Below are positions 1-45,310 of a stretch of DNA of 45,310 nt, piece after piece (position 1 is the stretch's first letter; each line of letters starts with the position of its first letter). Under the pieces are notes generated by a model. It made no database searches. It saw only the letters and a list, made by a program, of their open reading frames with translations, and had not been told where the DNA came from. The translations under genes and the position numbers were made by a program. This DNA is from a virus (taxonomy: Duplodnaviria; Caudoviricetes): IMG/VR virus record IMGVR_UViG_3300037483_000040, positions 1 to 45,310 of that record. The stretch is one strand, 5' to 3'.

Positions 1-147
1 TATATCCCTACAGCTGAGAACATTGCCATCTGGTGCTTCGGACAGATCGCAGTCGAGATCGAGGAGAACTTCCGAGGCAATTTGGTTCTGAGCGAGATCG
101 AAGTTTGGGAAACTCCTACCTCAACTGCAACCTATAGAGGGCTCTGA
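1..147 (+). CDS. queD: 6-carboxy-5,6,7,8-tetrahydropterin synthase QueD, C-terminal part (truncated by window start)
   Basis: Frame 1 reads YIPTAENIAIWCF...EIEVWETPTSTATYRGL*. PTAENIA and V-W-ET are the hallmark C-terminal motifs of QueD/PTPS. It lies next to queE and folE. Not in the ORF track. Confidence 0.9.
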   Translation, partial: YIPTAENIAIWCFGQIAVEIEENFRGNLVLSEIEVWETPTSTATYRGL

Positions 148-335
148 TGGCTAAGAAGCAGGCTCGACAGAAGATCCTTCAGGCTGTCAACCTTTACAAG
201 CTCCGTCGTTGGGCCAATAGCAACTATCAGCCCAGACTCGTTGGCCCTAAGCAGATTCAGCAGGCAGTGTTCATCGCTCGCCAGAACAATCTGGTGAAGT
301 CCGACATCTACATCGCAGCAGGTTTCAATGGCTAA
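147..335 (+). CDS. hypothetical small basic protein
   Basis: ATG overlaps the queD stop (TGATG); packed in the operon. Confidence 0.6.
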   Translation: MAKKQARQKILQAVNLYKLRRWANSNYQPRLVGPKQIQQAVFIARQNNLVKSDIYIAAGFNG

Positions 336-552
336 TCTCTTTCAGTGCGATCGTTGTAAGTCTACTGACAAGGTGTACTATAAGAGCATTCGGGCCTCAG
401 AGCGTTCCAATGTTAAGCCAACTGACATCTACAAGCTCTTTGCGGTTGAGGCCAATCTCACCACGGCGCTGTGGGCGGGCACCATCGGGATCTTATACGA
501 CCTGTGTGAGGATTGTACTGACAAGGTAATGGAGGTTCTGCATAATGCTTAG
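328..552 (+). CDS. small zinc-ribbon protein (CxxC...CxxC)
   Basis: CDRC near the N-terminus and CEDC near the C-terminus; overlaps both neighbours by a few bases. Confidence 0.65.
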   Translation: MANLFQCDRCKSTDKVYYKSIRASERSNVKPTDIYKLFAVEANLTTALWAGTIGILYDLCEDCTDKVMEVLHNA

Positions 553-1261
553 GGTCGTTGAACATTACGTGAGTGTACAAGGCGAAGGCCCTCGTACAGG
601 TACTCTCACACAGTTTGTTCGATTTGCAGGCTGCAACATGCGCTGTCCTGGTTGGCCTTGTGATACGCAACATGCTATCGATCCAAGTATCTGGAGGTTC
701 AAATCTGAGAAGGTATCGGCGGTCGAACTTTCAAATCGCGTCCTAGGTCTAGCACACACCACAGGAGCGAGGAACATCTGTTTGACTGGTGGCGAGCCCT
801 TCACCCAACCTTATAACCTGTTGCACGAGTTCGTTTATCCTCTAGCTCATCCATCGCGTGCAATGAAATTCGAGGTCTTCACTAACGGAAGCTTCCCCTT
901 TCCAGAGTGGACTAGAGATCCTCTGATTAGGATGAGGTTCATTATGGATTGGAAGCTTCCAGGATCTTGGGAGCAGCATACAGCTATCGATGAGAGACAC
1001 AAGAACGCATTGTTCCTCGATGAGAATGATGTAATCAAGTTCGTCATCAATGATGAGAACGACTTTGAGGTCGCAATACATGTTGCAAGGCAGCTAGAGG
1101 GCGATGGCTGTGAGGCTAGCTTTTGGGTTGGTAAGGTTTGGGGAGCTGAAGCAATAACAGATGAGTGGCTAGTTGGGCGAATGAAAGAGGCTAAGCTCAA
1201 CTGGAAACTAAACGTACAGGTTCACAAATTCATCTGGCCTGCAAACAAACAAGGGGTGTAA
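545..1261 (+). CDS. queE: 7-carboxy-7-deazaguanine synthase QueE (radical SAM)
   Basis: SVQGEG, FVRFAGCNMRC..CDT, CLTGGEP, FTNGS and terminal QVHKFIW motifs of QueE; GGAGG SD upstream. Confidence 0.93.
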   Translation: MLRVVEHYVSVQGEGPRTGTLTQFVRFAGCNMRCPGWPCDTQHAIDPSIWRFKSEKVSAVELSNRVLGLAHTTGARNICLTGGEPFTQPYNLLHEFVYPLAHPSRAMKFEVFTNGSFPFPEWTRDPLIRMRFIMDWKLPGSWEQHTAIDERHKNALFLDENDVIKFVINDENDFEVAIHVARQLEGDGCEASFWVGKVWGAEAITDEWLVGRMKEAKLNWKLNVQVHKFIWPANKQGV

Positions 1262-1828
1262 GTGCCAAGCATCTGGAATCTCAATGCCCCTCTTACAAGT
1301 GTCGAAGATGCTCGAGTGATGCTTGAGAACCTTTGGCCTGAGAAGGACTGGGCATCAGAACATCTGAAGGATACACCTAAGCGATTCGCTAGGATGCTCA
1401 AGGAGCTGACAACACCTGAGCCGTTCACCTTCACAACATTCCCTTCAGACTCAGATGAGATGGTCATCTGCAAAGACATCACGTTCAATTCCCTATGTGC
1501 ACATCACCTAGTTCCCTATATGGGCATTGCGCATGTTGCTTATATCCCTAGTGGCTATATCGTTGGCCTCAGTAAGATTCCTAGACTCATTCGATGTACT
1601 GCGTCTGACCTTACTGTACAGGAAGACCTAACGGAACGTATTGCTCGAACCATAGAGGACAACCTCTGTCCTGTGGGTGTTGGGGTTGTCATGGAGGCGG
1701 AGCATATGTGTGCCACGCTTCGAGGTGTGAAGGCTGCAGGTATGAAGACGATCACTAGTTGTATGAGGGGTGCTTTTGCTGATCACAACAAGTTGGCAAG
1801 AGCAGAATTCCTTCAGTTCATCAAGTAG
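1262..1828 (+). CDS. folE: GTP cyclohydrolase I FolE
   Basis: DTPKR, SLCAHH, GLSKIPR, VQE and EAEHMC..RGV motifs. Confidence 0.96.
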   Translation: MPSIWNLNAPLTSVEDARVMLENLWPEKDWASEHLKDTPKRFARMLKELTTPEPFTFTTFPSDSDEMVICKDITFNSLCAHHLVPYMGIAHVAYIPSGYIVGLSKIPRLIRCTASDLTVQEDLTERIARTIEDNLCPVGVGVVMEAEHMCATLRGVKAAGMKTITSCMRGAFADHNKLARAEFLQFIK

Positions 1829-1842
1829 TCTATAGAGACAGC

Positions 1843-1872
1843 TTGAATCGCTCCTAGGAAGAATGGTATAAT
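1843..1872 (+). promoter_or_regulatory. sigma70/SigA-type promoter TTGAAT-N18-TATAAT (extended -10 TG)
   Basis: -35 at 1843-1848 and -10 at 1867-1872, in the gap between folE and the MazG-like gene. Confidence 0.7.
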
Positions 1873-1877
1873 TAATT

Positions 1878-2318
1878 ATGAACGTTGATCCAGATGAGTA
1901 CGTTGTACTGAAGCGTAATGATGTTAGGACTATTTGCCTCTTCAGCATGAATCATGAAGAGGCAGATGGTTGGATGGATGATAACCATATGGGGATGTCT
2001 ACCATTCCTGAGTTCCAGAAGAGTATGTACGAGATGGGTAAGCGTTGGTTCCCCAGGATGTATGCGGATGGTAGTGTCGACTTGAACATGCTAGTATTTG
2101 GTCTTGTCGAGGAGGCTGGTGAAGTCGCAGGAGCAATGAAGAAGTTTCTGCGAGGTTCCCTCACACGTGAACAGTGGCAGGCTAAGATGGCTGAGGAGAC
2201 GGTTGATACCTTCCACTATCTCGCTCTGATCTGGCTAGTGCTTAATATCGATGCTGGCGAAGAGTACGGGCGTAAGACCGAAATCAATGAGGCACGTTTT
2301 GGTCCGAAGGGATCCTAG
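1878..2318 (+). CDS. MazG-like nucleotide pyrophosphohydrolase
   Basis: GLVEEAGEVAGAMKK...EETVD is the ExxE...ExxD all-alpha NTP-PPase signature. The ATG sits just after the -10 box, so the mRNA may be leaderless. Confidence 0.8.
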   Translation: MNVDPDEYVVLKRNDVRTICLFSMNHEEADGWMDDNHMGMSTIPEFQKSMYEMGKRWFPRMYADGSVDLNMLVFGLVEEAGEVAGAMKKFLRGSLTREQWQAKMAEETVDTFHYLALIWLVLNIDAGEEYGRKTEINEARFGPKGS

Positions 2319-3071
2319 ATGGAATTGGCAATCATCTCACCTCCTTCTTGTCTCGAACTTTCCGCCATCCAAGATACCTTTCATATGGTACTCCCCGAAG
2401 GGATGGTTCTCAGCCCAGACTACGTCAGGTTCTATCGTGACAGTCAAGGGTACAAGGTCCTTGACAACGGTCTGGTGGAGGGGAAGCAGTACACAGGGGT
2501 TGAGCTCCATCACTTGGCTGACCAGGTGGGCGCTAACTGCATCGTCATCCCAGATCAATTTCGTAACGCCGATAACACCATTTGGATGGCCCGAGATTTC
2601 GAGCGCCATCGTAATGCGGATCTCGACTACATGGGTGTACTACAGGGTTTGGACCTAGGAGAGTTCCTAAGCGTTCTTAGGTTCTTCGAGAAGCAGGAGT
2701 GGATCACACATATTGGATTACCTAGAATTCTCTGCGAGATACATACGACGCAGAGACTCAGTCTGGTTGATCTGATTAAGAGAGAACAGGAGAAGGGTAA
2801 CTTTAGACCCTTCACCATTCATGCTCTTGGAGGTTCACCTTGGATTGAAGAGGTGATGTTTCTTAATGAGCACGGATGTAACAGTATGGACACCTCTCTC
2901 CCTGTGGTGATGGGTTTGGCAGAGCGGAGCTTGAGTCAGCCTTACATTAGCAGACAGGAAGGGTTCATGTTTGCTGACGTCAGTCGGAAATCGAATAAAT
3001 GGAGGATCCTCGTTGACAACTGTCGAACCTATCTCGAGTGGGCAGGCTATCGGCTCGGGAGTGATTCGTAA
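2319..3071 (+). CDS. DpdA-like / TGT-fold 7-deazaguanine transglycosylase
   Basis: TIM-barrel TGT-like motifs LDNG, VIPD, GVLQG, IHALG and SMDTS occur in the correct order; genomic context with folE/queD/queE. Confidence 0.7.
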   Translation: MELAIISPPSCLELSAIQDTFHMVLPEGMVLSPDYVRFYRDSQGYKVLDNGLVEGKQYTGVELHHLADQVGANCIVIPDQFRNADNTIWMARDFERHRNADLDYMGVLQGLDLGEFLSVLRFFEKQEWITHIGLPRILCEIHTTQRLSLVDLIKREQEKGNFRPFTIHALGGSPWIEEVMFLNEHGCNSMDTSLPVVMGLAERSLSQPYISRQEGFMFADVSRKSNKWRILVDNCRTYLEWAGYRLGSDS

Positions 3072-5373
3072 ACATCCGGAGGCTAAGTGTGAGTCTTGTC
3101 CTCTCTATGCAGACAAAGCCGCCCACTACACACCGGGCTACGGACCACCTAATGCATCCATTGCTATTGTGGGAGAAGCGCCAGGCCATCAAGAGGCTCG
3201 CTATGGTAAACCCTTCGTTGGGCCTAGCGGGAAGCTACTTGATCAGGTACTTGCCCACCATGGCATCGATCGATCACAGACTTACCTGGATAACATCGTC
3301 GCATGTAGGCCGCCCGATAATCGTACTCCAACCCGAGAAGAGATTCAAGCCTGCTGGCCTCGGGCCAAGTATGAGATTAAGAGACGGAACCCTCGCACTG
3401 TTGTGGCTCTCGGCAATACTGCGAGCCAGACTATCACCCGAAGTAGTACAGGAATTACGTTGCTGCGTGTGGGTCCTCCACGAGAGGCTGATACCTTTCC
3501 AGGAGTGCGAGTCATCCCTACAGTCCACCCAGCCTTTTGTCTTAGAAGCTCTGATGCCTTCCCCTTCTTCGTTGCAGACATCGGAAAGATCAACGGGACA
3601 CCAAAGCCATGGACACCACCACAGTGGGCTGCCATTGAGGATCCCGAAGCAGCCATCCTAGCTCTCCAGGAGCTTCAACGTAAGTACACAGAGATTGTAG
3701 TTGACATTGAGTGTAAGATCGAAAAAGATGCAGCCTACGACCATCCTGACCAGTACGCGATGCTTTGTATCGGATTCGCCTATGCGCCTGGTAAAGCGGT
3801 TGTTATCGGAAAAGGCGCTTTGGCAGACGAACACGTACGAGAGCAGCTCAGCACTCTATTCAGAGACAATACAAAGAGGTGGATCGCACATAACAGCAAG
3901 TTTGACACTGCAGCGCTCCATGGCTGGTCGCTTGGTGATAACGTATATTTCGACACGATGCTTGCCAGTTACGTCCTTGACGAAAGACCCGGGACGAATT
4001 CGCTTGGCTATTGCGCGGTGGAAGATCTAGGAGCGCCTGATTGGAAGCACGCTGTAGACCCATACATTGGTAAAGACAAAGACTACAGTCTTATTCCAAG
4101 GAAGATCCTCTATCAGTACAATGCTTATGATTGTGCTAGCACTTTTGATCTAAAGGAGTTCTACACTCCGAAGCTAGAAGCTGAAGGACTTCGGCCTCTA
4201 CATGACTTCTTGACTCGAGCATCAATGGGTCTAAAGTACGCAGAGATGAAAGGTGTCGGAGTTGATATTGATGTCCTTGATGATCTGAGCGAGGAATACA
4301 CAGGAAAGCTGGCAGAGCTCGAGAGCAATCTATCTAGATGGATTGCTAATCCCCGTTCGCCAAAACAAGTGAAGGAAGCGCTACAGGCGCAGAAGATTAA
4401 GGTACCAGATACCACAGAGGACACTCTAACAAGACTGAGGGAGAAAGTTGCACCAGAAGGAGAAACAGACAGATTCCTCGAGCTCCTCCTCCAACACCGA
4501 AAGGCAACAAAGTTCTACGGAACGTACGTTAAGGGAATACGTACACGCCTTCGAAGAGGAATGGTACACACTAGTTTCCTCGTACACGGAACTACTACAG
4601 GTCGCCTGTCGAGCCGTAATCCAAACCTTCAGAACGTTCCTCGCGGACCTCGTATACGTCGGATGTTTATTCCTGCTCCTGGTTATGTATTTGTACAGGC
4701 AGACTATGGGCAGATTGAGCTACGAGTCGCGGCAATCCTTTCAGGGGATCCTTATCTTTGTTCTGTTTTTAGTGATACTAGTCGAGATCTGTTTGATGAG
4801 CTTGGCCTTCAGCTGTATGGTCCCGATGCTCTTGGACCCAATCGTAAGGAACTTCGAATAAGAACTAAGGCATACATTTACGGTGTGGGCTATGGTCGCT
4901 CAGCTTACGATATTGCACGAGAGCATCGCATTACAGAACGGGAAGCTCAGACAGGCATTGATACTTACTTCGGACTCGCTAGCAGACTGAACACATGGCG
5001 TCACGAGTTGATCAATCAGATCCTTGATGACACCTCTCCTGATCTCCAAACTGTCTTCGGTCGTAAGCGTCGCTTCTGGTTAATCACAAGGGACAATCAA
5101 CAGGATGTCATCAAACAAGGACTTGCCTTTATCCCTCAGTCAACGGCTAGCGACATTAACCTCCTTGCCGCAACTCGCCTGCGTCTCGACTATGGGTTGG
5201 ATGTACGGATCCTCGTGCATGACTCTACAATGGTTGAATGCAGAGAGGAAGAAGCAGAAGCTATCTCCCCTCTCATGTGTCGAGTGATGTCAGAGACCGC
5301 TGCAGAGATCATGGGCGACCAGATCCCATTCATTGTCGAGTCCGAGATAGGGAAGAATTGGGGGTTCGTATGA
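3061..5373 (+). CDS. DNA polymerase family A with N-terminal family-4 uracil-DNA glycosylase-like domain and 3'-5' exonuclease
   Basis: UDG4: CxxC, VGEAPG..E, PFVGPSG, CRPPDNR, HPA. Exonuclease: VDIE, HNSKFD, YNAYD. Polymerase: TGRLSS, ADYGQIELR, KAYIYG..YG, VHDS. The start is likely the GTG at 3061 rather than 2971. Confidence 0.95.
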   Translation: MIRKHPEAKCESCPLYADKAAHYTPGYGPPNASIAIVGEAPGHQEARYGKPFVGPSGKLLDQVLAHHGIDRSQTYLDNIVACRPPDNRTPTREEIQACWPRAKYEIKRRNPRTVVALGNTASQTITRSSTGITLLRVGPPREADTFPGVRVIPTVHPAFCLRSSDAFPFFVADIGKINGTPKPWTPPQWAAIEDPEAAILALQELQRKYTEIVVDIECKIEKDAAYDHPDQYAMLCIGFAYAPGKAVVIGKGALADEHVREQLSTLFRDNTKRWIAHNSKFDTAALHGWSLGDNVYFDTMLASYVLDERPGTNSLGYCAVEDLGAPDWKHAVDPYIGKDKDYSLIPRKILYQYNAYDCASTFDLKEFYTPKLEAEGLRPLHDFLTRASMGLKYAEMKGVGVDIDVLDDLSEEYTGKLAELESNLSRWIANPRSPKQVKEALQAQKIKVPDTTEDTLTRLREKVAPEGETDRFLELLLQHRKATKFYGTYVKGIRTRLRRGMVHTSFLVHGTTTGRLSSRNPNLQNVPRGPRIRRMFIPAPGYVFVQADYGQIELRVAAILSGDPYLCSVFSDTSRDLFDELGLQLYGPDALGPNRKELRIRTKAYIYGVGYGRSAYDIAREHRITEREAQTGIDTYFGLASRLNTWRHELINQILDDTSPDLQTVFGRKRRFWLITRDNQQDVIKQGLAFIPQSTASDINLLAATRLRLDYGLDVRILVHDSTMVECREEEAEAISPLMCRVMSETAAEIMGDQIPFIVESEIGKNWGFV

Positions 5374-5636
5374 TCTACATAATTGCAGGTGCATATGCAC
5401 AGGCTGCAGGGCATGCCAGAGCGCGTGATATCAATCCACAGATGTGTACGTTAATAACAGGTATGCAGTCATTGCACCTACTGAATGGTAGAAAGTATAA
5501 CTCCGAAGAGGATAAGATCTGGTTCTGTAGTACGTTCTGGAACTTGCCTACGCGCATCACAAACGACATTCAAGATCGTATGGCAATTATTACCAACAAA
5601 AAATGGGAAGATATAGAAATGGAGGAGGTCTGTTGA
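5370..5636 (+). CDS. hypothetical protein
   Basis: ATG at 5370 overlaps the polymerase stop (ATGA). Confidence 0.6.
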   Translation: MIYIIAGAYAQAAGHARARDINPQMCTLITGMQSLHLLNGRKYNSEEDKIWFCSTFWNLPTRITNDIQDRMAIITNKKWEDIEMEEVC

Positions 5637-5968
5637 GAGGTAGAGCTTCTGCTGTAGGTGAAACGAAAGTATCACCTAACGGTTATCACTATACCCGAAC
5701 GGAAACAGGTTGGGAGCTTACAGGTAGACTGATTGCTGCAAAGAATATTGGGCGCAAGCTTCGTAGGGATGAACAGGTTAGATACTTCGATGGCAACCGA
5801 AATAACCTTAGTCCCGACAATATCACTGTGCGCAAGGTAACAGCAGTAACTCCTGATAAGAGACTAGCACGTCTCGAGGACAAACTACGTGAGATCCAAG
5901 CTCAGATTGATGACTGTAAGGAAGAGATTCGGCAGCGTGATCTAGCTAAAGAGCTTAGCTCTCACTAG
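5633..5968 (+). CDS. degenerate HNH-endonuclease-like protein with C-terminal coiled coil
   Basis: GY...GRLIAAKNIGRKL...VRYFDGNRNNLSPDNI follows the HNH_3 pattern, but the histidines are replaced. GGAGGAGG SD precedes the TTG at 5633. Confidence 0.65.
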   Translation: MRGRASAVGETKVSPNGYHYTRTETGWELTGRLIAAKNIGRKLRRDEQVRYFDGNRNNLSPDNITVRKVTAVTPDKRLARLEDKLREIQAQIDDCKEEIRQRDLAKELSSH

Positions 5969-6077
5969 CTCTTTAGACTCTATTAGACCTATTTAGATAG
6001 CTATTAGACTCAGTTGACATCGTGAGCTAGAGGGTTATCGTTAAACTCGTTGACCTAGAGAGAGACCTCAAGAGAGA
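5954..6077. repeat. copy A of a ~125-bp degenerate inverted repeat (partner at 40434-40560)
   Basis: Shares blocks CTTAGCTCTC, ACCTATTTAGAT, CTATTAGACTC, GGTTATC and AGACCTCAAGAGAGA, in the same order, with the reverse complement of 40434-40560. Confidence 0.85.
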
Positions 6078-6115
6078 CTCCGGGACTATGTCAACACACA
6101 TCCACAGGAGCGTTG

Positions 6116-6601
6116 GTGCGTATCATAAGTTTCGACCCCGGTGGTACTACTGGTGTGGCAATCTACGACGATGAAGATCTTGGGCCAGAGTGTATAGAGT
6201 CGCACTATTGGGAGCGGAAGTCTCTTGGCCCAGATCCACACCATCAAGAGCTCTGGGGGATGCTCGTCTCGGATACTGATGTTACTGATTTGGTGTACGA
6301 GACATTTAACTATCAGCGACGGGAGCTCACTAGGGGTGTATCACTAAGGTTAGACAGTGTCGAGTATATCGGTATCATCAAGTTAGCTATTGAACGATCG
6401 AGTCTCTGGGGTAGACCAGGTCTTAACGTCAGTGCTCAGTCACCTCCAACAAGGATGTTCTGGACTGACGACTTCCTCAGAGCTCTCGGTCTGTGGGTTA
6501 GTAGTCCACATGAACGCGATGCTACCAGACATCTCTTGGCATATGTGACCAATGTATTGAAGGATAACAGATTTGTATATCCTCTGCGCCACCTAACCTG
6601 A
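6116..6601 (+). CDS. RuvC-like Holliday junction resolvase
   Basis: IISFDPGGTTGVA, YETF and HERDA motifs of the RNase H-fold RuvC-like resolvases of actinophages; AGGAG SD. Confidence 0.8.
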   Translation: MRIISFDPGGTTGVAIYDDEDLGPECIESHYWERKSLGPDPHHQELWGMLVSDTDVTDLVYETFNYQRRELTRGVSLRLDSVEYIGIIKLAIERSSLWGRPGLNVSAQSPPTRMFWTDDFLRALGLWVSSPHERDATRHLLAYVTNVLKDNRFVYPLRHLT

Positions 6602-6621
6602 ATAGTCAACTTAGAGCATAA

Positions 6622-6671
6622 AGAAAGCCCGCACCCTCTGGCCATCCCGGATCAGAGAGTACGGGCTTTCT
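6622..6671. terminator. hairpin terminator between convergent replication and late operons
   Basis: AGAAAGCCCG...CGGGCTTTCT stem with an inner CTCTG/CAGAG pairing, lying between convergent genes. Confidence 0.75.
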
Positions 6672-6723
6672 CTTGCCCTATATCAGTCGCACGACCTGTG
6701 AAACTGTATAAGGACTTCTTGGG

Positions 6724-6945
6724 TCAGACAGTCGAAGGACTATTCGTAGGACCGATCGGAGCTGAACCAATGCTCGTGAGCAGGGAGATCAGGAATGCGC
6801 CTGCAGCGATACCAAAGGCTCTAGGAGCATCCATCTGGAAGATGTCATAAACACCGTCAGCGATAGCCCACAGACCGAGTACAGCTTGAGCAGAAGACTT
6901 AACGGCACGATCAAGAGTTGGTCGCCAAAAGGTCTGACTAAACAT
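6724..6945 (-). CDS. holin (r1t-like)
   Basis: FW..TLDRAVKSSAQA...ISLLTSIGS is the r1t holin pattern; ATG at 6945 with a GAGGT SD. Confidence 0.85.
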   Translation of the reverse strand: MFSQTFWRPTLDRAVKSSAQAVLGLWAIADGVYDIFQMDAPRAFGIAAGAFLISLLTSIGSAPIGPTNSPSTV

Positions 6946-6961
6946 TATGACCTCGCAGTAG

Positions 6962-7141
6962 TTATTTTCTGGGCTGAGAATGAAGAAGTAACTGTTGTTG
7001 CAAGTCAGCATTCTGCTGCAAAAGATAAATGCTGGCTCCAACAGACACCAGAGCAACTAATACTGTTACAGCATATGCTGAGATGACTAGGATCATAAAG
7101 GTCTTACGCTGAGCTCTCGAACGATCATCGATCGGATCCAT
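6962..7141 (-). CDS. small single-TM membrane protein of the lysis cassette
   Basis: Hydrophobic stretch FMILVISAYAVTVLVALVSVGASIYLL; lies between lysin and holin. Confidence 0.6.
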   Translation of the reverse strand: MDPIDDRSRAQRKTFMILVISAYAVTVLVALVSVGASIYLLQQNADLQQQLLLHSQPRK

Positions 7142-7388
7142 GGCGAATCTGCCTTTCGAGCTTTCCAACTCGAGTCTCTAGTTCAGTGATCTTCTTGTCT
7201 TTATCAAGGATCATAGTCTCGAGTCGGATGATCTGCCGATCTTTCTCGTCGACAATAGCACGCCACTCAGCTATCTGCTCGCCTTGTTGCCTCTGTACTT
7301 TCAATGACGCTGATGTTAAAATGCCTAGAACTGTAATAATGCTTCCACCCGCACCAGCGCCTAGCAGAGTTACAAGGAGAGAGTCCAT
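7125..7388 (-). CDS. membrane protein with coiled coil (lysis accessory)
   Basis: N-terminal TM segment followed by a heptad-rich coil; directly after the endolysin. Confidence 0.65.
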   Translation of the reverse strand: MDSLLVTLLGAGAGGSIITVLGILTSASLKVQRQQGEQIAEWRAIVDEKDRQIIRLETMILDKDKKITELETRVGKLERQIRHGSDR

Positions 7389-7409
7389 AGCTGTCTTGTC
7401 GAAGACAGC

Positions 7410-8423
7410 CTAGCGACGATCCTTGATATCAAACAGATCCCAGAAGTTCTCATCAGCATCAACGCCAGCATCTGGATCACTGTTGACAAACACAACATTG
7501 CCTGCTTCATCTCTCAGCTCAGGCACACCGTAAAAGGCGAACTTCAAGATCTCCTGACCATATACGCGCCTCATTGTCCAGTCGCCGAAAGTCTGGAGAG
7601 CAACGTTCTCGAAGCCATCCTCTTCGCCAATCCCTGCAGAAACAAGACGCTGACGGAGATTCGGCGTAGTACGCGTATCGACGTGAATGATGGTGCTCTT
7701 CATTTCATCTTCCTCCTGGGCTGGCAAAGACTGCGAAGGAGTTCCTAGCAATGCATCTAGGTTCTCCTGACTAGTGATGTTGAGATCGATCCTGCTACCA
7801 TAACCAAACATGGTGCCATTAGAGGTATACTGCCAAACCTCAGGGACTCTACTGCCGTTGTAAGCAGGCTTGTGAATGACAAATGGATCGGGATTGACAT
7901 CTCTGCTGGTATAAGAAGGCATCCACCACGGACAGGAAGCAAGACGCCAGTCGTTTGCAATAGCAGGAACACTAGGGCTACCAGCAGGGAAATAAGCACC
8001 GGCGTATAGGACCGTATGAATGTGCTTCCCAAGAGCAGCAGCGCGAGAACAGAAGATTTCTGCCCACTCAATCGTACCCTCCCGATTGAGCTCAGTGTCC
8101 TCTAGGTCAAGACAGCCTGGGAGAGGACCGCTCATGCCTCCACAATGAACAAACCACTCAGCTTCATTGAGAGCATCTGCGCGCCAATTCGGTCCATTAG
8201 GTCGAGCGAAGTGATAACCGCCCCACACAATGTTGGTCTTACGTGCTTCAGCAACGTTACGGTACCACTTGGGATCTACGTAGCCTTTGCCCGTTTGAGG
8301 ATCCCAACCGCCCTCACTTGTCTTGATCCAGGCAAACTTAACGCCTCTACGCTCGATAGCATGCCAATCAATATCACCCTGACGCATCGAGACATCAATA
8401 CCTAGAACAGGGTTATTATACAA
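7410..8423 (-). CDS. endolysin, GH25 muramidase
   Basis: GIDVS, IKTSEG, GGYHFARP, LDLE, WQYTS and IDLN motifs of GH25. Confidence 0.92.
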   Translation of the reverse strand: MYNNPVLGIDVSMRQGDIDWHAIERRGVKFAWIKTSEGGWDPQTGKGYVDPKWYRNVAEARKTNIVWGGYHFARPNGPNWRADALNEAEWFVHCGGMSGPLPGCLDLEDTELNREGTIEWAEIFCSRAAALGKHIHTVLYAGAYFPAGSPSVPAIANDWRLASCPWWMPSYTSRDVNPDPFVIHKPAYNGSRVPEVWQYTSNGTMFGYGSRIDLNITSQENLDALLGTPSQSLPAQEEDEMKSTIIHVDTRTTPNLRQRLVSAGIGEEDGFENVALQTFGDWTMRRVYGQEILKFAFYGVPELRDEAGNVVFVNSDPDAGVDADENFWDLFDIKDRR

Positions 8424-8437
8424 ATCAGCCTCCTGGG

Positions 8438-9181
8438 CTAATAGGCCACCCTAATAACTGATAGAAACGTCTTAGCAGGTCCTCCTTTGATGTTTAGATT
8501 CCCTCCAGAGTTTTGAACGAATGCCATTTCTAGATAGTCATTAGGCGAAAGGTACAAGGGAATCGTGAACCAAACCACAGAGTCAATTAACCCATTAGGC
8601 GCAGTGTCAAAGGGTTGTACAAGCATTGTGTTGTTCAACATTAACCCATTGCCACGCTGACCTGCACCATTAGCTTCGAACGTAGACTGACCGTGAATGA
8701 TGTACAAACCCTCACGCAGAATGGTGAGCCTAGTGTTGTTGGTAACACTGCTATGTGTGACTAGTTCCTTGTACTCTTCAGTCCAAACACTATCGAATGC
8801 ATACTTAACACCAGGAGTAGTGTTAGTAGCAACTAGTACATCAGTATTCAACCAAACCTTACATCGGGGTTGAGTGGGATTGGGTACACCAATAGCTATA
8901 GGTGTGGCACCAGGCTCAGGCGTGAGAGCCCATACTAGCTCACCTATCTCAGGATGCTGCGCACCAGCCCAACCGATATATACGACTCCAGCTATATCAG
9001 TAGTTGTACCAATCTTACGAATCGTCAGACTCGATGTGAAGACATCTATGACCTCGACCAGTTCGATGTTAGGCTTATCATTGAGCTGTGCCTGAAGATC
9101 TCGAACTCTACGCGTAACGCCCTTAGTGTTGACTGTAGGAGTACCAATAGGATACTGTGTAGGAAGGTTCGCGTCAGGCAA
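8438..9181 (-). CDS. minor tail / receptor-binding protein
   Basis: Last gene of the tail module; beta-rich C-terminal domain (GLYIIHGQ...YLSPNDYLEM). The TTG start at 9181 overlaps the upstream stop. Confidence 0.65.
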   Translation of the reverse strand: MPDANLPTQYPIGTPTVNTKGVTRRVRDLQAQLNDKPNIELVEVIDVFTSSLTIRKIGTTTDIAGVVYIGWAGAQHPEIGELVWALTPEPGATPIAIGVPNPTQPRCKVWLNTDVLVATNTTPGVKYAFDSVWTEEYKELVTHSSVTNNTRLTILREGLYIIHGQSTFEANGAGQRGNGLMLNNTMLVQPFDTAPNGLIDSVVWFTIPLYLSPNDYLEMAFVQNSGGNLNIKGGPAKTFLSVIRVAY

Positions 9182-10310
9182 GGATGAACCTCTCTCTTGT
9201 ATCGCACTCCATTGCACGCTTAGCAGTCAACGGGATTGTAAGATTATCGAGAGAGAAATAACCCAATATCTCTGAACGCTCACGAGTCACACTTACAACA
9301 TCGCCATCATGTAGACAAGGATTCACCAATGCATTGAAGTGAACGTGTTCTGTATGACCTAGATGAGAATATAGCAGAGCTTGTGCAGTCATTACACACT
9401 GTGCAGAGTCTCTAAACATATTGGAGCTAAAGAAGAACGGAATGTCTCCCATAGGTCCATAGATGTTCAGAGGATGATCTGTATCAGATATGAACGCTTC
9501 GCCCCATACAGGAGTCGTTCCATCGGTAGGCTGACTATAGCAGACTACGTGATTGTACGTATCATCTGCTGTTAGGTTCCTTCTGGTGCTAAGTACAGTT
9601 GACAGAGCACCCTCATCGAAGTTCCAAACAACATCATCGATCTTAGGGTCGCCTTGCTCTAGAGCATCAAGGAAGACCATGCCTTGATGATCGAAGTACA
9701 GATCCAATCCAGCTGCTCTAGCCCACTTGACTGCCATCTCCCAAGGATCATCAGTTCTATCGATAACCGAATCAGGTACTGTGAGAGTAGGACGAACAGT
9801 AGAGAAGTCAACGCCGAATTCGATATCAGGATAACGAAGAGTGAGTAGATCTTCCAGAACACTCCACAGGAGCGAGCCTGAGCTGTAAGTCAAGGGTTGT
9901 GTCACTCTACTACGCGACACTCGATAACCCCTATCAGCAAGCTTGATAGTGATAGCCAGGTCAGATCCAGAATCAGTAATCTCACTACCAACGATTCTAT
10001 ACGCTCCTACTTGGCAAAGCGAATCACGTCCAAGCTCAGGAACGTAAGCACCTCTATATAGGAATACCTCATTACCACTAAGAGGGTGTAGAAGGTCCGT
10101 TAGATCACGTGGCACCAATGATCCTGTAGGGTCACTTAACTTTGCATCAGCGGTACGTCGAAACTTCTGTGTAGAGTCATTACGAACATTACCATCGATG
10201 ACCGATAGCTCGAAGATAGGATCCTTCTGGTTAGCTACCACTACAGCCTTAGTAGCAACCTTATGACTCTGCTGGAGCGTGTTCATAAGCTCCGGTTCAG
10301 CGGAAATCAT
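9174..10310 (-). CDS. minor tail protein (baseplate hub/Tal-like)
   Basis: Position after the distal tail gene; YNHVV and NPCLHDGDVV motifs typical of actinophage hub proteins. Confidence 0.75.
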   Translation of the reverse strand: MISAEPELMNTLQQSHKVATKAVVVANQKDPIFELSVIDGNVRNDSTQKFRRTADAKLSDPTGSLVPRDLTDLLHPLSGNEVFLYRGAYVPELGRDSLCQVGAYRIVGSEITDSGSDLAITIKLADRGYRVSRSRVTQPLTYSSGSLLWSVLEDLLTLRYPDIEFGVDFSTVRPTLTVPDSVIDRTDDPWEMAVKWARAAGLDLYFDHQGMVFLDALEQGDPKIDDVVWNFDEGALSTVLSTRRNLTADDTYNHVVCYSQPTDGTTPVWGEAFISDTDHPLNIYGPMGDIPFFFSSNMFRDSAQCVMTAQALLYSHLGHTEHVHFNALVNPCLHDGDVVSVTRERSEILGYFSLDNLTIPLTAKRAMECDTRERFILA

Positions 10311-12580
10311 ACGATTGTAGGCCTATCTACTTCGATGGCACCAAGAGCCACAATGAAGTATCCTGAAGCAATCGTACCTCGTTCATCCTTCCAACTATTG
10401 AAGAACAGATAGCGCTGATGCGTAGCACTAGTTTGGACTAGAACAACTTGCTGCGCATCATAGATCGCCTTCAGGTTATCATAGTCAGTCTGGGTAATAC
10501 ACTCAACCTGGAGTGTCTGCTCTACGCCCTTAGTACCATCAGAAACAACTACCTTGCGAGGGCGTCCTAGAGGACTAAAGGCCGCAGTCTCTGCAGGGAT
10601 ATTAGCATCCCATGACCCAGGGAGAAGTTGGAAGGTCTTGTTCAGTGTAGGTATGAGTACAGTCTTGAACCACCAGGTATAGGGAGCAGCGATAGTCCAA
10701 CCACTACTGAATCCTACACCTTGAGTTGAAGATACAGGTGAGCCTGCAGCTAGAGTAACGGCCTCGGACGTATAGAACCTTGAAGTAGCTGGAGGCTCTT
10801 CGTAATCGTAGTACTGTGTGAAGGCTAGATTCTGGTTAGCGCCAGTACGAGCAATCGTCCAAACCTTCCCTGTGGAGTCAGTTAAGGTCGTAGACCCGAT
10901 TAGCGACCCTCTGAAGTCAGGATTAGCAACGATTGCAGCCGAGCTGTTCTGTACCTCAGCGTAGTAGACCCTGAATAGGCCCTGAGCAGTATTGTTGGAT
11001 CCGTTGATCCCTAGTACAGAAGTAGTCGAGGTCATAGTGCCTGAGCCTGTACCTGTAAAGGATCCAAGCGTTTGCCAATTAACCTTTGACGGTACAGTAT
11101 CAGGAGACTCGAAGCTATACCAGAAGTCTGTATGCCAGTTAGAAGCTGTAGTATGCTTACATCGTAGCCAGAAAGGCGTCTTGACAGCGGGCATTGTTAG
11201 AGCTGTGTTACACAGAGCTGTCTGTAGAGAGCCATTCCAGAACTCGAATTGAGGCTTATTGCTGGACATCATTCTGAGGTTCCAGCTCACACTACCTGAG
11301 GTATCATTCTTGACGATTAGGTACTCGCCACTTGGAGTCGCTTCAAATGATACAAGTAGACGAATATCGATATTACCTGTAATGGCAAGAGATGCATGAT
11401 GAGGTGTAGTGATATGGTTACCAGAGGTAGAGCCGGTGCGCATACCAGTCATCGTAGCGTCGTTGATTCCTCCACGAACGAATTCTGTTACACCATTAAC
11501 AGAATCAATCAACTTGTAGACGTTGAAGTAACTCGGATAGGGTGTAGAGCTCCATGATCCTTGTACTACCTCAATATCGATACGTGCATTGGTATTGTTG
11601 CCAACAGCAGTCATCGTAGGAGCGGAAGGAGCTGTACCATTAACCTGGAAGACAGCACTTGCCGTCCAGGAAGAAGCCATCTCCACACTGTTTACAGGTG
11701 AATGCCAAACCTTAACGTAAGCATAGTAGTTTGAAAGGTTTGTTAGGCCTTTAGGCGAGACAGTACTCTGACTAGCAGGACCAGGAACGACTCCACTATC
11801 ATATGCAGTTGATGTTGCAAGGGAAGGATCGTAACCAGATGAACCCGGAGATCTACCATAAGCATCTAGGACATCGCTCTTGACAACTACAACACGATAC
11901 TGTGACTGGATAGTATTTTCAGTATCGGCATACGTCCACTTGATAGTAGGCGTAGTGGTAAAGGTCTGACCTGCTGATAAGTCAGTAGGTTGAATGCCAC
12001 TAACAGTAGGAGGCTGATCGTAGAAGACCCTAACAAACATCTTGTACAACCTATTGAGACCAGTACCACCAGTGTACTCGGTCCAGCTGTACAAGATTCG
12101 CATGTTACTGAAGTCTATCTTGTTCCAGTCAAGATAGTCGTAACCGAACCCATTGTTGTACTGCCACGTATTGTTGAATGATACAACAACATCGCGAATG
12201 ACACTATCAGCAGGCGATGTATAGTACCAAGCACCTGCATTAGTACCAAGAGGAGTCTGAACATTTGCGAAGAGATCAGGACTCCAAGGAGATCTGTATG
12301 CACTCTTAGGTGGAGCGTACAAACCATATGAGGCAGTAGTCATTGCAGTAGCATGTGCTACGCGAATGTGCAGCTCAGCTCCTGTAACTACAGCACCGCC
12401 AGGAATAGTAGGATTGGGCATCCCCAAGATGTCAATACCAGGAACGCCAGTTTCCTCTTTGACATATGTAGCATCAGAAGCGTCTGATTCAGCTTGCCAC
12501 CTTGTAGCAGCGCCAACGATAGCTGAGACTAGGGGATAGCCACCAATGTCGCTATTGGGTGCGATGTCAACAGAGCCCAT
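10307..12580 (-). CDS. minor tail protein (distal-tail-like, with Fn3/lectin-like inserts)
   Basis: 757 aa, Ser/Thr- and beta-rich, directly after the tape measure gene; PTIKWTY..QSQYRVVV Fn3-like segment. Confidence 0.75.
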   Translation of the reverse strand: MGSVDIAPNSDIGGYPLVSAIVGAATRWQAESDASDATYVKEETGVPGIDILGMPNPTIPGGAVVTGAELHIRVAHATAMTTASYGLYAPPKSAYRSPWSPDLFANVQTPLGTNAGAWYYTSPADSVIRDVVVSFNNTWQYNNGFGYDYLDWNKIDFSNMRILYSWTEYTGGTGLNRLYKMFVRVFYDQPPTVSGIQPTDLSAGQTFTTTPTIKWTYADTENTIQSQYRVVVVKSDVLDAYGRSPGSSGYDPSLATSTAYDSGVVPGPASQSTVSPKGLTNLSNYYAYVKVWHSPVNSVEMASSWTASAVFQVNGTAPSAPTMTAVGNNTNARIDIEVVQGSWSSTPYPSYFNVYKLIDSVNGVTEFVRGGINDATMTGMRTGSTSGNHITTPHHASLAITGNIDIRLLVSFEATPSGEYLIVKNDTSGSVSWNLRMMSSNKPQFEFWNGSLQTALCNTALTMPAVKTPFWLRCKHTTASNWHTDFWYSFESPDTVPSKVNWQTLGSFTGTGSGTMTSTTSVLGINGSNNTAQGLFRVYYAEVQNSSAAIVANPDFRGSLIGSTTLTDSTGKVWTIARTGANQNLAFTQYYDYEEPPATSRFYTSEAVTLAAGSPVSSTQGVGFSSGWTIAAPYTWWFKTVLIPTLNKTFQLLPGSWDANIPAETAAFSPLGRPRKVVVSDGTKGVEQTLQVECITQTDYDNLKAIYDAQQVVLVQTSATHQRYLFFNSWKDERGTIASGYFIVALGAIEVDRPTIV

Positions 12581-15387
12581 TAACCCATACCCTCATCGAA
12601 GCCCTGCATCTGATCAGCAAGTTGAGTCATCGCCGCCTGAATACCTTCCTGGACCATTCTCTTGGTATCCTCTGTGGCGTTATCAATATTGAACTGGAAT
12701 GCACCTGACTGAACTGTAATTGAACCAGTCAACCGGGTCCCTGTCCCCGACTTACCCACAGGGCCTGAGGTGTTGATTATGCCTTGAATCGCAGGGTTGT
12801 AGGAGTTTAGCTGCTTCTCGACTCGATTCCAACCACGATCGAGGCCTTCGCCAAGGCTACCCATGACCAGCATACCGTTGTTAACAAGCAGCTTTGCATC
12901 CTTCGCAGGTGGACCCTTCAGTTCCTTGATCTTATCCGCAAGTCCACTAAGGAACCCTACGATATTCTCCCAAGCATTCTTGAGACCATTCAGGAGACTC
13001 TCAAGAATCGACTTGCCAATACCAAAGAGGTCGATACCTTGTAGGAACCCGATGATCTGTCCAGGCATACCGCTGACTGTAGTTAGAATCTGTGCAACAG
13101 AACCTGTAACGGCATTCACCATGCCGTTCCAAGCATTAGCAAGAACGTTACGAATGTTATCCCACGAGCTTCCGAAGAACCCTGCAATGGTATCAATGAC
13201 AACTCTGATGATATTCGCAATTAGCTCAATAGCAGAGGATACAATTGCGAACATTACATTCCAGGCACCTTGAAGGATGTTCTTGATGCCTTCCCAAACC
13301 TTACCCCAGTCACCCTGAATAATACCAGTGACAGTCTGAATGATGCCCTGAACAAACAGCAGAGCGCCTTCGACAATTCCCTTAATGAGATCCCAAACGA
13401 TTTGGAAGCCATCAACGATGTTATCACCAAAGGTGTCGATGATCATCTTGATGAAGCCCGTTGCGAATGTAATGATGTTCTGAATGATATCCCAAGCGAT
13501 CTGGATAATATTCCAGATCGTATTCATAGCGCTTGATACGCCTGTAGAGATTTCGTTCCAGGTATTGATAATCAGATCGCGAAGCGGAGGCCAGACAGCG
13601 TTGGTGATGTTCTGAATGATATCCCAACCAATCTGGATGATGTTCCAGATGGTTGACATCGCTTCGCTAATCCTGGTTCCGATAGCTCCAAGCAGCTCTC
13701 CAACGGCACCGATAACAGGACCAACATGTTCTGTCCACCAGTTAGCGAAGAGATTGAACTGCTCTAGGATAGACTGAACCCAATACTGAACGAAAGGAAG
13801 TGCGGTTCCTTGAAGCCATCCAACGAATTCACCAATCTTACCTGTAACCCATGTCCAGGCATTGCCGAGAGCAGGAATGGCTGTATTCGTGATCCAATCG
13901 AAGGCAGTACTAATTGCACTTCTAATTGCCTCTACACCTGTTTGTACACTACCTACGATAGGATCGAACAGTCCTGAGAAGAAGTCGACAAGCGTCGACC
14001 AGTTAGAAATGATCAGATAGCCTACAGCAACCAGTGCAAGGAAGCCAACGATAACGGCGCCGATAACAATACCTATAGACGACAACGCGACGCCTGCAAT
14101 GCTAGCGGCTGCTGCGAAGATCAGATAAAGACCTACAGCTACGAAGATAATACCTACCACTATTGACATCACCGATGCAAAGGCTACTACCTTTACGATT
14201 AGGTCTTGCATGCCTGGAGACAGACTCTCCCAAGCGTCCGCAAGGCGCATAAAGAAATCTGCGACCTTCTCGATAACAGGCATCAGCTTCTCACCAATGT
14301 TGACCTTAAGGATATCAAATCGATTACTCAGAAGCTGCAACTTAGATGCTGTAGTCTCAGACATAGTGTCATAGGCGGTACCCATAGCACCAGCAGAGTT
14401 AGCCATATCGTCAGTTAGCGACGAGAACTCTTGGAAGTTAGGAATCACCAGGTCGAAGAACCTTCGAGCCTGGATAGTTCCTTGACCGCCAAATACGTCT
14501 GTGAATGCCTGCTTTAGCTCGGGACCAGTAAGTTTGTTCCAGCCCTTATCGTTTACTAGCTGTCCAATGATATCGCGCATCTGGAGGAAGTTACCACTAG
14601 CGTCCTTGGTCTTGACGCCCATAGCCTCCAGATTCTTTGTCGTCGCAGGTCGCGCAAGAAGATCCATAGCTCTAGCAGCAGAAGTAGCTGCCATAGCAGT
14701 ACTCAGACCATTACGTGTAAGGAATGCAAGCATGCCTGACATCGACTCAAGAGACTGCCCAGCAGCGACTGCCGATGGAGTCACTCTACCAATGGTAGCA
14801 GCAAACTCCCCATAAGTGCCAACGCCCTTACGGACTAGCTGGAACTGCACATCCATCACATGGTTAACGTTCTCTACAGGTATCTTGAAGGCGTTCATAA
14901 TAGAGATAGATGAACGCGCAGCATCCTGGATGTCAACCTGTCCTGCTACAGCACCCTTTGAGAATTCTGTCAATAGCGTTTCGGCTTGACTAACATTAAC
15001 ATTCATAGATGAGAAGATATCATATAGAGACTTCTGCATCTGATCAAACGGTGCTGGGATATCATGCGCAACGCGTTTAGCTATAGCGCCAACCTGATCG
15101 ACTGTTACGCCTACTTGGTCGATCTGCGTAAGAGTAAGTGATGTCTGTCTGTTATACTCAACAGCAGCCGATGTAGCGTCAGCAAAGAACGCTACACCGG
15201 CTGCACCAGCTGCTGTAAAGGCTGCGCCAACAGCTGTTAGTCCTGCACCTACCAGTAACATCTGATTGGCAGCAGAGGAAGCACCAGATCCTAGAAGTCC
15301 GATCATCCTACTCGCATCACGGAAGATACTGGCCGCCTCGTTGCGAGCCCTCAGAATGAGTAGGATATCACGCGACCCTAGAGGCAT
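12580..15387 (-). CDS. tape measure protein
   Basis: 935 aa, Ala/Gly-rich TP901-type core with periodic Trp helical repeats; follows the tail chaperones. Confidence 0.95.
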   Translation of the reverse strand: MPLGSRDILLILRARNEAASIFRDASRMIGLLGSGASSAANQMLLVGAGLTAVGAAFTAAGAAGVAFFADATSAAVEYNRQTSLTLTQIDQVGVTVDQVGAIAKRVAHDIPAPFDQMQKSLYDIFSSMNVNVSQAETLLTEFSKGAVAGQVDIQDAARSSISIMNAFKIPVENVNHVMDVQFQLVRKGVGTYGEFAATIGRVTPSAVAAGQSLESMSGMLAFLTRNGLSTAMAATSAARAMDLLARPATTKNLEAMGVKTKDASGNFLQMRDIIGQLVNDKGWNKLTGPELKQAFTDVFGGQGTIQARRFFDLVIPNFQEFSSLTDDMANSAGAMGTAYDTMSETTASKLQLLSNRFDILKVNIGEKLMPVIEKVADFFMRLADAWESLSPGMQDLIVKVVAFASVMSIVVGIIFVAVGLYLIFAAAASIAGVALSSIGIVIGAVIVGFLALVAVGYLIISNWSTLVDFFSGLFDPIVGSVQTGVEAIRSAISTAFDWITNTAIPALGNAWTWVTGKIGEFVGWLQGTALPFVQYWVQSILEQFNLFANWWTEHVGPVIGAVGELLGAIGTRISEAMSTIWNIIQIGWDIIQNITNAVWPPLRDLIINTWNEISTGVSSAMNTIWNIIQIAWDIIQNIITFATGFIKMIIDTFGDNIVDGFQIVWDLIKGIVEGALLFVQGIIQTVTGIIQGDWGKVWEGIKNILQGAWNVMFAIVSSAIELIANIIRVVIDTIAGFFGSSWDNIRNVLANAWNGMVNAVTGSVAQILTTVSGMPGQIIGFLQGIDLFGIGKSILESLLNGLKNAWENIVGFLSGLADKIKELKGPPAKDAKLLVNNGMLVMGSLGEGLDRGWNRVEKQLNSYNPAIQGIINTSGPVGKSGTGTRLTGSITVQSGAFQFNIDNATEDTKRMVQEGIQAAMTQLADQMQGFDEGMG

Positions 15388-15388
15388 T

Positions 15389-15622
15389 CTACTTGGCCTT
15401 TGCCTTCTTCTGCTCGGCAGCTAGCTTCTCGGCTCTTACCTCGCCCACAATACCCAGAGCTCTCATCAAGAAAGGGTCTTGATCTAGAACTCCTCCTGCA
15501 TTTGGTAAAGCATGGAACGCTTCACATAGGTTATAGATCTGAATGAGCTCGAGGGTTGTACTCGGTATGCCATCAACACGCTCCATGATGACTACCGAGC
15601 GTACCTCGTTTAGGAGTTTCCC
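15389..15622 (-). CDS. tail assembly chaperone, frameshifted C-terminal part (gpT-like)
   Basis: The -1 frame from the slippery site reads ...LLNEVRSVVIMERVDG...LPNAGGVLDQD... and stays open to 15389. Confidence 0.85.
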   Translation of the reverse strand, partial: GKLLNEVRSVVIMERVDGIPSTTLELIQIYNLCEAFHALPNAGGVLDQDPFLMRALGIVGEVRAEKLAAEQKKAKAK

Positions 15623-16011
15623 TCAGCATCCTCAGACATTGGTTCATGCAGATCATTGATCAGATCACCAATCTCATTTCCAATGCGCGTATCGAGACGA
15701 GCAAGGGTTTGTGGCTTGGTGAAGTCCAGGAGCGTACCGTTCTCATCTTCAAGGTTATGCTCAACAATACAGTTCTGGAACTCATAGATCGTCACAGCCT
15801 GATTCTGCTGCTTGATATCCATATGACCCTTACGCTGACCACGCTTAGCACGGTTCTCACGCTCAGCCATCTCGATCTGCATCTGCATAGAGATATCAGC
15901 ACGATGCAACCACTTATCGTAAGACATACGACGAAGGGTGACGAATCCATCAGGAGGACACGTCTTGAGCTCATGCTTGACAGGTGTAACATCGACAACA
16001 GCCCTGGGCAT
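15610..16011 (-). CDS. tail assembly chaperone (gpG-like)
   Basis: Between the tail tube and tape measure genes; ATG at 16011 with an AAGGA SD; ends in the slippery site. Confidence 0.85.
   Translation of the reverse strand: MPRAVVDVTPVKHELKTCPPDGFVTLRRMSYDKWLHRADISMQMQIEMAERENRAKRGQRKGHMDIKQQNQAVTIYEFQNCIVEHNLEDENGTLLDFTKPQTLARLDTRIGNEIGDLINDLHEPMSEDAEGNS
15616..15622 (-). other. programmed -1 ribosomal frameshift site G GGA AAC
   Basis: An XXXYYYZ heptamer in the correct phase, one codon before the chaperone stop (GAG GGA AAC TCC TAA). Confidence 0.88.
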
Positions 16012-16024
16012 AGCTGTTCCTTTC

Positions 16025-16969
16025 TTATGGGATAGTAATGCTAGCGGCGGACTTGATGACGATACCGTAAGACTTCGAAGTAACAGTATCGTAGACACCC
16101 ATATAGCTAATGCTGGCTCGAATAAGATCAGCTTGCCCGGAAAGGCCCTGAATCTCATAAGCAGACTTAATAGCTGTAGGAACATTGAAGTTCACCTCAG
16201 CCGAGCTAGCAGTCTGAACACAGTTCAGATCGACTGCCTGAGCCGTCATAGCCTTGAAAGCATCAAAGTCCGTACGATCAATGAAATCACGATCGATTGA
16301 GAGCTCGACAGAACGCTCACCATACTTGGTGAATACAGCTGTACGGACGTTCCCGCCCTGTAGACGGAACTGCGGCTCTGCATTATCATTGATAGACAGT
16401 TCGAAGGTATCAGCATCAGTTGAAGTAACTGTAGCAAACTGAAGCTGGAACTGACCAGTAGCAGGAGGGTTGGTCGTGATATACGTCGGAGAAGGTAGAG
16501 ACTGAGAAGCCTCACCAAGACCTACAATATCAGACTCGAGGACAAGTACACCATTATCGATGGAATACTTCTGTGACGAGATCACGCACCCTGTGTAACC
16601 GAACACTGCACTATTACGAACGACAGTAATCGAGAGCGTCTGAGCAGGAACAGCATTAGCATTCGGCGCACACGTATAAGTGTAAGGACCTGCACCAGTC
16701 TTAACGATGGTTACCCTAGCAGCACGAAGGAGGAATGGCAAGGTATCGTGAGTGACCTCAACCTTAATAGATCCTGCAATACTCTGATCACCGCCAAGGA
16801 GACCAGATAGGTCAGCAATTCCCCTAAGAGGACGACGCTCGATCTGTCCTTGATCGAATTGCAGAGACTCCTCAAGGAGTGGCAAGTAGAGAGTTGGCGC
16901 AGTATATGTGCCTGAGACAGTCTCTACAGCTACACCGATGAAGCCACCTGCGCCAACACCATAAGGCAT
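16025..16969 (-). CDS. major tail (tube) protein
   Basis: 314 aa, N-terminal IGVAVETVSGT, beta-rich; precedes the chaperones. Confidence 0.88.
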   Translation of the reverse strand: MPYGVGAGGFIGVAVETVSGTYTAPTLYLPLLEESLQFDQGQIERRPLRGIADLSGLLGGDQSIAGSIKVEVTHDTLPFLLRAARVTIVKTGAGPYTYTCAPNANAVPAQTLSITVVRNSAVFGYTGCVISSQKYSIDNGVLVLESDIVGLGEASQSLPSPTYITTNPPATGQFQLQFATVTSTDADTFELSINDNAEPQFRLQGGNVRTAVFTKYGERSVELSIDRDFIDRTDFDAFKAMTAQAVDLNCVQTASSAEVNFNVPTAIKSAYEIQGLSGQADLIRASISYMGVYDTVTSKSYGIVIKSAASITIP

Positions 16970-17280
16970 TACTTGGCCTCCTCAGCCTTTCGAAGAGCCT
17001 CAGCTCGAACCTCTTCCTCTGTAGGGATGTTGATAACAAGGTTCTGTGGCTTACCACCCTTGGTAGGCCACTTATTCCCTGTAGCTTGCTCGTACAGAGT
17101 AGCCTGCACGAGATTGATCTCCTTCGACCCGCCGTTAGGGATTCCACCCAAACCAGGGATCTCGATGATCGCACCTTCTACAAAGATAGGGTGGTGGATC
17201 GTCACAGTACCAACAATAGGAACGTCGGGCTTAGTAACCTCAGAAGCCATAGCATCCCGAGGCGAATCAGTATCAGGCAT
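16969..17280 (-). CDS. hypothetical virion-module protein
   Basis: Coupled (TAATG) to the tail tube gene; AGGAGG SD. Confidence 0.7.
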   Translation of the reverse strand: MPDTDSPRDAMASEVTKPDVPIVGTVTIHHPIFVEGAIIEIPGLGGIPNGGSKEINLVQATLYEQATGNKWPTKGGKPQNLVINIPTEEEVRAEALRKAEEAK

Positions 17281-17748
17281 TTATCCTCCTAACGGTGCCT
17301 GGGATAGTGCTTCCCAGGTGATACGAGCAGCATAGATGTTATCGCCGCCGCGTCTAGCATAACCTGGTTCTAGACGAGTGACCCAACCCTTGATCAGGCG
17401 CTGAGCGCCAACACCATCAGGCCACTGAGGATCCTCGTTTAGGATCTTCACAACCTCTTCAGCAAACTGATCTGCAGCAAGTCGTGATGCTTCTGGATCG
17501 CCTCGACGTCCATAGTACACCATAATGTAAGCTGCATAGGATGCTTTGTCAACAAGGAAGGGAGTAACATTACTCTTCTTGTCAACCATCTCGATAGTGA
17601 TTGCAGGCAAGTGCGCCAGCGAGTCCCTGTCTCCGTACAACACATCCACAGGGCCCAAGCTCGGAGGACTTGGAATGTCAGGAGTATCAGCAATGAGCTT
17701 AGTCTGGATCATCAGGGCTGCTTCAGAATTGGTCTTAATAAGAGCCAT
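17281..17748 (-). CDS. tail terminator / completion protein
   Basis: Size and position; LPAITI motif. Confidence 0.65.
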   Translation of the reverse strand: MALIKTNSEAALMIQTKLIADTPDIPSPPSLGPVDVLYGDRDSLAHLPAITIEMVDKKSNVTPFLVDKASYAAYIMVYYGRRGDPEASRLAADQFAEEVVKILNEDPQWPDGVGAQRLIKGWVTRLEPGYARRGGDNIYAARITWEALSQAPLGG

Positions 17749-18233
17749 CAGAAATCACCAGCACTGAATGAACTCGTGAAGACCCCGAAGCCGTGACTTC
17801 CAAGCTTTTCACCAATCCACTCAACCATAGTCTCTTCGGCCTTATCTTCATCCTCAGGTGTGATACTTGCCCACTCACGCTGAGGCATCCTACGTGTACC
17901 TTCCTGATGATAGATACCGTAGTCAGCTCCAGCAGCACCGCTAAACTGCGCAGTATCATTATCGATGTTCCAACTAGACATTGCTTGAGATCCGCTGTAC
18001 AATCGACCTGTAGCAATCAAAGGCTCTGCATTACCCTTAATATGGACTGTATCAATACTTAGTGGAGGCCATGCAGGTCTACCACCGACTTGAAAGTTCG
18101 TAGCAAATGCAGGCTGAATCACTTTGCGGATGATCAGCTCTAGTGCTTCTGATAGGTTGTCTAGATCGTCTCCGAAGTCAGATAGATCAGCAGCTACGCC
18201 AAAGTCCTCGAAGTCTAGACTGAACATAGACAC
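17748..18233 (-). CDS. virion morphogenesis protein (Mu gpG / tail completion S-like)
   Basis: GRPAWPPLS, LIATGRL and YGIYHQEGTRRMPQR motifs. Confidence 0.85.
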   Translation of the reverse strand: MSMFSLDFEDFGVAADLSDFGDDLDNLSEALELIIRKVIQPAFATNFQVGGRPAWPPLSIDTVHIKGNAEPLIATGRLYSGSQAMSSWNIDNDTAQFSGAAGADYGIYHQEGTRRMPQREWASITPEDEDKAEETMVEWIGEKLGSHGFGVFTSSFSAGDF

Positions 18234-18700
18234 TAGAAGACCTTACCCATCGAGAAGGCGAGAGGAGCAGCACCTTCAGCATCTGAGCCCTCATCGATAG
18301 CAGTCTGAGTAGCTATATCTGTAGGCCAGAAAGCAGGACGTCCTGTAGCGTAATCAGAGACACCTACAGTATCAGACAGAGTGATGGAGCCGTCAGCCAA
18401 CCCGCCCAGGAGAGTTAAAGCTGACGACTCCAAATGCACTCCGTAGCTGTCGACTTCACCGACAGCTTCAGCATGTGATTTGTTGATTGTCCAAGCTGCG
18501 ATGAGCATGGAGATAACAGATCGCACGAGTTCCGGAGTAGTATTAACGTCAATCCATGTCGTAGTGTCATATCGAATGGCGAGAGCGCCAGCAACATGGG
18601 AGAAGGCAGACGACTCGAGAGCAGTGTCAACAGAATCGATAGGATGTCTAGTATCCTGAATCCACTGCTGAATTTCGATATTAGTGACGTGAACTGACAT
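18233..18700 (-). CDS. head-to-tail adaptor (Mu gp36-like)
   Basis: PELVRSV...ALTLLGGLADGSITL pattern; position after the capsid genes. Confidence 0.7.
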   Translation of the reverse strand: MSVHVTNIEIQQWIQDTRHPIDSVDTALESSAFSHVAGALAIRYDTTTWIDVNTTPELVRSVISMLIAAWTINKSHAEAVGEVDSYGVHLESSALTLLGGLADGSITLSDTVGVSDYATGRPAFWPTDIATQTAIDEGSDAEGAAPLAFSMGKVF

Positions 18701-18706
18701 GTTCTA

Positions 18707-19093
18707 TCAGCTCTTCTGGGCAGGCTTCGTCGGCGCGGACGTGGGAGTAGCCTTGGGCTTCTCGACTACAGTTCCTGCAGGAACACCCCGCTGAGGGTCG
18801 AGCGCAGTCTGATCAACAGCACGAGCACCTGTAACCAGATTGCTCTTTGAGGCTGAGGCCGACTCCATGCTAGCAAGCTTGGTCTGAAGCTCCTCGACCT
18901 GCTTACGTAGGTCGTCAACCTCTTGCAGCTGAGCACTCTCCTCAACAGCACCTACATCCCTCAGGCTCTTGAGTTCCTCCTCAGTGAACTTAGAGGTATC
19001 CACCTCGTCGCCCACCTCGAAGTAGTACTGCTCGACACTGCCATCCGCAAGAGCCTTACCATGATCGATATCAGTAACAGCAATAAGGGCCAT
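18707..19093 (-). CDS. hypothetical head-associated protein (Mu gp35-like position)
   Basis: IDHG...YFEVGDEV...LRDVGAV followed by a coiled coil and Pro/Thr tail; AGGAGG SD before the ATG at 19093. Confidence 0.7.
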   Translation of the reverse strand: MALIAVTDIDHGKALADGSVEQYYFEVGDEVDTSKFTEEELKSLRDVGAVEESAQLQEVDDLRKQVEELQTKLASMESASASKSNLVTGARAVDQTALDPQRGVPAGTVVEKPKATPTSAPTKPAQKS

Positions 19094-19109
19094 TTTGTTA
19101 CACCTCCTC

Positions 19110-19328
19110 CTAGGAGTTCTGCCGCCAGACATTCGTCTGTGTACCTGATGTTCTCTTGGCTACTGCTATGCCACCATTCAACGCAACACGCGTGCGGCTG
19201 GAGGTAATGATAGCCAGCACCAAGTTGTTCTGGTCAGTAACCGAAGTTACCTTAGCTGACCTCCAACGAGGCAGCGTATCAAGATACGCCACATTGTCAC
19301 CAACCGCAACACGATATGCGTTAGCCAT
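19110..19328 (-). CDS. small beta-rich protein, probable paralog of 27780-28019
   Basis: TGATG coupling; shares the Y.D...R...AKV.S and TNV pattern with 27780-28019. Confidence 0.65.
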   Translation of the reverse strand: MANAYRVAVGDNVAYLDTLPRWRSAKVTSVTDQNNLVLAIITSSRTRVALNGGIAVAKRTSGTQTNVWRQNS

Positions 19329-19549
19329 CAGGGGTTAGTAGTCCCTCGTGCAAGTGCAGCATTGCCCCATAGCATAACCTCTTCGAGATGCGTGATAGCC
19401 AAAGACTTCTCACGCCCCTCAGGCAACTTCTCATTCAGGAAGTTAGCGAGGTAAAGGCAGTTAGCACGAACCGACGCATGATCATTCTGCTTCTCTTCAG
19501 TAGTAGCAGGATGAAAAGCAAATCGGTTCTCAAGGTCAGAGGTCTGCAT
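19328..19549 (-). CDS. Acb2/Tad1-like helical-hairpin protein (putative nucleotide-signal sponge)
   Basis: NRFAFH...PEGREKSLAITHLEEVMLWGNAALAR matches the Acb2/Tad1 hairpin-family consensus as I recall it. Confidence 0.65.
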   Translation of the reverse strand: MQTSDLENRFAFHPATTEEKQNDHASVRANCLYLANFLNEKLPEGREKSLAITHLEEVMLWGNAALARGTTNP

Positions 19550-20529
19550 TAGGCAACAGCAGCCTTGATCAGGTAACCCGCGATCTGCTTAGCAGAAGCA
19601 TCCTGAGCCACCATCTTGAGGTCATATCGACGAGAGCAACGGATCACATCAGACTTCCGCTTCTCCTCACGCCAACGCTCGATCACCTGAGGACGGGAAC
19701 CTCCATAGCCCCAAACGAACTCATACCCAAAGGCAGGAATCTTGAGGCCAGCACGCAGAGGCACGTAAGCAAGGATCACGTCCTTGCCCCACAGGTACCC
19801 GAGAGCAGCAGTTTGACCAGGATTAGCAGAGTTGTAACCTACACCAGGGACGATGATGTTACCGACACCGAAGAGAGCAGCCATGATATCGGAGGTGATG
19901 ATACCACGCTCCGAGTACTTGATGCGCTCGATGAAGTCCGGATGATCCTCGAGGATCGACATCACCTGGTAAGGGAAGATACCCAGGTTAGGCTCGAAGA
20001 ACAGCCCCGAGTGAATCTTCCGTCGACCAGTCTTGACCTGACCAATAGGATCCGAGTTCACATAGTCAGACCACTGTGACGTACCAGAATCAGTCACGGT
20101 GTAGCCCGAAGCATAGTTAGCAGCGGTAGTCGCCTGAGTCATCATAGCGATCTCACGCGCAAGCATGATCTTCGACGTCACGAGCTCCGTGCCGTCACGA
20201 TCAGGCGCGAGGCCACTATCGACGTTCTCACGCTCCTCATCCGTAACAGGGATCTGAAGCGCGTGCTCCTTGGCAAAGTAGGTGTCAGTAGACAGCTCAA
20301 GGCCAGGGATCTCATTTGCCTCAGTACCAGGAGCACGGAAGTCGCCACCAGGCTCAATGCCCCATGCCTCACGACCGAACACATAGTACTTATCGGACTG
20401 CTTCTTGACAGGAACCTGAGGATACAGCACATTGCCAACGAGGCCGTTGTTAGGCCAAGCAACGCTGATATTCGACAGGATGATATCGAGGTGGGTATTA
20501 CCACCAAGCTGCGGATCATAAACGCCCAT
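19549..20529 (-). CDS. major capsid protein (HK97 fold, lambda gpE-like)
   Basis: 326 aa with RAPGTEA, QWSD..SDPI and LWGKDVILAYV motifs; GGAGGAGG SD. Confidence 0.92.
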   Translation of the reverse strand: MGVYDPQLGGNTHLDIILSNISVAWPNNGLVGNVLYPQVPVKKQSDKYYVFGREAWGIEPGGDFRAPGTEANEIPGLELSTDTYFAKEHALQIPVTDEERENVDSGLAPDRDGTELVTSKIMLAREIAMMTQATTAANYASGYTVTDSGTSQWSDYVNSDPIGQVKTGRRKIHSGLFFEPNLGIFPYQVMSILEDHPDFIERIKYSERGIITSDIMAALFGVGNIIVPGVGYNSANPGQTAALGYLWGKDVILAYVPLRAGLKIPAFGYEFVWGYGGSRPQVIERWREEKRKSDVIRCSRRYDLKMVAQDASAKQIAGYLIKAAVA

Positions 20530-20546
20530 ATCTCACCTCCTCCTAA

Positions 20547-20954
20547 TCAGCTAACGGCCGTATTGACAGTAACACCTGGCGTGAGCAAGACGTCGAAGTG
20601 ATCACCATCAGCAGCAGAGGACATCATGGTGATGCCCACAACGTTGTCGACAGTACCAGCAGTACCCGACAGAGCCACAACCTTACCAGAAGCAGCAGCA
20701 CGAACGCGCGTACCACGAGTGATAGCAGCGCCTGCAACGCATCGAGCAATACCGCTAAGGCGCACATCGATGATGCGACCCTTAGTGACATCAGCTGCAG
20801 TCGCAGCCTCCTGGGCAACACCCAGAGGAGCATCATTCAGCGTAGTCACAGCAGTACACGTCTGATCAGCAGTGCCATGCTTCACAACGAGGAACTTGGT
20901 AACAGCCGTCTGAACCTGGAAACCCTTATCCAGACCGTAGTTCATACCAGGCAT
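20547..20954 (-). CDS. capsid decoration / cement protein (DUF2190-like)
   Basis: GVAQEAA...GIARCVAGAAITRG..V...GKVV pattern; upstream of the major capsid gene. Confidence 0.8.
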   Translation of the reverse strand: MPGMNYGLDKGFQVQTAVTKFLVVKHGTADQTCTAVTTLNDAPLGVAQEAATAADVTKGRIIDVRLSGIARCVAGAAITRGTRVRAAASGKVVALSGTAGTVDNVVGITMMSSAADGDHFDVLLTPGVTVNTAVS

Positions 20955-22129
20955 CAGACACCACCCTGCGTCAGCTGAGCGGCGCGATACTGATTGTAGA
21001 GATCAGGATGCATCGCAGCTGCCTTCTCGACCGCATCGATGTAGCTGATCTTGCCATCGTTGGTCTGCTTGTCAACAAGCTCACTGAACTGCTTAACCAC
21101 ATCGCCACTGCCAGCAGCAGGGTCGGTTCGGGAGCCACCGCGCTCGCCCAGCTCGATCAGGCCACCATCGAGAATCTCCTTCAGGAGACCCATAAAGGCG
21201 TTGCCCCTATCTTCGCTGAGCTGCACAGTTAGCTGCTGAGCCTTATTCACAACTGCAGGAGACAGCGCGAACTTCTTACCCTCAGTCAGCTGCAGAAAGC
21301 CGAGCTTGACCTCTGAGAGCCGACGAGCAGCTGCCTGCTCATTGAGCTGCTTCTGCATAGCAGCTACAGTCTCAGTGAGCTGTACCACCTGGGAGTTCTG
21401 CTCCGATGCCAGAACAGGCTCGGGCTTGGCAGGAGTAGCGGGGGGAGTCCCACCAGTGCCCGCATTATCACCATCGCCCGGAGGACTCGCAGGAGGATCA
21501 GTCGGAGGGGCCTCACCCTTGGAAGCGAGCTCAGTGAGCTTCGCCTCCACGGCCTCATCCGTCGCATCCTCAGGGAGACCGAGCATCTGGCGAAGCTTCT
21601 TCGGATCCACTACGGGACCTCCTTCGCTAGCACGGATCACCTCATGGAGGTTAATTGGCTGAATGTCCTTCAGGAAAGGACGATTCGTGATAGCACCACC
21701 GAGTAGCACGTTCTCAAACGTACCGTTCTGTGGATGCTCCCACTCATCGACGAACTCAGGACTGAAGTACTTATACTCACCGTCCTTCAGGCTCTTGATC
21801 GCCGGAGGGGTCCATCTCACAAGTCCCCATAACCCATCAAAGCCACGGTCCTGGACATCTTGTATCCAACCCGCGGCTTTGCCTGTATGTTGCTTGTGAT
21901 CGTAATCAACATCCAAAGGGATTCCTCGGATGTTCTGACGGAAATTATCTACGAACTTCTGAACCTTATTAGGGGTTATACTGATCTGACCATGCATCTG
22001 ATGACTGTATTCACCCAGAGGCATTAGTTGGATCCAGGAACTCTCGGTAGCATCATCAAACTTAATGCCCGAGACATCTGTGATATACCCATAGTGGGCA
22101 GTCTTTGTGGAGGTTCCTTGTGTACCCAT
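20954..22129 (-). CDS. prohead protease/scaffold (Mu gpI-like)
   Basis: WIQLMPLG, DYDH, KAAGWI, YKYFSPEF and AITNRPF motifs; helical scaffold C-terminus. Start placed after the internal promoter. Confidence 0.9.
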   Translation of the reverse strand: MGTQGTSTKTAHYGYITDVSGIKFDDATESSWIQLMPLGEYSHQMHGQISITPNKVQKFVDNFRQNIRGIPLDVDYDHKQHTGKAAGWIQDVQDRGFDGLWGLVRWTPPAIKSLKDGEYKYFSPEFVDEWEHPQNGTFENVLLGGAITNRPFLKDIQPINLHEVIRASEGGPVVDPKKLRQMLGLPEDATDEAVEAKLTELASKGEAPPTDPPASPPGDGDNAGTGGTPPATPAKPEPVLASEQNSQVVQLTETVAAMQKQLNEQAAARRLSEVKLGFLQLTEGKKFALSPAVVNKAQQLTVQLSEDRGNAFMGLLKEILDGGLIELGERGGSRTDPAAGSGDVVKQFSELVDKQTNDGKISYIDAVEKAAAMHPDLYNQYRAAQLTQGGV

Positions 22130-22142
22130 GGCTCTCATCTTG

Positions 22143-22182
22143 ATTATATAGTGCCTCAACGATGAAGTCACGAGGACTTCAT
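22143..22182 (-). promoter_or_regulatory. internal late promoter GTGACT-N17-TATAAT overlapped by an 8-bp inverted repeat
   Basis: -10 at 22148-22143 and -35 at 22171-22166; IR ATGAAGTC-N5-GACTTCAT at 22162-22182. Confidence 0.6.
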
Positions 22183-22189
22183 GTGATTG

Positions 22190-23758
22190 TTAAACACCGC
22201 CTGACATGTCTTGACCCACATTACCGTTGTTACCTACCCCTTGAGCCTGCTGCTTCATGTTACCTGCAGTAGACTGCCTAGGACCTCCAGCAACACTGAA
22301 GCCAACACCGCCATTTAGGTGAGCCGTATCAGCTGCTGCACCGCCCTTACCAGGCCTGCTATCGGGCTTACCATCAGGAATCTGTCCAGGTTGCTGAGGC
22401 GCAATGATAATCCGCTGTGTAGTCGGGTCAGCTCGAGGCAGATCGAGCTCATCGCGAACCCACTTCTCGATAACGTCATCAGGAATGATGATACCAGACC
22501 CTACGAAGTTACGAATTGCGAACGATATCGTTCGCCAGTCGACTGTATCGCCGATTCTACGCACACGGAGCTCAGGATACTCGTCAACCTCGCCCCAATT
22601 CCACTGGACGAGTTGTGGAATACAGTACTTGTTGAACACATCTCGTACGGTATCTGCAATATATCGTGTAGCCTTCAGGAACAGTTGCTGCTGTTCCTCT
22701 TGAGAGGTACCTGCAGGAGAGTTTAGGAACTGTCCTAGGATGTTCCTTGCGATCAAAAGATCATGATGTTCTGCAGAAGCAAGAGCATTTACAGGCTGGC
22801 CCTCTAGCTTAAGGAACGATATCTCCCACATAGGAGGCACGATGACGTGTGCCTTCTCATTGGTTCGCAGGTTTCTACCGATCTCTTCAGCAAGAGCTAG
22901 ATCAGCAGGCGTATAGTTCGGAGGCAGTACGATCAGTGGGATACCAATACCATGACGTTCCTTCTGAACGGCATCGATCTTGTAGAAGTTCTCCTTATAG
23001 AACCAGTGCTTATAAGCAGATCGAAGGACAGAAGTACCAGTGACGTTACCAGCTTCCATCTCATAACTGAAGACGGCGGCCTTCCAAATAGGGATTTCGA
23101 TCTCCTCCCCACCCATAGGAGGAGTCATACAAAAGCCATTCAGTCCGCCATTAGCATCGAACTTCCACTGATAGATATCCAATGGATGTCTAGGAGCGAA
23201 CTTCTGCCAGATAACCTTACCATCTTTAAGGGTGAACACCTTCTCAAATGCATAGTGACCATAGTCAAGCATGAGGAGGATCTCAGTCAGAAGTTGATTC
23301 CACGAAGTAGTCATCCACTTGAATAGATTGTCCTCAACAAACGTAGCGATCTTTCGATCAGCCTTCTTGTCCGTTCCAGCTTCGACATACCATCGAGCAG
23401 CAAGAACAGGAGTCTTGACTAGTCTGAGTGTGGCACGAACCTGTCCATCAGACTTCCTCATACGGTCGAAGACATTCAACCCAGCCTGGCCGCGCAACTC
23501 AGGATTGTAGTCATCACGAACCATGAAGTTGTAGTTCGTCTGACCTGTTGTACCAAGCTCACGAAAGTTAGGACGTGTAGGACTACTATCCAGAATGGGA
23601 TAGTCGGAGGCTTTAACGATAAGACCCCCATTACCGCGTACCTCTACACCCTCAATCGGAGTGTAACGCTTGACGAGTTCATCATACGTCATTGTGAGTT
23701 GACGCAGCGCGGTCCCTGTCTCCGACAGGGACACCACAGGGTCGGGGATAGTATTCAT
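22190..23758 (-). CDS. portal protein (Mu gp29/DUF935-like)
   Basis: LDYGHYAFEKV, GTSVLRSAY..W..K, ERHGIGIP and IARNILGQ motifs. Confidence 0.92.
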   Translation of the reverse strand: MNTIPDPVVSLSETGTALRQLTMTYDELVKRYTPIEGVEVRGNGGLIVKASDYPILDSSPTRPNFRELGTTGQTNYNFMVRDDYNPELRGQAGLNVFDRMRKSDGQVRATLRLVKTPVLAARWYVEAGTDKKADRKIATFVEDNLFKWMTTSWNQLLTEILLMLDYGHYAFEKVFTLKDGKVIWQKFAPRHPLDIYQWKFDANGGLNGFCMTPPMGGEEIEIPIWKAAVFSYEMEAGNVTGTSVLRSAYKHWFYKENFYKIDAVQKERHGIGIPLIVLPPNYTPADLALAEEIGRNLRTNEKAHVIVPPMWEISFLKLEGQPVNALASAEHHDLLIARNILGQFLNSPAGTSQEEQQQLFLKATRYIADTVRDVFNKYCIPQLVQWNWGEVDEYPELRVRRIGDTVDWRTISFAIRNFVGSGIIIPDDVIEKWVRDELDLPRADPTTQRIIIAPQQPGQIPDGKPDSRPGKGGAAADTAHLNGGVGFSVAGGPRQSTAGNMKQQAQGVGNNGNVGQDMSGGV

Positions 23759-25167
23759 CAGAACTCCTTAGTCATCACGAAGATACCCCGCTCAGACCTA
23801 TCGAGGTTTCCCAATCCTGTGAGCCCGTTGACAGCAGCCACATCAGTAAGATGTGAATTAGCACCCAAGTCGTAAATATGGACAAGAGCGTAACGCAGAG
23901 CATCCAGAGCATGGTCATCGATGCCCTGAGCAATCTCGCGAGGATTGTGACCTGCTGTTCCTGCTTTTGCACGGTAGTTCCCGAACTCTCTGATCGTGTT
24001 TATACATGAGGGATCCACAAACAGCCTCGGTGCACATAGAGGAGTCCCATACTCATCTATCTCACCGATCTGCTGAAGACGGAGGAATCCCTTAACACGA
24101 TCTACACCTGCACGCCAGTTAGTCTTGGAATCTGGACTTGCGATACAAGGTGCGAAGTTCTGAGTAACGTATGCAGCAGCCTCAGGATCTGCTGCATCAC
24201 CAAATGTACAATCGATCTTGTAACCTGCAGGTTGCTTTCTCTCACGGAGGATCTTTACATGCTCTGAGAGTAGTTCGTATGACTTGTAATGCTCTCGCCA
24301 TATATAGACATTGTCCCAAGGATCGATCTGGAACTCAATAGCAGCCAAAGGGTTGACGAAGCCCCAGTCGAAGGCGATGTAGTTCTTCCAGGCAGGGTTA
24401 TATAGGTGCTGCTTAACGTGTGTCGTCTCGTCGAACTCACCATAGATACGGCCGACGAATGACGAGAAGTCAGCTCCAATCTCCTGCATGAACCACTCTT
24501 CAGTGGTTGTCTTCTCAAGCAGAAGGATCTCTGGGTCCTGTCTTCCTCCAGGGAAGACAATGGGATTATCCCAGCTAGGGAATCGCCACGAGGCGAATTC
24601 CTCTTCACCCTTCATGCCGAGAAGCCAGAGATCATAGTACCAGTTCCTACCCTCAGGCGTTGTGGGGAATGTAGCCCATCCACGCCTATCAGCAAGAGCA
24701 GGACGAATATATCTCTCCCAAGTGACCTTGGAGTGCTTAGCTGCCTCAGACATAATAGCACCTGATAGACCCTCACCAACAAGAGTCTCAGGATGAGTAG
24801 CAGAGCGTACTTCGAGTCGGGTACCCCATGGGAACTCTATGTACATGTCACCACTACGCTTGTTGTATGCCTTCTTAATTCGCTTATCTCTACCAAGCTG
24901 CTGTCTGATGATCAGGTCATCCCAGACAACACGGAACTCTTTCTCACCAAGATCGTAGGTAGGACCTACGATCCAGTAATAAGCCTTCTCACGCCTGAAT
25001 AGCTGTGGCTCGAGATCTTTCCCAGCCATAGTACTCTTGCCAAAGCGACGCCCACAACAAGGAAAACGGAAGCGTGCAGGTGATAGATGGAAGTGCCACT
25101 GAGCAGCTGAATGAGGTTTGTACTCGATGCGCTCAAAGAAGCGACTCTTATCAACAATTGCTGTCAC
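23758..25167 (-). CDS. terminase large subunit
   Basis: Walker A-like CGRRFGKS, Walker B-like IMSEAA, TTPEGRNWYY, nuclease FDWG and DHALDALRY. Confidence 0.96.
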   Translation of the reverse strand: MTAIVDKSRFFERIEYKPHSAAQWHFHLSPARFRFPCCGRRFGKSTMAGKDLEPQLFRREKAYYWIVGPTYDLGEKEFRVVWDDLIIRQQLGRDKRIKKAYNKRSGDMYIEFPWGTRLEVRSATHPETLVGEGLSGAIMSEAAKHSKVTWERYIRPALADRRGWATFPTTPEGRNWYYDLWLLGMKGEEEFASWRFPSWDNPIVFPGGRQDPEILLLEKTTTEEWFMQEIGADFSSFVGRIYGEFDETTHVKQHLYNPAWKNYIAFDWGFVNPLAAIEFQIDPWDNVYIWREHYKSYELLSEHVKILRERKQPAGYKIDCTFGDAADPEAAAYVTQNFAPCIASPDSKTNWRAGVDRVKGFLRLQQIGEIDEYGTPLCAPRLFVDPSCINTIREFGNYRAKAGTAGHNPREIAQGIDDHALDALRYALVHIYDLGANSHLTDVAAVNGLTGLGNLDRSERGIFVMTKEF

Positions 25168-25823
25168 AGTGATGCGACCTCGACACCGATCATGGATGTC
25201 TTCTGTCCTGTAGGAGCACTTAGACCAGGAGTTTTAGCACCAGCTGCGCCAGTATTAGACCAGTTAGCTGCATATACCGTATAGGTACCCGAGTTGAACG
25301 AGTACACTACTTCATCAGCAGCTACGTTAACGGTACGCCAAGTGCGAGCACCACTCAGAGCGTTCCAGTCAGCTTGCAGGAAGGCCAACATAGAGCCCGC
25401 AGCAGTAGTTGTAAGTGAAAGACTAGGAGCCTCAGTAGTGTTTGTCTCTTTGGCTGAAGTACCATAGGCACCATTTCGGTATACAAACACTACGAAACCT
25501 GAGTGAGCATGACAAACACAGGCTACGCTCAATGAGGAATCAGTAGTGACAGGAGCAGTCCAGCCACCACTCCAGCAGTTGCTAGCTGTGGCATTAGTCT
25601 GTCTGGATGTATACGTGAGCCCTCCACCTGAGGGAGTACCCACAGTGAAACCTGAGTCCTCTCCAGCACCCAAAACAACTAGGAAATCACCATTTAGTAC
25701 AGAGATACCTGTGATAGTCTTGGTCGCAGGATTACCTTCATCACCCCATGTTGATGCAGTAGCTGATACCAGTTGGAGAGTAGCAGCTACAGCAAACCGA
25801 TGAGGCCTCAGGATCATACTCAC
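25164..25823 (-). CDS. virion structural protein (Thr/Ser/Gly-rich, beta)
   Basis: Composition and coupling within the late operon. Confidence 0.65.
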   Translation of the reverse strand: MSMILRPHRFAVAATLQLVSATASTWGDEGNPATKTITGISVLNGDFLVVLGAGEDSGFTVGTPSGGGLTYTSRQTNATASNCWSGGWTAPVTTDSSLSVACVCHAHSGFVVFVYRNGAYGTSAKETNTTEAPSLSLTTTAAGSMLAFLQADWNALSGARTWRTVNVAADEVVYSFNSGTYTVYAANWSNTGAAGAKTPGLSAPTGQKTSMIGVEVASL

Positions 25824-26197
25824 GGGAAGGTCCTATATCCAAGGAACCAGAGCTTGAGACCTTTAGTTCCTGTACCTGCAGTATCTATATCAACAGTAAC
25901 TTCAGAGTCATCAGTCATAGCCGATGTAGAGATAACAGCAGTAGTCGCAGCAGTAACCGACGTCTTCTCACTCACATCGATCGTCAACGTCGTGCTGAAG
26001 ATTGATGCACCGCCTTGATTCACATCAACTGCAGGATTACCTGAAGATGAAACTGTATTCACATTCGCCCGTACAGACGTCAGCGTAAAGGCGAAAGGCC
26101 ATCTGAACGTAACCTTAGCAGTGCCAGTAGTGAGAGCTGTCGTCTCATCGGAGACTGCGATTCCAATCTCCACAGGGAGTAAGGGCTTGTGTGCCAT
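25820..26197 (-). CDS. virion structural protein (fibre/decoration-like beta domain)
   Basis: AVSDETTALTTGTAKVTFR...DIDTAGTGTKGLK is a pattern seen in phage fibre C-termini. Confidence 0.65.
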   Translation of the reverse strand: MAHKPLLPVEIGIAVSDETTALTTGTAKVTFRWPFAFTLTSVRANVNTVSSSGNPAVDVNQGGASIFSTTLTIDVSEKTSVTAATTAVISTSAMTDDSEVTVDIDTAGTGTKGLKLWFLGYRTFP

Positions 26198-26199
26198 GA

Positions 26200-26778
26200 T
26201 CAGAGCACGAAGATGTTCGAGCCGTTGGAGCAGAGCGTGACTGATTCATACTGCTGTGAGAGAGCACGAGTTGCGGCTCCATCAATCGTCTCTGAGGCAT
26301 TCGGATCAACAGTTACAGCGTTTGCACCCGAATTGACTCGCTTGATGGTTAGTGTCTTTGTCCACGTGCTAGCAGCATGTAGGGTCACACTGAATGCACC
26401 ACCGGCTGCATCACATAGCAACACATCATCAGAGGTGGTAGAGGTATATGCCGTAGACTTAGTAGCAACAGTAACAGTAACTGTAGCAGTAGGCGTAGCA
26501 TAGCTCTGATCGCCTCTAAGGAACGTCGTGCTATTAGCCGTACCGCTACCGAGATTTGCAGTAGCAACCTTAGAACCTGCATCGAGGCCACAATAGCCAC
26601 TAACTGCACCCTTATTGGTCAGCAGCTCAGTAGCTGAACCTTGAGCTGCTTGCTGCGCACCCGTACCGAGAGTCCTAAGACCAGCAGTACCAGCAACGGG
26701 ATCGATGATGGCTGCACTAATATCTGCACCAACGATTGTCCCATCAACAATCGCATCAGCAGCAGGCTTGTGAGACAT
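26200..26778 (-). CDS. fibre-like virion protein
   Basis: KGAVSGYCGLDAGSKV and TTFLRGD fibre repeats; C-terminal domain shared with 26781-27509. Confidence 0.7.
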   Translation of the reverse strand: MSHKPAADAIVDGTIVGADISAAIIDPVAGTAGLRTLGTGAQQAAQGSATELLTNKGAVSGYCGLDAGSKVATANLGSGTANSTTFLRGDQSYATPTATVTVTVATKSTAYTSTTSDDVLLCDAAGGAFSVTLHAASTWTKTLTIKRVNSGANAVTVDPNASETIDGAATRALSQQYESVTLCSNGSNIFVL

Positions 26779-26780
26779 TT

Positions 26781-27509
26781 CTAGATCACCATCCAGTTTA
26801 CATTGTCAGAGGAGACAGTAACTGACTCCCATTGCATATCCAACAGGTAGGTCGAGGCACCATCGATGCTTTGACTCAAACTTGTAGTCACCGTAACGAT
26901 GTTGGCGCCACTGTTCGCCCTCTTGACAGTGAACTCTAGGCCCGCATTACCCAGTGCAGTAGGCAGAGTCACAGAGAATGCTCCAGCTGAAGCGTCTGCC
27001 TTATGCCTATAAACACTATCACCAGTCAGTAGTGTGGTAGCACCACTTAGCGTAACCCAAGTCTTGTCGCTGCTGCCTCCGCCACTTGGCCAAGCCCAAG
27101 GGACCCATACACCTCCTTGGTATCTCAGACCATTACCTGCAGCAAGACCAGCTAGATTAACATCGCCTAGTGCACTCAATAGCGCTGCAGGACCAAGAGC
27201 CGAAGGTGATACAGCCAACGCTCCTAGCAGTGTCTGAGCACTACTCGTCTTCAGAATCAGAACAGCAGAACGGTTACCCACCTTAACCGAATAGTACGTG
27301 TTCTGTCTCTGAATATCAGCGTTAGCAGGTAAGTCAATCACCAACACGCCGCCAACACCTGTCACGCCCTGAACAGCCTCCACTAGCAAACCACTAATGG
27401 TAAACTCTCTCAGGACATTACCATTCAGGTCCGATAGCCAAGCAGTGACTGGACAGCCTACTAGCGGTGCACCTGAATCATCAAGAGCTGTGATAGTTAG
27501 CTGCGACAT
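26781..27509 (-). CDS. fibre-like virion protein
   Basis: LSALGDVNL...GLRYQGGVWVP fibre motif; C-terminal DASAGAFSVTLP...IDG domain. Confidence 0.7.
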   Translation of the reverse strand: MSQLTITALDDSGAPLVGCPVTAWLSDLNGNVLREFTISGLLVEAVQGVTGVGGVLVIDLPANADIQRQNTYYSVKVGNRSAVLILKTSSAQTLLGALAVSPSALGPAALLSALGDVNLAGLAAGNGLRYQGGVWVPWAWPSGGGSSDKTWVTLSGATTLLTGDSVYRHKADASAGAFSVTLPTALGNAGLEFTVKRANSGANIVTVTTSLSQSIDGASTYLLDMQWESVTVSSDNVNWMVI

Positions 27510-27522
27510 CTATCCGCGCGGC

Positions 27523-27738
27523 TTACTTGGTCCTGGTACCACGACCAGTACGCATACCACTACGACCAGCACCCATCACCTTCGAAGCAGCACCCTTCTG
27601 AGCAGGGCTCTTGCGACCAGTAGCCGCAGTGCTCTTCTTGGCAGGCGTAGCCGCACCACGACTACCCTTCATCGTTTTGCCTGCAGGAACCTTCTTAGCT
27701 GCCATGTCCAACCGGTCCTTGTCTCTAACAAACCCCAC
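27523..27738 (-). CDS. small Lys/Arg/Ala-rich basic protein (may start at the second Met, 27705)
   Basis: MAAKKVPAGKTMKGSRGAATPAKKS...; no acidic residues after residue 11. Confidence 0.6.
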   Translation of the reverse strand: MGFVRDKDRLDMAAKKVPAGKTMKGSRGAATPAKKSTAATGRKSPAQKGAASKVMGAGRSGMRTGRGTRTK

Positions 27739-27779
27739 AGGGTCTTGCGGTGGATTTCTGAACTCAACCAGCGTGATCG

Positions 27780-28019
27780 CTACGAGAGGATATTAAAGAA
27801 CACATTAGTGCCCTTCATACTGGTTGCAAGAGCAATATTCGACAAACTCTGATTGCCCTTAGTACGCCTATCACGATCGACAATCAGCAGATTGACCGTT
27901 GAGCCCGTACCAGCACTCACCACCTTTGCGAGGTAAGACCTACCCTTCGCATCACGATACGTGGCGGTTCTGTAGCCACCTTCGACTTTGCCTCGCTTGC
28001 GCATTGTCCCTTGTGCCAT
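27780..28019 (-). CDS. small basic beta-rich protein
   Basis: AAGGA SD; lies in the late operon after terS. Confidence 0.65.
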   Translation of the reverse strand: MAQGTMRKRGKVEGGYRTATYRDAKGRSYLAKVVSAGTGSTVNLLIVDRDRRTKGNQSLSNIALATSMKGTNVFFNILS

Positions 28020-28046
28020 GTTGGTTTAGTTCTTTCCTTAGGCCAA

Positions 28047-28442
28047 TTAGCAGGCCGTACCGTTGTTAGCAAGCCGCTCTGCAGTGGTCACTACATCAGC
28101 GAGCAGAGCCTCTAGGGGCTGGAGAGCAGCACTGTCGATCTTCTCGTCACCAATACGGCCGAGCTGACGATCCACAATATACTTAGCAGCGTCTAGTCTG
28201 GTCTTCTCGGTAGTCGAGTACAGAGCCAGATTAATGATGCTGCGAGCAGCTGCAGGTGCTGCTTGCTCTAGATGTCGACGAGTCTGAGTACCGTAGTCAG
28301 CGATACCCATTTCCTTCTCTGTAACAGCATCAGCAAGAGCTTGCTCTACATTCCAATCAGCATAAGACCGTGGGTTTGTAACAGAATCCCAAGCTTTGCC
28401 GGTGTCGTCCGAGTTGCCGCCGCTGTTGCTTGTGTCGTCCAT
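28047..28442 (-). CDS. putative terminase small subunit
   Basis: First gene of the late operon; helical AAARSIINLA...RLDAAKYIVDR pattern typical of small terminases; GAGGAGG SD. Confidence 0.6.
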   Translation of the reverse strand: MDDTSNSGGNSDDTGKAWDSVTNPRSYADWNVEQALADAVTEKEMGIADYGTQTRRHLEQAAPAAARSIINLALYSTTEKTRLDAAKYIVDRQLGRIGDEKIDSAALQPLEALLADVVTTAERLANNGTAC

Positions 28443-28466
28443 CAGTATCAAGACCTCCTCATCTTG

Positions 28467-28496
28467 AGTATATATTAGTCCGAGAGTTGAAATCAA
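28467..28496 (-). promoter_or_regulatory. late-operon promoter TTGATT-N18-TATACT
   Basis: -35 at 28496-28491 and -10 at 28472-28467, followed by CAAGATGAG as at the 22143 promoter. Confidence 0.7.
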
Positions 28497-28638
28497 CGTG
28501 AAGTTATATCCCTTCAATGTAACACAATATATTCCTTCATTATACAGAAGAGACCCACCGTCGGAGCTGCGTCATGAAGCACCTCACTGAATATAGTTCC
28601 GTCGTGGTGTTGCGACTTTGAAAAATCTGAAAAATCCG

Positions 28639-28667
28639 TTGAGAATACCAGTATTCTGTGTTATAAT
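28639..28667 (+). promoter_or_regulatory. promoter TTGAGA-N17-TATAAT with palindromic operator AGAATAC-CA-GTATTCT
   Basis: Boxes at 28639-28644 and 28662-28667; perfect 7-bp IR at 28642-28657. Confidence 0.6.
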
Positions 28668-28798
28668 ATAATTAAAGAAAGGAACGGAAATAAAGTAAGG
28701 TTGTAATTAAGATCTGTGTGTGTGTGTGGTACTTGTAACTTGACAATCTATCTTACATGTGTGAACGTGTGAACGTGTATACAAACAAGGAGCTAATA

Positions 28799-29080
28799 AT
28801 GAATGAGATCACTATCACTGTTGATAACGTTGCTGAGGTTGTTGAGAACTTCTTCAGTGACATCAAGACAGCAACTCCATACAAGTTTGCTGCTCTCTTG
28901 TCTAAGGTGTCCGGTATCAATGTCCGTCCTCAGATGATGTACAACTATGCTAAGAACAACAAGTCATTCCGTGAGGCTGTGAAGGTGAATGCTGAGTTTG
29001 GTCTGAAGTATCTGGAACGTGACTTCATGATCCAGTTCTCAATCAAGTACATTACCAGGAATGTACTTGGTGTGAAGTAA
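28799..29080 (+). CDS. putative HTH DNA-binding protein (paralog 1)
   Basis: AAGGAG SD before the ATG at 28799; TPYKFA...VRPQMMYNY motif. Confidence 0.7.
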   Translation: MNEITITVDNVAEVVENFFSDIKTATPYKFAALLSKVSGINVRPQMMYNYAKNNKSFREAVKVNAEFGLKYLERDFMIQFSIKYITRNVLGVK

Positions 29081-29093
29081 CCTGGAACAGTGA

Positions 29094-29126
29094 CTAGGAT
29101 GGGCCCAGATAATGGGCCCATCCTAG
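29094..29126. terminator. perfect 14-bp hairpin (terminator or protein-binding palindrome)
   Basis: CTAGGATGGGCCCA-GATAA-TGGGCCCATCCTAG just after a stop codon; no U-tract. Confidence 0.6.
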
Positions 29127-29324
29127 GTGGGTAGGTGGTTCTTCAGGCGGTGAAAACGGGAAATACTTTTTCACGTTACAAGTGTTCTTTACCACACTCT
29201 TATAAACGCGTAGTTAACACTACCCGGAACTCGTCATTACTGATTTATAGATATATAACTATTATTATATATCCAATATATATATAGCTAATGATTTCCC
29301 TAGGTAAAGGTCTGCATTGGAAGG

Positions 29325-29394
29325 CCAGGATTCACCCAAGATTTCACCCAGGATCACCCAGAAATTGGTCAGGATCACCCAGGATTTCATTCAC
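29325..29394. repeat. tandem degenerate direct repeats CCAGGAT(T)(T)CAC next to an AT-rich tract
   Basis: About 6 units of 9-12 bp; near-pure A/T at ~29243-29286. Confidence 0.8.
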
Positions 29395-29429
29395 ATTGCG
29401 AACATTCGATACAAATTACAAATTACACA

Positions 29430-29459
29430 TTGATGTGCTCCTTTTATCTCCTATATACT
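29430..29459 (+). promoter_or_regulatory. early promoter TTGATG-N18-TATACT
   Basis: Boxes at 29430-29435 and 29454-29459, upstream of a GAGGAG SD and the 29503 gene. Confidence 0.7.
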
Positions 29460-29502
29460 TAAAGATACTTGTACTTAAAGACACGAGGAGACAGGTCAAA
29501 GA

Positions 29503-29772
29503 GTGACAAACCCTTCAGGCCGAACTGACAGCAACTCCACTTCAGCCGTACCACGAAGGAAGGGGCCCAAGGCAAAGTACCCATGGGCCCAGTGGTTCGA
29601 TGGCGAGTGGCATGAGGCCCCTTCCTACGTGTACGGACCCGAATGCACAACGCATTCATTCGTGACCCAACTGCACCTCAAGGCACGTCGGACAAACATG
29701 TGGGTTGAGACCGAGACCAAAGGCAGCACAGTGAGGTTTCGCTTCCACGTCATCGAGGCCCAGCGTGCCTAG
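29503..29772 (+). CDS. small putative DNA-binding protein (KYPW family)
   Basis: KAKYPWAQWFDG motif; SD and promoter upstream. Confidence 0.65.
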   Translation: MTNPSGRTDSNSTSAVPRRKGPKAKYPWAQWFDGEWHEAPSYVYGPECTTHSFVTQLHLKARRTNMWVETETKGSTVRFRFHVIEAQRA

Positions 29773-30172
29773 TGCCATTGGTGAGCACAAGGAATGCACC
29801 AAGTGCAAGACCGTCAAGCACATTGACGAGTTCTATCGTGATGGTCGAACCAAGGATGGGTTCACGTACTACTGTAAGTTATGTAAGATTGCTACGGTAC
29901 AAACGGCCCAACCTACGAACGCTATGCTCAAGCGGCAACTCGAACTATCCGAGACCCTGGTCAATTGGTTCAGAGCACGACTGCCCGATCTACTTGACCC
30001 AAGAACTCTAGAGGTCGTTCGTAGGATTCTGGACGAGGAGACAGGTCTAGACCCTAAGTGGCCCAGGCCCAAGCCCGAAGCAATAAAAGGCGTACATGTT
30101 GTGCCCGATGTTGTGCCCTTCGACGTGAACACGATGTTCGATGCCGATGGTAACTGGATCGGCCCACAATAA
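29765..30172 (+). CDS. zinc-ribbon protein (HNH/EndoVII-type N-terminal finger, no nuclease domain)
   Basis: KECTKCKTVK..EFY...DG..YYCKLC. Confidence 0.7.
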   Translation: MPSAIGEHKECTKCKTVKHIDEFYRDGRTKDGFTYYCKLCKIATVQTAQPTNAMLKRQLELSETLVNWFRARLPDLLDPRTLEVVRRILDEETGLDPKWPRPKPEAIKGVHVVPDVVPFDVNTMFDADGNWIGPQ

Positions 30173-30189
30173 AATTTCGAAAGCAACCC

Positions 30190-30219
30190 TTGATTTTGCC
30201 TCTCGACGTATGATATAAT
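30190..30219 (+). promoter_or_regulatory. promoter TTGATT-N18-TATAAT (extended -10)
   Basis: Boxes at 30190-30195 and 30214-30219; AAGGAG SD follows. Confidence 0.75.
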
Positions 30220-30238
30220 TATACACAGAAGGAGTAGG

Positions 30239-30442
30239 ATGAAGATGGTTCGAGACCAGTGTGGTACCGACGAGATCAGTGACCTGACAGTCGCAGGTCG
30301 TGCTCGAGAGTTCGGCCTGTCTACGCCTCAGCGAGCGCGTCAGTTGTACCTCAGCTCATGGGCAGTCGAGGACTGGTACGTGTTGAACAGTCTCTATACC
30401 AGTCCAGCTGAGAAGACCAAGGTGATGGAGATTACATTCTGA
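30239..30442 (+). CDS. hypothetical protein
   Basis: Promoter and strong SD upstream. Confidence 0.65.
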   Translation: MKMVRDQCGTDEISDLTVAGRAREFGLSTPQRARQLYLSSWAVEDWYVLNSLYTSPAEKTKVMEITF

Positions 30443-30443
30443 C

Positions 30444-30662
30444 ATGATGCATAAAAAGCGTACAGGAGAACTAGCGGTTTGTTACATGTGCAAGAACGAC
30501 AGGCATGACCTGTGCGACACTGGTGAGCATTACTACTGTCACTGTACTGTATGCCAACCGCCCTGTCCACTCAAGTGCATCGGTAAGTCACGACATCAGA
30601 AGGTCAAACTACCGAGGTGCACTGAGTGCTTCCTCGAGCACTGTACCTGTAGCACGCGCTAA
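30444..30662 (+). CDS. Cys/His-rich small protein (metal-binding)
   Basis: Multiple CxxC and CxC motifs in 72 aa; GGAG SD. Confidence 0.55.
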   Translation: MMHKKRTGELAVCYMCKNDRHDLCDTGEHYYCHCTVCQPPCPLKCIGKSRHQKVKLPRCTECFLEHCTCSTR

Positions 30663-30676
30663 TGGAATGAGGACAA

Positions 30677-30994
30677 ATGGACGACACGATTGCGACTGAG
30701 GCCAGACTGGCAGAAGGGAACTGGTCTAACGTAGGTTGGGACCTAGATATAGAAACCGTGAGGTTGTGGCTCGAGGATATCAATGACAACTACGATGGCG
30801 ATATCAACAAGGCAATCAGTACTCTCAGGTGGGAGCTGATCACCTTATTGACGGAGGTGATCCCCAAAGCCCGTACTCGGGCAAGAAGCCATCTCCGTCG
30901 AGAGGACATCGAGTTCAACGTGGTGGAACTGGCCAGACTGCAATCGATGCGTGACCATCTGATCAACTGGAGCCCTTCCGAGAATGCTGGCTGA
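30677..30994 (+). CDS. hypothetical protein
   Basis: GAGGA SD; coupled to the next gene. Confidence 0.65.
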   Translation: MDDTIATEARLAEGNWSNVGWDLDIETVRLWLEDINDNYDGDINKAISTLRWELITLLTEVIPKARTRARSHLRREDIEFNVVELARLQSMRDHLINWSPSENAG

Positions 30995-31329
30995 TGAGAT
31001 ACTCAGGGGTACGGAAGTCAATTCTCTCGTCTGCACTTGCTAGTGCGACCGTTGTAGCTGTAACCACTAGCACAGCCACCCTGTGGGGTTGTGCTTCGAC
31101 AAGAACCCGGTTGACCGAAGTCGCTGTCTGCACTGAGGGTGAGCCATGTTGGGACTGTAACACTATAGGCAATGTACAGTGCGGCCCAGGAACCATTTCT
31201 GTTAGCAAGGCTGAAGGAGAGGCTCATGCTAAGCAACAGGAACTTGGTGACAACTGGAACTGTTGGGCAGAGGTGAATAGCACAGCACCAGGCAACTACG
31301 AAGTAATGTGTGATTACACAGGTAGCTAG
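30994..31329 (+). CDS. secreted/lipoprotein-like Cys-rich protein
   Basis: Signal-like N-terminus ending LWGC; CTEGEPCWDCNTIGNVQCGP motif. Confidence 0.6.
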   Translation: MRYSGVRKSILSSALASATVVAVTTSTATLWGCASTRTRLTEVAVCTEGEPCWDCNTIGNVQCGPGTISVSKAEGEAHAKQQELGDNWNCWAEVNSTAPGNYEVMCDYTGS

Positions 31330-31388
31330 AACACAGGGTGGTGTGGTTCTTCGAATGGTGACAGGAACACAAACTCAGGGGGTAGGAA

Positions 31389-31664
31389 GTGCTACATTAC
31401 GTTGCCGAAGTGCCTGACTTTTTCGAGACATACGAACGTATCACTCGAAGCATACCGACCAGATCAAACGATTATAGGATCGGACAGTATGTCTTTAACC
31501 AGCTGTATAAGATACGTCCAGATGTAGCCAACAAGATTCGCGGCACAATAGCAGACCCATACTACTGGGACGATGCAGATTGGCGCGAGGCCTCTAACCG
31601 TGGGCAAGCTGGGCGAGTGTACATGTTCTGGTATCGTGTAATAGACCTTTGGGAGGAGGTGTGA
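31389..31664 (+). CDS. hypothetical protein
   Basis: RIGQYVFNQL...RGTIADPYY resembles a common small phage protein family. Confidence 0.65.
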   Translation: MLHYVAEVPDFFETYERITRSIPTRSNDYRIGQYVFNQLYKIRPDVANKIRGTIADPYYWDDADWREASNRGQAGRVYMFWYRVIDLWEEV

Positions 31665-31942
31665 CACCTAACGAATGGTGGAACAAGTACGCTACAGAAC
31701 GTGGTAAGCAGATGCTTCACGACCACAGCCTTGTGACACCTGTAGAACTAGCCAAGGCAAGACGTATTAGTCCACAGGTAATCTACAACTATATTCGTTC
31801 AGGACGTATAGGTGTTGAGTACAACAGTTCGGGTAAGAAGGTGATACTGACAGACGAACTGTTCAGGTATCTCCAGAAGTTCCTAGACAAAGAGCAAGCT
31901 AAGCAAGATAGGTTGGAACGAGAACTCAGAGGTGAAGTATAG
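31661..31942 (+). CDS. HTH DNA-binding protein (paralog 2)
   Basis: TPVELAKARRISPQVIYNYIRSGRI is an excisionase/MerR-like HTH; GGAGGAGG SD. Confidence 0.75.
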   Translation: MTPNEWWNKYATERGKQMLHDHSLVTPVELAKARRISPQVIYNYIRSGRIGVEYNSSGKKVILTDELFRYLQKFLDKEQAKQDRLERELRGEV

Positions 31943-32046
31943 TAACATGATTGTTGTACACCACATCTTGGTGGTTCTTGGTTGGTGGCTATTTAGTAGC
32001 ATCATATTGGTGTGCCTACTCGCTATGAGGAAGGAAGGCCAGAGAC

Positions 32047-32475
32047 TTGCAGCCGAAGACGCCAGACAAGATCGAGGTCGGCGACCACGTTCTGATTGCA
32101 GGATGTGAGTTCGAGGTCAAGGCAAAGCAGAAGTACAAGCACACCCACGATGGCATTCTGGAGTGGTACCAGTTCACTCTTGATGACCAGATGGATGACT
32201 CGTGGCGAGAGAACACTGGTAGTCTGCAAATCGGACGTGCTACTGACCAGCTAGTAGACGTTCTCGAACATGGTGAGTCACCCCCACAGGCTAACTGGAA
32301 CTCGGGGTTGGAAGTATACGGTCCGAAGATTACACGGAGCTCGCTCCGCAAGAGGTTCTGGAGCTCGCTGCGTCGAGGCTCAGGATTCCTACTGAGAGAT
32401 ACACCACGTATGCTAATCGTTCTGTTGTATTTGCACTTCGTACTCGCCAGTCCAGACACGAGTGCTCGACACTGA
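32047..32475 (+). CDS. hypothetical protein
   Basis: ORF track entry with a purine-rich SD. Confidence 0.5.
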   Translation: MQPKTPDKIEVGDHVLIAGCEFEVKAKQKYKHTHDGILEWYQFTLDDQMDDSWRENTGSLQIGRATDQLVDVLEHGESPPQANWNSGLEVYGPKITRSSLRKRFWSSLRRGSGFLLRDTPRMLIVLLYLHFVLASPDTSARH

Positions 32476-32489
32476 TAGGAAGGTCAGTT

Positions 32490-32681
32490 ATGAAGACTCG
32501 ATCATACGAGATGGGCTCGAGGATTAGTCTGATCATTGGCGACTACAACTACGGTAAGAGCTGTGCCGAAGTAGGTCACAAGACATATTACTTCGTTCCC
32601 ACGCTCCACGATCAGAACATGATCAGCGAGGGTCGGAGGATCCTGAGCGTCAAGATGTCCTTGCATCACAGGACAAGGTGA
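32490..32681 (+). CDS. hypothetical protein
   Basis: AGGAAGG SD. Confidence 0.5.
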   Translation: MKTRSYEMGSRISLIIGDYNYGKSCAEVGHKTYYFVPTLHDQNMISEGRRILSVKMSLHHRTR

Positions 32682-32742
32682 TTCGAGTGGTGAGCTCGAT
32701 GGGTCTTGGTGTTAAATACTAACCCAAACTCAGGGGAATACA

Positions 32743-32922
32743 ATGACACGTTCAGGCTCGGTAGCATACAAGATCTGTGCTCGCTGCAAGGAGCACGTTC
32801 GCACAACGGAGTTCACGCGTACCGACGGTAAGCTGAATTCATACTGTCGCCCTTGCAGCAACGAGATCGCGCACGAACGTTACTTCGCACTACATCGACA
32901 GACAACTAACAGAAAGAAGTAA
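32743..32922 (+). CDS. 59-aa zinc-ribbon protein (not in ORF track)
   Basis: MTRSGSVAYKICARCKEHVRTTEF...SYCRPC...; same finger type as 29765-30172; AGGGG SD. Confidence 0.7.
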   Translation: MTRSGSVAYKICARCKEHVRTTEFTRTDGKLNSYCRPCSNEIAHERYFALHRQTTNRKK

Positions 32923-32929
32923 CTGACTA

Positions 32930-33628
32930 ATGCATAAGTCAAAGGTCGCTCTCGCGGCCCTCCTATCAACAGCAGCTCTTGCGAGTTGCGAACCTGGAGC
33001 TACCACTACCGAGGGTAGCAACTTCGAAGGTTATGGCCTAACCAGTGAGTCGTTCAAGAACGCTCAGGGTGAAGGTACCGACACTATCAATATGACTGGT
33101 GATGACGTCTTTGCCGTTGCAACCTCACCCAAGAGCAACCAGGGCAGCAACACTCGAACGGTCTTTGTAACCAAGTCTAGCCAGACAGCAGCTGACCAAG
33201 AGCTGTGCACGACGTGGCTCGGGAAGACCGATCCTAATGTTCAGCCAGGTGTGATGCTTCGCTGGGATGGCTCCGAAGGGATCAGCTTCACACAGAACAT
33301 CGTGTATGGTGTGTACAATACGATCAACGCACACGTCTGGAATACTAACAAGCCCGTCGGAGGACCACAAGGGAACAGTCGATTTGAGATGATCGGTCAG
33401 TTCCAGTTGAGCGAGTTGAACGACAAATCCTTCCCGTGGAGATTCTGTGCACGAGTTGCTGGGCCAGTTCTGCAGTTCAAAGTGTGGCCCACGAATGAAT
33501 ACGAACCAGGCTACAGCCACGATCTTCAGACTGATGTGATGCACATGGGACAGACAGGCATCTATGTTGGACACGTCAAGGCAGGTCATGCGGCAGCCTT
33601 TAGCGATACAACCACAGGGACGCTGTGA
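32930..33628 (+). CDS. lipoprotein with beta-sandwich-like body
   Basis: MHKSKVALAALLSTAALAS-C is a signal peptide with a LASC lipobox. Confidence 0.75.
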   Translation: MHKSKVALAALLSTAALASCEPGATTTEGSNFEGYGLTSESFKNAQGEGTDTINMTGDDVFAVATSPKSNQGSNTRTVFVTKSSQTAADQELCTTWLGKTDPNVQPGVMLRWDGSEGISFTQNIVYGVYNTINAHVWNTNKPVGGPQGNSRFEMIGQFQLSELNDKSFPWRFCARVAGPVLQFKVWPTNEYEPGYSHDLQTDVMHMGQTGIYVGHVKAGHAAAFSDTTTGTL

Positions 33629-33891
33629 TGGGTTGGCTCGATGATGACGATGTGAACGAGCAAGCGAAGCAACGAGCTGATCGTGAACGTCGTTCACATG
33701 ACGATGCACGTATGCGTGACGAGCTATACAGACGAACTCGCGACCCTCAAGCTGCTCGAGATGCAGCGGACAAGAAAAAGAAGGAAGACCAAGATAGGCA
33801 GAACCTAGATGAGAGACGTCAGGATCTCTTCCGTAAGGCACAACGAGAGTGGCGGGCATACGAGGATGAACTTCGACGACGCAATAAGTAA
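33625..33891 (+). CDS. highly charged helical protein
   Basis: Coupled to the upstream stop; very rich in D/E/R/K. Confidence 0.6.
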   Translation: MMGWLDDDDVNEQAKQRADRERRSHDDARMRDELYRRTRDPQAARDAADKKKKEDQDRQNLDERRQDLFRKAQREWRAYEDELRRRNK

Positions 33892-34061
33892 CAGCACGCC
33901 TCGAGGCGTAGAGACGTTCGAGCGCCTAATCATCTACGAAGACTACGACCTCGACGGTAAGGGTCTTGATCGAGATCAAGATCACAACGGCTGCGAATAC
34001 CACACACCACGCCCTGTGGTGTCTCTGAGGAAACATGGACCCCGCAGTCTAAGGAGACCAA

Positions 34062-35159
34062 ATGGTTGATGAGAATGACGACTACGAGCTCACGCCTATG
34101 AAGGATGCCAGGGAGCAAGTCGAACGAATCCAGGCAAAGATGCATGAGATGGAGGCACGTCTAGAGGAACTGACTCCGAATCTGCGCAGCGGTATTCGAA
34201 CGGGCGACGAGACGCGCGAGTTAGTTGTCGAGTACAAGAAACTGGTCATAGAGTTCGATCACGCTTGGGGTGAGTTCGATGCTGCTCGTGAGACCCATAG
34301 AGCTACCCTCCAGCAGGACAAGATTATAAGTTATCTGAATGCTAAGGATATCGAACAGAGATTGGATCTTGGGCCTGAGCCTGATTCACCTGCTCATTGG
34401 AGGGAGCAGAAGCTACAAGAGCTTCGCCAAGAGGCCCTTGAGGGGGTGAATTCTAGGCCTCAGGTAGGTTCACCTGAAGAGATGCGACAAAGGCTTCGTA
34501 GTCCTCAAGCTGGTCTGACCCTTGACCAGAAGGCCATGCTGTCGCAACGCTTGCGTGCTATCGAAGGGACGATAACTGCACATGAGTACAGGTTGGGCAA
34601 CTGGGTTAACAACACCGATGCGTGGGACAACTATAGCGATGTCACAAGACAGATTGCCGAGGAGAAGCTTGCCGAGGAACAACAGATCGTCGATAAGCTT
34701 AAGGAAGAGGCTTCCAACCTGCGTGAGCGACTCGGACTTGGTCCCGATGACGATCCTGGACTAGCAGTTAAGCCTGATGATCCTGAGCCTACTCTTGATC
34801 CTAGTGACAGCGTGAAGCTGCAAGCAGACCAAATGCCTGAGGCAAGGCTAGAAGCAGAATCAAGACTTAAGCCAGAGATCCCTCCAGTTGACATCGATGA
34901 GGAGCAGCTGCTCAAGTACAGGGAGACCTCGGCAGCATATCGTGAGGCTATGCTTCAAGAGAGTCAGAAGGAGTCACTCAGGTCAGTTGCAGAGCTCAAG
35001 GCAATGACACCTGAAGCACGTGAGCATCTGCAAGAGACTGTGCGTATATCAAAAGAGCTCGTAGGGAGTATGAGCAGTGCTCCTGAAGTGAGACTCAGGC
35101 GCGTTAGCAAGATGAAGCTCGGCAGCAATAAACTGAAGAACCAGTTGAAGCTGCGCTGA
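34062..35159 (+). CDS. 365-aa acidic coiled-coil protein of unknown function
   Basis: AAGGAG SD; long E/Q/R-rich heptad segments with Pro/Asp linkers. Confidence 0.8.
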   Translation: MVDENDDYELTPMKDAREQVERIQAKMHEMEARLEELTPNLRSGIRTGDETRELVVEYKKLVIEFDHAWGEFDAARETHRATLQQDKIISYLNAKDIEQRLDLGPEPDSPAHWREQKLQELRQEALEGVNSRPQVGSPEEMRQRLRSPQAGLTLDQKAMLSQRLRAIEGTITAHEYRLGNWVNNTDAWDNYSDVTRQIAEEKLAEEQQIVDKLKEEASNLRERLGLGPDDDPGLAVKPDDPEPTLDPSDSVKLQADQMPEARLEAESRLKPEIPPVDIDEEQLLKYRETSAAYREAMLQESQKESLRSVAELKAMTPEAREHLQETVRISKELVGSMSSAPEVRLRRVSKMKLGSNKLKNQLKLR

Positions 35160-35177
35160 GATTCTTCTCGAACCCTC

Positions 35178-35207
35178 TTGATTGGGTCCATCGACTTCAA
35201 TTATAAT
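35178..35207 (+). promoter_or_regulatory. promoter TTGATT-N18-TATAAT
   Basis: Boxes at 35178-35183 and 35202-35207. Confidence 0.75.
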
Positions 35208-35237
35208 TTGAATAGAAGAGCGAGCGAGGAGACGAAC

Positions 35238-35393
35238 TTGAGGCGTGACCCGAAAGACTATGAGAGTGTCGGACTCATTCACAAGCTCAACAAGCTCGAT
35301 CAAGAGGAGGCGAACCGAAAGAGCCTGCCTCATCCGTACAAGAAGCATACGTCCAATCCAGGCGACGATGACTACGTGGAGGATGTACTGTGA
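35238..35393 (+). CDS. hypothetical small protein
   Basis: GAGGAG SD before the TTG at 35238. Confidence 0.5.
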   Translation: MRRDPKDYESVGLIHKLNKLDQEEANRKSLPHPYKKHTSNPGDDDYVEDVL

Positions 35394-35599
35394 GCAAGAT
35401 GAGGTTGACCATCGTCAAAGAGTGGGACATCGATCCCAATTTGTACGTTGGCATAGTGAAGGACCATAACGATCCCAAGGCTTGTGCTGACTTCGAGGAT
35501 CGTCAGTACAAGAATAACGAGGTCGGTCTTGAGGACTATCTCGATAGGGCAGATGGGGAAGATGATCCCGAGGTGACCTTCGAGGTTGTTAAGAACTAA
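35390..35599 (+). CDS. hypothetical acidic protein
   Basis: GGAGG SD; GTGA overlap with the upstream stop. Confidence 0.65.
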   Translation: MSKMRLTIVKEWDIDPNLYVGIVKDHNDPKACADFEDRQYKNNEVGLEDYLDRADGEDDPEVTFEVVKN

Positions 35600-35816
35600 G
35601 TCGCGCCTGACGTACTCTCAGGAGTACATCAACGTTGATGTGCAGGCAGCGAGCGGGTCATCGGCACAGCGCGGTGTCGGTGACCCAATCGGTGCAAGCG
35701 CTAAGTGACACCCCCTCTCGTCACTATACTAGTTCGCCAACTAGTCAAGCGGTACCTTGTACCAGGGCTTGGCTCGGCAGACATCTTTGCAACGGGAGTC
35801 TGCCGAGTCAGTCCTT
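35600..35816 (+). ncRNA. putative structured non-coding RNA (cluster 1)
   Basis: At least 6 consecutive hairpins, including two 13-bp stems with G-U pairs on the + strand. Confidence 0.65.
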
Positions 35817-35841
35817 GTCCAAACATACCCACAGGAGCTTT

Positions 35842-36213
35842 GTGTCGTTCGAGTTTACTGGCGAGCGTGCCGACGAGGCACGTGACGCAACCCTTTCTTA
35901 CATGAAGGACCTACTAGACGTCTTCGAGACTGCTACCACGAACATTCGACACGAGATCGAACAGGGTCCGAGGCATCTGCCTTGTATTCTAGCCAACCTC
36001 GTCGTACAGGGTGGTCTCATCGACGAGTGGAATGCGATGGTAGCTGCGAAGCTCGGACCTGAAATGTATAGCACGGCTGTAGAGCAAGCGTCTGAAATGT
36101 ATATCGAAGTTCATGCACGTGCGTTCAATAGGATGACGATCGAGGAAAGGCTGACCCTTCTTCAAAGGCTTATAGCAACAGCACAAATCCAAAGTGCTAG
36201 GAGGAACAACTAG
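35842..36213 (+). CDS. hypothetical protein
   Basis: AGGAG SD before the GTG at 35842; the 35635 start runs through the hairpin region and is unlikely. Confidence 0.7.
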   Translation: MSFEFTGERADEARDATLSYMKDLLDVFETATTNIRHEIEQGPRHLPCILANLVVQGGLIDEWNAMVAAKLGPEMYSTAVEQASEMYIEVHARAFNRMTIEERLTLLQRLIATAQIQSARRNN

Positions 36214-36518
36214 TGACCGTCAAGCGCAGTGCTATCGAAGTGCTAGAAGACCTACGTCTTCGGACTGAGCCAAGGCGCTTTCTGGTTACGAGGAAGTTCA
36301 TGGATCCTCGTCGAGGCAATAAGGGTATCGAGAATCTGGTTGTGCGAGCGGATAATGCGGCTGATGCAAGTCGCTTGGCTAGCCTGACAGTGTACGATGA
36401 CAACATCTCTTTCAAGCTCGAGATGGAACGCAAGCGAATGCACGCGTGGTGGGAATCAGATGGTTGGTTGTACCCCGATAAGGTAATCAAACGCCTAGGA
36501 GTGAACAATGGCAGATAG
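36213..36518 (+). CDS. hypothetical protein
   Basis: AGGAGG SD; coupled. Confidence 0.7.
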   Translation: MTVKRSAIEVLEDLRLRTEPRRFLVTRKFMDPRRGNKGIENLVVRADNAADASRLASLTVYDDNISFKLEMERKRMHAWWESDGWLYPDKVIKRLGVNNGR

Positions 36519-36927
36519 TACCAACCCTACGCAGCTGGAGTTGCTGGATCTGACTCATCGAGTCGATGCCATCGAGGAGGATGGCAACCTCGTGAGTAGT
36601 ATGGCCCTAAGCCAGCGCATTCATGCTCTCGAGGCAGAGCATGAGCGTCCGAAGGACAAGTTCGATGTCGCAACCCTCATCGGTGAGCACCTCGAGACTC
36701 AGCACGGCATCGAGGTCGTCGAGGTTAACGAGAAGACTCAAGGTCCCTTGGGAGGCACGAGTTCGCAGGTTCTACTCAAACTCGTTGCACCTCGAGGCAC
36801 ATACAGGTATGTCGCAGTGAACGTCTACGATGATGGTACCATCCAGAAGTATGGCGCTGCGCGTGTACAGGCAGCGTCTGCTCAGACCATCATGCACACT
36901 GTCAAAGAAGGTGACCTCCTACCGTAA
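36508..36927 (+). CDS. hypothetical protein
   Basis: AGGAG SD; coupled. Confidence 0.7.
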   Translation: MADSTNPTQLELLDLTHRVDAIEEDGNLVSSMALSQRIHALEAEHERPKDKFDVATLIGEHLETQHGIEVVEVNEKTQGPLGGTSSQVLLKLVAPRGTYRYVAVNVYDDGTIQKYGAARVQAASAQTIMHTVKEGDLLP

Positions 36928-36954
36928 GTCCCAGAAGATTTCACAGCTGACCAC

Positions 36955-36984
36955 GTGAAATGCTCCGCGTGGGAGTTGTATAAT
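36955..36984 (+). promoter_or_regulatory. promoter GTGAAA-N18-TATAAT
   Basis: Boxes at 36955-36960 and 36979-36984; spacer begins TGCTCC as in related promoters. Confidence 0.65.
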
Positions 36985-37037
36985 AAATCAAAGATCAAGC
37001 GCAGCAGCGCAATGAGAACAACCCAGGAGAACCTATC

Positions 37038-37475
37038 ATGAGCATGTACGATGACACCGAGCAGGAGCAGGAGCAGGATGGCATTCAGGGTCTGGCGAGT
37101 GAGCTGACTGATGATGACGCTCCCACCGATGAGACTCCTGCCACTGAGAGCGATGAGACGCCTGAGGCTGCAGCGAAGCCCGTGTCGACCAAGACGGCTG
37201 TGCCTGACGGCCACGAGGCTCCTGTCGCCTTCGCTCGCCGAGTCGATCCGAACATGAAGCCGCAGGTGATGTATGGCTACGTCAGGGGTAACCCTGAGCT
37301 GAAGAAGATCCTTCACGACCTTGGCGAGACGGCCAAGCCGCGCTTCGTGATTCCGATCAACGAGGGTCTTGAGTGGTGGGGGAGCATCCAGGCTAAGCGT
37401 GCTGCGCGTGCTGCCGCTACTGTTACCACCACCCCTGTCGCTACGCCTCCGGAGGATGTCCCCGTCGAGGCGTGA
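37038..37475 (+). CDS. HTH-like protein with acidic disordered N-terminus (paralog 3)
   Basis: APVAFARRVDPNMKPQVMYGYVR motif; AGGAG SD; own promoter. Confidence 0.75.
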   Translation: MSMYDDTEQEQEQDGIQGLASELTDDDAPTDETPATESDETPEAAAKPVSTKTAVPDGHEAPVAFARRVDPNMKPQVMYGYVRGNPELKKILHDLGETAKPRFVIPINEGLEWWGSIQAKRAARAAATVTTTPVATPPEDVPVEA

Positions 37476-37478
37476 CGA

Positions 37479-37549
37479 TGTGGAGTGACTGGTGACCTAC
37501 TAGGGCATCTTTGCAATGGATTCCTTTCGGAGCCAGTCACTCCACACCA
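37479..37549 (+). ncRNA. tRNA-mimic-like RNA: 13-14-bp closing stem ending in ACCA, with internal 7-nt TT-GCA-AT loop
   Basis: TGTGGAGTGACTGG pairs with CCAGTCACTCCACA, followed by CCA; three small internal arms. Confidence 0.55.
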
Positions 37550-37617
37550 GGTTAGGTAAGCTCAATTGGCAGAGCTCCGGGACGCCGGGTGTGTAGGTTC
37601 GAGTCCTACCCTTTCCA
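37550..37617 (+). tRNA. tRNA-like element with canonical D- and T-arms but a 4-nt loop in place of the anticodon loop (pseudo-tRNA or mimic)
   Basis: D-arm AGCTCAATTGGCAGAGC; T-arm GTAGG-TTCGAGT-CCTAC; middle arm TCCGG-GACG-CCGGG; acceptor stem has 2 mismatches. Confidence 0.6.
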
Positions 37618-37621
37618 CATC

Positions 37622-37875
37622 GGGGGAGTCGGTGCCCGTGACCCTGAAAGATGGCCTGTTCTCGGCGAACGGGCATCGGCTTCCTCTCAGTACAGGGTCT
37701 AACACTAGGTAAGAGTCGAAGCCCGAAACAGTGTTGGCCGGGCCTGATCACCTTGTTCGATCGTATGAATACAACAGAGCGCTCCAACCCCTGAGTGCAT
37801 CCTAGACTAGCCCGACAAGTCGACCCAACTGGTGCTCCCTCTCCCTGCACCCATAGGTCCTTGTCGGGCTAGTCT
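37622..37875 (+). ncRNA. further structured RNA domains (cluster 2); the last hairpin may also act as terminator
   Basis: 18-bp stem 37622-37639/37669-37686 with 4 G-U pairs; 16-bp perfect stem 37804-37819/37860-37875 enclosing nested stems. Confidence 0.6.
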
Positions 37876-37889
37876 TCTCTTTCCGATAG

Positions 37890-38192
37890 GTGGTACAAAT
37901 GGTCCATAACAGTCCGACAGGTGAAGATCCTGAAAATTATACCATCCTAGTGGTAAATTCTGCTATTACCAAACCTAAGATTCAGAGCAAGGAGTTCAGC
38001 AAAGCATCTATGGCCCTGTGGTGTGTTGTGATCATAGCCGGGTTGGTACTAGAGGCTGTTGGCTTGCACAGCATCAACGACTCTTGGCCGCCACTAACAC
38101 ACATCGTTGTCACGTACGTTCCACAAGCAGCTACTCTGGGCTTCATTGGTTGGCTGAAGAGCCACTTCACCGAAGCTTACGAGAGTGACTGA
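37890..38192 (+). CDS. membrane protein (2 TM)
   Basis: Two hydrophobic segments; the start may be the ATG at 37899. Confidence 0.6.
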   Translation: MVQMVHNSPTGEDPENYTILVVNSAITKPKIQSKEFSKASMALWCVVIIAGLVLEAVGLHSINDSWPPLTHIVVTYVPQAATLGFIGWLKSHFTEAYESD

Positions 38193-38313
38193 CCTACTTG
38201 GTGTTCCTTGGGACAACGATGATGAGGATGAACCCTACGATCGTGAGATAGATTGGGAGCTACTGCTCACAGAAGAAGAGGACTACGAAAGGGATCAGGA
38301 TGACAAACGATGA
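38185..38313 (+). CDS. 42-aa very acidic microprotein (not in ORF track)
   Basis: MTDLLGVPWDNDDEDEPYDREIDWELLLTEEEDYERDQDDKR; overlaps both neighbours and fills the gap. Confidence 0.55.
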   Translation: MTDLLGVPWDNDDEDEPYDREIDWELLLTEEEDYERDQDDKR

Positions 38314-38440
38314 CAACAGTGATGAGTGCTCAGAGTGCTATGCAAGAATCTGGCTAGTCGACGGGAACGTAAGCGACGATGAAGAAGGCACTGTCGAGCA
38401 CGATTGTCCAGGAGAACCTGACGATGACTATGAAGCCTGA
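38300..38440 (+). CDS. 46-aa acidic CxxC...HxC microprotein (not in ORF track)
   Basis: MTNDDNSDECSECYARIWLVDGNVSDDEEGTVEHDCPGEPDDDYEA; AAGGGA SD. Confidence 0.6.
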   Translation: MTNDDNSDECSECYARIWLVDGNVSDDEEGTVEHDCPGEPDDDYEA

Positions 38441-39386
38441 CGATTTCAAGCCAATGCTTGCCTGTCCTATGGACATGAGCAAGATGAGTAAGTATGAACA
38501 CTACTCGATGGAAGTCAAGCTAGACGGTGTGCGCTGTATTGCTATCAAAGACCCACAGGGCAAGGTGTCGCTGTGGACACGTCAGGGTAACGAGATGACT
38601 CACAAGCTCAGACATCTCGTCGAGCAACTTCGAGGCATTCGAGGCTCATGGGTTCTTGATGGTGAGATCGGTTACTCAGTTGCTGATGAGGACCTTACCT
38701 ATGATGATCAGCCTGTTGTGATTGATATGGATTTCAATGCGACGATTCGCATCGTCGGTAGCGATCCTGATGTTGCAGAGCTTAAACAGCAACGGAACTA
38801 TCACGAGGGCCGAGGACGCATTGACTTCGTTGCCTTCGACATCATGCATAAAGGTAACTATCCTGCTTATCGACTTGAACAAGAGGAACGTCGAAGAGGA
38901 CTCGTGCACCTCTTCACCAACCAGGTTAGTCAGCCAATGAATAACGTGAAGCTCGTCACTTCATATCCTCGATGGGATGATTCCATCTACGAGTACATTG
39001 TGAATCGTGGAGGCGAGGGAGTCATCCTCAAGAATCCTGAAGCAGCTTACCAATTCGGAAAGCGTCGAGCGAACACTTGGTACAAGATCAAGAAGTTCGA
39101 AACGGTTGATGCTAGGATCATCGGGTACAAACTAGGTGAAGGCAAATACAGGAGTCAGATTGGCGCACTACATGTCGCACCAATTATCGAATCGACCTTG
39201 ATAGACACGCTTACTTGGGTTAGTGGTATGACAGACGTCGAACGTCAGCATATGACTGAGCACTTCCCTACAGAGTACAAGAACAAGATGTGCGAGATCC
39301 GTCACTTCGGATTCGTTGGTCAGTACAAGGAAGGACTCCGACACCCTCAGTTCCTACGTATGCGACCTGATCTGGATGTATCTTGA
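38424..39386 (+). CDS. ATP-dependent DNA ligase
   Basis: EVKLDGVR (adenylated Lys), LDGEI, FVAFDI, EGVILK, WYKIK and LRHPQF..R.D; AGGAG SD before 38424. Confidence 0.95.
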   Translation: MTMKPDDFKPMLACPMDMSKMSKYEHYSMEVKLDGVRCIAIKDPQGKVSLWTRQGNEMTHKLRHLVEQLRGIRGSWVLDGEIGYSVADEDLTYDDQPVVIDMDFNATIRIVGSDPDVAELKQQRNYHEGRGRIDFVAFDIMHKGNYPAYRLEQEERRRGLVHLFTNQVSQPMNNVKLVTSYPRWDDSIYEYIVNRGGEGVILKNPEAAYQFGKRRANTWYKIKKFETVDARIIGYKLGEGKYRSQIGALHVAPIIESTLIDTLTWVSGMTDVERQHMTEHFPTEYKNKMCEIRHFGFVGQYKEGLRHPQFLRMRPDLDVS

Positions 39387-39412
39387 TTTGCTCCATCTGT
39401 CTATTATATAAT
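39383..39412 (+). promoter_or_regulatory. promoter TTGATT-N18-TATAAT
   Basis: Boxes at 39383-39388 and 39407-39412. Confidence 0.75.
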
Positions 39413-39439
39413 TATACAACAAGTTGACAGAGGAGACGA

Positions 39440-39685
39440 GTGGCGAGGTTCCTACTACTTAGGTTTACAGAGAGTCAGGTAGAGATTCTCGAGGCACTAC
39501 TCGAAGGGTGGGTTGAAGAGCTCGAAGCAACTGAAGAGAAGGTTAAGACAGATAGGATCTACGACACAGTCGAAGAGCTTCTAGAGGCTGTAGATAACAT
39601 GCGGAACATGAGTAGTGACTCTAAAGAAGCCCTTCAGGAACTAAGGAAGGTGAGAAGGAATGTCAGCCCCTCCGGCGAACTTTGA
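39440..39685 (+). CDS. hypothetical acidic helical protein
   Basis: GAGGAG SD; promoter upstream. Confidence 0.65.
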   Translation: MARFLLLRFTESQVEILEALLEGWVEELEATEEKVKTDRIYDTVEELLEAVDNMRNMSSDSKEALQELRKVRRNVSPSGEL

Positions 39686-40124
39686 GCACTGCACCACCAT
39701 CTATGATATGATGGCTACAGAAGCAAAGACCGAAGAGATCGATGGTACGTCTACCCTTGTTTGGGAAGGACATACTACTAAGCTGTTCGAGAAGGCTGCT
39801 CTTGCGCAGCCCTACTACACTTCAGTTCTACACAAGCTGAGAGCAATGGGTTGCATTCTTCAGTTGCAGCGTGGAGGAGGAGGAGGATTCAGTAAGTGGG
39901 CCCTACTCACCTCTCCTACTCTATCGGTGTTCGATGCTAGTAAGGATCGAGCCTCTGGCAGACCTACGCCTGCAGACATTCAGAACCAGCGGCTGCGCGA
40001 TGTTATGAACCTGATTACTACAGTCAATAGTCATATGGATAGTGTCGAGTCCTGGTTACATAACCTAGATAAGGATGTCAATCAGCTTCTCATCGATGTG
40101 GAGGCGCTGAAGAATGACGACTGA
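39660..40124 (+). CDS. hypothetical protein (possible winged helix plus coiled coil)
   Basis: YYTSVLHKLRAMGCILQLQRGGGG helix-wing-like segment; heptad C-terminus. Confidence 0.7.
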   Translation: MSAPPANFEHCTTIYDMMATEAKTEEIDGTSTLVWEGHTTKLFEKAALAQPYYTSVLHKLRAMGCILQLQRGGGGGFSKWALLTSPTLSVFDASKDRASGRPTPADIQNQRLRDVMNLITTVNSHMDSVESWLHNLDKDVNQLLIDVEALKNDD

Positions 40125-40431
40125 TACCACCTTTGAAGAGGCGAAGCGCTGTCCTCGATGTACTCAACCAGGTGAGCAGATCAATGCGCATACAGAGCAA
40201 CGCCCTCGTAGAGGTCTAGCTACTATCTATACCATCATTTGTCGCAACGAGCGATGCAACAGATTCGACCGTACGTGGATCATTCAGGTGAATGCAGATG
40301 GTACCATTCCCATCAGGCAGAAGGGAGCCAAGGAGTTCCCTAGTGCAAAGCGCATGGTGAGTATGGGTTCAGCATACGTAGATTACCTGAGAGGAGAGAT
40401 GGAGAGAGGCGAGACTAAGGGTATTCAATAG
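40114..40431 (+). CDS. zinc-finger protein
   Basis: CPRC...CRNERC; GGAGG SD. Confidence 0.7.
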   Translation: MTTDTTFEEAKRCPRCTQPGEQINAHTEQRPRRGLATIYTIICRNERCNRFDRTWIIQVNADGTIPIRQKGAKEFPSAKRMVSMGSAYVDYLRGEMERGETKGIQ

Positions 40432-40433
40432 TA

Positions 40434-40560
40434 TCTCTCTTGAGGTCTAACTGAGGTTCAAAGAGATCAGTGATAACCTATCACGAGCGCTAGGTCAATC
40501 GAGTCTAATAGGAATCTAAATAGGTTAGACGAGAAGAGACTAGCGCTAGCGAGAGCTAAG
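40434..40560. repeat. copy B of the ~125-bp degenerate inverted repeat (partner at 5954-6077)
   Basis: Fills the intergenic gap; the reverse complement aligns colinearly with 5954-6077. Confidence 0.85.
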
Positions 40561-40576
40561 AGCTTAGAGGTCAACG

Positions 40577-40867
40577 ATGAAGATCAACGTATCAGGGAGT
40601 AGTGCACAGATAGAAGGACCAGGAGGGCGAGTTCTCTATGCACAACTAGCAAAGGTCTACCGCACACCATCCGAGAGTCGCCAAGGAAAGTTCCACTTCA
40701 CCATTCTCGATCTGACTAGCCACGATCCGAAGTACCCGATGTGCACTTGTGAAGGCTATCAGTATCGTGGTAAGTGTAAACACGCTGATGGTGTATGGAA
40801 AGCTCATGCCAACGAAGCTCCTGTGGTGTCTGTTGAGGACAAGGACGGGTTGGCAAAGGAGCAGTAA
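40577..40867 (+). CDS. SWIM zinc-finger protein
   Basis: CTC..Y.YRGKCKH (CxC...CxH). Confidence 0.8.
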   Translation: MKINVSGSSAQIEGPGGRVLYAQLAKVYRTPSESRQGKFHFTILDLTSHDPKYPMCTCEGYQYRGKCKHADGVWKAHANEAPVVSVEDKDGLAKEQ

Positions 40868-40974
40868 TGGATGATAATATGGCATTCGCTATTGCAGCTG
40901 TGCTCTGGTTGTTCATCGAGCTAGCACTACTGATCAAGAACATGATCCTGCTTCAAAGAGAGGACAAGCCCTGA
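40867..40974 (+). CDS. 35-aa single-TM microprotein (not in ORF track)
   Basis: MDDNMAFAIAAVLWLFIELALLIKNMILLQREDKP; TAATG and TGATG coupling on the two sides; AAGGAG SD. Confidence 0.65.
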   Translation: MDDNMAFAIAAVLWLFIELALLIKNMILLQREDKP

Positions 40975-41219
40975 TGAAACCGAAGCTTCATATGTACGAG
41001 ATAGGAGCAACGAGGATGAAGCAGCACAACAGCGGAGGTAGTTACAGAAGTAACTTCAGCCACAACGTTCTTACTGACTCAGTGACTCGTGCCCTGGAAC
41101 TCTTCTTCGAGGAGTACCCTGGGGCTGATGTTCACAGCGTTCTGAAGCGCGACAAGGTAGACGGTATCCAATTCGATCCGAGGTTGGCCAATGACGATCA
41201 GAGTGATCCGAATCCTTGA
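40974..41219 (+). CDS. hypothetical protein
   Basis: Coupled; GAGGA SD. Confidence 0.65.
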   Translation: MKPKLHMYEIGATRMKQHNSGGSYRSNFSHNVLTDSVTRALELFFEEYPGADVHSVLKRDKVDGIQFDPRLANDDQSDPNP

Positions 41220-41385
41220 GTATGAGTTCAGAGACGCCAAGGCGTACGAAGACGATCGGTATCAGTGGACTCACGGGGTCGAGGCACACAACATGACCAT
41301 GCGGTGTGCTGTGCTATCGGTTGAGTTCCTGTCTGAGGAAGGAACAGATTTGGTAGGCAGAGCTTCCCACGAAAGGGATGACTAA
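41191..41385 (+). CDS. hypothetical protein
   Basis: GAGGT SD; packed in the operon. Confidence 0.55.
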   Translation: MTIRVIRILEYEFRDAKAYEDDRYQWTHGVEAHNMTMRCAVLSVEFLSEEGTDLVGRASHERDD

Positions 41386-41387
41386 TA

Positions 41388-41603
41388 ATGTATTATGAGT
41401 ATGAGAAGAGACGTGTTGAGCGCGAGCGTATCCACAAAGCAAGGCGCATGACTGTTAAGCAGCTGAGAGACTTCATTCAAGGCCTTCCTGATGAGATGAC
41501 TATCGTGGCCGAGGTACCAGACGTCGAGGGCGAGGTCCTGGGTGCTCATGTAGGTATACTCAATCGTCTTGATGAAGAGCAACTAATCCTGAAGATGGAC
41601 TAA
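41388..41603 (+). CDS. hypothetical protein
   Basis: MTVKQLRDFIQGLPDEM pattern common in phages; coupled to the helicase. Confidence 0.65.
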   Translation: MYYEYEKRRVERERIHKARRMTVKQLRDFIQGLPDEMTIVAEVPDVEGEVLGAHVGILNRLDEEQLILKMD

Positions 41604-43060
41604 TGAAGACACTCTATCAGTATCAGAAAGAAACGGTAGATAAGTTCAGCAATCAGGTAGCTGTTCTCGATGCTTCTGAGATGGGTACAGGTAAGACGTT
41701 TGTAGCTAGTGAACTCGATATGATACGAAGGGAACAAGGTAAAGGTCCTACACTAATCATTGCGCCACTATCTGGTACGATGAACACTTGGCGCAAACAC
41801 TACAAGGAACAATATCCTCATCTGAAAGGTATCGTTTGTGACTCGAAGAACAGGACAAAGTTCGTGCGAGGTCTTGCGAGAACTGATTGGTATAATTACT
41901 ACATCATCCACTGGGACGTGCTTCATAGAGAACTGGGTAGTCTCAATGGAGTACGATGGAACCACATCATTGCAGATGAAGCTCACAGGACTAAGAATCG
42001 AAAGGCACAAACTACAAGAGCTCTCAAGCGCCTTACTACTAGATACAAGTCAGCTCTCTCTGGAACGCCAGTCACAAATCGACCACAGGACCTTTGGTCA
42101 ATCCTAAACTGGTTGTATCCAAGTAAGTGGAATGGCTACTGGAAGTTCTACGAACGCTACTGCGAATATACTATTGAGTATCCTTCTGGCTATCACAAGT
42201 TTAAGGGTGTACAAAACTATGAGGAGCTTCAGGAGCTAATAGATCCGTTCTTCGTAAGACACCTCAAGCGCAGTCCATGTTGTCCTCACCACCCACAGGG
42301 TGTTACCCCTTGGCTCCCTGATAAGACTTATGCTGATCCTATCTGGGTAGACTTGACTCCTAAGCAGCATCGTTCGTATGATGCAATGTCTAAGAACATG
42401 CTAGCTTGGGTTGGAGATCAGTTAGACAAACCTCTTGTTGCAGGTGTAGCTATTGCTAAGCTTGTACGTCTTCAACAGCTAGCACTAGCTCATGCAGATA
42501 TCGATGAGGACTGGTCAGTCATTCTAACGGAGCCTTCATCCAAACTCGATGCACTCATGGAGCTTATTAAGGATAACGAAGGAGAGCAGATAGTTGTCTT
42601 CTCACAGTTCAGTAAGATCATCAAGCTCCTTTCTGCGCGTCTTAAGAAATCCAAGATCCCATCAGGTATCTTCACCGGAGACACCCCAGCAAGAGACCGA
42701 GAGAGGATTGTCCAGAAATTTCAAGCTGGGAAGCTTCGAGTGTTTGCTGGTACAATCAAAGCAGGAGGTGTCGGTCTCGATCTCTTCTCAGCCTCGACAG
42801 TGGTCTTCCTGGATCGTAGTTGGTCGCCCGCAGAGAATCTCCAGTCCGAGGATCGGCTGTGGCGTATCGGGCAGAAGAATTCAGTCACTGTATACGATAT
42901 CATGGCGCGCGACACGGTAGATCTCGGACGCCGTCAAGCTATTCAGGCAAAGTGGAACTGGATCCAAGAGTTGCTAGGTGACCCTCGAGAGAAGCAGTTG
43001 AACAACCAAGACCTCGTTGATGATGCTACAGCACTAGCACGTCAGATCGCTGGCTTCTAA
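41603..43060 (+). CDS. SNF2-family (SF2) helicase/ATPase
   Basis: EMGTGKT, IADEAH, ALSGTP, VVFSQF, GVGLDL and QSEDRLWRIGQ motifs. Confidence 0.95.
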   Translation: MKTLYQYQKETVDKFSNQVAVLDASEMGTGKTFVASELDMIRREQGKGPTLIIAPLSGTMNTWRKHYKEQYPHLKGIVCDSKNRTKFVRGLARTDWYNYYIIHWDVLHRELGSLNGVRWNHIIADEAHRTKNRKAQTTRALKRLTTRYKSALSGTPVTNRPQDLWSILNWLYPSKWNGYWKFYERYCEYTIEYPSGYHKFKGVQNYEELQELIDPFFVRHLKRSPCCPHHPQGVTPWLPDKTYADPIWVDLTPKQHRSYDAMSKNMLAWVGDQLDKPLVAGVAIAKLVRLQQLALAHADIDEDWSVILTEPSSKLDALMELIKDNEGEQIVVFSQFSKIIKLLSARLKKSKIPSGIFTGDTPARDRERIVQKFQAGKLRVFAGTIKAGGVGLDLFSASTVVFLDRSWSPAENLQSEDRLWRIGQKNSVTVYDIMARDTVDLGRRQAIQAKWNWIQELLGDPREKQLNNQDLVDDATALARQIAGF

Positions 43061-43069
43061 GAGTTACAC

Positions 43070-43099
43070 TTGCTTGGGGCCGTTTGTCTAAAGTATAAT
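43070..43099 (+). promoter_or_regulatory. promoter TTGCTT-N18-TATAAT
   Basis: Boxes at 43070-43075 and 43094-43099. Confidence 0.65.
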
Positions 43100-43127
43100 G
43101 TTAATTACAAACGGGAGTAAAGTGTCT

Positions 43128-44255
43128 ATGAAATATATCATCAGAACATCTGACCGTAAGAAGTTCAAAGAGTGTCGTCTGGCTTGGGACCTCGGGTCTA
43201 AGATTAGACAGAATCTAGAACCTATTGGTATCAGAACACCTCTTGACTTTGGTACTGAGATCCATGCAGGACTCGAACGCTGGTATGATCCTGCATTATG
43301 GGATGGACCACCTGGAGCACGAGCTGCTCTATCACAATTGGCCTTTCAGGAGCAGTGGCGCAAGCATCGGATGAGCTACGAACGAAACGGAGTCTTGTCT
43401 GTCGAAGCTATGGACGACATGCTTCAGCGGAAGGAACTCGGCACTAAGATGCTCGAGTACTACTTCTTGTGGTCAGCCAAACGTGATAAGGGACTCACTC
43501 CGATCTATACCGAGATTGAGTTCGAAGTCCCTATCATGTTGCCTACTGATGCTATTACACTCCCTGAGCACTTCGGTTTCAGCGTCGCATATGGGTTGCC
43601 AACCCTAACCTATCGTGACAGGGAAGTTGTCTATCAAGGTCGAATCGATCTGATCGTTCAAGACTCTGATGGTTACTATTGGTTGGTAGATCATAAGACG
43701 GCTGGACGCTTTGAGGACAATACGGAGTTCCTAGTTCGTGATGAGCAGTGCAAGTCATATGCTTGGGCTCTGGGTTGGCAACTAGGTATTAACGTTCGTG
43801 GTGTTATCTACAATGAACTCTACAAAGGTATTCCAGAAGCCCCTGCGCGTCTGAACACGATCCGTAAGGGTCTTTCCTTCTCTACGAATAAGACCCAGGA
43901 TACAACCTTCGAGCTTGCACTAGAGACGTTTAAGGCAGAGGATAGGGCAGCCTTCAGAGCAGGCCTATACGATCCTTACTTGACGTTCCTCAGAACAGAA
44001 GGTAGAGAGTTCTGTAGAAGGAATCGAATCACTTATACACCCGAGATGCTAGAGATCTTGGGTAATCAGATCTGTCTCGAAGCGATCGACATGCTCTCCG
44101 ATCCATATGTGTACCCAAGCCCTGACAGGTGGAAGTGCCGCTGGTGTGACTTCAGAACTCCATGTGAGAGTCTTCTGGATGGTCAACCTATCGATTGGAT
44201 GAAAGAAACAATGTACATTAAGAGAAGCGATCAACTCGAGGTAACAAGCAATTGA
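43128..44255 (+). CDS. Cas4/RecB-like PD-(D/E)XK exonuclease
   Basis: FGTEIH, GRIDL, VDHKT, Q..SY, an N-terminal Cys and C-terminal CRWC..RTPC (Fe-S ligands). Confidence 0.9.
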   Translation: MKYIIRTSDRKKFKECRLAWDLGSKIRQNLEPIGIRTPLDFGTEIHAGLERWYDPALWDGPPGARAALSQLAFQEQWRKHRMSYERNGVLSVEAMDDMLQRKELGTKMLEYYFLWSAKRDKGLTPIYTEIEFEVPIMLPTDAITLPEHFGFSVAYGLPTLTYRDREVVYQGRIDLIVQDSDGYYWLVDHKTAGRFEDNTEFLVRDEQCKSYAWALGWQLGINVRGVIYNELYKGIPEAPARLNTIRKGLSFSTNKTQDTTFELALETFKAEDRAAFRAGLYDPYLTFLRTEGREFCRRNRITYTPEMLEILGNQICLEAIDMLSDPYVYPSPDRWKCRWCDFRTPCESLLDGQPIDWMKETMYIKRSDQLEVTSN

Positions 44256-45136
44256 CTATTTCAGATGCTGATCTACAATCAGTTGTTACGCCCCGCGGAG
44301 TTCCTAATGCGTCTCCCCCGGTCCCTGTCAAAGCACTGACACCACAGAGCCTTGGTGGTCTCACCGTTGCTACTGTGCAGGAGTCAGCTAACACAATCAA
44401 CATGATTCTGTATGGCGACTCTGGAACGGGAAAGACTCGACTCGCAGCTACGGCAGAGAACGTCCCAGCGATGTCTCCAGTGCTCTTCCTGGATATTGAG
44501 GGAGGCGTATCAAGTATTAAGCATCTGCATCCGACCATTAGTGTTATTCGTATCACTGCCTTCGACCAGATGCAGAAGGTGTACGATGCCCTCTATGATG
44601 GGAAACACCCCTATAAGACTGTCGTTGTAGACAGCCTCACTGAGGTCCAGAAGGTCGGTATGTACGGCATCATGGAGAAGGCCGTTATCAAGGACACTCA
44701 GCGCGACCCCGACCTCCCAGGTATTGGTGAGTGGGGTAAGAACACTGAGCAGATGCGAAAGTTCGTTAGAGCGTTCCGTGACATCCCTAATGTTAATACT
44801 ATCTTCACTGCACTCAGGATGGATGATCGCAATCCTCGTAGCGGTGTCACAACGACTCTCCCAAGTCTGTCTGGTAAGTTGGCCAAGGAGGTTAGTGCCC
44901 TTGTAGATGAGGTTCTGTACTACTACATCAAGAACATCGAAGGTAAGTATCAACGCCTCCTGTTGACTACCAAGACAGAGGAGATTGTTGCAAAGGATCG
45001 TAGCGACAATCTTCCAGTAGTAGTAGTGGAACCAACGATGCAAGACCTATACAACTACATCACACACAAAACACCCAAGAACCGAACTGATCCTATTTCA
45101 CCTCAGGAGACAAACGAAGATGGGCTTGCGAGTTAA
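44252..45136 (+). CDS. AAA_24 / Sak4-like RecA-fold ATPase (recombinase)
   Basis: YGDSGTGKT, FLDIEGG, VVDSLTE and AKDR motifs. Confidence 0.88.
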   Translation: MTISDADLQSVVTPRGVPNASPPVPVKALTPQSLGGLTVATVQESANTINMILYGDSGTGKTRLAATAENVPAMSPVLFLDIEGGVSSIKHLHPTISVIRITAFDQMQKVYDALYDGKHPYKTVVVDSLTEVQKVGMYGIMEKAVIKDTQRDPDLPGIGEWGKNTEQMRKFVRAFRDIPNVNTIFTALRMDDRNPRSGVTTTLPSLSGKLAKEVSALVDEVLYYYIKNIEGKYQRLLLTTKTEEIVAKDRSDNLPVVVVEPTMQDLYNYITHKTPKNRTDPISPQETNEDGLAS

Positions 45137-45310
45137 CTTCACTGGCGTTTCTGTTGGCGATACCGAGGCCAAGCCGAATGGTTGGTATCATGTTGCTGTG
45201 TCAGACGTCGAGGTCAAGAAGGCAGGCGAGAAGGCCAAGAACCCTGGAGCCGAGTATTGGCAGTACGAGCTCACGATTCAGAGTGGTGAGCTCACCGGTC
45301 GCAAGTTCTG
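45120..45310 (+). CDS. DUF669-like / single-stranded DNA-binding protein, N-terminal part (truncated)
   Basis: MGLRVNFTGV...PNGWYHVAVSDVEVK...ELTIQSGELTGRKF; the usual Cas4-Sak4-DUF669 order; AGGAG SD. Confidence 0.75.
   Translation, partial: MGLRVNFTGVSVGDTEAKPNGWYHVAVSDVEVKKAGEKAKNPGAEYWQYELTIQSGELTGRKF

Follow-up and report, generated by a model that had tools for sequence, protein, structure and literature searches.

A conserved 70-nucleotide element with a tRNA-type 3′ end and a likely tRNA-Cys(GCA) origin in an uncultured phage

Immediately 5′ of a tRNA-like gene in an uncultured phage lies a long perfect hairpin helix that ends in CCA, and the question it raises is whether this marks an RNA in its own right. 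The DNA analysed here (the window) is a linear virus record from IMG/VR, 45,310 nucleotides long and about 72% complete, and the hairpin, which we call element A, lies on its + strand (Table 1). A comparison of two phage sequences shows that it is real, structured and conserved, with a 3′ end of tRNA type but without a cloverleaf fold.

Table 1 Features of the locus (positions in the window)
Feature	Position	Strand	Basis
Promoter-like site, sigma-70-type (GTGAAA-18-TATAAT)	36955..36984	+	10/12 consensus match; a match is not proof
145-aa ORF, immediately 5′ of element A	37038..37475	+	52% identity over 120 aa to L008 ORF
Element A, 70-nt tRNA-Cys-like RNA gene	37480..37549	+	unique helix, fold z, ortholog L008:1439-1508
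Element A closing helix, 5′ strand	37480..37493	+	first 6 nt = tRNA-Cys positions 2-7, one common actinomycete type
Element A closing helix, 3′ strand	37532..37545	+	pairs with 5′ strand
Element A conserved interior core, ends in UUGCAAU loop	37496..37517	+	local alignment to L008 interior
Element A UUGCAAU loop, with 4-bp stem	37511-37517 (loop); 37507-37510/37518-37521 (stem)	+	arm pair probability 0.94-0.98
Discriminator-like A and CCA	37546..37549	+	A-C-G-G in ortholog
Element B, tRNA-like gene, normal D and T arms	37550..37617	+	Rfam RF00005, 39.1 bits
Element C, 18-bp helix with 4 G.U pairs, same non-coding cluster	37622..37686	+	z -4.2
Element E, 16-bp perfect helix, C-rich loop	37804..37875	+	z -8.9
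Element F, separate hairpin, UUGCAAY 7-mer (35787-35793) central, then GGGAG	35769..35811	+	fold, loop ranking

Helix, fold and 3′ end of element A

The pairing that had been predicted is exact. Positions 37480-37492 and 37533-37545 form a perfect 13-bp helix followed by A-CCA at 37546-37549, and the helix can be extended inward by U37493.G37532 and outward by U37479-A37546. Element A is the sole case in the window, on either strand, of a perfect helix of at least 11 bp with a CCA tail. Its fold has a z score of -5.9 and none of 200 shuffles was equally stable. As had been anticipated, ARAGORN makes no call in the window and there is no T-loop; D-arm and T-arm are likewise absent, and no Rfam family matches element A at E up to 10. 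The following base, 37550, had been taken for the 5′ end of a tRNA-like element, and the Rfam tRNA match starts there.

The interior fares differently. The cloverleaf of the original prediction has a free energy of -29.3 kcal/mol against a minimum of -36.9 kcal/mol, a gap of 7.6 kcal/mol, and an ensemble probability of 1.6e-6. Only one of its small arms stands, that with the GCA loop (pair probability 0.94-0.98), whereas the CCU/AGG and UCC/GGA arms have pair probabilities of about 0; the positions of the small arms differ in the ortholog.

That ortholog (L008) was the one true ortholog among four loci that a motif of the upstream protein retrieved from metagenomes, and the evidence for conservation of element A is thus a comparison of two sequences. 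L008 carries the same ORF, preceded by a related ORF, and its promoter region is similar. Element A starts 4 nt past the stop codon in both phages and has the same 66+4 nt in both, with 66 nt from the first G to the last C. The L008 helix is a perfect 14 bp whose outer 6 pairs are identical to those of the window. When the 14 pairs are compared without gaps, eight are identical, six are changed on both sides and none is broken; part of these double-sided changes is equally readable as paired one-base indels, and two sequences do not allow covariation statistics. The L008 copy has the same fold z score (-5.9), its interior folding differently. Both interiors nevertheless contain a 22-nt core with UUUGCAA at its end; compensating indels displace it by 8 nt between the copies, and the score of this alignment was reached by 0 of 5000 shuffles.

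The discriminator and three further nucleotides precede the next tRNA in both copies. The gene that follows is a normal tRNA-Met(CAU) in L008, apparently of initiator type from its 1.72 mismatch, and an anticodon-less tRNA (element B) in the window; element A therefore persists while the gene behind it gets swapped. The encoded CCA, whose loss in homologous loci the original prediction had named as a refutation, is not kept, the ortholog reading A-C-G-G. This loss means little: of 44 distinct tRNA ends in a control actinomycete genome (G044, 45 tRNA genes), CCA is encoded in only 10 and C74 in every one, and tRNA-Cys of this genome ends U-CGG. What both copies keep is the discriminator A, C74 and the spacing, an A-C-N-N pattern and hence the tRNA-gene convention of such hosts. 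In dimeric pre-tRNAs of T4 the spacer is 3 nt and CCA is not encoded, and RNase P accepts hairpins with a 3′ RCCA as substrates (PMC11143913). The double-sided helix changes and the exact spacing in the ortholog support the proposed tRNA-mimicking RNA that would end at an RNase P site.

Likeness to tRNA-Cys and to known RNA classes

The sequence of element A points to tRNA-Cys, for which we compared 28 actinomycete genes from 29 loci and those of G044. The invariant outer 6 bp equal tRNA-Cys positions 2-7/66-71, a match made by no other of the 45 tRNAs of G044. This acceptor type is found exactly in 10 of the 28 Cys genes and with one pair different in 11 more. Over the first 18 nt (loop excluded) Cys ranks first for 21 of the 28 genes in all three scoring schemes, and second to eighth for the remaining seven; a best match this good to any tRNA arose in 1.6-2.2% of 2000 permutations, for an 18-nt window chosen after the data were seen. 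The independently conserved loop reads U-G-C-A-A, that is U33, anticodon and A37 of tRNA-Cys. Comparison over the whole length is less telling. Cys comes first narrowly (z 2.3-2.8, about what is expected for the best of 45), Val or His aligned equally well or better in some schemes when element A was taken singly, and the G044 tRNA-Ala(UGC) likewise has exactly UUUGCAA as its anticodon loop. Taken together, these comparisons make ancestry in, or mimicry of, tRNA-Cys the probable origin of element A.

The resemblance to actinomycete tRNA-Cys(GCA) extends to acceptor pairs 2-7, D-stem-like 5′ bases, GGCA before the anticodon arm, the U-GCA-A loop and a length of about 70 nt. Unlike tRNA-Cys, element A has a continuous 13-14-bp helix, no D-arm, T-arm or T-loop, A at position 73, a register shifted by one base and an anticodon stem of 4 bp or weaker.

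Several of these differences bear on aminoacylation. Together with the GCA anticodon, U73 is a major determinant for CysRS (PMC9976931). Position 73 is A in both copies, not U, and the base that would occupy it in the Cys register would be C in both; pair 3-70 is G3-C70 in both, not G3.U70. Charging by CysRS, for which the original prediction had allowed, appears unlikely with A73 in both copies. Since A73 and G3-C70 are joined by the absence of T- and D-arms, charging combined with decoding is unlikely too, and element A is probably uncharged. Mimicry of tRNA-His is ruled out by the absence of G-1:C73, as is charging with Ala by the absence of G3.U70. A T-box-like pairing through UGGA was also considered and is not preserved in L008 or in element F.

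Element A was next set against known classes of RNA. Neither copy receives an Rfam (RF00005) or ARAGORN call as a canonical tRNA and neither has a T-loop; both do have a discriminator followed by CCA or C74 (A-CCA in the window, A-CGG in L008). The arrangement is like that of the T4 tRNA-Pro-tRNA-Ser dimeric pre-tRNA, which has 3 nt between discriminator and next tRNA; in such dimers CCA is not necessarily encoded and RNase P separates the units (PMC11143913). Both copies lie less than 5 nt from the 5′ end of the next tRNA. Element A departs from the T4 dimers in that the leading unit is not a canonical tRNA and that the unit behind it, in the window, is a tRNA lacking an anticodon. Like the selC* tRNA-Cys and allo-tRNAs, it is non-canonical with a lengthened acceptor stem, and selC* shares the GCA; some of these RNAs occur in phages, in polycistrons of irregular tRNAs (PMC5389517, PMC7609411). 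As described in those sources, selC* and allo-tRNAs combine a branch split 8/4 or 9/3 with a T-arm, a D-arm and a long variable arm; position 73 of selC* is U. Element A, in contrast, would be 13/0 or 14/0, uninterrupted, with A73 and no T-stem.

C4 antisense RNA, M3 RNA and pre-4.5S RNA are small and closed by a long terminal helix. All three are non-tRNA substrates of RNase P (PMC11143913). Element A resembles them in its long terminal helix and predicted RNase P maturation and differs in having no Rfam match, no convincing antisense target in the window and a tRNA-Cys-like sequence. The Y RNA YrlA, a tRNA-mimicking small RNA with a long terminal helix, is known from actinophages, and Y RNAs (YrlA/YrlB) are recognised by a tRNA-like D/T elbow, a Ro-binding helix and a linked Ro60 gene. 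Element A has no D-/T-loop domain and no Rfam match, and no Ro60/TROVE gene was found among the ORFs scanned (Pfam, PHROG). Element A is not a canonical tRNA, a selC*/allo-tRNA or a Y RNA; it is placed like the first unit of a T4-type dimer.

A proposed function and its alternatives

The GCA-bearing loop of element A recurs on other hairpins. Element F, with UUGCAAC as its central 7-mer, is one. Another, at L008:49-121, is tRNA-shaped, with a 6-bp acceptor containing G3.U70, a T-arm, no D-arm and GUGCAAC central on a 9-bp arm. NUGCAAY is thus central in four hairpins across two phages. When sites are ranked by symmetric pairing around the 7-mer, F comes first and A third (tied) among the 46 sites of the window, and the two L008 elements come first and second among the four sites of that locus. 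The L008 copy of A is the weakest case: GCA is predicted at the centre of a 7-nt loop in the window, whereas UUGCAAC in L008 gives no clean 7-nt loop, its symmetric stem being weak, in competition with the main helix and missing from the predicted fold (score 7.5, with 7 or more at 12% of positions). An 11-mer shared by A and F was discarded as evidence in its own right, since a shared word of this length turned up in 176 of 300 random 40-mers. Allowing one mismatch in the loop motif gave no enrichment (2 found versus 2.5 expected). Separately, L008 1-121 as a whole reads as a 10-bp helix element, C-UCCA and then the tRNA-shaped RNA with its GUGCAAC apex, a second odd dimer; ARAGORN and Rfam give no call for it.

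We propose, with slightly less than even confidence in the proposal as a whole, that this conserved 70-nt element, likely derived from tRNA-Cys(GCA), yields a stable, probably uncharged RNA whose GCA loop would act as bait for proteins that recognise the tRNA-Cys anticodon. Transcription would run from the promoter-like site, from 36984 onward, through the ORF and the tRNA genes. RNase P cleavage at the 5′ end of the following tRNA would free the 3′ end of element A, which the start of element B would define. In the window this end would be a ready-made ACCA; in L008 it would need trimming and CCA addition, as in the T4 dimeric pre-tRNAs. A second RNase P cut, at G37480, is likely since a long helix with a 3′ RCCA resembles the hairpin substrates of this enzyme. 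The former 5′ strand of the D-arm would have re-paired with the 3′ side into one continuous helix of about acceptor-plus-T length, removing the elbow required for decoding, and the loss of U73 would block cysteinylation. The exposed loop could then titrate a host tRNA-Cys anticodon nuclease or another anticodon-binding protein, and this is the weakest step.

The main rival, itself unlikely but a serious contender, sees in element A a tRNA-Cys relic that now forms a stem protecting the 3′ end of the upstream mRNA. RNase P would cut only at the following tRNA, the ORF mRNA would end in a long helix and NCCA, and element A would never be released alone. The start of element A 4 nt past the stop codon in both phages suits this arrangement, as do the helix being the best conserved structural feature while the interiors fold differently, and the dispensable encoded CCA. 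A protective stem has no need, however, of the invariant outer 6 bp and A-C, of a 22-nt interior core whose conservation exceeds chance (0 of 5000 shuffles), or of the same loop in F and at L008:49-121.

The proposed bait can be given a more specific form, which we regard as rather unlikely: the GCA loops, displayed by several structures otherwise unrelated to one another (A, F, the L008 copy of A and L008:49-121), would form a set of RNA decoys against a host tRNA-Cys nuclease that cuts in the anticodon. Mycobacteria possess a nuclease whose cut in tRNA-Cys falls within the anticodon loop (PMC5175351). The rationale for a decoy comes from the tendency of phages not to carry tRNAs whose cleavage site is the anticodon itself; phage tRNAs are considered to be replacements for host tRNAs cleaved by defence nucleases (PMC10264068). 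Such replacement fails when the cut lies inside the anticodon, where a resistant copy is impossible. A non-decoding RNA that keeps a tRNA-like end and an anticodon loop would be, if true, a different answer and an RNA-only counter-defence against tRNA-cutting immunity. Such genes would have gone uncounted because tRNA finders and Rfam miss them. Whether RNase P and the CCA-adding enzyme tolerate a 13-14-bp helix that lacks a T-loop is a question for which element A would be a natural test case. Were it only an mRNA 3′ stem, it would be a modest example of a re-used tRNA relic.

Less likely still is an antisense or kissing-loop RNA of the C4/CI type that RNase P would mature and whose single-stranded core would pair with an RNA of the phage or its host. 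The tRNA-Cys anticodon loop is complementary to UUUGCA, UUGCAA can pair with itself, sequence conservation is concentrated in the weakly paired interior, and C4 and M3 RNAs are precedents for phage RNase P substrates (PMC11143913). The search for a partner speaks against it: the window, about 72% complete, yields at best a duplex of -26.9 kcal/mol (near 10553), hardly better than the -26.1 to -20.8 of 12 shuffled cores. Its site is the non-coding strand of a tail gene, and the opposite strand reaches -20.9.

An aminoacylated non-canonical tRNA, donating its amino acid outside the ribosome or decoding in an unusual way, is improbable. Minihelices can be charged (PMC9976931), and the 13-14-bp helix, the discriminator with CCA or C74 and the GCA loop would fit such an RNA; the identity elements do not (A73 rather than U73, G3-C70 rather than G3.U70, no G-1:C73, no T- or D-arm), and no synthetase-like gene was found among the 49 ORFs searched in Pfam and 36 in PHROGs.

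Very improbable is an inverted repeat acting at the DNA level, as a protein-binding or replication/packaging signal with arms homogenised by template switching and no RNA function. The 13 core pairs are all Watson-Crick, TTGCAA is palindromic, and a perfect Watson-Crick helix cannot by itself separate selection on RNA from selection on DNA, but such a repeat explains neither the base-exact placement ahead of a tRNA 5′ end in both phages nor the likeness to tRNA-Cys, the + strand of the nearby helices C and F contains G.U pairs, and in a near-identical strain (run X2) G.U becomes G-C at 35808 in element F, both strain differences on the single 467-nt contig over F (depth 3.6) interchanging G-C and G.U.

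The locus and its other RNA elements

Genes recognised in the window (Pfam/PHROG) include a Mu-like portal and protease, tape measure, GH25 endolysin, family A polymerase, ligase and SNF2 helicase. An actinobacterial host is likely because the terminase, endolysin and helicase have their top GenBank matches in Arthrobacter and Microbacterium phages (30-39% identity); the capsid matches are mixed. QueE-like and GTP cyclohydrolase genes and the family A polymerase lie at 545-1828 and 2971-5373. The former two likely serve 7-deazaguanine DNA modification, and the polymerase has an N-terminal domain of the uracil-DNA-glycosylase superfamily.

The promoter-like site likely drives the ORF and the RNA cluster, and its -10 region and flanks are preserved in L008. 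The 145-aa ORF has no match in Pfam or PHROG. Structure-based comparison gives, as a lead only, a possible excisionase/HTH_17-like domain (Atlas features 0.84-0.87, TM about 0.6, below the tool's bar). Further strong intergenic hairpins lie 5′ of element F, at 35620-35730 and 35655-35686, and the true start of the ORF listed at 35635-36213 is probably only at about 35902.

Relatives were sought widely. BLASTN of the region, element A, the L008 copy and F against GenBank phages matched only the tRNA-like element B. Protein-led scans of IMG/VR (upstream ORF, two-sequence alignment, back-translated motif and ligase) gave no relatives. An alignment of the helicase gave 74 loci, one of them close (L082), which does not reach the region because its 5-kb fragment starts about 1 kb before the helicase. 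A pattern of the end plus the loop found 71 loci in IMG/VR, with a longest helix of 10 bp, and none judged related among 120 of about 170 stretches from 46 of 64 parts of GTDB; one of the GTDB loci (L272), an 18-bp AT-rich rod without the core, was judged unrelated. A pattern of the core likewise gave, in 120 of about 210 stretches from 37 of 64 parts of IMG/VR, no nearby tRNA call and none judged related. A two-copy profile run over the window and 460 loci recovered the copies themselves only (next best E 0.13), and the upstream ORF was not found in 401 genomes drawn from the class of G044. A second protein homolog (P0002) is present on a 49.9-kb Logan contig. No description of such an RNA was found in a literature search that covered few subscription journals.

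Element B has two U.U mismatches in its acceptor, and a 4-nt loop (CCGG-GACG-CCGG) replaces the anticodon loop. The arm with the GACG loop is identical in an unannotated element of Streptomyces phage Yara (L002 ~893-960), and an IMG/VR phage has a similar CCGG-N4-CCGG anticodon-less tRNA-like gene (L005 ~1480-1552). Another unannotated tRNA-like gene of Yara (L002 75-160), called tRNA-Gly(acc) by ARAGORN, is notable for its long anticodon arm; the ORF downstream of it looks TerD-like.

Element C contains GTGACCCTGAAAG. The structured stretch past the tRNA of L008 (~1638-1652) contains GTGACCTGAAAG, and L005 has TGACCC..ATGGCC at ~1582-1600, after its anticodon-less tRNA; the three stretches possibly represent another conserved RNA motif. 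HDV-like and hammerhead ribozymes were considered for element C and set aside, their core motifs being absent by eye. Within the Sak4-like gene, at 44980-45014, a 12-bp hairpin carries TTGCAAAG, complementary to part of the conserved core of element A, probably by chance.

Element E likely closes the cluster. Long hairpins whose loops are C-rich and anti-Shine-Dalgarno-like adjoin odd tRNA genes in the window (37804-37875) and in L008 (~1845-1870), where a degenerate tRNA-like element at ~1767-1835, with a T-arm-like hairpin ending UCCAC, has no ARAGORN or Rfam call. The same type of hairpin occurs in Microbacterium phages Finny and Fulton (L001 ~655-690; L003 ~665-686).
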